Shown: piece after piece, positions 1 to 64,000 of the stretch
How the letters are laid out: the number at the start of each line of letters is the position of its first letter
How positions within the stretch are numbered: position 1 is the stretch's first letter
Notes under the pieces: generated by a model
The model's input: the letters and a program-made list of their open reading frames with translations, nothing else
Told to the model about the DNA's origin: nothing
Database searches by the model: none
Translations under genes and position numbers: made by a program
Source of the DNA: Lingula anatina
Taxonomy: Eukaryota > Animalia > Brachiopoda
Direction: 5' to 3'
Length of the DNA stretch: 64,000 bases
Assembly (NCBI GenBank): GCA_051362555.1
Contig: CM120640.1
Location: 36,847,967-36,911,966, forward strand

Positions 1-3000
1 AACGCTTGTCTGCATCCTGGGCAGAGCAGCCCTGTCTGATCAGAGTGGACAAGATTCCATCAGTCCTGGAATAAAAAGAAAAAAAAAATAATAGCATATC
101 CAGTAGAGCATAAAATAGGAGGAATATGATTTCATATATCAAATATACCAGTACTTACTAACCCTACTCACCTTACTCCAAAATTACTCATCATCAATGA
201 ATAACAGCAGTTAACAGCTACATGCATTGCTTTTACAGGCAGTAACAAAAGGAAAGAAAAAAGGAAAAAAAAACACTTAGTCTAGTAGTTCAAATGCAGA
301 CATATAAATGTGCCTACCATTCGTGTGTCATGAGATCAAACTCTCCATACAGCTGTCCCATAGTGATGGACTTGGGGTTGAGGATATAGGTGTGGGTAGC
401 CTCAAAGGGCACACCAGCTGGAGATGGTTCTCCCTTCAGTGAAGTCATGGCTTTCTGCAGGACCTCATAACACTAGAAATGAAAACAAAATGTGAAAATG
501 TGCTAAAACCATTTGCAATTAAAAGGACTCTTGTAGCATAAAAGGTAACTATGATTCTTGTACTATCACAGCATAAACTGATGACACTTCACTCCACAAC
601 TGTCCATAGTATATTATGGCATTTTCTATAATATGGCATTATTTTGTTTATATATCCTCTTAAATTTAATTTCAACTTTTTTTTTTATTTTGCAATCTTA
701 AATATAATGTATTCAAGGTCATACTTTTGTCTTTCCGGAACCAGTTGGCCCAACCAACATAAGTCCATGGCGCACAACAGTGGTCTCATAAAGCTGAATG
801 CACTTGTGTAGGAATCCATCCACTTCTTTGATGCCGAGTTTGACACAGGACTTGTTGAGGGCTTCACTAAGAGCTCCATAGTCAATAGGTTCCTCTCTAA
901 ATAAAAAATAGGCAATATTAGAGGTTCAGAAAAAAGGTACGAATCACAATCCAAGTACACTATATAGAAGTCTGAGGCATTCAGCAGTTAACAAAGTGAA
1001 CTGATAAAAGAAAGTTTTGAAGTTTAACAACTTGTAATGTACAAAGTTTTTGGTTCAACAATTTTTTCTATGCTTTCATTTCATCCATTTATCTAATTAT
1101 TTATTTATTTTTGAAAAAAAAATTAATAATGACTTAAATTTTTTAGGACATCTAAATATATAAAACATACTTGATGTTGGGGAAAAGATCTGATACAATG
1201 CCGTTGAAGAGTTTCAAATCATCTTGCAGGAACTTGGGCACATTTACATCTCTGATGGCTCTGAGAGCAATCAACTCTTCATCCATCTTGGGATTCTGTC
1301 TCTTCAAGTTGCCGGCGGCAGATATCACACTCTTCACAGCACGCATACCAAAGTCATAGTGATCCTGAAACCAGACATATACAACTTAAATGAATACACA
1401 ATATATAAAGTTAAAACTTAAAATGGAGATGTCATTTATCTTGAATTATCATCTTGGTCTCTATTTTCATCAAAATGGTAACAATGTTTATATATATAAT
1501 TGATTAACTTTAAAAAAAATTCTGAAATCTTGTAACAAGTTTTGCAAAGGAACTGCTGTCAATCATACTGAATTCAAACCCAAAACCCAAAACACTACAA
1601 AAAATAAAATAAAATAAACCACTTACCTGTGCACTAAGCTGTTCAGATGACAACTTGAAAGTTGTTGTGATTTTCTTGGAGAGGATCTTGGCATCAGAGA
1701 AACCAAAGGAGAACAAACTGATTTCTGCAATCAGGGCATAATCTGGCACCATCATAGCCACAGGACGGAACAGAGCCTGGAATACAAGGGTGTGTCTTTT
1801 TACTGGCCACAGTCTTATTGTTGTTTTTTCTTTTATCTACTTGCTTTTGAAACACCTACTTAAAACATGTCTTGTAGCAAAACACTAGAAAAAAAAATGC
1901 TTATACATGGATCCCTCTTCTATTTATTTATTTTTTTTTTGGTGGGTCAGTTATACTTTACTGACACTCCCAGATTCTATAGCCTGGCTGATGTCTTGAT
2001 TTCAGTGAACATTTCCTGCTGTTTACCTTCAAGTTGTCAGGCAGTTCTGTTCTGCCTGCATAGCCAGGGTTCATGGTGATGAACACAGCACAGGAATTCT
2101 TCAAAGCCAGCTCTACGCCTTCAAAGATGAACCTGTCCACCTATGAAACAGACACATTATTACATCACACGATGTGAACACATTGATATTTTCAATATCA
2201 AGTCATAATATCAATACAAAGCTATAGTAATATTGACCTTTATAGTATACCAAACTGTTTTGTGATTAAACTCAATTTTGACTCTAATATATTTTGTCTT
2301 AATTTATCAAAAATATGATACAACCATCCTTTTATTTGAAAATGCTATAAGTTTACAAAGTTGGGCATGCTGGTGATACATACACAGCATCTCCAGGCAA
2401 AACCATAAATAAACACAGGTAATCATAAATACATAGAAACACTTAAGTCTGTAAGTAAGAAGTGGATAATTTCTGCTAATTAAAATAATCAATAAAAATA
2501 ATAATTAAATATAATCTACATGCTAATGGGATGCTTCTACATGTATGTTGTCGAAGGAAGAAATAACTACCCAGCTGTCAGCCCGTATTTCTCTTCTCTA
2601 CCTACCTTAGCAATGAGTGCTTGCTGTATTTGGGTGATCTGCATGGCCACCACTGACAGCACCTCTATGTCAATACGGTTGAATTCATCAAAGCAAGCCC
2701 ATGCCCCTGAACTATAGAGGAAGGGAAAAGAGCTTGAAGTTATAACTACTGATTTGAAGCTACAAGCAAGAAAAGGGGGGTCAGGGATAGACAGGGTGAA
2801 CAAAATGCCCATAACCTGATGTTCTTTCCATGGTGAATCTTTTCCCAAAGTTGCAGACAAAATCATAGAGATTTATGGAATCAAATATTGAATTTAACCC
2901 CAATCTCAAATTAAAAAAAAAAGATAATCAAAAAATAATAAGATAGTAGCATGGCCATGCAAGTGAGGGTACTGCCTTGGGAAATACTACCTACAGATTG

Positions 3001-6000
3001 TAATGCAGTGTACAAGGTAATGGGGTAACCTGTAATCAATACATGCTATACACTATGCTATGATTGGTAGAGGTCTATAGGATAATCATGCAAGGATGCC
3101 AACTCTACATCCTAAAATGCTGATATCTTTTGCTAGACATGTTATCAACAATAGAACAACACCTGAAATAAAAAGGAATTAATTCTGAAAAATGGGTAAA
3201 ATACATGTAAATGTGTAGAGCTGGCAACCCTGAGTAGCTATACGTAGATCAGGTCTGGGGTGATAGTTGTACATGGAGAACATGCATATTGAAATATGCC
3301 TAAATATGCTACTGTCTAGCAAGTATGGAGAGCACCCTATGTCCAGACATATAGTGCCTACCCTTTGCTGTTGAGCTTTTTGAATGGTTGTGATCTGCTG
3401 AGCAACCACTGATAACACCTCAATGTCGATACGGTTGAACTCATCAAAACATGCCCACGCCCCAGCACTGGAAGTAGCACACCACAGAGAAACATAATCC
3501 AAGTGCAGTGCTCAAAACACAACACTTTTGTGCAAAAATTAATATTTTTTCTTTCAACACAAGGCTTTCTGAAATATGAGCAATTCTAAACAACATACCA
3601 TTTCAAAATTACTTCATAAATGAAAAATAAGTAAAGTTTAGGAAAAAAAGGTGGTGGAAATCAATATAAATTGCAAGCAAACCCCATGTACTCCAGTATG
3701 GTTTACGATACACAGTTTTGAATAGGGAATCCCAAATGCGACATACATTAATACAAACATACATTCAAACAAGTACCCAGTTTTTGCATATCCACAAATA
3801 GAAAATGCTTACATAAAATCAACCATATTTAAAATCTAATACGTAGCAATCTTTAGATCAATTAAATTACTTTTGTCAAACAAAATTTTGAGAAGCAAAA
3901 ATGAACCATGAACTTTTAAAGAATCACATGCTTCTGTCTATATGAACTATCAGCAGTCAGTCTATTATTTTCATCTAATCACCTTGCCAATCCTTTGAAG
4001 AATTTCCCCATAGCCATGAAGTCAAGCTGGTCAGAGCAGTTGAAGACCACACACTGAATGGCAAAAGCCTTGGCCAGATCCTTGGTGGTCTCTGTCTTCC
4101 CTGTCCCTGCAGGCCCAGCAGGGGCACCACCAAACTTGAGATGGAGGGCTCCAGTCAGAGTCAGGTAACATCTGAAATGGTTACACATTAGTTTGAATGT
4201 AGACACATATTTTTACCACCTGTATATGGAATCTCCACAGAATGCATATCCAGGTACAAGAACACTAAACAAATGAATAAATGGAAATAAATAAATAAAT
4301 AAATGAATAAATAAAATCATAAAAATAAATAAATAAATAATCTCATCACCATACCGATCAGTCAGTGGTGTAATAACCAAGCGCCCTGTGTTCCCCAGAT
4401 ATTCATAGCCGTACAAAAACTGGGCATTCACAGCCCGTGTGTACATGTTGTCATCTTCCAACCAGTAGTATCTGGAAACAGTACAAATATGAACATCACT
4501 TTCAAGGGCATTGTGCATAAGCATTATTACGAAAAAAAAGAAGAGATAACTTGCAATACATATTCTTCCATGAATTAAATCAAATCAATTACAACTTACA
4601 ATTAATAATAATATGTTATTTCAACTTTGATTAAGCATGTTTGAAGAAAACCTTCACCACCAAATCATTCAGTAACATCATGGGGTTTACGTAGGATTAA
4701 ATTTCATTTAGCTGAAAAGCTGGATAATCTTAAGCAATTTTTAATGAGATTAGTGATATCTCTTGCAAAACAGTAAAACATTTCACATTTTCCCAACCAA
4801 ATTAGAACAACCTTAGCATTTGGATAAGATTCTCTATACTAGGGTAAGCCAAGCTATCTTAACCTTTTGGTTCAGTTTTTCCATACCTCAACTGGCTGAT
4901 CCATTCAAAATCATTGACATTTTCCACTTTCTCTTTGACCATGTTTGCTACCACATCCCTGGCGTGGACCTCAATGACAATGAGAGCAGACAACACCTGG
5001 ATTCCAATACGTGTCAATGTCCCTCCTGTCACCAGGTTACGCAGGTCATCAAGCTGTGAAAACAGAAAAGAATCTTTGACACTGATGGCGAATAAGTGAC
5101 TAAAAATGCTGATCAATCAAAATGAAAGACCATACAGAAAAATGTGCATATGTAAAGTGATGTGAAGTGTGCACTAAGAAAAAAAAAAAAAAAAACAGAT
5201 GCATATCTTTTAATCTTTCTTCTTTTTAATAACTTTTTTGTTGAATTCTGGAAATATTTACAACTACATGTGTGTGCATGTCCCCCATTTACCTGACTTA
5301 GCAAGTTTTGAAACAGTCCAGGCAGATCTTTTCTCTCCAGTGCTGCTGACACCTCAGAAGTCCAGAATGTCTGACAGCCAGCTATGACAACCTGGCCAGG
5401 CCACTTGACTACCCACTCTGTCCTCGGGATCTGAAGAGAACACATCCAATCCAATTTTCTTATTAGTCTTATTCCTATCATATGGTATTATCTTTCTGTC
5501 TGTCAGAAAATATATGCTCGATATAAATAATAAAAAAATAAAACAAATAAAGGTCTCTGAAATCACATGATATTTTCTTTCTGTCTGTCGGAAAATATAT
5601 ACTCTTAACATAAATAATAAATAAATACATAAAATAAATACAGCTCTTACCTTTTCATAATCTTCCAAAGCATCTTTGATGATAAATCTGAGACTCTGCA
5701 TCATGACTCTCTCCACCTCCAGTAACCAGTCCTCCACATTGCCAGTGGGATACAGGGACTCCTTGAAACTCACTGATTCTCCTTCTCCAGAGTACATAGT
5801 CGTGATCTTCAGATCATCCTCAAATTTGAGCTGGAAAAACAAAAAAAAGCATGGTGGTGAAATAACAGAATTGTTAAAATAAATGCAATAATTTAAAGAG
5901 AACCTTTTGTGTAGATGGTTGATACCACCTTTTTCATCATATTATTCACTTCTTTGGAATTTTGAACATAATACAAATAGTGAATAGTTTCTAGAATGAC

Positions 6001-9000
6001 ATGTTTTCTACATTTGAAAACTTAAAAAAAAATTCTTTTTAATCATCAATACACGAGATATAAAGAAAAACCTGTTTCACATTATAGGTAAACAGTCTGC
6101 CATTTCTCACCTTGGCAATATTCTCAAAGCACTTTCTAAGATGAGGCTGTACAGCTGTAGGATCTTTGGTCTGAGAGAGAATCTCCAGCAGTTCATCATC
6201 AGACAAGAAGTAGAAGCGGGGGAAAGAATTTCTCTTGGTCTCCAGGTACTCACTCAGACCCTTCTGGACCTGCTCCAACAGTTTGTTACACTCCTTCAAG
6301 TTGTCTAACAGGCGGGCGTCAGGGCACAGTGAGATCACCTATAGAAATATAGAAGTGACATTCTTCAAATCTAAATAGTTGACTGATTATAAGCAGGAAT
6401 TGAATGTTGAAAGACAACTTAAATGTTATAATCTCCATTGTTTACATACTATATACCACACGGCTTTCAAGAAGCCAAGATCGAAGAAAATGGCAGCTAC
6501 ATAAGACCAGACAAAATAAAAATGTGCTTACCAAAAATAACACAATACACATACAAGCATAAGAACACACCAGTGTGCACATAGGACACTGGGACTAACA
6601 ATTTATACACATCTGTGCATGCATACACAAACCCTCACGCATAAATCCATACACGCACCTAAAATACAGAAACCGCTTTAACTATTAACATTTGTTCTGT
6701 ATCATAGCTTTGGGGCAGGATTTAATGTGGCAGAACATGAACAGGGTCTCAGGCTTACCTGTGGGTTGTCCCGTGCCTGCTTCATCAGCTTCCTCCAGAT
6801 TCTCTCCATGGTTTGATACCTCTTGCTCTCCACTGGCAACTGGCGGTTGATGTCCTCTGAGCTGAAGATGGGCTCCAAGTACAGCCAGGACCTCTGGCAC
6901 AACAGCCACTCATCAAGGACATCCTATCAAACACAAAACATGCAATCACCTATAGTTTCGTCTGCATGTTTGCTTGATGTTAAGCTATAACCAACGACCA
7001 GATATAACTCACATTTGAAGCCACAGAGAGTCAAATCATGTTCACTGCTTACAATACACTTGTAAGATACATACTTGTCAGCTGAAAGATTTTTTAAAAT
7101 CCCCAAGCAGCAAATCTGACAAAGAATACAAAATTTAAATGTTTATTCAAAATTGTTTTCTTATCCTCAACCAACTGCAATTGTTATACGGTGTATATAT
7201 TGCTTCATAGCTTACCTGAGTTGTTCTTAGTTTACTTTCCCATGTACTGATTCTCTCCTCAAAAGGTTTCTTGAATGGGGAGAAAGACATGCTCTGGGTC
7301 ATGACAATGTGATCATCCAAAAGCTGTGAGATTTCTTCTGATATTTTCACAATGTAGGTGCCCGTATCTTTATATGGCATCACTTCAAACAGCACTGGTG
7401 CCCATTCACCTTCCATCTTGTCAAGAGCCTGATAAATAGAAGTAAAAATTGTGATTTACTATAACATTCAGCTCAAGGTTCCATCCTCAGATATAATTAT
7501 TGCATGTGTAGAACATAGTCCATCTTTTTTTCCCCGCCATACAAAAAGCAGGAAAAATAATAGGAATTTAGCTCAATAAAGAGGAAGCTACTTAAAAAAC
7601 ATATTATAACAAATCTTTACAAAAGCTGATCAAAATAAGGACAATACAGTGCATTTTAAATAAATAAATTAATAATCCATCATTCACTTAAACATAAAAC
7701 CATATTTATTCAGAAGTTTACCTGTTCAATGGAGTATTCCTTCCCTGCTACCTCTGCCACCTTACTAATCTTTTCAATGTGATCTTGCAGTCTCATCTCC
7801 AGACACTTGGAGAAGGTCAGGGACTGTTTTGGACGCACTGGGAAACCAAGGTCATTTGACAGCTGCATACAGAAGAAAAATAGAACTGTCAATGAATGTG
7901 ATTATTATTGACTATGGAAGGCGAAATTATAAACAAGGGTTACAAAAGAAAATATGTAAAATTTAACTTTTAATGTGTATTTAATATCTAAAAGAAAGAA
8001 ATGGTCGAATGAATTTTTCAAACACTCCAACAGAACTAAGTTTGCACTTCAATCTGTCAAAAGAATTTAGCATTCCTTGCCTTCCCCTCTTCTTAATTAA
8101 AAGAAACTGTACCTAAATAAGGTTCTACTGACCTGCTCCCAATGCCTGTTCCTCATGCCTGGGTTTCTCAAGCCTTGGATAAGAGGGATATAAGGCCTGA
8201 ACTCTTCTATCATGCCTTTCACCTCTACTGCTACTTGCTGCACACCTGTAATCAGAAGATACACACAAATCAACCAGTGTCATTGGCATCTTAGCATTTC
8301 TATTACACAGATATACATTTGTAAGTATCTTGTGAGCATTACTGGCATTGCCTTAGTTCTTCTGCAAAACCATAAAATTTAGAAAAAAATCAACAAAGCT
8401 GAAACTTTGATGATATCAGTGGGGTTTGGAAATTAAAAATATACTGCACATATTATGTCATCCTTAACTGTCAATTCTATCCCATGTCTACTGTAAGTTT
8501 ATGACCATATCTCTGCAATGAGAAGCTATTTTCAAATTAAAAGATCCTACTGGTATTGAACGATCACTCCACCCTCAGGTCTGTGATGGCCATTTACAGA
8601 AAAAAAGGCGGGATTGCAAATTACAACTTAAAATTCAAACTAAAAGGCAATAACTTAACCTGCCTAAATATCTGGGAAAATATTTGAAGTTTTAAAGGGG
8701 CATGTGTATAACATCAGTTCTGCTAACTACAGGAAAATTGTGCAGGGGTTCTTGTGTATGTGTGTGCACATGTGCACATATCTAATACAGCATAACACAC
8801 AAATTGGACATCTTGGAAATGCATGCATTATACCCCGGCCATATAATAAAACATTAAAGGACAACATGATTGTATGAATTCAGAAACATTCAAGTATCTG
8901 TGCATCTATACAAGGGGAGTAATAAGTGCCATGGTGACCATATGATACTCACAAAACCCCCCATGTTCCTCCTTCACATATAATACTGAGTCAGCTGCAT

Positions 9001-10246
9001 ACAGTAAAAAGTTATATCTAAATAGTCTCCATTGCCTTAAAATCTCATTGTTTTCTACAAAAACTACAGTTCTTGCATCAAATACTGATCATAAGGAGAA
9101 AAAAAAACAAAGATAAAACTATCACAAAGTACTTTGCACATTTCTTTCAATTTCTATTTACTTCCTTTTTTCCCTAAAACTACAGGTTATGCTTCACCAC
9201 TAAATTTGAAAACACAACTCATACCAGGTATATCATTGAAAATCTTCACAGACTTGTGCATGGTTTTGTAGGAGTCATTCACATTCTTTTCCAGGCTTTC
9301 AGCATCAATGGATGTCAGCGGATCATTCATCCAGCTCTCATTCCAACGGAGCCATTCGGAGCATGTGATCCAGAGATTTCGGAAAGGTTCAAAGTCCTTC
9401 ACAAGCTTTATCAACTTGTCATACTAAAATAAAATTGGAAAATTGATGGTAGAGTTGGAGTATAGGGGAAAGGGAAAATAACTATAAACGACATGAATTT
9501 TCATGAATTTTCATTTTTAGTTCCTCACAAAAAATACTATTTGACGTGACCTTAAATCACTTTAGTATCATTTCCCCATTAATGAAACACTTCTTTGTGA
9601 ACAACATCACAAATTAGTTCAAATTTAGTGAACAATTGCATCAGATGTCCAAATAACCAGACCTCCACCCAGTACTCACGTTTGTGACAGGCAGACCAAA
9701 CAGGCGTTCCCTGTTGTTGTATTTGGCAGCATCCTCTTGAGCTTCCTTCAGCTGCTTATTTATTCTGCGTGCCTCATTGGCAATCTCATGTGCTCTGCCA
9801 ATGTCAGTGTGGGCAGCCATACCAGCAACAACCATCTAATCAAAGATGAGAAAAAGAAATGTGTTTTAAGATATTTATAACCTGCAATGACATGCAAATC
9901 ACATTTATATCACAAAAACCTTAGTGAAAAGCTAATGTTCCAGGTGCAAAATATTTTACGCTAACTTTAAAAGTAATAACAATGTCTTTTTTTGTAAACC
10001 TCTTTATACTGAAGAAAAGCAAAGAAAACCAATTCCACCAATGCTCAAAGAAAAAAAAATACAGCTTTCATCTATAGCCGCCACCCACCTGCAGTGTATC
10101 CAGTTTATCATTGAAGTTGGCCTGATCTAGGACCTGTAGCTTCCTAAACCTCTCCTCATCCTCCTCCAACTGGACCAGAGTGTTCTCCATCTGAGTCTCT
10201 ATCTTGTGTGGCCACCCAATAGCAGTCCACCTAGATACAGGAATCA

Positions 10247-10302
<56 letters not shown>

Positions 10303-13300
10303 AGTTTGTTGTCTATGTGGTGCACTTTTGTTGCTAATTTGTTGGCAAAAGTGGAGACCCAGTGTAGACAAGGTATGCAGCTCGTGGTAGTGATTCAACA
10401 GATATTTTTTTATTATTTGAAATTACATGATATCTATATTCTTACTTGGCATTGAAGTCATCAGTGGAAAGGTTATAGTAGAAATCTTCTATCAATTCAT
10501 AATCTGACATGGCCTTGTCAATGAGTTCCTACAAAGAAAAAGATATATAATAACCATTGTTACAAAATGAAGGAAAGAGGCCATAAAAAGTCACATGTAG
10601 AAAGTGAAGATAGTTTTATGTTCATTATTCAAAACAAAATAAAACACTGAATACAATTATTTGAGTGAAACTGTCACTTTTTGAATATTTCTTATCCTTT
10701 ACAGATACAACAAAACAATCTTTGGGGGACATAAATTGATCAAGTCTATTTGAATTAAGTGGGCAATTACCACAATTACCACAACTTACCTGATGTTCTT
10801 TCAGTTTTTCTGGTATTCCTTTCATCCACTCCCTCATCTCTGAGAGCTCCTCAATGCAGTTGGACTTGTCATAGAGTTTCCTGCTGATAGCCTTGAACTC
10901 TTCACAAGCCTTTAAATAATAAAGTGATGAATAATCAAATAATAAAATAATAATGGCAGAGGGTATTAAATAGACAGTGAGCAAAAACTGTGATTACATT
11001 TATCTCCGAGTATGGTAAAGCACATGAAATTTCACTTTGAAAAGATACTATACTTTAGATCATTTATAGCAGGTAAAAACTTTCCCCTACATGAGTGTTA
11101 GCTTGTAATTAACATTTTTTTATTTGGCACATTATTTTTGGATTATTTTTGGCACATAGTTAAAGGGTGATTGTATTTTAATATCCTGTTAAATGATAAC
11201 TAGCTTACATCATCTGCTTGTTTCCTGAGCTGTCTAGCTAACAGCTCCAGTACAGCATTACTCAGGTCTTTCCTCTTCTTTGCCAATGCCTTCCTCACTG
11301 TGTCTGTGTTGATCCAGAATGGTCCTATGACTATGGTGCTTGGGATGGTGGCTTCAATCACTTCCTTCTCTTTCAAGTGCATCTCTACTTCATGCTTCAC
11401 TTCAGCGGCTGATTTGCCTTGCTTTTCATACTCCCTTGAAGCAAACAAAAACACGGTTTACAGTTTTAAGATGGACCTGATAAGAGAGGCAAGTAAAAAT
11501 CAGAAGTCCCTTTTTAGCTGTAAATTTCCCATCATATCAACAATCAATATATCAAGATTCCACCACACACATTCAGTTGGTACAATAATAAAACAAAATG
11601 GCAATATCTTCTACTTACTTGACATATGCATTTATGTCCAAATTCATCAACTCCAAATGTTTCTCATACTCTCTGGCATAGGCTTTCATAGGAATGAGTG
11701 CTTTCTTTATGGCATTTGTCACTGTGGTTCTCAGTTCCTCCACAGGTGGTTCATGTTCTCCCACAGACTCCAGCAGAGGTGTGCCAGACCAGAATATGTC
11801 TTCCATGATGTACTGAATTAGAAAAAAAATCAGAAAATAAAACTTTACAATTAAATTTTTTGAAAATTGTGTGTGCATGCACGTGTGCCTGCATGTTCGT
11901 GTATAGATGTACATGTACATGCATAATTGTGAAGGGCATAAATGATATGTACTCATGAGTGAGCTCCTGCACAAGCATTTAATTGCTTTTAATCAATTCA
12001 CATACCTTTTCCAGCTGTGGCACACTCTGTGTGGATGAGATGCCTTTGTCAAACAAGCTGATCAGAGTGCTCTCAAAGCTGTTCAGATTAGTACTGTAGT
12101 GGGCGCCTTCTTTGTCCAGAAGCAGATCCACCAAAAACAGGGCATTCCTCTTGGGTCTGAATTAAGATCAATACTATACGAATCCCTTTCCCACGATCAT
12201 ACATTTTTATAATTGAAATTCAATATTTTAAATTGTCAGTTAGTGATTTAAAAATAGGAAAAATGAAATCAACTTCTTTAGTATATTAAGTTGATAAATA
12301 ACTTTCATGACCAACAATAAAATTACTTCATCGTTTTTAATGGCATCATTATCAACTTATTAACAAATAGGGACTGTGATTAAGTGTTCCTCACCTGTAG
12401 TTACTGGCTAAAAGGTCTGGTCCCCATTCTCTGTCTTCTTCATAAGACAAACAGGCATGGCAGGCATCCAGTACATTCTGGGTGTAAGAGACCAAAGAGT
12501 CCTGGACCAGGTACCTCAGGGAATCCTGCAATAACCAGTGCCAACAAGGTTTTAAACTAGGCAGTAAATGCTGTCAAATATACAGATTTCACTCTTCATA
12601 CTCCACAACAAATTTGAGTTTTAGTTTGCTATTATATTGATGAAAGGTCTATTATTCTGAGCAATTACTGTCCTTCAGTATAAAATTATAACATTACAAA
12701 AATGTGTTGAAGAGTTCCAATTTAATAACAGTAACTAAGAAAATAACTTTTTTGTTGGGAAACTGTGGTGGGCAAATTTTTGAAAAAAACTCACTTATTT
12801 TGAGTAATCTGATGTCATATTGGGGTTCGTGCAAACAGTTCAACTTATATGCCACCAATATTTTGAATTACCTGCATATTAAACTTGACCATCTCCATCA
12901 GCTTCTTGAGCTTGGAAATCTGGTACACATCCCAGTTGGTCTCGTGGATATTAAACCAGCCCTTCCCACTGTCCCTCAAGCTGGTCCTTATGGCAGCTCT
13001 CAGTGTGGTGATCCAGCTGTCCTTCAAAAACAGGGAAACCTGGAGAGAAAATAAAAGTCATAATTTGCAGAAACTGTTTTAACACAATAGATCTATATAT
13101 TTTCAGAATAATTGTGAAATTAAAGTAGTGATAAATGCACAAAATGCTTACCTGGGATGTGGCCTGACTTTGTGTCTGTTCAAACTCCTCAAGCCTCATG
13201 GGTTTACTCATAGGTAGATGGAAGAGGCACATAGCAGAGACCTTGTTACATTCAGTCCTGACTTTGCCAATGGCTGAGATACTCTCTTCTCTGGTCAGCA

Positions 13301-16300
13301 GGGAGTTGAAGGCAAACTTGTCATACTGCTCATCAAATGGGTATTCAGGTAAGTCTGTGACACAGCCTAAATAATGGACAAAAAGAACAGCAATATTTTA
13401 GAAATTCCTTCAAATAACCTAATTTGTCTGGAGTTTTCATTGGCACTGTGACAGTGACAGCGACAGTTACTGACCTATTTACACAATGGAGCTTAAAAAT
13501 TTCTGCAGGAGAAAAATTACAAAGTTTACCTTTGACAAAATGTTTGGAAGGAGAATACTTCTTATAGTACACAACATGCTGTAGAAAGCCCAACATACCT
13601 TTCTCTGGTATCACCTCTTTCACTGGCTCTGGGATAGTGACAAAGGCAAAGGTTGCAGGATCTTCTGCCACAGTTTTATCAAAGATGATCCGATTCATGG
13701 AGCGACAAAAATCAATGTTCACTTCTTTCTCCAACAGCTGTATGTAGTCATCCAGGCTATAATCAAATTAAAAATATTACCAAAGAATTCTCTCATCATA
13801 ATTGTTTTATCTTATTCTATTTTAGCACCTACTACAACAATAACTTCAGTAAATTAAACACTGAGGGACACATTGAGCTGTGCAGACAACCAATTACATG
13901 TAAATGATGTCACATTTTGTTAAAATATGACTTACAATATAAATAATTTTTTTTTCTGAAGAACTGACCTTTTGTCCTTTGACAGTGAAGAAGTACTTCT
14001 AGCCCAATCAGTCATTCTCTTCAATGATGCCTGGTCCAGTTCCCCCACTCCATCCATAGGCATACAGTCCAGGTACAGGTTGTAGCGGATCAGTGCTTCT
14101 GTGTGTTTGCGGCTTCTAAAAGCATGGCCGACACGCTTAACAAAATCTCGCGGATCCTCTGCCATAAATAGCAACCTAACTCTGGGAATCCAGTACTGGG
14201 AGGGCAAAGTAATCCTTGTGCCTGGAATAAAAAAATCAATATAAAAGGCTATATAGGCACCAATCATTACATATACAATATGAAACAGTCCATTTACACT
14301 TTCACCAAAGGGGTCTTTGTTTTTGTCATTTAAATTATATAAATTGTTTTTTTTTTATCAGTGTATCTTACCATCTTTTCTCTTCCCACCATTCACTATT
14401 GTCTTTCCCTTCTGATCTACAATCCTTCCATTTTCATCACATTTCTGCACCAGATACAGCTGTGTTGCTTTATCATAGTCCAACACTCCCACATCCACCC
14501 AGGCATAGGTAATGCTAGGGTCTCTGGGATCCACTGGAAGACAAAGTTTAATACAAAATCTAATCATATAGACACAAATGCAAATAAAGATAAAAATACA
14601 TCAGTAATAGTATTTAAAAGATAAAGATTTAGACACATTATAATTCCTTGGTGTTCAAGGGGTAGTTACCAAAATTTCCAAGCAATTATTTCTTTTTCTA
14701 TTTACAAGAGCAAAACCTGAATTATTAAAGCGCATAATAGAACATAAACATGTGAATAACTTTATATGCATAATATAAACATACAATCATGCACATCATC
14801 AGTGGAAGGCAACAAGGCTTTGCCAGGGACAGGCATTCTCTTTCCATCTTCCTTTCCTAATCTAATCCACTCGTGGGGTGTGCGGCAATCAAACTCTTGG
14901 TCATCAAATATCTCCAGTGGTAAATAAGGTGGAAAGGGAGCTGGATCCTTCAAATCAGCATTCAATATAACATTGTTGTTTCCATTTGTCAACATTTTTG
15001 GCATCAGCATGCTGCTGTCTATGCACTCCTTGGCAAGCAAGGTCTTTAAATTCTGGCTCTCATACAGCCTCTTTCTCCTAAAAAATTGCAATTATAAATA
15101 TTACTAAAGGAAGAGTTTTATAAAATACCCAGAAGGTTAAAGTGTTAAAGGGGTGAATTCCAACACTAAATACTTCCAAACAGATTTCAAGTAAATTGTT
15201 GTTTGTTTTAAATCAGTCACATTTACCTTTCAATTTCTATCTTTCTTGGACACTGTCCTGGAATGGTATAGTAGGGTAACTGGACTTTGGGTTGAAATGA
15301 CTTCACTGGAAAGTCCTGCAAAAACAAAAATACATGTCAGCATTAAATTTTTATGAAATAAACACCAATCTTGTCTGATACTTATACTATACGAAAAGAT
15401 GCTCTCTCTCTCTCTCTCTCAAACACACACACATTGTAATTCTACCCATTTTTCTTTCTCTCTCACAGACGAAACTAGATTATAGGTATTTCATTTCTGT
15501 TTTAGGAGCAGTAATCCAGATATATTTGTAAACTTACAGATATGGTTGTTATCTCTGTGGATGGTCCATACGTGTACTCCTGAAGTTGTGCCTGTATGTC
15601 CTCTGGTTTAAAATCAACCCCAGTAACTGAAAATGTTAAGTTTACATCAATCTTACATAAAAGTCTGATACTTTGAATCCAAGATTTGCCACTATACAAC
15701 AAAATGCGAAAATAAATAAATAATAAATTAATAAAATAAAATAGAATAATAATAAATTAACTGGACAAACACACTTAAAAAATGTTCATTTTGACAAGCA
15801 CTTGACTTCAATTTCATAATATGGTTCTCACTGAAAACTTGCAAGTGATTTTTTTTTATATTTGATATCAATTATATGCTTTGGCTAGATTTACAGTAAA
15901 TACAGAAAATAATTCTTCTTGCAAAAATTGTAATAATGTAGTTGCACATGCAGAACAGTAGGTACCCGTAAGTAAAAACATGTTTGGGTTGATTTCAAGT
16001 CTCCTTCATTTCAAAGAATACATATATGTACTTACCTTTTGGAGTGTGTTTTTCTTTGGCAACATTCCAAAGAGTATCCTGTTCCACAGTCTCAGGCCCT
16101 TGCAATACATTCTAAAATTAAATACAATGTTTTTCAAATTATTAGTATTAAAAGTTTGGGCACCAAAACTTAATACAAATAAATTTACAACATAAGTGAA
16201 TAAACCTGGATCCCATAATGTCTCCACTATGACTGTCCCTCCAATAAGCTGCCAGTCTAGCTACATGTGTAAGTATAATTTTCTTATCTTATTACTTCTC

Positions 16301-16798
16301 CATTAATTAAGCAAACCTTTATTTCAAAAACCTTGTTTATCAGAAAGCGGTAGCTAAGAATGAACCTCTTGTGCCCTTAGTGAATTCTGCTTCAATGTAA
16401 TAGTAGTTAAGAAGCATTATAAAAATTAATGATATAGTAAGCAATTCTGTTGGAGAGAAAATCAGGCCAAATACATGTACTTGTGAAGCAACTTTTCTGT
16501 TTATTTATTTCAACTGCTCGTCCAATTTATTTTGTGCTTACTGAACTCCACAACATATTACCAGATGTGTTTCTGAGTGTAATATCAAGAGCACAGAATT
16601 GTACCAAAATAAAAAAATGCAAATTATACTTACCCCTAATCTTTCTTGGGCACCTGTTCCTAAAATATCTGAATAAAACCCTCTTTGTTTGATCTCTGGG
16701 TACTTCTGTCCAGAGACGGATGTTTTTGCTGTATTAATCTGTGTCCGATTGGAGGAGAAAGGCCTCCCATGGGAGCTTTTGGTTGCTCTGCTAGACAT
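1..16798 (-). CDS. DNAH1: Axonemal dynein heavy chain, DNAH1 type (inner-arm, single-headed); 5' part only, ~36 coding exons, continues past position 1
   Basis: GT-AG exons chain in frame from ATG 16798 (MSSRATK...). N-terminal [30 protein letters not shown] resembles the DNAH1 tail. Linker [21 protein letters not shown]1 Walker [15 protein letters not shown] (exon ending 3983), Walker [33 protein letters not shown]2 region [13 protein letters not shown] and [13 protein letters not shown]. Confidence 0.92.
2606..2711 (-). CDS. DNAH1: DNAH1 AAA1 Walker-B exon, copy B (mutually exclusive candidate)
   Basis: 106 nt, tag| acceptor and |gtaggt donor, same phases as copy A; encodes (S)[35 protein letters not shown]. 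Confidence 0.85.
3362..3467 (-). CDS. DNAH1: DNAH1 AAA1 Walker-B exon, copy A (mutually exclusive candidate)
   Basis: 106 nt, cag| acceptor and |gtaggc donor, phase 2 in and phase 0 out; encodes (S)[35 protein letters not shown]. Confidence 0.9.
10251..10300. repeat. (ATT)n microsatellite in a DNAH1 intron
   Basis: Uninterrupted tattattatt... run; source of the poly-Ile ORFs in the track. Confidence 0.95.
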
Positions 16799-17147
16799 AT
16801 TTTTGCTAGAAGAAAGAAAGATACTATAATTATAATAATAATATATTACAGTTAAAGTTTGAAAAAGTCACTACATGTCATCAATATAATCTTAAAAACA
16901 GCCTAATATTCTCAAAGCTTTTTGAGAGAGTACTATGGTCTGTACTTGGATCATCGTCTATACGTCTATATGTCTATACGACTAACCATTTACAGTACAG
17001 CCTACTTGCTGGCTGTCTTGAGTACAAGTTCTACACAGTACATTGGCACTCATATTAATGCAGAGAGTTTCAGAACAAAACTAATTTAGTAACCATATCC
17101 AAAAAATGAATATAACTGTGGTAATAGCATGCATTGAAATCTTTTAC

Positions 17148-17255
17148 CTCTCTTAATGAAGATTCATATCCGTAATTTATACGATTTTGTTCAACGCACC
17201 ATCAACAAATATGGCGGAGTTGATGGAGTTGCTAAGGTAGGTGCGCATGCGCAGG
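17148..17255 (-). promoter_or_regulatory. DNAH1 promoter and probable non-coding exon 1
   Basis: Local CpG enrichment; donor gag|gtaaaa at 17148; YY1-like CCGCCATATT on the minus strand (~17208-17217); RFX X-box-like GTTGCTAAGGTAG 17228-17240; perfect NRF1-type palindrome TGCGCATGCGCA 17242-17253. Confidence 0.6.
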
Positions 17256-18584
17256 CAGGTGGGAGACGTGCCATGTCAAGCCACAAGGATTTCGCCGCTT
17301 GACCTGCCTTGCAAGGACACAGACTAACCGCCTTAAACAAAAATCTCAAAACCAGAAATCAATCTTGCAGTTTAGATTGTTCAGAATTTTAAACTGACTT
17401 AAGTTTAAAGTTCAGTCTATTTGCCGTTTAATGGAACTCTTGGGCATGTTATTAAAACACCGAATTAATTTAATTGGCAATTTGGATATAAGCAAAACAG
17501 AAAAGAAACAGAAGAAAAAAAAACGGGCTAGCGTGATGAAATTTGCACAAAAGGCCTTTAACACATTAAATAAAAAACAGATTGAAACATTTCACGTACA
17601 CGTCGGTTTTGGCACGTGGGGATAGTATTTCGTCTGTTTCAGTTTAGCACAAAAATCCACGAGTTAGCACGTACTCCTATCGGTCCTATTTACTGGTATA
17701 TCTATCAGCCGATATATTTACATTTTCTGATACATATAGGCCTACCTGAAGAAAATACTTGAATAAAAACTCTACAGGTATTTTATGTAGACTGGACAGT
17801 TCTTCTTGAAGGCTAAAGATGTAGTGTAATCATACGTGAAAATAATTTTTTTTTCAAGTCTTACTCAAGGAGGTTAGCATAACACATAAGATAACAAACC
17901 CTAGAAAAGATAAGATGATTATGAACGTCTGAAATCCCTTGTTTAAAAAAATACTTGTAGAAACTTATAGGAATTTTAAATTATAAAAATTGTCATTTAG
18001 AAAACAAATGAAAATAACATTTCCCATCGTGGTGTCCCATTTAAAACAATTTAAGTATTGGAATGTCATGTTCACACAACATCAATTTTACAACTATATT
18101 TCACTACACTGCTCTGGGAGGTGAAACCATTGACAAGTTGCCATAAAACTGAAACGTAAAAGAGACCTTTCAGACCTTTGCATGGGGCAACCAACCCTTT
18201 ATTTAATATTCAGCTGTCAAACCTTTAGGTGCTCTGCTGGAATTCTAATGACACATGTTTTAGGTCTATTTCAGATGATTGTGCTTGTGAAATCTACGAT
18301 TTTCTTAATGAGCATCAAAAGGGATATTATAATATCTAGGCCTACTTATAAAATTGATTAAATTCATCAATTTTCACTTGCCAGAACCGACGTGCCAGAT
18401 CCGATATGGGATGTGCCAGAATGTTATGAAGCAGCATTAGAAGAGTTTTTCATCGATTTATCATTTTTATTGAAAAAGTAAAAATCCAAAGTTGTCTATT
18501 ATCAGAGAGTTAGGTTTATGTTATGTGGGTCTATAACGTAGGCCTACAGGGCAACCAACCTACATTGTAAACTTTGAGCACTTA

Positions 18585-21366
18585 TAGTCCGGTTGCTTAG
18601 GGCAAAAAAATGGCCAAATCGTGACACAGCGGATAAAAGCACCAAACTTTGCATGTGGGTACCTTTTGACATACTAAATCAAATTAGAGCCGTAGCCCAC
18701 GGAAAAAATTTACCGTTTTGCCAAAAAATCCAAAATGGCCGCCAATTTGTGAAATTTTGTAGAAATATATACATATCTATGTTGATTTTTATCAAATTCA
18801 GTATTTTCTCAATGTTTTCCACATCGTTATTACCCATATTATGCATATATGTCAGATACCAAACTAGTGTCCTTGGACTTATTGAAAAATCCAAGATGGC
18901 CGCCGTATGGCATAGGAATACTAGAACATGTACAAGGGTTTTCAACTAACTGATGCAAACTAGGAAGATGCATTGCCCACTATCTAATTAATTTTGTTTC
19001 TTATTACACAAATAATATATTTGTGGTAAGTAACTAACCTTTATTCACAGGCAATTCGAGAAAAATCCAAGATGGCCCCCATATCAAAGGAATACTAGTA
19101 TACACATAGGGCTTCTTCTGCCATGGAGATATAATATTAATTGATAAATTAGGTTTGTTTCTGAGTATTTTCCACATCTTTTTAATTCACATAATATATA
19201 TGTGATGAGAATGTTATGTGTATCCTTTTTGAAAACAAAACAAAACAAAACAAAATGGCTGCCACTAGCCATAGAAAGTGGGGTTCAGTTAATACCTGCG
19301 AGAGATAGGCTTACAAATAAAATGAAGCTGAATTCAGTTGATATTCTGTTTTTTTAGTATTATTATCCCATGATACATACCCAGCAGGCAAACGACATTG
19401 ATTCTACGTTGATTCAACGTTGATCCACCAAAATTAACGTTGATTCAATGGTGAATCAATGTCGTTTGTCTGCTGGGTATCTGTTAGGGAATTATTGTCC
19501 ATATTTTATCATTTTGGGGAAATCCAAGATGGCCTTCTTTTCCCCATAGGAAAACTGGTGCATTAGATTTTATAGGCAATTCTACGGCAAATAAGGGTAA
19601 TCATGATATTTTTTCAAAATACTAAAGGGTATACACTTGTTACCCACCAGATAGATATCTAAAAGTCCAAAAAGAATGTGGGAAATACAGAGAAACAAAA
19701 TTCATTTTATATTGAACCCAATGTCGCTCTGGCAGCAGTTGACTGTACTATTCCTATTGTGAATTGCAGCAATCTTGAATTTTCTCAAATACGCAAGATG
19801 CACACTTGCTACACACCAGATTTATAAAGAGTAAGGTTAATAAGGATGTCAACATGTTTAAACATCAAACGGCTTTATTTCATGTTGGAATCAATGTCTG
19901 AACTGTTCTATTAATTGACACCTATGTGCATTTGAATGATATATTCCTATGACAACTGGCAGCTATCTTGGGTTTTTGTCCGAATGAACTCAAGGAAACA
20001 TACACTTTCAAAACACACAGTCTTTCATAAGGATAAATAGGATATGAAAAACATTAAAAAACGACCCAAAGTTAACAACATTTAAATCGTACTCAGTGTA
20101 TTTCAAGCATTATTTGATTATGTGTTCAAATATTCCTATGACAAAAGGCAGACATCTTGAATTTTTTCAGAATGCCCAAAGATACACACATGCTACAGAC
20201 CAGGTATACATCATAGGGGTAATAATAAATGGAATGAAAAACATAAATTATTTTTAAAACAAACCCATGGAAATGTAATTGTATAATGAACCACATGCCT
20301 CTCTAGCAGCAATTGAAACCCACCCATTAGTATTCCTATGTTAAATTGTAGGTATCTTTTTATCAGAATATCCAAGGATGCACACTATTTACCCACCAGA
20401 TATATATCATAAGACTAATAAGGATGGGCAAAACTTGATAAGCAAACACAAATTCACCCTGGTAGTAGATGAAAAGCCATGGATGTGCAGTTGTAATTCC
20501 AGTAGTATTCCTATGGCCAGTGACGGTCATCTTGGGTTTTCTCAAAATGATCAAATATACACATTTATTACCTGCTAGATATGAATCACAGTGTAATAAT
20601 AATGTGTAAAACACTAAAAAAATAAACTGAATATGATAGTGAATTAGCTGGCATTAGTTCCAACCCTTTGTAATACTAGAAGTATTCCTATAACATATGA
20701 CGGCCATCTTGGATTTTCTCAAAATGCCCAAGAATACGGTTAGTTACTCACTACATACATATTGTGTGGGTAGAAAGGATATGGAAAACACACAGAAACC
20801 AGCTTAATTTGATGGTGAAAAATTAATATTTCCAGTTGCAATTAGTTGAATCCCCGTATACTAGAATTCCTGTGGCACATGGCAGCCATCTTGGATTTTC
20901 CAAAATGCCCAAGAACACTTCGTAGTTACTCACCACAAACATATTATGTGGGTAACAAAGATCTGAGAAGCAGACTTAATTTGATAGTGGACAACGTATC
21001 GTTCTAGCTGGTAATAGTTGTGCACTAGTATTCCTATGGCTGTTTCTATGGCAAATGAGAGCCATCTTGGATTTTTCAAAAAGTCCAAGGGAACTTGTTT
21101 GCTATTTGACATATATGAATAAAATGGGTAATAAGGGTGTGGAAAACTCTGAGAAAATAATTTATTTGATAAAAATCAACATAGGTATATACATATTTCT
21201 AAAGAATTCAATAAATTGGCGGCCATTTTGGATTTTTTGGCCAAACGGTAATTTTTTTCCGTGGGCTACGGCTCTAATTTGATTTAGAATATCAAAAGGT
21301 ACCCACATGCAAAATTTGGTGCTTTTATCCGCCGTGTCACGATTTTTTCCTTAAGCCACCGGACTA
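18585..21366. mobile_element. Non-autonomous Academ-like DNA transposon with long imperfect TIRs and internal ~180-bp repeats
   Basis: Termini TAGTCCGG...CCGGACTA; 3-bp TSD TTA (18582-18584 and 21367-21369); ~330-bp inverted arms, which is why ORFs 18679-18945 and 21055-21282 give near-identical peptides; no transposase ORF. Confidence 0.8.
19380..19477. mobile_element. 98-bp MITE (CMC/EnSpm-like, CCC...GGG) nested in the Academ-like element
   Basis: TIR CCCAGCAGGCAAACGACATTGATTC / GAATCAATGTCGTTTGTCTGCTGGG; TA on both flanks; internal 11-bp AACGTTGATTC-like repeats. Confidence 0.8.
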
Positions 21367-21549
21367 TTAGGCCTATGCGTCCCAAGTTACTTTTAAATCA
21401 AAATGAAGAGATTAAAAAACTTACACATTTAATTATTTATTCATTTTTACTATACTTTTAAATGTGCTATTTGACATATGAATTCATCTGTAACCCCCCC
21501 CCCCCAAAAAAAAAATCTGTTCTTTCCATCGGTCTTTAATATATCCCTG

Positions 21550-22270
21550 ATCAAAAACGTCAGTTGCAAAAAGACTCCAATATGCATAAACAACGGTAAT
21601 CTTTTTTTTTTTTTTTTTTTTTTTTTTTTGCATTCTGCCATCGGAGATATGGTTGCTTTCCTGCGCTTGCTACGAACATGTTCCGTCAAAACAAAAGACA
21701 AAAATGTAGCTCACTGAACCGGCTGAACTGCCGCTTGTCAGTGTCCATGAACACTCCTTGACTTGTCTCGTTATTTGTGTTAGCGAGGAATTATGGGTAA
21801 TACAATCTTGAGTGGGGAAGCGGCGACAACGCTCCAGCAAATTACATGTCAAACAATAAGATCAATAGAACTGGCACGCAAAAATGCAAGTGTTTGAGTA
21901 ATGAGTTAAATTAGTAATGCATTTCTTGGTGTTTTGAGACCATCTATAACTATGTAAAAGTCGATTTCTTCTCTCCATTAGACCCTGCATTTGCTAAAAA
22001 CGACTAAGCGAGGTGAGAACGTAAACAACTGCAAGCGTTGTGGACAAGCTAGAAGCACGGTAAGTGTGAACAGATGAAGCTGTAGGAATAATGTTTTCAC
22101 GATTCGTCTTTCACGATTTTTTTTTACTTTTTTTCTGCATGCAAAACACCAATTGGCGGCCTATTTGACAACCGCTGGGCAAGTTGTACGTAGAAACAAG
22201 TTCAACGACTTCTAGTACATGTAATTACTATACAAGTACTCGTACATGTAGCCTACTATTCGGTTATGGT
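21550..22270 (+). promoter_or_regulatory. CpG-rich promoter and probable non-coding first exon of the coiled-coil gene
   Basis: CpG density is clearly higher than in the flanking introns; strong donor cacg|gtaagt at 22059/22060; next acceptor ~23021 lies just upstream of ATG 23041. Confidence 0.5.
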
Positions 22271-22533
22271 CCAAGATATATTAATAACAGCTGTGATATA
22301 CAATGACTAAAGACTGATTATGTCAAAGCACAATTAAGTATATTGATCTTGGTCTCTTCACTACATTTTATATGTACTGTAATTACATGTTTGAGAACCT
22401 GAGAGTTGCAATTAAGGGATCCAAAGAAGATATGCACAGGGGTTTTAAAGTTAATTTAAAAGTCAATGTGTTATTTTAAAAATAGCTCCTAAAAATTTAG
22501 CTTTCAGAATGATTTCACAGAGCCAGATATCAC

Positions 22534-22961
22534 CAGGCCCATTTTCAGCACCTTGGCTTTCAGTTATCAGAAACAGTAGCTAGTTGCTGATAAAATAGCT
22601 AGTTTAGAATAATCTCTTCGAGCGCGTTCAGAATAACAGACTAACCGATCCGCAGATCATATATGGCCGACCTACTTGAATACTTGTTGTGTAATCCCTG
22701 GGGGGGGGGGGGGGGGGGGGGAATCTATTCACTGTCTAATGGGGGATGAAGTGGCAAGCTTTTTAGTGGGTCGCCATACTTGATCTGCAGATATGTTATT
22801 CCGCTTTTCTGAATGCGAGTGGTGTCCAGAATAAACAGATTGACCAGTTGCAGTATGATGATGGCATATGAAATGTGTTGAGATGCATTAATTGTAAATT
22901 GTGGCTAATAAAATCTCATTTATCAATTTTTTTCAAGACGGGTGCTGATAAATATGGATTG
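22534..22961. mobile_element. Degenerate palindromic MITE (PIF/Harbinger-like)
   Basis: CAGGCCCATTTTCAGCACC vs GGTGCTGATAAATATGGATTG at the ends; internal inverted arms GCAGATCATATATGGCCGACCTACT / AGTGGGTCGCCATACTTGATCTGC around a poly-G run. Confidence 0.55.
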
Positions 22962-23040
22962 ACAGAGGAAAAAGACTTAATTGTCTCATGATTTGGACTC
23001 CTGTTCTAATATTGTGAACAGGTTGTCTTAAGAAAACAAC

Positions 23041-26000
23041 ATGAATGAGGATAAGGAAGAGAATGCTTCAAATGGTAAGATACTTATGAATTTGCCTGTT
23101 TTAGAGATTCCACATAAGAATATCCGCAGTAGGCAGGGGAGTATCCATTGTTTTATTAAGGAATATGGCAACGATCTTTCAATTTACCCCATCCCATTTT
23201 AAAGTATATTTATCAAGAAGTGTCTTTCGGAGCCTGTATATGTTTGCATATTTTTGTGTGTTTGCATGTGTGTATGTGTGTTTGTGTCCTAATAATATAC
23301 TCAAAGCGGGGATGGGTATGAGCATGTGTAAAGAGGAATAGCAGCAGGTTCATTAGTCCAAGGTGATGGACCTTGATATTTCTATAAAAGTACTGCTTTC
23401 ATGTGTTACTATGACAAATGTGAATTTTTAAGAGGTCTACTAATGAGCATAAGAAGAAAAGAATAAGGTAAAAGAAGGGAAGCAAATTTAAGAGTTTACC
23501 AAGGAAGCCATCTTAATAGTTATTATGTTGACAGTGGTTTAGTTAGAAGCTATAGTACATGTACCAACCTTATAACACCTGCCTAAATACCTGAAACAAT
23601 TCCATAAAGGTGTAATACGATTACAAAAAATATTGTGTATATTTATTTCCTTTATTGCTTGTTTCTTTTATAGCTTCTTTGGGGACTTCCAGTAAAGGTA
23701 AAGATCGTCCTCCTAGGAATAGATTCAAGGAATCTATAGAAAATCTCCTGTAAGTATTGTAGCCCAATATGTCATCAGTTGCTGTTTGAAGATTGAAATT
23801 TCATAAAATAATGTGAACCATATTAGGACAGCTTATTTATTATCCCCCACCCCCTTTTTTTTCAAAAAGACTGTATCAGCTCCTGGTTATTTTATTGATA
23901 TGTAATTTTATTGAATGAATTGTTACTTTCTCCTTTTGCTCTTACTGGTAAGTCAGTTTCTTATACAGTGGACCTTAATCTTTTGTAATAATAGATATTT
24001 ATGACAAGAGAAGTTAGTTTGATAAATAATACTGCTGGCATTTGTGCAGCTTTTCTTTATAAGACTAGCCTTTTTTATGGAATAACAATGCTGCACATGA
24101 ATAAAATTCGGTATTGGAACTTTTTCCAAAGGCGATCATCCGATGCTCGTCTTCAGAAAAATGCACAAAGCGAAAGAGATCCGGGGCTGCCCCCCAGGAG
24201 AAGTAAAACTAATTTATTACCACGTTTTGATATGGCTGATGAGAAAGAAGATAACACAGCAAGTAATTCAGTAGCAGGTAATTGATCAAAATTTTAAATT
24301 TTGAAACTGCGTATTTAAAAATGTTGGAAGCTGTATGCCAGTGTTATTATATTCTTGTGTTAGCACAACATTGAATAGGCAAAGGACACATAAAGAATAA
24401 GTAAGACTTTGTCTTGTTACATGTAGCTTAAGTAAAATGAACTTGGTTTACTGTGTATTATGAAGCCTTCTTTTTAAAAATTCATGAGCAGATCAATCGG
24501 AAGCAAGTGGAACAACCAGCAGGACTGATGTAAACTCTCAGAAAAATCTGTTAAATATAGGGGTACCTTTGTCAAAGCAGCCAAGGCTAGAAATGGGGAA
24601 AACAGGTTTGTTTTCTTTGTTTGTTTTGATTTCCACGATAACTGGCTTTAAGCTTATTATTTATATATAAACATTCATAAGCTTAACCAATTAGCTAAGT
24701 TGATATATACGTATATTGACATCCTTGACCAATTTTATAAGTAAGAAGGATAAATGCTTTGATTGTATCCAATTTTTCTGGACTATTATCAAATGAACAT
24801 TTTTCAAATATGTGCTTTTTATGTAGGTTCACCATCAGAAAATAGTGATTTAACTCCAAGAAGAAATGAAAGAATTTATGTAGGTACCTTAATGTCTGTG
24901 TTTATTAGCCTTATTTAAATTACATATGTGTGTGTTTAAAGTATGTATTAGCTGACTTAATCCTCGATGAGAATATTTACTTATATTTGTAAAAGGTGCT
25001 AAGAAAAAATAAAATTCTATATCCCATTAAGTTTTCCCCTGAAGATAATGATGAATTGAGAATGTTTGACAATCACCGAGCAAATATTTTTTGTTTGTTA
25101 TCACAGACTGTCATACAAGTACATGCTACAGTATTTTACAGGGTCACATTTCACGAAATTGTAGTGGGAAGATATTGATAAAAAAGTTTTTTGATATATC
25201 AAATTTTTTCAATCCACAGGGTACAGCTGGCAGTCTAAGAAGTACTCCAAGCAACATGTTGGATGAGGACCTTACTTCTGAAAGGGTAATATATAAGTGT
25301 AATTGAACAAAAGACTTTAACAGTATATGACATTGTTGTAAATGACCCAGTCATTGCATTATAATTAAATCTGCACTGTTCCAATTCAGTGAATAAGATA
25401 CCAGTATGCCTTTGTAATATAGAAAATGGCTAGTGCACATGTTTATTCTTGAGGCCACAGACTGCTTGACTACAGTACAGTACAGTACAGTACAGTACAC
25501 AAAAAATGAAAATTCCATTGGAAGTAGTAAAAAGGGATGAGGAACAAAGACAAAGCATACATGGCACTAGTAAAGCACATGTTTCTTGATGGCTGAGAAA
25601 AAATTTTTGATTGAATGTATGATAGTTCATGTGCTTTATTTTCAGAGTTTTGGCAGCAGCAGAGCATACACACCAAGAAAAAGACTCAATTCCATTCTGG
25701 GTGGAAATGTGAGCCCAGAACTCCGCTCTTATATTATAGAAAAGGTATAATAATGTAACAGTCTCATTTTGTGTGTGTTATTGTTCGTTTTTTAATCAAG
25801 TAAAAATGCAGGTTTATGAAAGATACCGGTAAACATCATTTGCATTTTGTCAGTGTTTGAGACTGAATATCATTGTAATAGAAGAGGATGAGGAAATAGT
25901 TTGTTGGTGTTCAATAGGACTTGGTGTTTTAAAAATGACTCCATTTTTTCAAAACCAAATTGGAAATTTGCTAGTTTTTAGCTTTTAGAAGCTCATGAAT

Positions 26001-29000
26001 GGTGTATGTAATATTGTCCCACTTTTACCATCTTGCTTTATTTCTGCATGAAGTAATAAGAATTACTCCTTTAATATCTTCATTTGTTTTGGCTTTTTAG
26101 GAAGTAGTAGAAAGTCAACACAGAAAGTTACAAGTTGAAGTTACCAGTTTGCAGACTGAAAACAAGCTGCTGAAAGAAAAATATAATAGAGCTACAGGTG
26201 AGTGGTGGAAAGGGTTCTGTACTTTTTATCCATATGAGGAATGAAGAAATTTAAGGGTATGGAGGTAGCAGGCAGGAAATAAGGCTTTCTTTTAACACTG
26301 CTTAACCTTCATTGGTATCTTATTGGTGAATTTGGTGAAATTTTTCACATTGCATACAGTATATCTTTGCTTTTAGATTTATGTTACTGCTCAAACATGG
26401 CAAATCATCCATGTTTGGTCTATGGAACATTTTAAAATTTCTTTATTTTAAATGATAAAATTGCGTAATACTATGTGAATTAATATCATAATGTAAGTAA
26501 ATTGTAATATCAGCACAAATAGTGAACCTGGAAAGACAACTTGCTGATGCCCAGCACAGAGTGGAACAAACAGAAGATGACCTGAGTGCTGAAATGTCCT
26601 CTATTAGAAAAAAGTCCAGAACAGAAGCAGACTCTGAAAAGCAAGACCTGCTGAAGCAAATTGCCAATCTCACAAAGGAAAATGAAATTCTCACAGCTGA
26701 GGTGAGAGGGTAAAGTAGATAATGTTTGAATGATAAGAGGAGAATGGCAATTTTAAAATGAGGTGAACTCAAGTCTGTCTCTGCCAATCTTAAAACATGC
26801 AGAAGTTGAACACAAACAAAAAATCAGAAAGAAGGAACTGCACCTTTTTGGTTATTTCATTTATTTATTCATTTTTTCACTTCACCTCTCCAAAACTGCC
26901 AAATCAATCACCTCACTTTGCTCAGTGAGGGATTATAATTCTTACGTGTATGTTACATATAATTAAAGTGTAAAATTGAAAAACTAATCAGAGTGCTTTT
27001 TTTTTTCAGAATTCTTCTCTTGAAAAACAACTGGATGCTGCAAGGAGAACCTCTGATATAGTTAGACAAGCTTCTGATAAGTCCAAGATTGTGGCTGCAT
27101 ACAAGGCAGAGTCTGCTTCTTTACGGGTATAAAATCATGCTCAGTTGGATTGCTAAAACTACTTAAATAAACTTGAATGTTCTTTCAGTTATTTACATTT
27201 CAAAATACACTAATGCATTTACAAATATTGATATTCTTTGATTAATACAAGCAGTGTAAGTGACACTAAATATGACTAAAAAGTTATGAATCTTAGTCTT
27301 TTTATTTTTCACTCAGGAGGAACTTAGTAAAGTCAAATCGTTGCTTAGTCAGAGTGATAAACAAAGGAGAGATGATGAGGAAAAAAGGAAAGAAAGTCTG
27401 CAGCAAATTGCCAAGCTGACAGAAATGAACAACTTACTAAAACAACAGTTAGAATTGGGCGGCAGTGCCTTGGTGGCAGAAAAACAGGTAAGATTCCTTG
27501 AAAGAAAAATATTTTGATGACAGAATGTAGCATATTTTTTATCACATATTTTCCATTATGTTTGATGAACATGGTTTCATTTTCATGTTTCATGATTTTT
27601 TTTCAGGTATATTGTCAGACTCACGATAACTGGATTAATCCCACATGATTATATATATATTGCTTGCTCTTATCAGTCTTGATAGCTATTATTATCAAAA
27701 GTAAATGAAAGTTTTATGTACACTTATGTGTACTTCACTGATTTATTACCTTTATTGCCTGTTAGCTGTTTAGATTATGTTGATACTATGCATATATGTC
27801 ATTTAAATGGGTCATTGATTGATGATATAGGTAAAGTCTCTAGATGTGCGTCTCAAAGTAACAGAAGAACGTCTGCAACAAGAGAGGGCAGACCGTTCTG
27901 TTAAGCTGTCTGAGGTGGAAGATAAACTCCTCAAGGAAAATGCTAAGTTCCAGGTAGTTTTTGTATTCACTCATACATGTTTGATACACCAGAATGTTTT
28001 ATTTTAGGAGATTTTTCTTTGATTTATTATGTAACATTCTTAAGTTTCATTTTCAATATTTTTTTAACATTAAGGAATTTTCACAGTTGATAATCTCATA
28101 CAGCTTCTGTTTTTTTATAGCCAGATGTAGAAACAATTATTGACATACTGTTGTTTTGGTGTTATTTTGATCTTACACATTATGAGTTATCAAGTTTTTT
28201 TGTTATATGAAAATTAAGACATAAGTACCATGATTGATTTTTTTTATATCATTGATGTGGAGATATTTGGTGAGTGGTGCATACTCAAGAGGGGTCTCAA
28301 GCCTCTCTACTTTTAGTTCAAATGTTTAATCAGGATATATTAAGTTTAGTTTTGATAAAGTTATGACTTGAATATAAGATTGTTATCAACTTCTTATGCC
28401 TTGGGTATTGAATGTGTAGGTTGCTGCAAAGGAGGCTAAGAGGCAGTTACATAGAGAAAAAGAGAAGGTCAAACATTTAGAACAAAAACTGTCTTCTCTG
28501 AAAGATCAGTTAAAACAGTATGGGTCTGGTGATGAGTATGGTTCACCATCAAGAACAAGTCCTAGCAAAAAAGATGAAAGTATTCAGTATTATGACCAGT
28601 CACCTGAAGTGGAACACCAGAAGGTTTGCTTTGTTGTAGAGTTCCTGTAACCCACTCTTCTTTTGTTGCATCTTTGGTTTGAGGTGCACTAATTGCTGTT
28701 GATACTTTCACCTTTTAACCCATTTTCTGTTCATCTTTTTCAGTTTGGAGTGTATTGCTCTTTATGGTTAATATGACGTTTACTGTCTTTCTTATTACCG
28801 TTTTTCCTTGCACAGGTGTCCTCAGAGTTGTATTACACATGTACATGTAGAAGTCTTATATGTTTCACTTACTTACCGGGTATATGGTGTATTTCAGAGT
28901 CTTTCAATAGAATTCTGTTTCTGCTTTTTCTTTTTCTGTGTATGACACTATTTTGACTATTATGTTGTTGATTATGTACATTTCTGCTTCATTTGTCTCA

Positions 29001-32000
29001 TAACTTTTGTTCTTTATTTGACTTTTCATTACCTATTGTAACATTATTGCATATTTATTATTTCTTTTAGCACTGCTTAAACTCTGTTGGTATCTTATTG
29101 GTGATTTGGTGAAATTAACCCTCTTCTTGGTGAAATCACTAATCCCAATATAGGCAGGGAAGACCATGCTGCAATGTTAAATCAAATATTTCTTTTTCAA
29201 ATGACTTAAATCATGGATTTGCTATGGTCTGCCTTATTTGATCCATCATTCACTCCTCACACTTCATGGATGGAAATCATCTGAAATAGCCTAAAATGAG
29301 GCCATCAGCACAGAGATTAGAAAACGTGAGAATTTGCCTGAGTTGTGGTTAACCATAAAGCTTTGATTGGGTGAAACTGTTACATGTGCCAAGAATATTG
29401 TCTTAGGAAGTATGTAATACAAAAGCAAAATTCAAAACATGGTGAATATTTACTGTTGTGCAAAAGACTATAATTTTACAGAGCATATATTTAAGAGTTC
29501 TAAAACAACCAGAAAATATCTGTGGATAAATTTTGTCAGCTTTTACTTATTGCACACTGCATTCACTAGTCTGCCATTATCACTGGCCCCACTCTCCTTC
29601 CAATTCCTGAAAAGTTTTACCTGATTTTACACTAAGTTGTGAGACTTTGGGCTATCTTGGATGATTTTCACTCCCAGATGAGGCAAGCTAACTACAAAAT
29701 TTTAAAAGGAGTACACAACTTTTATTGAAAAAGATATCAGTTTGATTCAATATATTTCTCTTTTAGTTTATAATGTTATTTTTTGTATATATATTATATT
29801 TATTTAAATGTATTGTTGACAATACTTGGAAATGAAGTGATATTTGAGGCATACATCATTGATAGGCAATGCTTTATGATGATTCCAGGACCTTTCTGTT
29901 GAAAAGAAACTCTATGAGGACAAGTTCAAGAGACTGACTGAGGAGTTGGATGATAAAACCAAGGAAATGCAGGAGCTGGAAATGACTTTAAAGCTGTATG
30001 TTTTGCTAACTTTAAGTGACCCTTTGAAAATGATACAAAGATTTCAAATGATGGGACTGGGACATTTGACTTTAACAGAATTTTGATTGTTGAAATAACT
30101 GTGCACACCATAAAAAGTTGAATGTTTGCTTATGTATATACCTTAAAATTGTAACAAAGGTTTAGTGCTCTTTTAGATTTTTATCGTTGAGTAAAATTTT
30201 GAAAAGTTAAATGAGTGAATTTGATCCCTATTTCAATATTAATGTGATGATTTTATGACATTTCAAATATTTCCTTTTTCCCTAATAGTCAGATCAACAG
30301 TTTGGTAAAAGAAAAACACGAAACTATCACAAAAGTAAGACACCTGGAGGACCAAGTAGCTGGCCTGCAAGCTGAAAATACTTCTCTAAAGGCTGGTCTG
30401 GACAGTGGCGTCTCAATGGCTGCCAATGCTGATAGTGTGGGGTCTGTGCACTATGAAGGTAAAGAACACAAACTCTACAGTCTTCATCTGTTCTTGTGTC
30501 CTTATTTTAACAGCTGGCAGTTCTATGTTGGGCACTTCATGTTTCAGCTCTGAGGCAAAAAAAAAAAAAAACACTCACACACACACACAAAAACATCTTG
30601 CTTCTCAACAAGAATGTTTCAGATCCAAGAGTACAGAAAATGTAGAAAAGTATCTGGAAAATGATAAATCATCTGTCTACAATCATATTTGATGATTTAT
30701 ATGAAAAATTCAGAGTTTTGAAGTATGTTTTGTTTTCAGTGTATGTTGATATGTGGGAAATGAAGTGAAATTCCTGTACAAATTAATTTATATAAATGCC
30801 TGTTATGTTTATATTGCAGTTCAAATAGAAACTTTAAAAGGTGAAATCAAAATCCTAGAAGGGAAGATAGCACAACAGCAGCGGAACATTAAGCTTTTGG
30901 AGGCTGAAAAAGAAACCATCGTCACACAGTTAGATACCAAAGAGCATTCTCTAGAAGAAGCACTGCGAGAGCTTGAAAATTATGGTGCGCAGCAAGAACA
31001 TGGAGAGTCAGACAGGAAGCAGCAAAAAATTGATAGACTAACAGCTGAGGTAGATATTTTGCTCTGCTTTGATGGAACTCTTAGACCCCATTTCCATAGA
31101 TTTTAGATTGATCTATCCCTGTGGGGAGTCTCACTAGATTACTGTCAGCTTAGCCAGCTTAAGCGTCTGTCCCGCCTACTAAAAGCTGTAAGGGGGTAAT
31201 TAACTATGGTGCGCACTCGGCTGACTGCAAGTTAGCGTGATCCCCCAGGGAGTTAGGTCGATCTAAATCTAAATCCCTGGATCGATCTAAATCTCTGGGA
31301 ATGCACCCTTAGATATCTCCTAGTCATATATTTTATGGTTACTGTTTACAATTTGTACAAGTCTTAATTTCGGTCTTCTAAAGTTTGAGTGGTAAAAAGA
31401 TTTATTAAGTATACAATGTATATATTAAGCAAAGTTGAAGTTGCTTTTCACTTATTAGATTTTAAATATTCAGTTTATAGCAATACCTTGTAAAAAAAAA
31501 CAAACTTTTTCATGAAAGATTGAATGCAACTGAAAAGAAATATTTACAAGAACATTGAGTTTTCAGCAATGCTACTGCTGTTTCCATTTAAAACATTACT
31601 ATTCAGTTTGGTAAGATGTAAGACTCCTGACACATTGATGATCTATTATTTTTTATGAATAGAATCACAGCATCCAGTCTGAGCTGCGTGAGTGGCAGAT
31701 GAAGCACCGGCATTTAACAGCAGAGAAGCAGCAGATGCAGGACCAGATGGACAAGTTGAAGAAAGAATTAACTAGATTAAAACAGAATTGGGAGAACCAG
31801 ACTGCAGAACATGCAGAATCTTTTGTAAGATTTTATTTTTCATAATTGAAAAATTGCTGTTGTTGTTATTGTTTCATTTTTAATTGTCACTCTATACTAG
31901 CTGCAGTCTGTTCATGTTAACCCTCCAGATTGCTCTAACTTGAAATCTGATTCACTGTTACAGTTTTGCTTCAGGCATCTGTTCATATATGTGTCAAGTT

Positions 32001-35000
32001 TCCCACAGTAACAAATAGAGAATGACTCATCTGGGTTAAACTTATCAAAATCTCTTGGAAATGGCTCAAAATGCAAAACTGGTGTGAACAATTATTTTGT
32101 CAGTTTTTTATTTATTTATCTCATTTTACTGTGTAATTTCATCATTTTAATGTTAAAACACAAAGTCATAAGCAGCACCAAAGTTTTCTATGTATGGGAT
32201 TTTTTTAAAAATGTGTCTTTGAACAAGTTGCTGTTATGTGTACATCTTTTTTACAGTATATATGTACACTACACAGACGATGTTTCTAAGTTGCCTTTGT
32301 ATTGCATCAGACTTAATTCAACTATCATTATCTGCATGTCATTTTTATGATATTCTAGAAACTTGAGCTCCAGAGTGAGATTCATGAAAAAGAAATGCAA
32401 ATCCTGAGCCTCAAGTCTCAGTTCATGCAGAATGAAGATGAACTACAGATGACCAGGCAGGAACTGATCCTGGAGCAAGAAAATTTGATACATATGAAAA
32501 AAGAGGTTTGTTTCCTTGCTATTGTAATGATGTAATACATTTACCCAAAGAGATTTAATAGGCAAATTGTTCATGTGTCTGGTAGATATAAAAAGTCTTA
32601 TATATTCACTTTACTTGACATTTTATTTTCTCTTCTTGTCATGGAAATTTGCTGAATAATTATCTTTGGTTTTTAAATCAATAGGTTTTTGTCAGGTATT
32701 ATTATCATTGCCATAAATGAAAAAAAAGTGTTTTTTGATTCTTGGATTCTGTGAATTTTGTAATAGAATTCTTTGGTATTAATGTTGATAACATGTAATT
32801 TTAATCAGTTGAAAGCATCGCAGATATTACTGCCAATTTTTCTGGTCTTTTGATAATATGTTTCTCTTTCTTGTCTAGGTGGAAAATCTACAGTCCTTGC
32901 TACACCAGGAGAAAGAACAAAACAAACTGCTGCACAATCAAGAAAGTGATTTACAGGCTGAGATAAAAGCACTCAAAGATAACTTAAAATGGAGCAATAA
33001 GGAATTAAATGAAAAGTCTAGAGAGGTATGCTCTTTTTGAGAAATAGGTTAGGTCACTTTGAATTTTTTAATTCTTGTCTTTGTAGTGTTGAAGACATTA
33101 AGGGCATTTTGGTTAATATACAGCTTTCAGTTGTGAAAAATGCTTGATTAATTTCATGCAAAACTGTCGACAGCCTTCAAAAAAGTAAGCGTTTAGTCTA
33201 AGCATCATGAATATTTTTGTCAATAAGCTGCTCAGTTTTCAGCTTAGATATGATGAATTTATCACATTTTTCCACAAATAGGTGGTCACTGAAATGGAGA
33301 CACTTAAACATTTGCTTGAATCAAAGGAGGCCAGGATTGAGAAACTTTCAGCTACAATAAGGTAAGTTCTGATTATGCTACCATGTGCCCAATGTAATTC
33401 TTATTTTATTGAGCATGTAGTTGAGGTATTGCAATGAAACAATCACAGTGCAATTGTTGCCATTTAATTCTGGTAACAACACTGTTGCAATACAACTATA
33501 ATGGTAACTCCATTGTTGCAATGTAACTATGGTAACTCCATTGTTGCAACATGACACTGTCAATTTGATTGTTGCTCTGTATCCTTGGTAACTACTTTAT
33601 TATCCCATAATGCATTTGCTTACAGATCAAAGAAGAAAAACATGAATTGTGATCAGTAAATGACTTATGTGCTTTCAAGTACTTTGTTTGCTGGTCATAA
33701 GGTTATTATTTTTATTTTTCCAGCCATCAAAAACAGGACTTGGATTCCCTGAATAGGCAGATTGAGAGGCTGAAAGAAGAGAGTGCCAGCAAGACTGAGG
33801 AGATTGAGAAACTTACATTTGGGATGGAACAGAAGGTATTAATGTAATTTTGAATGTTTGGGAATTTAAAAAAATGCTTATTTGCACATTGATGTATTTG
33901 CTCATTTTCATTTAAGTGGCACATCAGAGTAGGATGCACAAAATATTTGAATGTTTTTATTTATTTTTTCTAACAGTATTTTAATGTATTCTGAGATATA
34001 TTTGTCTCGGCATGAAATTTGTTTATACATTTAATTTTAAAATAATTATCCATTTATTTTGGGCTCCTACTTGTTCAGAGAAGGCATCTATATTTTTATC
34101 CTTTTTATTTATTTTCCTTCTCTAACAATATATTTTATGCACATACAGGCCTTGGAAATGTCATCTGCAACTGAAGTGAGCCAGTATCTCACCAATGAGA
34201 GAACCAAAATTCAGATGGAAAAATATGAAGTGGAGAAGAAGCTTGCCAAACAAATTGAGATGCTTGAGGAAAAGAGACTGGAGATAGGAGAACTAACAAG
34301 AAAGGTACATTTGAGGTTTTAAAAAATATTTGAAGTCTTACACTGTACACTGAAAAATGACATTTATATAGTTACTGTATATACAGTGCTTTAAATTATT
34401 GATCAATTTGAACACTTTCATCTTTTCCACCATATCAGACTGAATTTATTTGTTTCTGTTTTTTTTCTTTTTTCCAACATTTTAATAAGTTTTGGTTATT
34501 GGAAAACTTGTCTTCAGTTTTGTTGTTTTGCAACTGTAAAATAGAAGTTAAGTGTATAAGATTTATTTTGATGTTTTCAAATTTATATTTAAAATTTGTG
34601 TTGTTTGCACCACAAGATGTAAGGTTGATGATTACATGTGTGACTTAACTTCATCATCAATTTGTTATATGTGTGGTATAGTTGACCAAATCGTTCACAG
34701 ATAATTCTACTCCACAGATATATTAGTGGATCCAGATATACTTCTAAGCCTTAAAAAATCTTTTACAGCTTGAAACAGAAGAAGACAGACACAGTATGAC
34801 TGAAGAGATGCTCAAAGAGAAAGAGAATCATATTGTGAGTTTGGAGACAGATATGCATCGTCTGCGCAAGAAAGTATCCCAGTTGGAAGAAGAAACCAGG
34901 CAGCTGCAGGAAGAAAGTAAAAAGTGGAATACAATTAGTTCTGGTTTGGAAAAAAGGCTAACTGCTGCCAAATTAGAGGTAAATATCATGGTAGGAAATT

Positions 35001-37127
35001 ATTAACAAAAGAGAAACAATCTTGGATTCTTTTGTCTTCATCAAAGCATTTTCTCTGCTCCAAGCAGACATAGTTTAAAATTGTCATTTTTAAATTAAAA
35101 TTTTACAATATATATATAGGCCACTTTTCATTTTCTCATTCATTACTATGTTTTTTAGGTTTCTGAAGCAAAGAGTGCATCCAATCAGTTGGGACAAGAA
35201 TATGGTATGGCCTCCAAGCAACTTGATTTAGTTAAACAGGAATATGAACTTGCAGTTGTAACTCTTGAAACAGAGAAAAGCGCTGCTGGAAAGCTCAAGG
35301 TAATTAAAATTTTTGTTTGTTAATTGGTACATGTAGTCATTGGTTTATTCTGGGTTTTTTAAGGTTGACCTGTTTTTATATATTTTTCCAAAGAATATAC
35401 TGATGTCTTTGATGCAGACTTGTATTTTTGAAAAAGACAATAGGCAAACATAGGTTCAGGTCTGTTGCTTCATATCCACTTTGCCTTGATCTGCATCTCT
35501 GAGTATTTGTATTATCCGAGCCTAGTCGCTCATTGTATCCATGGTTTTTCTTTTACCAGGAACAGATTAGGGCTGATGAAAATAAGATCAGTAGATTGGA
35601 AGAAGAGTTGAGGTTTTCACATGAAAGAGTTGATAAATTAAATGGCCAGTTGTCGGCTAGCCAGGACATGGTAGAGCAGTTGAAAGGAGACAAGCAAAGT
35701 TTATATTCAGGTAAGAATCTGTAAAACCGTAAAAAGGTAATCTGTGTATTATTGTGTAAAAAGTATGAATGGAGGGCCATTATGTAGTAATTTAGAAGAG
35801 AGAAATATATAAGTATTGAGTGTTTTACGTAAGAATATGTGGAAATTGTGCTGTGAAACAGAACAGTTCCACTGGAGATGTACTATGAAACAAAGTACAA
35901 CTACAACAGATATATAGATAGTACTATGAAACAGAACAGTACCACTACAGATATACCACAAAATAAAGTAGTACCACTACAGATTACTACGAACACCAAT
36001 CAGTGAACTCTATTAAAATCAAGTATTGTGTACTTTCTTTATATAATTCACCTTCATTTTCATTTTAGATTTGCAAGAACTGTGTCACAAATTATCAGAG
36101 AAAGATGAATTAATTGGTCAGTTGCAAGAGAAGTGCTCTGAGACAGTTGAAACAGTACATAATGAATATGCAATGGAGAAGGTGAAGATATCTAGGCAAA
36201 AGGAATCTGTAGAAGAAGAACTAAAAAGAACAAAGTATGCCTTTTTTAAATATGTAAATATCATTTATATTTCTGATCTGAAAATTATAAGACATGATTT
36301 TTTATTTATTAATTAATTAATTTATTTATTTATTTATTTATTTATTTTTTTGACTGTCTGTTCTTTCTGCCCTCTTGAACAATTTGATTTACTTTTGTTT
36401 TATCAGACTTTGTCTTTGTGAATGAAGTCATCATTATTTTGTGCTTACACGCTGATTCTCTTAGAATATTGGCATACCTCCAGTTATTTAACAGTAAGTC
36501 ATGTACTGTTTAATATCATTTAAAGGAATATTTTATGCTGTTTAATATCAGTTTTTTTTTTTTGTTTGTTTTTTTTTCAGATTAAAGATGAACTTGTATT
36601 TTATCCTTTTATCCCTGTTTTTCTTCTTTATTATAGAATGGAGCTGAAGGAGATGAAGGAGCAGCTCAAGCAGAAGGATATTCAGATGAATACTTATGGT
36701 AGAACCCTACTGGACCTGGAGGGAGAAACTAAGTATGTGGAGCTTCTTCTGTTTAACATAACCTGAGCTTCAGTTCACATGTGTTCTAGCTCCTTCATTT
36801 TAAGCCTTCATATTTGCACTCTTTTTAGATAAACGAACATATGTAAAAAAAATTGAAAGTTAAGAATTTGGCCCACATTAGTGTGTAGCCTGCTTACACA
36901 TCATGAAAGGAGAATCAGAGAAGATAGAATATGCCACATGCTGTTTTGTCATAACTTTGGCTGCATGGCTGGTTATTGATTATTTCTTCACTTACAGAGC
37001 CAGGCAACAGCTGGAAAACAGGGCAACGGCCATGGAAATGGAAGTTCAGGAACTAAAGCAGCTGAACAGTGCTCTGAAAGCAGAGAAAGTGTCTCTAACA
37101 GAGAGCAATAGACACTTGCAGGTATCT

Positions 37128-37176
<49 letters not shown>

Positions 37177-40100
37177 TGTCAGTTGTTAAAAGAGGGGAGG
37201 GGAGATTTCAAATTTTGTCTACAGACTTTTTAAGAAAAGGGGATTTTTGTACACTTAGATCTTACAAAATCAAAGTTCAGGAATCATTTTTGGTGTGCGA
37301 CTTTTGTTTGAAAAATAAAAAGTTGTAAACTAAACACTTAATGTTTAGGATGTGTTTTCAAAATTGGGTAAATTTAATGGTTTTTTTTTTTTTTTTTTTT
37401 TTTTGTTGGAGGGAGAAAACCAAACTCATTTCTTTTATGCTTTGTCCTATTACAAAAATAGAAAATTATATGCTCTAATTAACTCTTATTGATGTAAACC
37501 TGTTTAATTTAGGAAACTTCAGAAAGTGCAAAGGCTAAAATAGCCAGATTAAAGGAGACCATTTCTGAAATGCAAGAGAAGCATCAAAAGCAGACAGAAA
37601 ACCTTAGGCAGAGTATGGCTGACAGAAATGTCAAACAAGAAGCAGAAATGTTGGACCGTAATGAAAAATACATTAAGGTGAGCTAAGTGGATCCATGTTG
37701 ATATACCAGGTACACATTTAATCTCCAAACCATTATGTATATATATATAGTGCACATTTATGTTGTATTATGTTTTCAGCAGATCATAGAATATTTTGTG
37801 TAACTGTAACCAAATATAGACTTGTGCTTTATTGCATCTGCAAATAGTTATTTATACATCAACAGCTGGGCAGGTGGGGTGGGGATGGGGCTTTTGGGAT
37901 GGGGTTGGGGGGTTGAAGGTGCCTTGTGATCAGTAGCGTTATAGTGCTACATTGTAATACAAACATCCATCTGCCTTGGCTCCCTTCATTTTTGTTCACA
38001 CAGGTCACTTTGTGTGGTCATGTCAATGTAGTCACTGGATTTTGTATGTTCATAGCATTTCTAGGATTCTCACATCTTGGACACAATATCCAGAACTGGA
38101 CACAAGAGGACACAAACATTAAACATTCATTTATTGCATAGTCCTCAACTCTGTTATTAACTTTTATCCAATCATATTATCTGACATCAAAACAATGATG
38201 TTGAAGTTGTTCTTTTATTATTTTTTCAGACAAATGCTACTCTGAAGACCTTAGAAGTGTCCCTGACAGCAGCAAATGAAACCAAGGAGCTCTATCTTCA
38301 CAATAACAGACAATTGGAAAAGACCATAGACTCCTTAAAAACCCAGCTACATGAAGAGATCACCTTGAGAAAGTTGTCTGAGCAAAAGATTGATACTTAT
38401 AAAACGCAGCTTGAGGAGGTTAAGAAGAGGAAGGTAAAGCCTTAGACACTCCTATGTACACTTTATGTGCATCTTGTCAAAAATAAATCTTTAATATTTT
38501 ATTGATTACAATACTAGTATTTGCCCATACTACTCTGGTCAGTAAAAAGCCATGCATCTATCTGTTAGTTTAGATTATTATACTTACCTGTTGAATCAGA
38601 GAGAAAGGGCAGATTTTTAGGTCCTAGACTCACATTCAATTAGAAAAAAAAGTTTGGTTTTCCAACCATATGTATCTAAATTCTTGTAACATGGATGTAT
38701 GTAAAAGAGAAACACATAATTTGTAGGTTACAGATGACCAGATAACCATTGACCTGCAGCAGAAGTTGAATGAGACAGAAAGGGCATTCAACATAGAGCA
38801 CGAGAAACTTCAAAAATGTCGAGATGATCTCAGCAATATGGAGACCACTGCACATGCTCATGAATCTAAAGCGCAGTCACTGCTTGACCAGTTTAACACA
38901 TTGCAGGTATGCATACCAAATAATGCTATACAGATAGAAAATTATTGATCTGAAATTGTGATATTTTATAGTTATCTTAAGTTTAAATGCCTTGGAAGCG
39001 AGATTTTGCAAATGCTAGTGACCATATGAAGAGCAATCAGCTTCTTCTGCTGAAGCTAGAGCTGGAGTTATTGTACCACCAGCGTTAGCGCTGGCGGTAC
39101 ACATGGTTTCGGTCCCGTCCGGATCGTTCCGCCGGCTCCGCCGGACGGCTACCGTTACCGCTTCTCCTCCTAGACGGTAAGGGCCCCCATACCCATCTCA
39201 TGGATTTAGGTCACCTATAATCTCAACTCGTTCCACGTAAAATTTGGGCTTTGTCGGTATTGGGGTCTGGGTGTGGCACTCATTACAATGCACCCTTGTC
39301 TAAAAATGGCAAAATTAAATGCTAATTATCTACCCTACGGAAGGAGTTATGGGAAAAATTTCTATAGACGGCTTTCCAAAAGTCATATGTGTAGATTTCA
39401 AATATACCCTTGGATTTGACCTTTGACCTTTACTTCAAGGTCAAATGGGCCAAAATTTTCAAAAAAATGAAATTTTTTACGAAAAAAATTTTTTTTGCCC
39501 TGTTATTCAGACACTACACAGACTTAACCAATAATATTATTGGAAAGTGTTACCCTTCAGGTCATCTTTCATCTCCATGAATTTGGGGTCAATCGGTGCA
39601 TTTTCACGGGAGTAGCGGCCATAAGATACCGAAACTGAAAACTGTCTCTAATTCGGGAACCGTTAATGCTAGAGACCCATCCTTTTTTGCATTTTGTAGA
39701 GCATGTAAAGCCCAACACTGAAGGTGGTCTCCGTTTTTTCCTATTCCATACGGTTTTTGAGTTACGCTGTATCAAAAAGTACATATTGGTGGTAAAAGCA
39801 AAATGTGCAGTACGGTAATGGATAATAAATTTTGAACTCTGGAAAAATAAAACATAAGGCTTGGCAAAGCAGACAACTTGTGTTCAAAAATGACATTATT
39901 TCATCAAATTTGAACTTCTGAAACTTCAGAGCACCTCCTATTTCAAGAATTTTGACCAAACTGACATTTTCTTTATTTTAATTAATTTTTTCTGTACGAA
40001 ATTTAATGCACATTATGGTAACTCCAAAATTATAACATTTAGTCCCTTATATCTCCAAAACTGGCAGAGATAGGTCCATAGTTACTATTGAACTTGAATA

Positions 40101-43100
40101 GGAAGTCATATACTGGCAATCTATATGTGACCTTAAAATTGACCTTTGACCTACTTTTCACCATGAATTGAACTTTGCAAATTTTTCTTCCCTTTTATCT
40201 CCAAAACTGGCAGAGATAGGTCCGTAGTTACTATTGAACTTGAATATGAAGTCATATACTGGCAATCTATATGTGACCTTAAAATTGACCTTTGACCTAC
40301 TTTTCACCATGAACTGAACTTTGCAAATTTTGCTTCCCTTTTATCTCCAAAACTGGCAGAGATAGGTCCATAGTTACTATTGAACTTGAATAGGAAGTCA
40401 TATACTGGCAATCTAAATGTGACCTTAAAATTGACCTTTGACCTACTTTACACCATGAACTGAATTTTGCAAATTTTGCTTTTCTTTTATCTCCAAAACT
40501 GGCTGAGATAGGTCCGTAGTTACTATTGAACTTGAATAGAAAGTCATATACTGGCAATCTAAATGTGACCTTGAAATTGACCTTTGACCTACTTTTCACC
40601 ATGAATTGAACTTTGCAAATTTTGCTTTCCTTTTATCTCCAAAACTGGCAGAGATAGGTCCGTAGTTACTATTGAACTTGAATAGGAAGTCATATACTGG
40701 CAATCTATATGTGACCTTAAAATTGACCTTTGACCTACTTTTCACCATGAATTGAACTTTGCAAATTTTGCTTTCCTTTTATCTCCAAAACTGGCAGAGA
40801 TAGGTCCGTAGTTACTATTGAACTTGAATAGAAGTCATATACTGGCAATCTAAATGTGACCTTAAAATTGACCTTTGACCTACTTTTCACCATAAACTGA
40901 ACTTTGCAAATTTTGCTTCCCTTTTATCTCCAAAACTGGCAGAGATAGGTCCATAGTTACTATTGAACTTGAATAGGAAGTCATATACTGGCAATCTAAA
41001 TGTGACCTTAAAATTGACCTTTGACCTACTTTTCACCATGAACTGAACTTTGCAAATTTTGCTTTCCTTTTGTCTCCAAAACTGGCAGAGATAGGTCCAT
41101 AGTTACTCTTGAACTTGAATAGGAAGTCATATACTGGCAATTTACTATGACCTTGAAATTGACCCTTGACCTATCTTACGAAGAACTTAAATTTGATTGT
41201 ACCATATATATTTTTTGCAAAAGTTTAAAAATTCTTGTTGATTGCATTTTTACAGCTTGTCAAGCACAAAACTGGTGGCTGTGTCCCTTATTTTGTGTAT
41301 GTGGGGGTCTATACGAATGCGCTTGCTCCAGCTGGTGGTACAATATTCGGAGGCGGTATCGCCTCTCTGATCCTCTAGTTCACATATATTGTTTCCACAT
41401 TCATCCCTGGTAAAAATTCCAGGTGGAATTCATAATGTCCTTTTAACTGAAAACAAAAAGAGACTGCCATAAATGAAAAATGCCTGGACTTGAGGAATAA
41501 GACTTTAGGACAGATTTTACTCAAAATTATTATCTTGTGATATAAAATTAGTTACAGCATTCAAACAAAATAGTTGATAAAATGGTTTTTAGCATAGAAC
41601 ATTACATTTAGTGTATTTTTATTGTAGATCATTAATTTCAGCAGTGACAATTCTAAGAATAAGCAAAAGCTGGTGTTTGCTCTCTTCAAACAATTTTCAG
41701 TAATATTTAACCTCATTGTCAATAATATATCATTGAACTGTTGATTTTCCAGGCAGATTACAGTACTTTGAGGCAACAGTATGACAGTCTGAAGTACAGT
41801 TTAAGTGGTAAACATAAGAAAACAACCTTGGAACTAAAGCAGCAATTGTAAGTTGGTACACAGATTTAAACAAAACATTTTTGTTCAACCTGTTTATACT
41901 TACTGTTTATAAGAATTTGAGCCTTTAGAAATAAAGTACTCATTATTATTTCAGTATACAATATGGTGTATCATATACTGAAATTGCCAGCACAGTACAA
42001 TGAGAGATGCCTGAATTTTTGTTTTCCACTTCATATTTCCAATGTAACGTTTTTTTTTCTTTTTCTTTTTTCAGAGACCATTTCATGAGTGAAAAAAATA
42101 AATTGAGCCTTCAAGTGCAAAACCTCACAGCAGACCTTGAACAGGCTCGAGACTTGGTGGCAGTCAAAAACAAAGAAAATTTGAAGATGCATAAGGAACA
42201 TCTCAGTCTCCAGGAGAAGTTAAGTGAGGCTAAGAGTCAGCTGAGGGAGCTGCAGGACCAGGTGCTAGTGGAAGCCGACCTCAGGAAAAAGCTGGACAAA
42301 AGGTAATGAAAACATGCCCAAAACTATGAGGTTTTCATTTATTGGTTGTTTTATAAGTCTGTTGTGTAGGCATGCACTGCATTTCATCTTTTTGAAATAT
42401 CAAAAGGATTCCTAACTTACTACGGGAAATGTGCACTTTCCTTGCTGTGGACATAACTTCATTTAGCAAAATTTCCAAGAAACACATCATTGTATTATTG
42501 TGAATATTTAAACATTGATATTACATCTCTTATTTTATTTTCAGGAACAATGACTTGGAGGATGATCTTATGAAACTACAACTTGTTGTTGGAAAGTTAG
42601 ATCAAGATGATGAAGATACCAAAGACAGCAAAACTGATGACAGTATCAAGTAAGCACTATCACCTATGCCACACATAATATGTTTTTAGTATTTAGGTAA
42701 CATTGGTCCCATACTTACCCTTGGACAGGGGCAATTCCGAAAATTCATCACTGTGTTTAGCTTTGAAGGTGATTATACTCTGATGTAAAATGGTAAATGC
42801 GCACCCTTGTTATATTTATTAGCCGGACTGCATGATATCAATGCCAAAGCCCACATATTTTGTGATGTAATTTAAACAACTTTTCCATAAACACCCATGT
42901 ATACCCTATTCAAATACCTATGAAAAATACTATGCAATATATATGATTTTCTTTTCTGAGAGCACAGTTTGCAGGCCCGTAGCCAGCAATTTCAAAGGGG
43001 GGGGTTCTTTTTCTGAAAAAGTGGACCTTTTACCATATAATCCCCATGTACCTAGGTCCAATTTTACCCAGAGTGGACCTTTTTCCAGCAAAAAGGGGGG

Positions 43101-44633
43101 TTCTTTCGAACCCCCCTGGCTACGGGCCTGGTTTGATACATGTATCTTGGCAACATTTCTTTCAGTCCACTGAATACAATTTGGTTTATGTACTGCAGCT
43201 CTCTCAAAATGTGATCAAGAGTAACCTGACTGTGACACAACTCATTGCCCACTTCCCTAAGTAAACTTTAAAAATAACTAGTGTTCAATTAAATCCTGCT
43301 TGGCTTATAACAAGTCATTTACAAGTATACATTTTGTTGCACTTTCTAGGGCAGAAATTATCAGAATGCTGCAAGAGCTTAGCTTACAGCTGCACCTCCA
43401 ACAAGAAACTAGAAGCCATAACGGTGACAATGCAAAAGAAATGCAGCTGCTTGAAATGTACAAGAACAAGGTAAAATCTATAGACAGATGGGTATTAACA
43501 TTTTATGACACCATGATAAATGCACATATGATAATGGTATAATTATAGTATTTATATTTGGTTTTCTTTTTGCCCCACAATTTTGTTACTGTTAAATCTG
43601 GAAGGTACATATACAGTTTTACTGTAGATTTGCTAGACTCATCTAATATGTCATTTATGGGCCTGAGGTCAGGTGTGAAGTTCAGGTTAGTTGAGTAATT
43701 TTTACAGCAGTTGTTTATTTATTTTTTTTTTTATCTGGTGTTTGTTGTAATTTTCTTTACTTTTTGCATTTAGATTGATGGTTTTGAAATGGAGCTGTCC
43801 AGTGAGAGAGCCATGCACTCCCTTACCAAGGCACAGCTCCGCTCTCTGGAGGAAGACAATCAGAGACTTAGGATTCAGATGGCGCAAATCAAAAAGATGA
43901 GGAATACCACTATTGACAAGTAAGTTTATGTCTAACAGCCATTGCAGTTGGAATAAAAGGGAGATTTTAGTATAACAAAACTCGGGAGGATTGGTGGATG
44001 GGGGAGTGGGAGGGGTCAAATTGCTCTGCCATTTTTTCAGTAATTTGGATCCATCTTGTCATACATATGTTTTTTCATGATGTAGAAATATGTTATCAGG
44101 ATGGGGTATTTAATTTCCGTCTCTTCTAATGAAACTCACAAATAGTCAAAAACATTTTTGAAGGAGTGTTTTTGATACCCATCAATTTTTGGGCATAAAA
44201 TCTTTAACTTTAGAATATGTTTTTCTTTGTAACCTGAAATACCTGAACAGTTATATGTAGGAGATTTTTTCATGAACCCCTTATTGAAGTCAATGTGTAC
44301 TTAAGCTAAATGAAAAATCAAGCACTTTAAAATGCCTTGTGGCATTTTATCTAACAATTATATATTATACCTTCTTTTCTCTTCAGGTCTAATAAAACTC
44401 ACCTTGAAGAAATCAACGACATCATAGCAAGGTCACAAACAAGAGCCAAAGCCATGTTACCAACAGGAGAATTTAATCTCAGTATGACGGGCAGAGATGG
44501 AGATAATGCAGCAATGGCTGGCACTCTTCAGGGACTGGATTACTCACTAAAAATGAATGAATTTGACAGGATTCGGAGCCCCTTGAATAGTGGTGTAATG
44601 GTGGAAACATCACCAGGCAACATATATGAATGA
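23041..44633 (+). CDS. Large multi-exon coiled-coil protein (over 1000 aa), family not recognised
   Basis: Exons checked at both ends chain in frame from MNEDKEENASN (ATG 23041) via 23674, 24132, 24827, 25220, 25647, 26101 and 26514, and into a last exon 44388-44633 (...SPGNIYE*). Internal exons encode E/K/Q/L heptad-rich peptides (e.g. LERQLADAQHRVEQTEDDL, LEEDNQRLRIQMAQ). No catalytic motif seen. Confidence 0.85.
31084..31308. mobile_element. Tourist/PIF-Harbinger-like MITE
   Basis: TTA TSD on both sides (31081-31083, 31309-31311); imperfect TIRs GACCCCATTTCCATAGATTTTAGATTGATC / GATCGATCTAAATCTCTGGGAATGCACCC. Confidence 0.7.
33425..33575. repeat. Degenerate ~28-bp minisatellite (CCATTGTTGCAATGTAACTATGGTAACT-like)
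   Basis: Recurring ATTGTTGCAA and GGTAACTCC motifs. Confidence 0.6.
35850..35990. repeat. Degenerate ~30-bp minisatellite (GAAACAGAACAGTACCACTACAGAT-like)
   Basis: Recurring GAAACAGAACAGT, GTACTATGAAACA and GTACCACTACAGAT. Confidence 0.55.
37129..37170. repeat. (CT)n microsatellite
   Basis: Direct run just after a splice donor. Confidence 0.9.
39068..41380 (+). mobile_element. Non-autonomous Helentron-associated element (HINE/DINE-1-like) carrying a satellite array
   Basis: 5' subTIR TATTGTACCACCAGC (39069-39083) with adjacent partial inverted repeat CGCTGGCGGTAC; GC-rich short repeat; perfect 3' subTIR GCTGGTGGTACAATA (41331-41345); hairpin GAGGCG-GTAT-CGCCTC; ends CTAG-TT; no TSD. Confidence 0.8.
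40048..41173. repeat. Tandem array of ~7.7 x 146-bp units inside the HINE
   Basis: Unit marker ATCTCCAAAACTGG at 40051, 40197, 40343, 40489, 40635, 40781, 40926 and 41072 (GTCTCC variant); units are nearly identical. Confidence 0.95.
42972..43130. mobile_element. 159-bp hAT-like MITE with a 5-bp TSD
   Basis: Perfect 15-bp TIR CAGGCCCGTAGCCAG / CTGGCTACGGGCCTG; GTTTG duplicated at 42967-42971 and 43131-43135. Confidence 0.85.
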
Positions 44634-45695
44634 AATGAGACTTGACACGAGACTCATTCGATAAATACTTGCAAGATTGTACTCTAGCAGGTGCCCAATA
44701 ACTGCTGACTTTTCCTTTGAATTGCATCCATTTCACACTCATTACTCATTCCAAAGACACTTAAAATATGCATTACATACATCCTCACTCATTTTGTCAT
44801 CTTTTTAATGGTTCAAAATTCATTCATATTTTTTGATACAATAACTGATATTTTTGCCTTTTGCATAGAATGCTGTTGACTGCTTTTATTTCTGATATAT
44901 CAAGTCAAACAAATGCATTTATGATATTGACTTTTTCCTTTTTATTAAATCTTATCATAGAGATGCAAATTTTGAAATCAGGTTGGGAAAGCAGGGTGTC
45001 ATATAATTTATCTTTTGTGACAAGATATTATCTTGAGAAATGTATATTTTGTGAAGGACAATGTTGTTGACAAAAGGAAGTGTCATATTGATATTCTAAA
45101 AAAAATGTAATGTTGATGTGGTATTTTGTTTAAAACTAGCAATAATTTTTTCCATAACATGATGTAGCCTAGAAAGCTAGGAATAGAACAGGTTTTACTT
45201 CCCTTATCTTGTTATTTAATACTCAGTACTTTTGTAGATTTTCCATTGTACATATACACAATTTCACATCAAATGTAAAAAACAGAATTAAAACTTTATA
45301 AGAAAACAACTAAAATTTCTTGTCTCTTTTCATCCTGTCAAGGTGGGCAAAGCTTTCTCAAAAAGAAAGTCTTAAAATTTGTAGTCATTTTGCTCTAAAG
45401 AACCCGTAAAACATAGCAATTTTCTTTTTTACTATCAAGAGATAATGGACAAAAGCCACGGGGCCTTGTAACTTGTTTTCATTTAGCATGGGTTCACTTG
45501 AGGTATAAACTTGTAAAAACTTGTAGAAAGTGAACTGCAATAAATTGACTGACCATGAAGTACTTATAAACTGCTGAGCTTTCAAACGTTGATTGACAAA
45601 TAAAGAGAAGGAATGGATGATACTGGTTCATATTCACCTCAAAACTAATTTAAGTGTATGTTATGAAAATAAATGTGTTCCTTGTACTAGGAGGG

Positions 45696-48600
45696 TTACG
45701 CTGGTTTACACAGTAAATCCAACACCATGTGATCAACGTGTGGTGCATAAGACTTGACATGCTCTAAGTGAAGTATCTCTGTTTTCCACTGACCTCCATG
45801 TGTATTATGTAAAATGTCTCTGATCTGATCAGCTGTCATTACAGCCCATGTTTTCCACTGGTGTAATAACTTTTTATTACAAATTATTGATGTATTGTTT
45901 GAAGTAGCTCTTTCATCATAACCATTGTGCTGTTTAACATGCTCTCCAGTCAAACTTTTTCCTAAATGTTTTGAGCCACAAAGGCATGTGACTGGAACAG
46001 ACATTCCTGTTAAGCTGGGAGACCCAGTGTCTTTTGCTATATCCACAGAATTACACTCGTTACTTTCAGCCATGTTCTGAAGAGTGTTCTCCATTGATTT
46101 GGTGTTTTCACACCTTTGTAATCCACCAGCAATTTGAGAAATACCAAAACCTGGGCCACTTTTAGTCTTATTGCAAGGGCAGACACCTGTTGAATAACAT
46201 TGAGACCATTGCAACTGAAGATGCTCTTGTGCTGATGTTTCATTTAAGTCACCATTTCCATGTTTTCTAATAGGATTAGCTGTTTCTTTTCTAGAATCAT
46301 TCCTGTGTTCAGAAGTCTTGGTTTCAACATTGTGGTGTATATGTAGTATTCCTCCTGAGTGTGACTTCAGTGCTGCACATGCTACTGGCCATCCCTCCTC
46401 CGAGCTGGGAATCAACCCAAGGTTTACCCTGTCTGCAACACCCTTAGGACATACCTTGAACAACAGCAGATATAACATATAACAGTATAAGGTGATTGCA
46501 AATAAACTCCTGAAAACGTGTTTATCTGGGCTCACACTTGTATTTGCTTTTCAGTCAAGACTACCTTATAGAAAATACCATTCCATAAAAAGTTTTAATC
46601 TATGATCAATTGTCAAACAAAATAATTAAATACTTTACTTAAATAAAAATATCTTTGCCATATTATTCACACATTAAATATATTACTGCACTTGCAACAA
46701 CAAAAAAATATATTGCCTACTTGTCTGTTGTCTCCCTGATGAACAATACACCTCTCTGCCACTCCATTCAGATGTAGGTTCTTCCTCAATGCATCTGCTG
46801 CATCTGGATTCCACTCACAGGCATGAACCAGCCTGGCTTTGGCATGGATCAAGTATGGCAAAGTGAAGTAACCTATGCCTGGATCACGTAACAAATAATT
46901 TATTACTTTCATTGGTAAGTGTGACTGTTTTCTTCCAATCCTTGAAAAGTTACTGGTGTGATAATCTGTATGTATCAGAGCTTAGTTGAGACTTTACAAG
47001 GAAGGCAACAGTTATATCTAATCCCTTGTCTTTATTGCAACTGCAAACAGCAAAATTATAACTGCTAAATTACAACAACTTCACAGTGCTTGTGTAGGTT
47101 ATAACCAATGTGTGTAAATAGTTTAATGGCTAAATTAAAATAAAGATTAATCTATTTTCTTTTCTAATTGGAAAGACTTTATCGTTTCTGAAAACCTCAT
47201 GGTATATCCTTGGTAAAATCATTGTTTTCCCTCACATCTAAAAATCATCTCAATTGCCCAAAAAGCTTTACCTGCATATAAATCCACAACAGTCTCTCCC
47301 TCACAGTGGAAGTGAGCCACTCTTAGTTTCTCTGTAATGTTTCCTGCACTAAACATACACCTGGTAACATCATAGCTGTACCTGGAAACAACAGTCACAC
47401 AAGAATATGATACATGTAGCGAATAAATACAAACAGGGTATACAGACTTCAACTGTAACTTTCTTTTACACCCTTTTATCAAACTTTAAATTTCCTGATA
47501 TTCAGCCACTTCATGACATTTGCTACTTGTACAGCAATCTTAAGGAGTACAAACTGTGTTACTGTGTGAAATTATATTTATTTCCCTCTCAAGAAAGAAA
47601 TCCAAAAATAATGACATCTCACTTGATATGATTGTCAATGTGAGTGACCCATCCATCCTTTCCAAGCAGCAGTTCTACCTGTGGAGTCCGGAAACCATCT
47701 TGGGATATAATTGACTTCTTAGCAAGTCTTTTGGCACCAAGGATTCTTGCCACAGTCTCCCACAACTGTGGACCTGAAATCAAATATGTACACTGACCAT
47801 TACTATATGTACAAACATAATTGTTACATGCTGGTATGAATTTTTCACATCCAGATACCAAACTAAAAAGCTGATGTTTATCTAAATTGTTTAAAAACAA
47901 CTTGCAAATATATTCACTTTGAGGAAAAGTGCAAAGAAACATTACTAACATCATAGTGACACACTAATATTTAGGAATTATTTACCACAATGTCTCCAAA
48001 AATCATTTTTGAAACAATGATCTGGCAGAACCACCATGTCTCCATGCTTTTCCCAGTGTTTAGGAATATCATCTTCCCATGTTTCACTATCTCTAACCCC
48101 TGCACTCTTCTTTTCATTATTCACTATTGCCAATAGATTGCCTAATGTTTCCCGGAGATGCTCCCAAGGTGGCTTTAACAAGTCCTTTTTTGAAGGTGAA
48201 AGATTGATTACATCAAGCGTGTACTCAATAGACGCTGGTAGCCCCCCTGTGGTCAGGGTCAGCATCTTGTAAGCTTCACTGGTAATGGGAATGGCCACCA
48301 GATCTTCGTCAATCTTTTTCAGACTATACCGGCTGTCCCATAATCTGCCAATTTCCAAATGTTTCCTTTAAGAAAAATAAAATAAATCAATAAAGGATAA
48401 CTACCCCCCCCCTCCAAAAAGATGTAATAATTAAGTAGAATGTTAATTTCATAATTAAATTATTTTAATGGAGAAACAAGACTCTAACTGTTGAGAGCAG
48501 GTGATATGACTGTGAGATGTGAACCCTGTTTTTTGCCGTGCGATAGTTATGGCAAGGAAGCAAGAAAGGTCTCTGTTTCGGATTTACAAAGTAATTTTTA

Positions 48601-48831
48601 TGTCAGAAGTTGCAGTACTTACACTACAGACAATTACAGTAGCCACACAAACAAAAGTCAAGAGCATCATAATTTGAAATAATTTCACGGGTAAAAAACT
48701 AATAAACAAATGAAATATAACAGTGTCTTTCAGTCACCACCTGTCCTTTCAACTAAGGTCGTCACATACCTCACAGTTTGTGCAGATGTCTTTGGAATAA
48801 TAACAACAGGTACACCTGTGGGCGCTGACAT
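45696..48831 (-). CDS. TRMT12: tRNA wybutosine-synthesizing protein 2 (TYW2/TRMT12), 6 coding exons
   Basis: ATG 48831 MSAPTGVPVVIIPKTSAQTVR|KHLE...; motifs IPKHWEKHGDMVVL, YSYDVTRCMFSAGNITEKLRVA, VVDLYAGIGYFTLPYL, ACEWNPDA, ADRVNLGLIPSSEEGWPVAC, HVKSYAPHVDHMVLDL. Confidence 0.93.
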
Positions 48832-48950
48832 ATTGGATCTCGCGAGATTCTCTTGCTAGAGCGCCATCTATCACAGTTTAGGTTAACGTTCCTCACGAAG
48901 TGCTTTGTTTTCACGTTGGTTTGTGCTATCTTTGACTTAAGATCCCTAAA
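48832..48950. promoter_or_regulatory. 119-bp bidirectional promoter interval between the TRMT12 and G-gamma start codons
   Basis: Divergent ATGs at 48831 (-) and 48951 (+); palindrome ATCTCGCGAGAT 48837-48848 (CGCG element TCTCGCGAGA); GCGCCATCTA ~48861-48870. Confidence 0.75.
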
Positions 48951-51900
48951 ATGTCAAGCCAGGTTCAAGCCCTCCAGAAACAAGTTGAGCAGCTTCGACA
49001 TGAAGCTTCTATACGCCGCATTCCTGTGTCTCAAGCCATTCAAGAGTAAGTGAATATTTTGCCTAGATCAGATACCGATCGATTCGACTGAGTCAGTATG
49101 AGAACATCTTCAGCTAGACAGACAGGCATCAAATTTTGATAATTAAAAACACAGAGTTTCATTGGAGAATTAACCATTATCCACTTGAAGACTATAACAA
49201 ACATAGATTTCATATATGACGTAATTTCAAAGTGTTGCAGTAGAACCTCAAAGGAGGTTTTTAAAATTAATGCTTTGAATTTTAATTTAAAAGAGCTGGA
49301 TGGGTCTGGTGCCGTTTGTAAATGCATCCATGGGTGTATTTTACTTTATCTAAGCCCTCCACAATATCTGGGAATAGTAAGGTGATAGTTAATATTCAGT
49401 GTGAATACAATTCAATGAGGAACAGAGATGACGTAAGGGGTCACCACCTCCCCCATTCTTAAAAATGTTGCATGGACTGCAAACAGCATAGTTACAATTT
49501 TGTACTTGGGTTCAGTGGCCATTTGATTCTGTTCTGTTGTGGTCTTGTGATTATAAACATTTGTTTAATTAGTTGATGAACTTACAAACTGCATTAAGTT
49601 ATCTTTATAATTGTCGTAATATCATAATAATTGTCATTACTGCAATACAAAAAATAATAAATAGAGAAATAAATAAACCATAAAATAAAATTAAGATAAA
49701 TAGATAATTGAAATTAGTTATTCATTGTATATTTAACAAGTCTGTTAAATATGCCATACATCATGATACATTCATACATACAAGTGCAGGTTGTGAAACA
49801 CCAATACCACCCCCAAATGATAAAGATTGAAAATTTAAAGAAGATCCAAGGAAAATGTGTCCTTATAAGCCCATCTTCTCTTGATGATGTGGTTTGCACC
49901 CTTCCTTTGAAATTTGAAAGTCATGGATTTCAGTCACAATATTTGAAAAGGCAAAGCCCTTATTAATAATGCTTGCTGATATTCTATGGTCAACTTCTTG
50001 TACAGTATGGAAAGATTTAAGCAATATTATAGGACAACATTTTCAATGATAAGCACAAATAAAATTTTCTTCTCTCAAAGCAGCACATGTGAAATGGGTT
50101 AACAGGATGAGTAAGGCATTCTGATTATGGAACAATTGAGTCACACCACACCAGGTCATTTCAAAAAACATTATGAAAATTACACCCATAATCTCTTTGC
50201 TAAGCACACAGAATATAGAATAAAAGCACTAAAGACATGGAAATGGTAGTTCTGGTAATAGTGCTTGAAAATTCTCAGTGTTGCATACTGTACATGTGGC
50301 AGCTTTAGGTTACTTGCTCCTTTGGGACAGGCATAAAGCTGGTTGACTTTGGTCATGGAGGGTATTCGTTTATAAACTGATCTTTACCTTTGCTAGTGTT
50401 AAATGAAATATATTGTGGCTTTCTCTGACTTTCAAGAAGCACCAATGAGATTGGCAAAATTCTACCAATTGAGGTCTGTGTAAATATTGCAAGCTTTTAC
50501 CCATTTCTCATTATCAGTTGTATTTTTAGGTTCACTTATATAAGATGGACAGAAATTCTAGAAAAAATTTCAAGATAGTTTCTTTTTGCATTAAATTGAC
50601 ATTTGTTTGTTTTTTCATTACATGAAATCGTTGCAGTAGGTCTTGCAAATCATGACCTACTGGAGTTTCTGCTGACAAACTCCACTGTATTGTGCAATTT
50701 ACATACTAGCCAGTATGCTTTTTTACCTTCTGTGAATGTCAAACGAAAAGTGCCAATTTTGGACTGCTCGTTCATCTCTCTTGCATGTCTTCTATCAGCA
50801 TTTTTGCATACATATTTTCAATTTCAGAGGGTAGATGTAGGGTAGATCTAGTTCAGCATTGAAAAAGTATGTACAATAGCTTTATCATTGCTATTCTCAT
50901 CATGGGCAGAGGATGTTAGCCATATTCATCACGTGGGTTCAATGCTTACTTGGTAGATTATTGACTTGAGTGAGTGAATTATTAACTATGTTGAAAGGTT
51001 TCATTGACTACTTCAATCTTCAAAAAAGCACTTTAACTGGCCTGTTGACATAGTGTAGTGTAGGATAGTGTAAATAAGACCACAGGATAGTTACATGCTG
51101 CCTTAGTTAATTCATTTTCAGAAGCCATCAATAAAAATTGATTTATTTACTTCAAATGGGCACAGTATGTAGTCTGAATAGTGCCATTGATGAAAACCAA
51201 TGAATTGAATATTTTAAAGTGAGCTAGAGATTATTTTAAAGACTTAAGCTTCTATTCTTAATTTTTCAGTCACTCAGACTGACTGATGTGAACTTTAAAC
51301 ACAAGATGCACCATTCAGTATATTTCTAATTCTAATAAGATATTTAATTCTATTTTCAGCTTAGCAAAGTTACAAAAAAATAAATAATTAATTAAGATTT
51401 AAAGACCAACACAAATAAAGGGGCAATATTTCATATCATCTAACTAAATACTTGATATATCATTCATTAGATTAAAAAATGATTAGTTTTAGCCATTAGA
51501 AAAATATCACATTAGGGTGCACACAACACAGGTGTGTTAATGAATTTTACTTGCTGCTTTGATCCCCTTCTAACATCTGATGCTGTTAGCTTGATCAATA
51601 CTTTGATTCCAAAAACATGAAACATGTTAGTTTGCGGAAGACATCTTGACTACTCATGCATTTATCTTTGGCTTCAACACCTAAAAAAATTCCCATCCAA
51701 ATAACACTTTCGGTTTCCTAGAAAAATTGCACAGTATAGTGAACGTGTGTGTTTATGTGTGTGTTGTTGAGGAGTTGATTCTCCTGTTTTATACAATTAT
51801 TTCTATTTTTCTTGTCAGCCAACACTGATGTTTCAAATGCATGTATAGTATGGGATTGATTACACAGAAAAAAATGACTATACATGCAAAAGAAATCATT

Positions 51901-54411
51901 TGCACTAAAGATAAAATAAGACGATGAAATAACTGTAAGGCCTGTTTTAGAAGATATAATATCAATACAGTACACAGTAAGTACTGTTAAGTTTGTAAGT
52001 GTGTGAGTTGATGTTTGATCCCTTCCGGCTGATTAATGAGGTCTGATTTTTTTCTGTGTGTTTGTTGTAGTTAAACAGTATTCTGACATTGATATAAATT
52101 GCAAAAATTTTGGACTTACTTGTACTTTAAAGGTATACTGTGATGAAAAAACGGGTTAAAACTATCCGTTAGGTGCCCAAAAGTCATTTTTGAGTAATGA
52201 AAAAAAAGTTCTTACGTTTATTTAGTTTTTAAAGCCGATTTTATGCAGGTGTGAATGTAGTTTATGATACTCCCGCGTGGTGGCGCTTTAAGGCGAGTGA
52301 CGTCACTAGCGTCAAGGCTCAGAAAGCCATATTCGATTCAGCTATCCGCTTGCTAGCAGTGCAAACTAAAAGCGATACACGCAATTGATCACTACATGAT
52401 CATTTATAAATTCAAACTTTTGAAGATAGATACACAAAAGAAGATGAATTCCCCACGTGGTTATCATTTATTAACCAACAAAATACACCAAAACTATGTT
52501 AACAGTAAAGGTTTGGAAGCAGGGCAGCGAACACAGTTTTTCACACATTGCCCATCTGTCGCGTCGGCTGAACGTTCTTATCCCGACTGATAAGAGAAAG
52601 TTACCTAATACATGCAGGTGTGACAGCTAACATTATTTTTCACACCCGTGCAGTTTACCAGTGTCATTCCGGGAGAGCCAGGTCAGTGGACAAAAGGCCA
52701 AAGATATCGGACTGATAGCATCGGACACTACATTTCACACCTCTGCAACTTACCTCGCTACTTCTGCCTTACACGTGATCAGTGCAGCAGTATGTCGAGT
52801 AAAAATTTGATTCCACTATCATGTTAATATTAACGTTTTCACTAATAAAACCAAAAAATTCGACAACGTAATTCTGCTACGAACTATTTTTTGGGCTCTA
52901 GAAGCTGCTCTCTTCTTCTTGACGGCCGCATCATGCACACATCCTACAGGTAAGACTCTCGTCGGCAGCGCTCTGGCATTTACTGTCGCATTTTGGTACT
53001 CCGAAAAATCGAATATACTGGGTACAGCATCATCTTTTAGTTTTCTCCGTGCTTTTCCACCCCACAATTCAGCTCGCAGGTCACGTACGAAGCATTCCGG
53101 CTCGAAGTGGTCGCTACAGATCCTCGCGTGTTTTGACACTGTGCTGGGATTTTTTAACTTCAGAGAATTGAGCCAAATTTTACGTTTAGCGGCATCCGCA
53201 GGCAGGATATAATAGCAGATGTCTTTCTTATTGTAACCTACATTACGGCACCCGGGAGCAACACAACTTTGCGGCATTTGTTTTTCTGACACCTGGATGT
53301 TTAGTCGCCTACTGCATAGTATATACTATTACTAGTACAGCTGTGGGAAGCTACTCCACGGGTTACGTTACTAGAAACTGACCAACAGAATTTTCTCATC
53401 TAAATCTCATCTTTTCTCTCTAAAACTTAAAAAGAACAATTTTTTGACGTGGATTTATAGTTTTTATACTGTAAAAAAAGCAGTGAACGCTATGTGTTCC
53501 TAGAGCGCAGTAGGCCTTTAAACATCCCTTCTAACTTACCCCCAAATCACAAAAATTGCCATGTCCAAGCTGTACAGTTGTTCATTCCCTCTTGAGTGAC
53601 TGTGGTTATGGGAGACCAGAAAACATACTAGGCTCTTCTGAAATTTTCCCCTATATCATTATTATTCAGTATTCATTGCTAATCTTGTCTGCTGCCCATA
53701 GGGAATGATAAATGAGAACATTGGGAGAAATGAAATGAATTCTTCTGCTCATTAGTGGCCCCAATTCACCCAGGATGCACCTATAAATTGAGAAAGGCTT
53801 TAGTAAGATTTAAAGTATTTCTTTCTGGCGCATCATCTTAATCATCGAACTATCATATAACTCTAAGACTTTCCTGTTGACAGTCAAATTGAATTGATCT
53901 CCCTCTTTGGGATGCTGATTAAAGAAATCATTTTTGGGTTTAATCTGTTGAAAGATCAGATTTCTGAGGGCACAAAATTGGCTTTGGGAAACAATTTTTG
54001 CCTTTTAGAAGTTTGCTATAAAGGTGGCTTTCCGTCATAAAGTATTTTTGTCCAAATTTTTGTCATGGCTGCAAAGCAGGAAGAAATTCAAGAAATGCAG
54101 TACGAGGTGGCCCAGCTGCGCCACGAGGCAGCGTTAGAAAGATGGCCGGTATCCAAGGCCCTCAAAGAGTAAGCCTATGTTAAAAATTTCTCTTATCTGT
54201 CAAAAGCTGAGGGAGTTGTATCAACTCGAGTGAGTTTTGTGTTTGAAATACTTTGTAAGTATGTATTTTGTGTAGAATTTATTTGTGATCTTGTTATTTT
54301 TTTAGGCTTCTGACATACACAAATCAAAATGCACCCAGTGATGTGCTCTTGAATGGAATCTCACAGTCAGAAAATCCTTTCCGTGATCAGAAGAACTGCA
54401 CTATACTGTAG
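48951..54411 (+). CDS. Heterotrimeric G-protein gamma subunit, isoform a (exons 48951-49045 + 54306-54411; 66 aa)
   Basis: Exon 1a MSSQVQALQKQVEQLRHEASIRRIPVSQAIQ(E) with phase-2 donor GA|gtaagt; in frame with exon 2 LLTYTNQNAPSDVLLNGISQSENPFRDQKNCTIL*. No other NPF/CAAX exon was found by eye. Confidence 0.8.
52131..53517 (-). mobile_element. Kolobok-like DNA transposon derivative (internally deleted)
   Basis: TTAA TSD (52127-52130, 53518-53521); short imperfect TIRs AGGTATACTGTG vs AGGCCTACTGCG; CpG-rich relative to host intron; contains a THAP ORF; no DDE domain seen. Confidence 0.7.
52819..53277 (-). CDS. THAP (C2CH zinc-finger) domain ORF within the Kolobok-like element
   Basis: MPQSCVAPGCRN...ILP...KIW...ICSDHF...LKDDAVPSIF: complete C-x4-C, P, W, C-x2-H, F and AVPTIF-box signature, followed by basic KKKRAASR. 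Confidence 0.85.
   Translation of the reverse strand: MPQSCVAPGCRNVGYNKKDICYYILPADAAKRKIWLNSLKLKNPSTVSKHARICSDHFEPECFVRDLRAELWGGKARRKLKDDAVPSIFDFSEYQNATVNARALPTRVLPVGCVHDAAVKKKRAASRAQKIVRSRITLSNFLVLLVKTLILT
54017..54023 (+). promoter_or_regulatory. Candidate TATA box for G-gamma exon 1b
   Basis: TATAAAG 48 bp upstream of ATG 54065; no clear splice acceptor just before the ATG. Confidence 0.45.
54065..54411 (+). CDS. Heterotrimeric G-protein gamma subunit, isoform b (exons 54065-54168 + 54306-54411; 69 aa)
   Basis: MAAKQEEIQEMQYEVAQLRHEAALERWPVSKALK(E) with GA|gtaagc donor, a 137-nt intron, then the NPF motif and CAAX box CTIL. Typical GGL-domain pattern. Confidence 0.88.
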
Positions 54412-55959
54412 GAAACAGTCAAAATGGTGGTATGTACATGAAAACTTGTTAGTTGTTTTCATACTGATCAAACAAACATATTCTTGTACAATGTTAGAGA
54501 TATTTGGTCAAATTTTTCAAGAATATATATATGAAGGAGATTAGACGCACTAGGTATTAAATTACATTTCCATTGATTTGTAATTAGGGTACATCAAGCA
54601 GATAAGACAAAATGATCAGCAATTTTATCCTTCGTTATCAGAAAACGAGTTATATAAGTGATTTGTTAGCCATATAATGTCAGAATAGATATTTGAATAT
54701 CTCTGAAGTCATAGAGGTCCATACTGACTGCTAATGTTGGATGGGGAATGATATATGAATATTTGAGGAAAAAAATGTTGATTGCTACCTTAACACCAGT
54801 GACCTGTTTTTAAATTTCCTGAACAATGGGAGCCAGGGATTTTGTTTTAAAACCATGAATACTTTAGGCTTTGAAAAAAGTTTTATTTAAAGGAAGAAAG
54901 CCTACTACAAAAATAACACTGTTACTAGAATATTTTGTTATTGCAGAATATTTTCAACATACTTGGACTGAAATTCAGTCTTAATGAGGGTACTGCTCTG
55001 ATAAACTGTATGTTTTGTTTCTGTTTTTTTTTTTTTTTTTTTTCCTCAAAGAAAGCTTTTAATTCATGCCATTTCATCTTTATACTAGTAGTTTTTACTT
55101 TGCTAATGGCACTTATGGAGATAATCTGTTTTCAAAAATAAAATGATTTTAATATCAGTAAGATAATATTGTTTTTGTTTTCATTTCAGATATGTCTCTG
55201 GACCTCTTTGGATCATTGTCTCACTATTCTAGTGCAGTCATCTTTGTGTGAATCCGTCATCTATATACAGCAGCTTGTAAAATGGAAAGCATGAATAGCG
55301 AATTGTACATGTCTCTGAAACTCACCGGTGTTGTTGGTATAAGTGTAACAGTATATTTGTATGTATGTACAATCAAGAACTAGTATGTATAATCAATTCA
55401 TTTCATTTTTTTATGAAAACATAATCATAAAGAACTTCTGATGGAGTGAGACTATACTTGTTTAGAATGGGGACCAGCCCAGTTAGTGAATAGGGAGATA
55501 AAGCACACTGACGGATTATAGCCTGATTGATTGGATTACTTGGAACTGGAACTAGAAACTGGAATTCAACAGACTTTAATCTCTTTGAAAGTCAATATCA
55601 TTTTAAAAACTTGGAGCAAATATAAAAACCATTTGATACCAAGCATTTAAAATGTTGACTGGTTAGTTAATGCAAAATTCCTTATTCGCTAATTAAGACG
55701 CACATGGATTATCATATTCACCAAGCTTTTGGCCAGTGCTGAAAAATAGTTAAAAATTTAGAGCAACTTTTTGTATATATGCAAAAGTATATTTATATCA
55801 ATAGTCACCAACATTTGGGATTTTTTTTTAATCATGATAAACTGTTTAACATTTTATTCTAAAAATTTCAGTTTCCCTAAACTTTACATCAGTACATTAT
55901 AGTATATGTGTAAGTCAAAGAATAATGTGAGGCAATTGTCAGCTTCCCACATAAACTCG

Positions 55960-57367
55960 TTAATTAGTACCACCAGCGTCTACGCTGGCGGTACTCATGG
56001 TTTTAGTCCCGACCCGTCTCGTACGGCTCCGCCGGCTCCGCCGGCTCCGTAAGCTCCGTTGGCTCCGCAGGGTGTCGTGGGATACAAGTCACCGTTACCG
56101 CTTCTCCTCCTAGACTGCATGGGCCTGTGTGCCCATCTCTTGGATTTAAGTCACGTATAATCTCAACTTGAACCCCTGGGTATTTTTGTCTCAGTCGGTG
56201 CATTGCCCTTGGCATGATACTCGTCGAAAGGCACCCTTGTCAAAATTTTTGGAAATTCAATGCTAAATATCTCCCATACCGAAGGAATTATGGGAAAAAT
56301 TTCTACAGATGGCTGACCGAAAGTCATATGTGGAGATTTCAAATATGGCCTTGGATTTGACCTTTGACCTTTATTTCAAGGTCAAACGGGCCAAAATTTT
56401 CTAAAAATGGGAATTTTTTGCAAAAAATTTAATATTTTATGTCGATTTTCAGAAATTTTACAGATCTTACTTATAATATTATGGACAGGTGTTACCCTGA
56501 GGGTCTTCTTTCATCTTCGTGAGTTTGGGGTCAATTGGTGCATTTTCACGGGAGTAGCGGCCATTAGATGCCGACACTGAAAACTGTCTCCAATTCTGGA
56601 ACTGTTAATGATAGAGACCTCTTGTTTTTTGCATTTTGTAGAGCTTGTCAAGCGCAACACTGGAGGTGGTGTCTGTGTTTTGTTTTCGATACAGCTTAGG
56701 CATTGCACTATATATAAAAGTTCAACATCCAATATTTAGTGGTGAAAATAAAATGTGAAATACTACAAATTTAGCAGAGATACGCCCATAGTTACTATTG
56801 AACTTGAATGGGAAGACATATACTTGTAATTTAACTGTGACCTTGAAATTGGCCTCTGACCTACTTTTCACCATGAACTAAAATTTCCAGCCCTTATATC
56901 TCTTAAACTGGCAAAGATAGTTACTATTGAACTTCAATAGGAAGTCATATACTGGCTATCTAACTGTGATCCTGAAATTGGCCTTTGACCTACTTTTTAT
57001 GATGAACTGTACTTTGCATGTTTTCTGGCCTATACATCTCCAAACTTGGCAAAGAAATGCCCATAGTTACTTTTGAACTTGAATAGGCAGTCATAAACTG
57101 TGACCTTGAAATTGACCTTTGACCTACTGTTCACCATGAACTGAACTTTGAATATTTTCTTGCCCCTCATATCTTCAAAACTAGCAGAGATATGCCCAGT
57201 GTTGCCCATAGGTTTCCTCTTTTGTCAGCATATATGCAACACTGATAACACATTTCAAGGAAAACCAATAGGCCTATTGTCTAGAAAATCACTACCCATC
57301 CGAATGCGCTTACTCCAGCTGGTGGTACAATATCTGGAGGCGGTATCGCCTCTCTGATCCTCTAGTT
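55960..57367 (+). mobile_element. Second HINE-like element of the same family as 39068-41380
   Basis: Same 5' GTACCACCAGCG stem-loop, expanded GGCTCCG repeats, homologous body, ~3 degenerate satellite units (~56770-57200), same 3' GCTGGTGGTACAATA, GAGGCGGTATCGCCTC hairpin and CTAG-TT end. Confidence 0.8.
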
Positions 57368-58999
57368 AGAATAATTCTTGACCTAAAATGCCAATTTCTC
57401 ATATCAGAACTATGTCTAGAAGCTTATCTTTTCCAGAAAGACATCCTATGTTACATACTTATGTTTTCACAACTGCCTCTAATATTAGACACTTCCTGCT
57501 AACAACCATGCAGCATATAAATCTCAATGTATGCATTTTGTTTGAGTGTATATATATATATAATAGGATAGGTACATATATTTAAAGGCAAAGAGTGAAC
57601 TGCCAAAAGAAAATAATGTCCTTTCAATTGAGAAGAGCAGTAAATATGACAAGGTACCTTTGTTATAGACATTTACCTTGAGAGAAATGCAAAATAATAT
57701 AACACCTTTTCAGCTAGTTTCATGGTGCACAAAGTGATATTAGATTAATTTTTCTTTCTTTTATATGCTGAGCTGTAATCTTTAACTAAAGAGTGGTTGA
57801 GGGTGGATTTTTACCTTTTGAAATATCTTGTTTCTGCTAGATTTTGTCATGTTCAATAATGTATTTTGTATTGTGATATGTGTAAATTAAGTTTGATTTT
57901 AATTGAAAATAAATATGGGATTCCTAGATATATTCTATAATTTCAGGATTTCTAAGTATAGAAAAGACTTAAGGAAACATGGACCGTTTAAGACCTTCCC
58001 TAAAGCAAAAGCAACCAATTCCAAAATTATGTTTATTCTTTTTGACGCCCAAGTTTATACATGAATATGATATCTGAAACTCATTTGGTGAATTTCACTT
58101 CTATGATTTCAGTATGTGGTAACTTGCATTGCTTTTGGGGCAGGTCTTAATCAAGTTAAAGCAATTTGTCCGTAAAACCTAAATACAAATAGTGTGAAAT
58201 AGTTAAAAATGATATTGTCAAATCCACCCATTGTGTTAATTTCATGGGTGTTTGCAAAATTGATTATTTCGTATAAAACTAGGTTCTGATAAGAACAAGT
58301 TTGATGAAAATTTAGTTCTTATCATATTTCATGCCATAAACTAAAACCTGGAATGTCGAATTGGCCTTTTTAGTCTAAGTTTGAAATTTTAGAAAGTTAC
58401 ATTTTAGTATGATACCATTCATTTTTTTTTCTGTGAGAAGTCTCACAAGTGTATTTTATGATGAAAGGTTGGGAATTGAATGAATGAAAATCTAAATGTC
58501 ATTAGAACAGTGTATTTAAATTGTTATGTATGAGCCATTTTCCTTTGGCTTATTCCCAGTATTTCCTTTTTTTTTCAGATTCTTGAATGTATAATTGATC
58601 CTTATGGATCAGTTTCCCCCCAATCATTATCAATATTACATGTAGTAAAATATGTAGTCTTGTTTGTCATACTTTTTTCTGAATAAATGTTTTATGCATC
58701 TTATTATACGACTTCATATGAAATATCTCAACGCAGATAATAAGCATATTAACAATTTCGAAGAGAATTAAAAGTCAACAAGTTTTATTTTAAGCATAGA
58801 TAAAAACCACTGGAGAAGAAATGTTCTGTTCAATTTTGTTGTATTTGTGTGCTTGTAAAAACTTTGTTGCAAAAGCTTTAAAAGAAACATTAACATGCAA
58901 ATGTGGAAAAGCGTATTAAAGTTTAAGGTTTAACACGGTACATTTCCAAAGGGTATTTTTTACACCTGCTGACCCAGGTTTGCTGACCCCTTCTTTAGA

Positions 59000-59700
59000 A
59001 GGTGTGTTATATTTAGATAACGCGAGATTCGACGGGATTTATGGGCCATAATATTCATGCGCAAAATTCCGGTCCAAATATTATGAAATTTGGTTGCATA
59101 AGTTCTATCCTACTATTTCTAAATGATAATTTCATGTTAAAGTTGTCATCAAATTTCATTTTGTTCTTAAATCTAGACTTAAAAGCGAAAGCCAATAGTG
59201 ATAATCGTTAAAATAGTTCCTTATTTAGGGGAGTGAAGTGTCCCAACCGCCATTGCTTTTCGGTGTGGTGCAGGAAGCGATGAATTTGAGTTTAATCAGA
59301 GTGGGTTTACCGTCAAAAACTGTCCCTGACATTCCATTTTAAAAAGATAAAACCATATCTCATACATCAGCCATATTGAATAGAAATATACTGTAGGAGA
59401 AAGAGAATTTGACGAGAAAAGGTAAGTGCAGGAAGTTGAAAAGCGCCGGCTCAGTGACATGGCATCAATTTTAAAACGTTTCTGTTTGGTTAGTCATCTC
59501 CAAGGGAGTGTATATTTCTCTTATAACTCCCAGAGGGGACGTATAATTATTACATATTATGGTTGTTCTTCGTGTTACGTCTTTTCGAGGCTGACACATC
59601 GTCAACTGTGTTGACATATTTAGACGAATGTCAACGTGCAAATGACAGTGACAAAATTGCAACGACCAAGTGTGCTAAGGGTCGTTGAGGCCAAATATTT
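59000..59700 (+). promoter_or_regulatory. CpG-rich promoter and probable non-coding first exon of a downstream gene
   Basis: CpG enrichment, ETS-like CAGGAAG, YY1-like GCCATATT (~59370), strong donor aag|gtaagt at 59421/59422; no coding exon recognised in the rest of the window. Confidence 0.45.
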
Positions 59701-61752
59701 TGATAATGAATGCTGTATGATTTTTTATTTCGTTTGCCATTCTTAGAGGCACCATTATTACTTGAAGTCAAATACCCCCACTTAAGTTATTCAATAATAT
59801 TAATATGGTTGCACTTAACAAATGTTATATTATAACTATACTGTTGCTAGTATGTGACATGTAAATGTGGCATACTTTGTTTTTTTAAAAAAAAAGAGTC
59901 AGTTAATCTTCAGTTTTATTAATTTATTCTGGATGTCTCAGTTTCATTTCATGCAAAATGAACTTTCTGACAAGACACACCTGGACTAGATCTGTTTATC
60001 CATACCCTCTTGCACTGATTTGTAGGTGATTGGGCGGGTCTCTCAGATTGATGATCTCATATCATCAGAGTAACTACCCAAGTGGTAGTTTAATTAACTT
60101 GGACATTGTTTTTGTAACACCCTTTTTACATCAAACAACAAACTTTCATTACTTTTTTTTTTTTTCTTTACTCAATGCCACACTAACTGTTTTCAAACAG
60201 ATTATAATAAGCAAGTCAAACAATGACTTGGAAGTTGATTATACAAGCATTTAGTTGTTTCTGGGTTACTTGTATTATGATTCTGTAAGATGGTGTTTCT
60301 TCAAGATTTAAATTTTAGCCATGTTCACCATGGTTATTCTAGCTTTAAATTGACAGGAGGCTTTAAAATATATCACTTTGGTACATGTCAACTGTGAAAC
60401 ACATCAATTTACAAATAATACTTTATTATGTTCAATGAACCAAAACATGAAAAAATCTTTGTCTTAATTGTAACTCTGCATAATAACATCAGGCCATTCT
60501 TAGTGGGTGTGTCACACAAAAAGAATTTCAAATTGTGCATTCTTATTCTCCTTATTATCAGACTTTTTAAAAAAGGTTATTTGACTCACATTAATTACTT
60601 CAGAATATCTTGGATAAAGTCAGCCTGTTATTCAGATGTGCACACAGTATGTGTTGTAATGCAACAGGTGTTATGACAGGATGCTTTATATATACTTTCT
60701 GTTATGTGTCACTTATAATTATAAAATAAAATGTTGGTGCACCACTGTTTGTTTCTCATGATGTCTTTCAAAGGACATGTAAACAGAATTGTACAGTTTG
60801 ATATGATTAATACCAGTAGCCTACAGCATGTTTGCTCTGTCACGTTTGTGCAGATGTAGTATTTTCTGTTATCATATATATGTATTATGACCTCTGCATT
60901 TATTCTAGACTTTCAATAAAACGTAACACTGAAACATTCTCCAAGTGATGAAAATCCATACAAAAGTGCAGTATTATTTTTACGATTCCCATTTCACATT
61001 TTCATCCTATATAAAATGAAAACCAGCCTCTACTGGTATAAAAGAAATGATGTCATGCAATAGCTTTCCGGCTTTCCAAACTTGGATTTCAATTCAGAAT
61101 TGAATTTGAAAAGTATTTTGGTTGTAATTTACAGTATAAAGCAATGTTACTTGTAGTTTCTGATTTGTTGACATGTTTTGCCAAAAGGTTGTCATTTTCC
61201 AAGTTGTTACTAGTATGAACTAAGATATCAATGGCCTGGCATAGGTTCACAAACCACTAAGGAGGTCCAGTTGCTCTGAGTGGATTTCTTGGAACATATT
61301 GATTACTTTTTAACTCCATCTATTGATAAGCAGGCTACTTATTCCCCATGGATTATATAACCCAAATGCATTGCTGAGCTTTATGGGTAACTATATGAGA
61401 AAATCTTTAGCACTATATTGGTAATACAAATTCAGTGGACTTAAGCTCTGCATAGGAGGTAAATAGAAGGGAGGGGGCATTGTTTTTATGGTTAAACTTT
61501 TAAATAAAAGGCCAAAGTGGGATTAATATTTAAATTGTATAAAGATACCTGATTAGTATTAACTCATCATGGATTGTTCTGAAACCAAAGTCAACAAGAT
61601 CACTGGGCCATAGGGCCATATGTTATCTTTAAGTTTTGTCTTCATACGCTGGAGACAATTTCCTTTAGAGATACAGAAAAATGAGTAGATAAGAAAGTTC
61701 TGATAAGTAAAGTATGACAGTTTTAACTTATCTAAGCAAAAAGTCAGAGTTC

Positions 61753-63895
61753 TAAAAGTGTCAGAAAGTGACTCCACATCTAGGTATAATTCAATTTTGA
61801 TACCAATCTCTGATTTCGTGTAAAAATTAGTGATTTTGTATGTCTAGGGCAGTTTTAGAAATTACCTGCATCTGTTTTCCCTGGAAAGTAAAAGAAAAGT
61901 TCTCATATCCACAAGAACATGAAACCAATGTTTCAGCCTCCCTGTTTAGAGATTTGTCTTGGTATCAAGCCAGTGTTCTTGCAAGTTTCTCAAGCGTTTA
62001 GTAACGTGATAATGCTCAACATATTTTAATACTAACATGGCATTTCCATGTTTAGCATGTGCATATAAGTGTTCTGTCAGCTTTTTGCTCATATTTGCTT
62101 CTTAATAAACTGGGAGTCATTTCTAAGTGGCAGTTAGTCATTATGTTGCAATGTGTTTTTTTTTTTAATGCCTCCCAAAGTTACATTAACGGAAACCCAG
62201 TGTGTAATCTGATGTTAAGTCTGTGTTGTATGGTTCACAACCTAATTTGTATTTATAGAGTGCAGTGACTATTTGCACCTTAGGGAATAAAAGCAAAATG
62301 TGCATAATTCTGTTACAGTATGTTGTGCAGCAATATTTTTTCAAGGCTAACATTGGCCCATGTAAAAATTGGATTATGGATGCAATGATTTCTTCCCATT
62401 TCATTGCTTCCATACTTTGTGAAGAAATGGGGGAATATAGACAGTGGGAAGATGGGCAATTCCTATCTGCTCAATGTCCCTTGTGGCCATCAGGAGGTTT
62501 ACTGGTAATTTCTAAGATTGATGTTGGATGATGTGGCTGGAATTGGTCGACAAAGCATTTGTGATCATTTGCCTTCAGTAACTTTCAACTTTAGATTCTC
62601 TTCACTGCACTGGGAAGACATCAGGCAGGCAGGGCTATATGGGTATGTTGATATTTATTACAGGTTATTTCATTACACGCAAGTCAATACTAGGACAGTT
62701 GTGTCTGAAGGTTAATGAGTTCAGCCTATTGGAAATGTGACTGTCCATTAATATGTAGGTATCATGACTGTGTGGGTGTGTTAACAAGAATGGCGATCAC
62801 TTTCTCTGGTGGCAGATGTACACATATTAGAGCTCTTGGGAAGACATGATGAAATGGGATAGAAGTAGACATCGGATCACCACATCCACTGCTAAATGTT
62901 GTTCATAATCAGATACAAGTTTCCTAAAGACTGCTTAACAATTGCTATTTTAATCAAAGCAGTCATGCCATAGCAATTCCATTTTGTCGAGCAAGGACTT
63001 TTACAAAAAGGGACCATTTGCTTAATTTTTAGACCTTTCGAAACAAGGTCTCTGATGCCTTCTTGGTGCAGGGAAGAGAATCTAAGTTACTGCTGGCAAG
63101 GTCTCTTAACTGAATGCTTTGTAGGCTAATGTTTAGTGGATTCTTTGAAACAACAGTACTGACAAGGGCCAGGTGTGGTCATGAAAAAAATATGGTGTCA
63201 GCATGATATGCTTCATTTCAAGGAATATCTCTTTTTCATTTCTTTTTGTAGTTTCTTACCTGCAACCTTTCAGTATGAGCTAGTATCTGGACTTGTGGTT
63301 ATGGGAAAAAAACTTGCCATTATCTTCCAATATTTTTGTTTTTTATCATAGCAGATTCCAAGTTGAAAATGTTCTTTCTGGAATATCAGCATGTATTGCT
63401 TACCTCATAAAGACAGCAACAATAAGTGTAGTGTAATTCAGAACCTGTGGCAGGCAGTACCTTTACACAAACAGTGGAGTCAAAGGCGATTATTCATTTT
63501 ATATATTCCACTGATTCTTATTCTATAGGGCCCCGAGATGATGATTCATCTAGTCCTTGTGATTCCTGAACCTACTTATCATATATTCATTCCCCATTTC
63601 CCTCTCTATTACTGCTCTTTGTAGCAGCATACACCTTTTGTGTCAGTCCACCAAGTCATATTGAACCACCATAAATGCTGATTTCTACCAGCTAAACAAG
63701 TCTTATTGATGATATTAATGGTAGTGTGGTTACATGTACAAATGTAGGATTGCACTCATTATGAGACAATGTTTTTTGATACAAATGCATGCAGCCTTGA
63801 TTAAAAGTGTCAGAAAGTGACTCCACATCTAGGTATAATTCAATTTTGATACCAATCTCTGATTTCGTGTAAAAATTAGTGATTTTTGTATGTCT
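61753..63895. repeat. 93/94-bp near-perfect direct repeat (61753-61845 and 63802-63895)
   Basis: TAAAAGTGTCAGAAAGTGACTCC...GTATGTCT occurs twice, differing by one T in a T-run. Confidence 0.92.
62990..63830 (+). pseudogene. Heavily decayed non-LTR retrotransposon reverse-transcriptase relic
   Basis: Frame-hopping fragments in the expected RT order: YKKG, VTAGKV, VLTRARCG, LFFILFV..DLW, TNSGVKG, LIDD..VVTCTNVGLHSL, LKVS. Many stops and frameshifts. Confidence 0.35.
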
Positions 63896-64000
63896 TGATT
63901 ATCAACTTCAAGTACATTTTATTCTCTTGTTCATCAAGGTTATTTGGTGTCTTTTCCGGTATTTAGTTCAGTCAGTGAGATAACAGGTCAATTCCTTGCT

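What the first reader, a model, noticed from the sequence alone, without database searches (positions are those of the whole stretch)
2606..3467. Mutually exclusive duplicated exon at the catalytic AAA1 Walker-B site of DNAH1
Seen: two exons of exactly 106 nt, with the same splice phases and intact AG/GT sites. The [21 protein letters not shown] core is identical in protein but differs at many synonymous positions, while the following helix differs ([13 protein letters not shown] vs [13 protein letters not shown]). Since 106 is not a multiple of 3, including both or neither shifts the frame. Established: AAA1 is the main ATP-hydrolysing site of dynein. Inference: synonymous divergence with amino-acid conservation implies both copies are under purifying selection, so one gene could make two motors with different AAA1 properties (e.g. 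sperm flagella vs epithelial or larval cilia). Mutually exclusive exons are known in some dynein genes, so novelty for this exon needs checking.
Basis: partly seen in the sequence, partly recalled or inferred. Interest (0 to 1): 0.75.

Follow-up and report, generated by a model that had tools for sequence, protein, structure and literature searches.

The report
Ancient swappable exon in ciliary dynein
This animal's gene for a cilia and sperm-tail motor (DNAH1) carries two side-by-side versions of one exon in the motor's ATP-burning core, a pair also found in snails, clams and worms; only one fits per message, and the choice likely tunes the motor for different kinds of cilia, which is untested.

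Summary
Two 106-nt minus-strand exons (A 3467-3362, B 2711-2606) lie between the same DNAH1 exons. Either one keeps the frame; both or neither breaks it. Synonymous sites are saturated, yet codons 2-22 encode the same 21 residues, so both copies are constrained. A is identical to mammalian DNAH1; B differs at residue 1 and at 7 of the last 13. In 4 shallow RNA runs of unknown tissue B is spliced (6 junction reads); A was not seen spliced. The pair is not local. Tandem copies occur in 13 of 47 fetched loci (those placed on a tree are spiralian) and in an annelid gene model. RefSeq holds both isoforms for 8 molluscs. Coral-like and vertebrate-like loci have one copy. Catalytic residues are the same in both copies; the changes sit on one flank of the following helix, and B is the more hydrophobic in 13 of 14 pairs. 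Verdict: a real, old mutually exclusive exon pair, a new member of a known kind, already in automatic annotation and not found described in 7 paper searches. Tissue use and function are untested. The scan's notes held only a different pair, in dynein-1.

The parts
1..16798 (-). 5' part of a DNAH1 (inner-arm dynein d / DHC8) gene of a spiralian animal; start codon near 16798; the gene runs off the window at position 1
   Evidence: tblastn of named DNAH1 proteins gives about 35 collinear exon hits from 16798 to 2, about 70% identity to limpet and nemertean DNAH1; tree places it in the spiralian clade
3983..4171 (-). [quoted passage not shown]
   Evidence: RNA joint 3983 to 2711
3362..3467 (-). 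Copy A (5' copy): Walker B plus the following helix; 35 of 35 residues identical to mammalian DNAH1; not seen spliced in 4 runs
2712..3361 (-). 650-nt intron between the copies; ordinary GT-AG type, too long for simple steric exclusion
3214..3232 (-). 5' arm of a predicted RNA stem in the A-B intron (18 of 19 pairs on the sense strand, two of them G-U)
3091..3109 (-). 3' arm of the same predicted stem
2606..2711 (-). Copy B (3' copy): same Walker B core, derived and more hydrophobic helix end; spliced in RNA
2027..2140 (-). Constitutive downstream exon (beta-hairpin insert and the sensor-I region; these labels are recalled)

Best explanation
This is a tandem-duplicated exon pair in DNAH1 of which only one copy keeps the reading frame; copy B is spliced into RNA here, both forms are annotated in molluscs, and the pair likely arose once in an early spiralian and likely lets one gene build two inner-arm motors with the same catalytic residues but a different helix surface, for different cilia. 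Shown: the geometry; constraint on both copies; B spliced here; tandem copies in other spiralians; isoform pairs in RefSeq. Inferred: a cell-type splicing choice picks the copy; messages with both or neither carry an early stop and would be removed by nonsense-mediated decay; B's more hydrophobic helix flank would pack differently against a neighbouring part of the motor (linker C-terminus or AAA6 small domain) or a partner protein, changing coupling or rate rather than the chemistry of hydrolysis. My single best guess on tissue is B in body or larval cilia and A in sperm (about 0.4 on its own).
For: Frame logic and intact splice sites. Saturated synonymous sites with a frozen core in the window and, mostly, in 8 other loci (core pN 0.02-0.06 in the six two-copy loci, 0.17-0.19 in the two three-copy loci). 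B junction in 6 reads over 3 of 4 runs. 13 of 47 loci hold 2 or 3 copies with AG/GT sites; the 8 of them placed on a tree fall in a spiralian clade, SH-aLRT 98. An annelid model (Paralvinella) reads through both copies. RefSeq has both types in 8 molluscs; 5 equal-length isoform pairs differ at 6-8 residues, all inside this exon. 8 of 15 B copies, from gastropod, bivalves and annelid, form a supported clade (96/93), and a clade of all 15 is not rejected (p-AU 0.27). In 8 of 8 cases with known order the 5' copy ends in Arg like mammals and the 3' copy does not. B is more hydrophobic over residues 23-35 in 13 of 14 pairs, and the variable positions point to about 102 degrees on a helical wheel, against 292 for the helix's hydrophobic face. 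The laid runs have low DNAH1 depth and show only B, which fits a somatic default (weak inference).
Against: No spliced read to copy A was listed in this species (58 reads laid in all; joints under 3 reads are not listed). The B-to-downstream joint was not listed either. Tissues are unknown. The window's own B is not inside the supported B clade, and its closest row by identity (91%) is an unnamed non-spiralian protein, P0278. Anthozoan single copies are also B-like, so B-type residues are easily reached by convergence. Met at position 23 also occurs in some A copies (abalone, L016). One spiralian lineage has A alone over 2.3 and 4.1 kb down to the next exon (L045, L005). Only one type per species is annotated in 26 of 30 clusters examined, including limpets, whelks, periwinkle, pulmonates and Lineus. 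RefSeq isoforms are automatic models whose read support I could not see. The fold model is poor (mean pLDDT 47) and gives no contacts. Nothing here measures motor behaviour.
Confidence: 0.7

Rival explanations
1. Both copies are real alternatives, but the exon was duplicated several times independently in spiralians and the second copy drifted each time towards the residues common in other inner-arm dyneins.
For: 35 columns cannot resolve the tree; B needs 2 changes on the free tree and only 4% of bootstrap trees hold it as one group. The three-copy lineage shows that re-duplication happens. B-like tails occur in single-copy corals and in DNAH3. Convergent tandem exon duplication is reported for other genes (PMC9741552, abstract and passages).
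Against: Same order in 8 of 8 cases; a near-identical B tail shared by abalone, venerid clams and annelid-like L043 (clade 96/93); no second copy in 10 of 10 coral-like and vertebrate-like loci that hold both flanking exons.
Confidence: 0.15
2. Both copies are kept because each must stay a working dynein exon, but the isoforms are functionally near-equivalent; B differs because of relaxed constraint on an exposed helix face.
For: The changes fall on the face opposite the hydrophobic one. B varies much between lineages (mean 8.4 differences from the window's A, against 2.1 among A copies). Some lineages have one copy.
Against: Two redundant copies are not expected to last through synonymous saturation in several phyla. 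A is almost invariant from Trichoplax to mammals at the very positions B changes, and B's change has a consistent direction (13 of 14).
Confidence: 0.09
3. In this species copy A is a recently silenced remnant and B is the only exon used.
For: 0 A junctions against 6 B junctions; depth 0 in bin 3289-3397 in all 4 runs.
Against: A has intact sites of ordinary strength (rough matrix), no stop, and 35 of 35 identity to mammals despite synonymous saturation. 0 of 6 only bounds A's share below about 39% in these samples.
Confidence: 0.05
4. The second copy is an assembly artefact or an allele placed in tandem.
For: None beyond the general possibility; such duplications exist in other models (P0001, P0210).
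Against: 71% identity, unduplicated introns, RNA junctions that skip A to reach B, and the same pair in many other genomes.
Confidence: 0.01

Closest known systems
RefSeq DNAH1-like isoform models of molluscs (e.g. Haliotis rufescens X3/X4, Mizuhopecten yessoensis X6/X7, Argopecten irradians X1/X2, Mercenaria mercenaria X10/X11)
   Same: Same gene, same 35-residue segment, an A type and a B type swapped in equal-length isoforms.
   Different: Automatic annotation only; I found no paper on the pair. The window's B tail differs in sequence from these B tails.
Mutually exclusive exon in Schistosoma mansoni cytoplasmic dynein DHC1 (PMC3228551, passages; cited in PMC5100056, passages)
   Same: Equal-length duplicated exon inside a dynein heavy chain gene of a spiralian.
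   Different: Cytoplasmic dynein, not the axonemal DHC8/DNAH1; the passages seen do not give the position. PMC5100056 says some genes have alternative motor-domain splice forms without listing them, so its author may have seen this pair.
[quoted passage not shown]
   Same: One motor gene, ancient duplicated exons in the motor domain, gained in protostomes and lost in some lineages; the best model for how this works.
   Different: Actin motor with tuning known for arthropods; here a ciliary microtubule motor with no functional data.
Sperm versus somatic dynein paralogues of mammals (DNAH8 vs DNAH5; PMC8754002, passages)
   Same: Different cilia types use different heavy-chain versions.
   Different: Done by whole-gene duplication of outer-arm dyneins; here it would be done by one exon of an inner-arm dynein, a class rarely duplicated (PMC5100056).

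Membership tests
Tandem-duplicated mutually exclusive exons (criteria of PMC3228551 and PMC5740500) | Neighbouring homologous exons of equal or similar length | tested here: met
   106 and 106 nt, 75 of 106 identical, adjacent
Tandem-duplicated mutually exclusive exons (criteria of PMC3228551 and PMC5740500) | Same splice phases, intact sites, frame kept by either copy | tested here: met
Tandem-duplicated mutually exclusive exons (criteria of PMC3228551 and PMC5740500) | Junction reads from each copy that bridge the other copy | tested here: inconclusive
   Met for B (6 reads skip A); none listed for A in 4 shallow runs. Both types exist as RefSeq isoforms in 8 molluscs, read support unseen.
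Tandem-duplicated mutually exclusive exons (criteria of PMC3228551 and PMC5740500) | No productive joint inclusion | tested here: met
   A+B shifts the frame and stops within B; no A-B joint listed (low depth)
Tandem-duplicated mutually exclusive exons (criteria of PMC3228551 and PMC5740500) | Tissue- or stage-biased use (common, not required) | not testable with these tools
   Run tissues are not given
DNAH1 / DHC8 / inner-arm dynein d | Best match to DNAH1 among dynein heavy chains, including the N-terminal tail | tested here: met
   119.6 bits to DNAH1 vs 101.3 to DNAH12 for the upstream exon; copy A 60.4 vs 48.8 for the next best; tail exons match DNAH1 orthologues
DNAH1 / DHC8 / inner-arm dynein d | Intact AAA1 Walker A and Walker B in both isoforms | tested here: met
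   Both spliced forms translate with the motifs intact; both exons match Pfam AAA_6 positions 84-117
Docking-site/selector (competing RNA pairing) control of exclusive exons | One intronic element pairing alternately with two partners, conserved across species | tested here: not met
   No region pair stands out consistently across 7 loci. The window has a strong stem inside the A-B intron, but its possible second partner in the downstream exon is not above shuffles (8 of 60).
Steric or U2/U12-incompatibility control of exclusive exons | Donor-to-branch distance under about 50 nt, or mixed U2/U12 sites | tested here: not met
   650-nt intron with several AG dinucleotides within 60 nt of B's acceptor, and ordinary GT donors; inter-copy introns of 420-1635 nt in six other two-copy loci. 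Branch points were not mapped.

The most novel reading that the evidence does not exclude
Since before molluscs and annelids split, spiralians have run a splicing switch in the core of inner-arm dynein d: sperm use the universal copy A and body or larval cilia use a hydrophobic-faced copy B, so the one helix after Walker B is a natural dial for ciliary beat, and one lineage has expanded it to three settings.
Probability: 0.35. Interest if true: 0.72.

Novelty: new member of a known kind. Interest (0 to 1): 0.52.

Why it matters
How one axoneme plan gives the different beats of sperm, gill and larval cilia is an open question. Mammals swap whole outer-arm genes, while DNAH1-class genes are rarely duplicated. 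Here evolution has varied one helix in an otherwise identical 4,200-residue motor and kept both versions across phyla. That points to an unstudied surface of AAA1 as a tuning site and gives a clean two-variant test in oysters, mussels, scallops or polychaetes, whose tissue RNA is public. The kind of mechanism is known from myosin and dynein-1, so the surprise is moderate.

Tried and rejected
No whole genome is held for the window, so no genome-wide checks were possible. No RNA holder was listed in the index; 4 of 9 same-species raw-read runs were laid. Competing docking/selector pairing was tested over all region pairs in 7 loci and was not conserved; 5 of 67 pairs had at most 2 of 60 shuffles as high, with no pair recurring except upstream-intron-with-exon twice. 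A stem in the inter-copy intron is strong in the window (0 of 100 shuffles; the best of 16 control introns reached z 1.4) but only partly echoed elsewhere (L042 1 of 100, L026 4 of 100, L023 9 of 100, L043 6 of 60, L016 76 of 100, L046 90 of 100), so I keep it as a lead only. The stem region is not a repeat elsewhere in the window. A splice-strength matrix from the gene's own introns was noisy (several boundaries mis-called) and showed no consistent A/B difference across loci. AlphaFold on a 351-aa homologue gave mean pLDDT 47, so no fold search was run. Double motifs in Exaiptasia P0001 and sturgeon P0210 are larger duplications in those models and were not counted. A link of B to ciliated larvae was considered and dropped: Octopus models carry a B type and many gastropods are annotated with A only. 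Two structure papers were not held. Searches for a paper on this pair found none. File 1 of the PMC5100056 supplement could not be searched, and most subscription papers and the author's sequence database are outside the library.
Full report
Observation. The minus strand holds the 5' part of a DNAH1 gene, from a start codon near 16798 to beyond position 1 (about 35 collinear exon hits). Between exons 4171-3983 and 2140-2027 lie two 106-nt exons, A (3467-3362) and B (2711-2606), each with AG and GT. Either alone gives an open frame; both or neither gives early stops. They share 75 of 106 nt: 14 codons identical, 13 synonymous, 8 non-synonymous. A splice-anchored motif finds just these two places (0 of 100 shuffles with 2 matches), and the introns are not duplicated. 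The gene is DNAH1 by best match to solved chains. The organism is a spiralian: about 70% identity to limpet, nemertean and abalone DNAH1, inside a spiralian clade at SH-aLRT 98 and outside the sampled gastropod-bivalve clade. I did not place it further.

Selection and polarity. Over codons 1-22, 11 of 15 synonymous sites but 1 of 51 non-synonymous sites differ (p 1.4e-8), so the duplication is old and both cores are constrained. Copy A equals three mammalian DNAH1 chains at 35 of 35 residues, and nearly the same sequence occurs in Trichoplax, insects, flatworms and deuterostomes. A is therefore the ancestral type and B the derived one. B's tail resembles other inner-arm dyneins such as DNAH3.

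RNA. The index listed no RNA holder but offered 9 raw-read runs with the same species label. Four were laid on 1000-4250, reading about 6, 6, 25 and 6 percent of each; 58 reads were laid. The joint 3983-2711, which skips A, was seen in 6 reads (4, 1 and 1 in three runs). No joint to A was listed, and the bin over A's 3' end had zero depth in all four runs; the little depth at A's 5' end in one run continues into the intron, and in another lies in the opposite orientation. The B-to-downstream joint was not listed (listing needs 3 reads). Tissues are not given. So B is shown to be used; A is neither shown nor excluded (0 of 6 bounds its share below about 39%).

Related DNA. One scan of metagenome contigs with the motif gave 47 loci. 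Thirteen hold more than one copy (L003, L011, L016, L017, L023, L025, L026, L027, L038, L042, L043, L046, L047), and every full-length copy found has AG/GT at 106 nt. These are not 13 independent lineages; several are near-duplicates. Sixteen loci hold both flanking exons: 6 are multi-copy and 10 single-copy (8 coral-like, 2 vertebrate-like). Of the 47, 15 were put on a tree made without the exon's own columns; the 8 multi-copy ones all fall in the spiralian clade, L016 with Mya (99), most others unresolved. L045 and L005, also spiralian, have A alone down to the next exon, and L006, L008, L021 and L031, which carry the same peptide, show none upstream, so at least one spiralian lineage has a single copy. 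The other single-copy contigs are too short to tell.

Named proteins. A Paralvinella (annelid) model reads through both copies. Thirty clusters were opened (at most 15 members listed each, so 15 of 18, 15 of 58, 15 of 30 and 15 of 34 for the four largest). Four show both types within a species: scallops, abalone, mussels and venerid clams, 8 species in all (Mizuhopecten yessoensis, Argopecten irradians, Haliotis rufescens, Mytilus trossulus, M. galloprovincialis, M. edulis, Ruditapes philippinarum, Mercenaria mercenaria). Five equal-length isoform pairs differ at 6-8 residues, all within the exon. Octopus has a B type in two species and a divergent A type in a third. The other 25 clusters, including all deuterostome, cnidarian, placozoan and flatworm ones, and limpets, whelks, periwinkle, pulmonates, Mya and Lineus, show one type; absence from an annotation does not show absence from the genome.

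One origin or several. I labelled copies by order where genomic and by likeness to mammals for RefSeq pairs. In 8 of 8 ordered cases the 5' copy ends in Arg and the 3' copy does not (this residue is also part of the donor site). Met at position 23 is in 10 of 15 B, 2 of 15 A and 0 of 144 non-spiralian representatives. On a 35-column tree, 8 of 15 B copies from gastropod, bivalves and annelid form a clade at 96/93, and holding all 15 together is not rejected (p-AU 0.27), which does not show a clade. Against: the window's B is outside that clade, its closest row by identity is an unnamed non-spiralian protein, and corals have a B-like single copy. One origin at or before the mollusc-annelid split is the best reading for the core group; membership of the window's B in it is likely but not shown.

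What changes in the protein. Walker B and the first part of the helix are the same in both copies (0-2 differences over residues 2-22 in 14 pairs, against 5-9 over residues 23-35). A low-confidence model of a homologue (mean pLDDT 47; 62-66 here) puts exon residues 15-33 in one helix followed by a beta-hairpin; calling it H3 of the AAA1 large domain is recalled. Variable positions 23, 26, 30, 33 and 34 lie on the side opposite the helix's hydrophobic face, and B is more hydrophobic in 13 of 14 pairs (pairs are related, so this is not 14 independent trials). [quoted passage not shown] A preprint (10.1101/2024.05.01.592044, passages) places phosphate release at the sensor-I loop, which by my reading is encoded by the next exon. 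I infer that the swap alters packing or coupling near the site, not the catalytic chemistry; which surface it touches was not tested.

How exclusivity is kept. Steric exclusion and U2/U12 incompatibility do not fit (650-nt ordinary intron). [quoted passage not shown] Both copies have sites of ordinary strength on a rough matrix. The A-B intron holds an 18-of-19-pair stem with two G-U pairs on the sense strand (-30 kcal/mol), above 100 of 100 shuffles, while none of 16 control introns of the gene exceeds z 1.4. Six other loci echo it only in part, and no conserved competing pairing was found. It is a lead, not a mechanism.

Comparison with what is known. Exclusive exons in motor domains are known for muscle myosin (PMC3912159, abstract) and for Schistosoma cytoplasmic dynein (PMC3228551, passages). 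PMC5100056 (passages; one of its supplement files could not be searched) notes unnamed alternative motor-domain splice forms in dynein genes and says DHC8 genes were duplicated only in restricted branches. Seven searches (listings only, apart from the papers named) found no description of this pair. PMC9741552 has no mention of dynein in its main text. PMC4427456 (passages) and PMC8754002 (passages) show that sperm and somatic cilia use different axonemal parts, which makes a tissue split plausible but does not test it. The scan's own notes gave no sequence look-alike and two notes on a different exon pair in vertebrate dynein-1.

Verdict. A real and old mutually exclusive exon pair in axonemal dynein DNAH1, shared by several spiralian phyla, present in RefSeq as isoforms but apparently undescribed. 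New member of a known kind; interest 0.52. The tissue split and functional tuning remain inference and are cheap to test.

Noticed in passing
L011 1326-1910, L025, L027 5777-6370, L047, L003: A low-GC, small-intron spiralian lineage has three copies of this exon. The first has changes next to Walker B; the third is itself split by a short intron after the Asn of the motif and has extra cysteines, yet keeps the Asp-Glu and the 106-nt coding length.
   Followed up: partly
L023, L026, L038, L010: In this lineage both copies have left the mammal-like tail (both have Leu at position 32), so the ancestral type has been lost while two copies are kept.
   Followed up: partly
L001, L013, L015, L018, L028, L030, L034, L040; Nematostella and coral proteins: Anthozoans have one copy, but with a B-like tail, unlike Trichoplax and most bilaterians.
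   Followed up: partly
window 3091-3232, minus strand: Strong predicted RNA stem in the A-B intron; its 3' arm also resembles 20 nt of the downstream exon (2106-2125), giving a possible second pairing of -25 kcal/mol that is not above shuffles.
   Followed up: partly
window 2761-2800, minus strand: A second pyrimidine tract and AG lie 49 nt upstream of B's acceptor; using it would shift the frame. One run has unspliced depth there.
   Followed up: no
Mytilus DNAH1 isoforms P0444, P0505-P0514, about residue 2025-2045: At least three different short inserts, or none, at one loop of the motor domain, i.e. further alternative micro-exons in mussel DNAH1.
   Followed up: no
Octopus P0533 vs P0451, P0531: O. 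bimaculoides is annotated with a strongly diverged Arg-ending tail, and O. sinensis and O. vulgaris with a B type; cephalopods may keep both copies with A now the fast-evolving one.
   Followed up: no
window about 24200-44600 (+), 45700-48400 (-), 52819-53325 (-): Neighbouring genes: a long coiled-coil gene, a TYW2/TRMT12 methyltransferase gene and a THAP-domain reading frame; all look ordinary.
   Followed up: no
P0001 (Exaiptasia), P0210 (Acipenser): These database models repeat a large part of AAA1; probably assembly or annotation duplications, not exon pairs.
   Followed up: partly

What the first reader, a model, noticed from the sequence alone, without database searches (positions are those of the whole stretch)
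48951..54411. One G-protein gamma gene, two homologous first exons on different promoter types, one shared CAAX exon
Seen: two diverged but homologous N-terminal exons (QALQKQVEQLRHEASIRRIPVSQAIQE vs QEMQYEVAQLRHEAALERWPVSKALKE), both ending in GA|gtaag (phase 2), 5.1 kb apart. Only one exon with NPF and CTIL* was found; the other acceptors I tested between and after them did not give an NPF/CAAX peptide. None of this appears in the ORF track. Established: the N-terminal helix coils with G-beta, and a CAAX ending in Leu predicts geranylgeranylation. Inference: partial duplication yields two G-gamma subunits with the same lipid anchor but different G-beta and effector surfaces. One would be constitutive (CpG/CGCG promoter shared with TRMT12) and one cell-type specific (TATA), diversifying G-beta-gamma by promoter choice rather than paralogy.
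Basis: partly seen in the sequence, partly recalled or inferred. Interest (0 to 1): 0.8.

Follow-up and report, generated by a model that had tools for sequence, protein, structure and literature searches.

The report
G-gamma gene, two first exons
A lamp-shell gene for a G-protein gamma subunit carries two old, related versions of its first coding exon in front of one shared last exon; the first version is expressed, the second likely makes a rare second form of the protein, and rotifer-like sequences show the same design with both forms found spliced.

Summary
The anatomy is real. Exon 1a (48951-49045) and exon 1b (54065-54168) are homologous G-gamma first coding exons with phase-2 donors before one shared NPF/CAAX exon (from 54306). 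Isoform a equals a RefSeq Lingula anatina protein, and its junction is seen in all 7 RNA runs laid. Exon 1b shows long purifying selection (codon-position identity to 1a 15/24/7 of 28; all 10 family-conserved columns kept). But no 1b junction was found: the 227 reads entering exon 2 in the four finely examined runs give the 1a consensus, and isoform b is absent from the protein collection. The TATA promoter and cell-type claims are unverified; a splice acceptor just upstream of 1b is an alternative. New here: a G-gamma gene of the other subfamily (GNG13-like, bdelloid rotifer type) has the same design at the same intron, and both junctions occur in intron-less contigs. Duplicated variable first exons are a known gene design (protocadherin, UGT1); I found no report for G-gamma in the searched library, and the scan's notes hold no earlier case. 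Verdict: new variant of a known kind; 1b probably a rare functional isoform (0.62), possibly recently dead (0.22).

The parts
48770..48831 (-). Likely first coding exon of TRMT12/TYW2, head-to-head with the G-gamma gene (ATGs 120 bases apart)
   Evidence: ATG, GT donor and in-frame join to the Pfam TYW2_N exon read from the sequence; minus-strand RNA depth over downstream exons; the junction itself not among the joints shown
48838..48847 (.). CGCG element (TCTCGCGAGA) in the shared promoter
   Evidence: only copy in the window; motif described for vertebrate bidirectional CpG promoters (PMC6192621, start of abstract); function here inferred
48887..48950 (+). 5' UTR of isoform a; approximate start
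   Evidence: reads pile up at 48887-48892 in run X9 (table 6); not a cap-specific assay
48951..49045 (+). Exon 1a coding part, N-terminal half of G-gamma, phase-2 donor
   Evidence: spliced to 54306 in 7 of 7 runs laid; product equals XP_013394616.1
52819..53277 (-). THAP-domain ORF of a probable transposon inside the long intron
   Evidence: Pfam THAP E 3e-16; reads with many differences and loose ends suggest other copies
53990..54011 (+). Candidate splice acceptor (pyrimidine tract, AG at 54007 and 54010) upstream of 1b
   Evidence: sequence only; no reads use it
54017..54022 (+). TATAAA, candidate promoter of 1b, 48 bases before its ATG
   Evidence: sequence only; no read starts there
54065..54168 (+). 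Exon 1b coding part, diverged homologue of 1a, phase-2 donor
   Evidence: junction not seen
54306..54429 (+). Shared exon 2: second helix, NPF, CAAX ending in Leu, stop at 54411
54430..55189 (+). Intron in the 3' UTR, starting 18 bases after the stop
   Evidence: joint in 72, 38, 71, 84 reads; GT..AG ends

Best explanation
This is one G-gamma gene whose first coding exon exists in two homologous copies in front of one shared CAAX exon; copy 1a is spliced to that exon in all seven RNA runs examined, and copy 1b is likely a rarely used alternative first coding exon that would give a second subunit with a different N-terminal helix and the same lipid anchor. Shown: anatomy, splicing and expression of isoform a, and long purifying selection on 1b. 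Inferred: 1b arose by duplication of a 1a-like exon (1a is the orthologue-like copy), and is transcribed from its own start in a tissue, stage or rare cell type not represented in these runs; whether that start is the TATA box or a further non-coding exon is open. From established knowledge of the family: the first exon encodes the helix that coils with the G-beta N-terminus, the CAAX ending in Leu predicts geranylgeranylation, and the C-terminal residues set membrane affinity, so the two forms would share membrane behaviour and differ in the G-beta-facing and effector-facing N-terminal half (1b is more acidic, 7 vs 3 D+E, and lacks the two N-terminal serines of 1a).
For: Selection on 1b: identity to 1a at codon positions 1/2/3 is 15/24/7 of 28, pS 0.91, pN 0.32; 10 of 14 identical residues use different codons; in 20,000 neutral-decay simulations at one replacement per site, 0.0002 kept an open frame, the GT and at least 14 identical residues. 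1b keeps 10 of the 10 columns that are at least 70% conserved among 146 G-gamma segments but equals 1a in only 5 of the other 19. ATG, frame, donor and phase are intact and fit exon 2. 1a is the nearest sequence to 1b by BLOSUM score (83; next 78) and shares His17, seen in 6 of 146 segments. Precedent: in 10 of 24 metagenome loci of a rotifer-type GNG13-like gene, two 30-codon first exons with GA|GT donors precede one exon 2; L006 holds copy A joined to exon 2 and L001/L002 copy B joined to it, with 667 of 667 identical downstream bases between L006 and L002; named gene models of Rotaria, Adineta and Didymodactylos hold both copies. CAAX rule and C-terminal control of membrane affinity: PMC9678972, sections 3 and 9.
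Against: No 54168>54306 joint in runs X9, X8, X2, X6; the 97, 45, 68 and 17 reads that enter exon 2 from outside give the 1a consensus (agreement 1, 1, 0.98, 1); depth over 1b is 0 in X8 and X6 and at most 2 in X9 and X2, from reads that begin upstream of the TATA box and look like intron of the 1a transcript. Zero of 227 puts isoform b under about 1.3% of spliced transcripts in these samples pooled. In X1, X4, X7 the 1b joint is not among the 15 of 188 joints shown, and bin depth is explained by exon 2 alone, a looser bound. Isoform b is not in the protein collection although isoform a is. No 1b-like protein of another species was found. A 29-column tree does not resolve 1b as sister of 1a.
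Confidence: 0.62

Rival explanations
1. Exon 1b was functional for a long time but is now dead: a recently silenced alternative exon, or the head of a former tandem gene copy whose last exon was taken over by exon 1a.
For: No junction in four finely examined runs, no annotation; a THAP element lies 0.8 kb upstream and could have disturbed its promoter (inference); at 0.3 neutral replacements per site 30% of simulated copies still keep frame and donor.
Against: ATG, frame, donor and all 10 conserved columns are intact; tissues of the runs are unknown and only 6-30% of each run was read; the same design is live in the rotifer-type gene.
Confidence: 0.22
2. Exon 1b is not a copy of 1a but the first exon of a GNG13-class gene that became joined to a GNG-class last exon, so isoform b would be a chimera of the two ancient subfamilies.
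For: 1b shares the motif ERWPxSK with GNG13-class loci L008/L009; Trp at this column occurs in 1 of 146 other segments; in the best tree 1b joins the GNG13 class with weak support 77/73.
Against: 1b is 15 of 29 identical to 1a and 9 of 29 to L008; it has the GNG-type E18 and V26 and the rare His17 of 1a; a 1a+1b clade is not rejected (p-AU 0.30), 1b+L008 is close to rejected (p-AU 0.068); long branches may attract.
Confidence: 0.1
3. Exon 1b is used, but as an internal exon behind the acceptor at 54007-54011 that is spliced to exon 1a, giving an early stop and a regulatory (decay or re-initiation) transcript rather than a promoter choice.
For: A pyrimidine tract with AG lies 54-57 bases before the ATG; decay targets are rare in RNA-seq.
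Against: No read joint or loose end at this site; protein-level selection on 1b needs a translated product.
Confidence: 0.05
4. Assembly artefact or chance likeness.
For: Read alleles differ from the window at many places.
Against: Synonymous sites are saturated, so 1b is no allele of 1a; reads of two runs from two studies lie contiguously across the start of 1b; E 5e-7 within the window.
Confidence: 0.01

Closest known systems
Protostome GNG-cluster G-gamma (RefSeq XP_013394616.1 of Lingula anatina; 66-aa relatives in Lineus, Tubulanus, Pinctada, Mizuhopecten, Mya)
   Same: Isoform a is identical to the RefSeq protein; the named relatives are 66 aa and 1a-like; NPF motif and CAAX.
   Different: No second first exon is on record for any of them in the protein collection; their genes were not available to inspect.
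Tandem variable first exons spliced to constant exons (clustered protocadherins, UGT1, GCNT2, chelicerate sDscam)
   Same: Homologous first coding exons in tandem, each able to splice to a shared downstream exon (PMC1885805, PMC3325998, PMC9258826; starts of abstracts).
   Different: Only two copies, a 30-residue variable part that is half of a single small domain, and use of the second copy is not shown.
Bdelloid-rotifer GNG13-like G-gamma gene (gene models CAF1167631.1 and relatives; loci L001-L023)
   Same: Two homologous first coding exons, same GA|GT phase-2 intron position, short intron from the downstream copy (90-248 nt; 137 here), one CAAX exon.
   Different: Other subfamily (NPW), copies 739-904 bases apart, conserved across genera, both junctions seen; public gene models often fuse the two copies into one protein.
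Vertebrate G-gamma paralogues (12 GNG genes)
   Same: Diversity of G-gamma subunits with selective G-beta pairing (PMC9678972 section 3).
   Different: There diversity comes from separate genes that also differ in the C-terminal membrane-affinity part; here that part is held constant.

Membership tests
G-gamma (GGL, PF00631) | GGL domain above the curated cut-off | tested here: met
   Isoform a 70.8 bits vs cut-off 27.1; exon 1b alone 20.4 bits over profile 3-30, exon 2 alone 32.9 bits; isoform b not scanned as a whole
G-gamma (GGL, PF00631) | C-terminal NPF/NPW and CAAX | tested here: met
   Exon 2 has NPF and ends C-T-I-L-stop
G-gamma (GGL, PF00631) | Conserved N-terminal helix residues | tested here: met
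   1a and 1b both keep 10 of 10 columns at least 70% conserved among 146 segments
G-gamma (GGL, PF00631) | Stable dimer with G-beta; prenylation | not testable with these tools
GNG cluster (not GNG13) | Isoform a groups with protostome GNG-type proteins, NPF type | tested here: met
   Best hits are 66-aa spiralian proteins and, in the PDB, gamma-2; GNG13-class rows form their own branch 99/98. The labels NPF = GNG type and NPW = GNG13 type are recalled; the two subfamilies are described in bioRxiv 10.1101/2023.09.14.557824 section 14
GNG cluster (not GNG13) | Exon 1b descends from the GNG-type exon | tested here: inconclusive
   Nearest by score is 1a; tree unresolved, 1a+1b p-AU 0.30
Variable-first-exon genes | Tandem homologous first coding exons in the same phase before shared exon(s) | tested here: met
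Variable-first-exon genes | Each first exon is spliced to the shared exon | tested here: inconclusive
   Met for 1a in 7 of 7 runs; not seen for 1b in 4 runs examined finely, tissues unknown
Variable-first-exon genes | Each first exon has its own promoter | tested here: inconclusive
   Read starts at 48887-48892 for 1a; none for 1b

The most novel reading that the evidence does not exclude
Spiralian animals have at least twice, in both ancient G-gamma subfamilies (GNG in a brachiopod, GNG13-like in bdelloid rotifers), diversified G-beta-gamma by duplicating the first coding exon at the same conserved intron, swapping the G-beta-coiling half while keeping the lipid-anchor half; in the brachiopod the hidden isoform b is a subunit of a rare, perhaps sensory, cell type with its own G-beta or effector preference. 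Such pairs are natural experiments on what the variable G-gamma N-terminus does.
Probability: 0.4. Interest if true: 0.7.

Novelty: new variant of a known kind. Interest (0 to 1): 0.52.

Why it matters
A recent review lists as open whether the variable but conserved N-terminal part of G-gamma subunits has a role of its own, and attributes subtype differences mainly to the C-terminus (PMC9678972 section 9). Two isoforms that share the whole C-terminal half and differ only in the N-terminal half isolate exactly that variable. Selection has kept such pairs in two lineages, which argues that the N-terminus or the promoter matters. It also means that G-gamma counts in invertebrates (one GNG and one GNG13 in protostomes, as cited) are underestimated, and that several public rotifer gene models that fuse both first exons are probably wrong.

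Tried and rejected
No whole genome is held for this window, so other G-gamma genes of the organism could not be searched. No listed run was indexed as an RNA holder; 9 raw-read runs with the same species label were offered and 7 were laid (X3, X5 not). The wide lay was crowded by a transcribed repeat at 56-57.5 kb, so only 15 of 188 joints were shown. A more distal or hidden exon 2 was rejected. A search with exon 1b found no candidate of 23-76 aa; a mixed alignment search over 19-167 aa returned 35 proteins, none with 1b; 150 of 468 representatives were listed and none is 1b-like. The best PDB match of exon 1b is transducin gamma at E about 1: not significant, not used as evidence for a visual role. 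The ESM Atlas gave no answer for 1b. A locus scan with 1b alone was not possible, so related brachiopod genes remain unexamined. No structure or complex was predicted: no G-beta of this organism was at hand. Paper searches for G-gamma with alternative first exons or splicing found nothing relevant (Creative Commons PMC and bioRxiv only; older subscription papers are not covered). The scan's notes held nothing on this gene.
Full report
Observation. Exon 1a runs from ATG 48951 to a GA|GTAAG donor after 49045, exon 1b from ATG 54065 to a GA|GTAAG donor after 54168, and both fit in phase 2 onto an exon that starts at 54306 and ends in NPF...CTIL-stop at 54411, giving 66 and 69 residues. Within the window 1b is the only significant hit of 1a (E 5e-7, next 0.14), there is one NPF/CAAX frame on either strand, and blastn shows no further decayed copy of any of the three exons. 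Pfam places both first exons on positions 2-30 of the G-gamma profile and exon 2 on 32-69.

Identity. A search with exon 2 returned one protein, identical to isoform a and named XP_013394616.1 of Lingula anatina, a cluster of one member. The window is therefore this brachiopod or a very close relative. Named relatives from two nemerteans and three bivalves are all 66 residues long and resemble 1a, so 1a is the orthologue-like copy. Isoform b, at 69 residues inside the searched length ranges, was not found in three searches.

Expression. Nine raw RNA runs with the same species label were offered and seven were laid. The joint 49045>54306 appears in 127, 57, 60 and 95 reads of X1, X4, X7 and X9; a second joint shows a 760-base intron in the 3' UTR. 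The narrow lay over 53290-54489 (X9, X8, X2, X6; likeness from 85%) listed no joint. The reads entering 54306 from outside number 97, 45, 68 and 17 and their consensus is the end of exon 1a (agreement 1, 1, 0.98, 1; the 0.98 could hide a read or so). Depth over 1b is zero in two runs and at most 2 in the other two, from reads that begin upstream of the TATA box and stop before the donor, as intron of the 1a precursor would. Zero of 227 bounds isoform b at about 1.3% of spliced transcripts in these pooled samples. For X1, X4 and X7 the bound is looser: the joint is not among 15 of 188 shown, and the depth of the bin is accounted for by exon 2. The tissues are not known to me and 6-30% of each run was read, so this is absence in these samples, not in the animal.

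Selection on 1b. Over the last 28 codons, 1a and 1b agree at 15, 24 and 7 positions of codon positions 1, 2 and 3; pS is 0.91 (saturated) and pN 0.32; 10 of 14 identical residues use different codons. A neutrally decaying copy at one replacement per site, about half of what saturation implies, kept frame, donor and 14 identical residues in 0.0002 of 20,000 runs; indels were not modelled. So 1b was translated and selected for most of its history. This cannot exclude recent death: at 0.3 replacements per site 30% of copies still look intact.

Promoters. The TRMT12/TYW2 gene lies head-to-head: Pfam TYW2 domains on minus-strand exons, a likely first exon at 48831-48770 that joins the next in frame (this 21-residue piece alone has no Pfam hit), minus-strand RNA depth. 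Between the two ATGs, 120 bases apart, lie the window's only TCTCGCGAGA, raised CpG (o/e about 0.8 against 0.3) and a pile of read starts at 48887-48892. The motif is described for vertebrate bidirectional CpG promoters (PMC6192621; I saw the start of the abstract). For 1b there is only sequence: a TATAAA 48 bases before the ATG, a word that occurs 0.69 times per kb here, and a plausible acceptor at 54007-54011. The claim of two promoter types is thus half shown.

A parallel case. The representative search returned a Didymodactylos (bdelloid rotifer) gene model with two tandem N-terminal halves (P0013). Models of Adineta steineri, Rotaria sordida and R. socialis are built alike, and R. sordida also has one model for each first exon on the same C-terminal half. 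A metagenome scan gave 24 loci. In 10 the order is copy A, copy B, one exon 2, each copy 30 codons with a GA|GT phase-2 donor (L003/L004 and L012/L013 are near-duplicates; copy A of L005 is cut by the contig start); 2 hold A unspliced and B joined to exon 2; 1 holds A joined to exon 2; 2 hold B and exon 2 on contigs too short to reach A; 6 hold A only at contig ends; 2 are intron-less genes of another GNG13-like type; 1 is unrelated. Six long loci checked have a single NP[WF] exon. L006 (A joined) and L002 (B joined) are identical over 667 of 667 bases from the junction on, so both junctions exist for one gene. Whether these contigs come from RNA is not stated; they are unnamed and assigned to rotifers only by likeness to the named models. 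This gene is of the NPW, GNG13-like class (label recalled; subfamilies as described in bioRxiv 10.1101/2023.09.14.557824, passages and section 14 read), so the duplication is most simply independent of the brachiopod one.

Origin of 1b. By score its nearest sequence is 1a (83; 15 of 29) and the two share His17, found in 6 of 146 segments; yet 1b shares ERWPxSK with GNG13-like L008/L009 (9 of 29 overall), and that Trp occurs in 1 of 146. A tree of 38 chosen rows out of 185 on 29 columns is unresolved: its best form puts 1b beside the GNG13 class at 77/73, a 1a+1b clade is not rejected (p-AU 0.30), 1b+L008 has p-AU 0.068. I read this as duplication of a 1a-like exon with fast change and possible convergence, and keep a chimeric origin as a minor rival.

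Mechanism. Shown: one gene, two intact homologous first coding exons, one shared exon, isoform a expressed. Known from the family: CAAX ending in Leu is geranylgeranylated, beta-gamma pairing is selective, C-terminal residues set membrane affinity, and several subunits have putative N-terminal phosphorylation sites (PMC9678972; passages and sections 3 and 9 read); that the N-terminal helix coils with G-beta is recalled. Inferred: a second start site, active in a restricted cell type or stage, yields isoform b with the same anchor and a more acidic N-terminal half without the two leading serines. Nothing here shows which cells, and the faint likeness to transducin gamma (E about 1) is no evidence for photoreceptors.

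Novelty. Tandem variable first exons are a known design (starts of abstracts of PMC1885805, PMC3325998, PMC9258826). Seven searches for it in G-gamma genes found no paper, within a library that lacks most subscription papers; no supplements were read. The scan's notes show no earlier case. I rate it a new variant of a known kind, made more interesting by its recurrence in a second subfamily and less by the missing 1b transcript.

Noticed in passing
window 54430-55189: Intron in the 3' UTR of the G-gamma gene, starting 18 bases after the stop codon, spliced in all four runs; too close to the stop to be expected to trigger decay.
   Followed up: yes
window 52819-53277 (-): THAP-domain ORF (Pfam E 3e-16) in the long intron; reads from differing copies cover it, strongly in run X1, so it is probably a transcribed multi-copy transposon.
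   Followed up: partly
window 53295-53527: Inverted repeat with 21-base arms (86% complementary) around 191 bases, just upstream of the THAP ORF; reads have loose ends at its borders; may be a small element or the transposon's end.
   Followed up: no
window 52525-52754: Three diverged 22-30 base direct repeats spaced 95-99 bases downstream of the THAP ORF.
   Followed up: no
window 55800-57500: Highly transcribed repeat with many go-back joints and loose ends; swamps RNA mapping.
   Followed up: no
window 45696-48831 (-): TRMT12/TYW2 gene, multi-exon, head-to-head with the G-gamma gene across a CGCG element.
   Followed up: partly
window about 5200-6300 (-): Chance tblastn fragments read like a dynein heavy chain (label recalled, not tested).
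   Followed up: no
L001-L023; proteins P0013, P0156, P0158, P0159, P0160: Bdelloid-rotifer-type GNG13-like gene with two conserved first coding exons and one shared CAAX exon, both junctions present in intron-less contigs; several public gene models fuse both copies into one protein.
   Followed up: yes
L008:43-234, L009:133-324: Intron-less GNG13-like G-gamma sequences that share the motif ERWPxSK with exon 1b; convergence or shared origin unresolved.
   Followed up: partly
L002, L015, L016, L017, about 45-70 bases upstream of copy A: Conserved acceptor-like TTTTAG/TTTCAG followed by ATG and a nearby stop in front of rotifer copy A, suggesting an upstream non-coding exon or leader.
   Followed up: no
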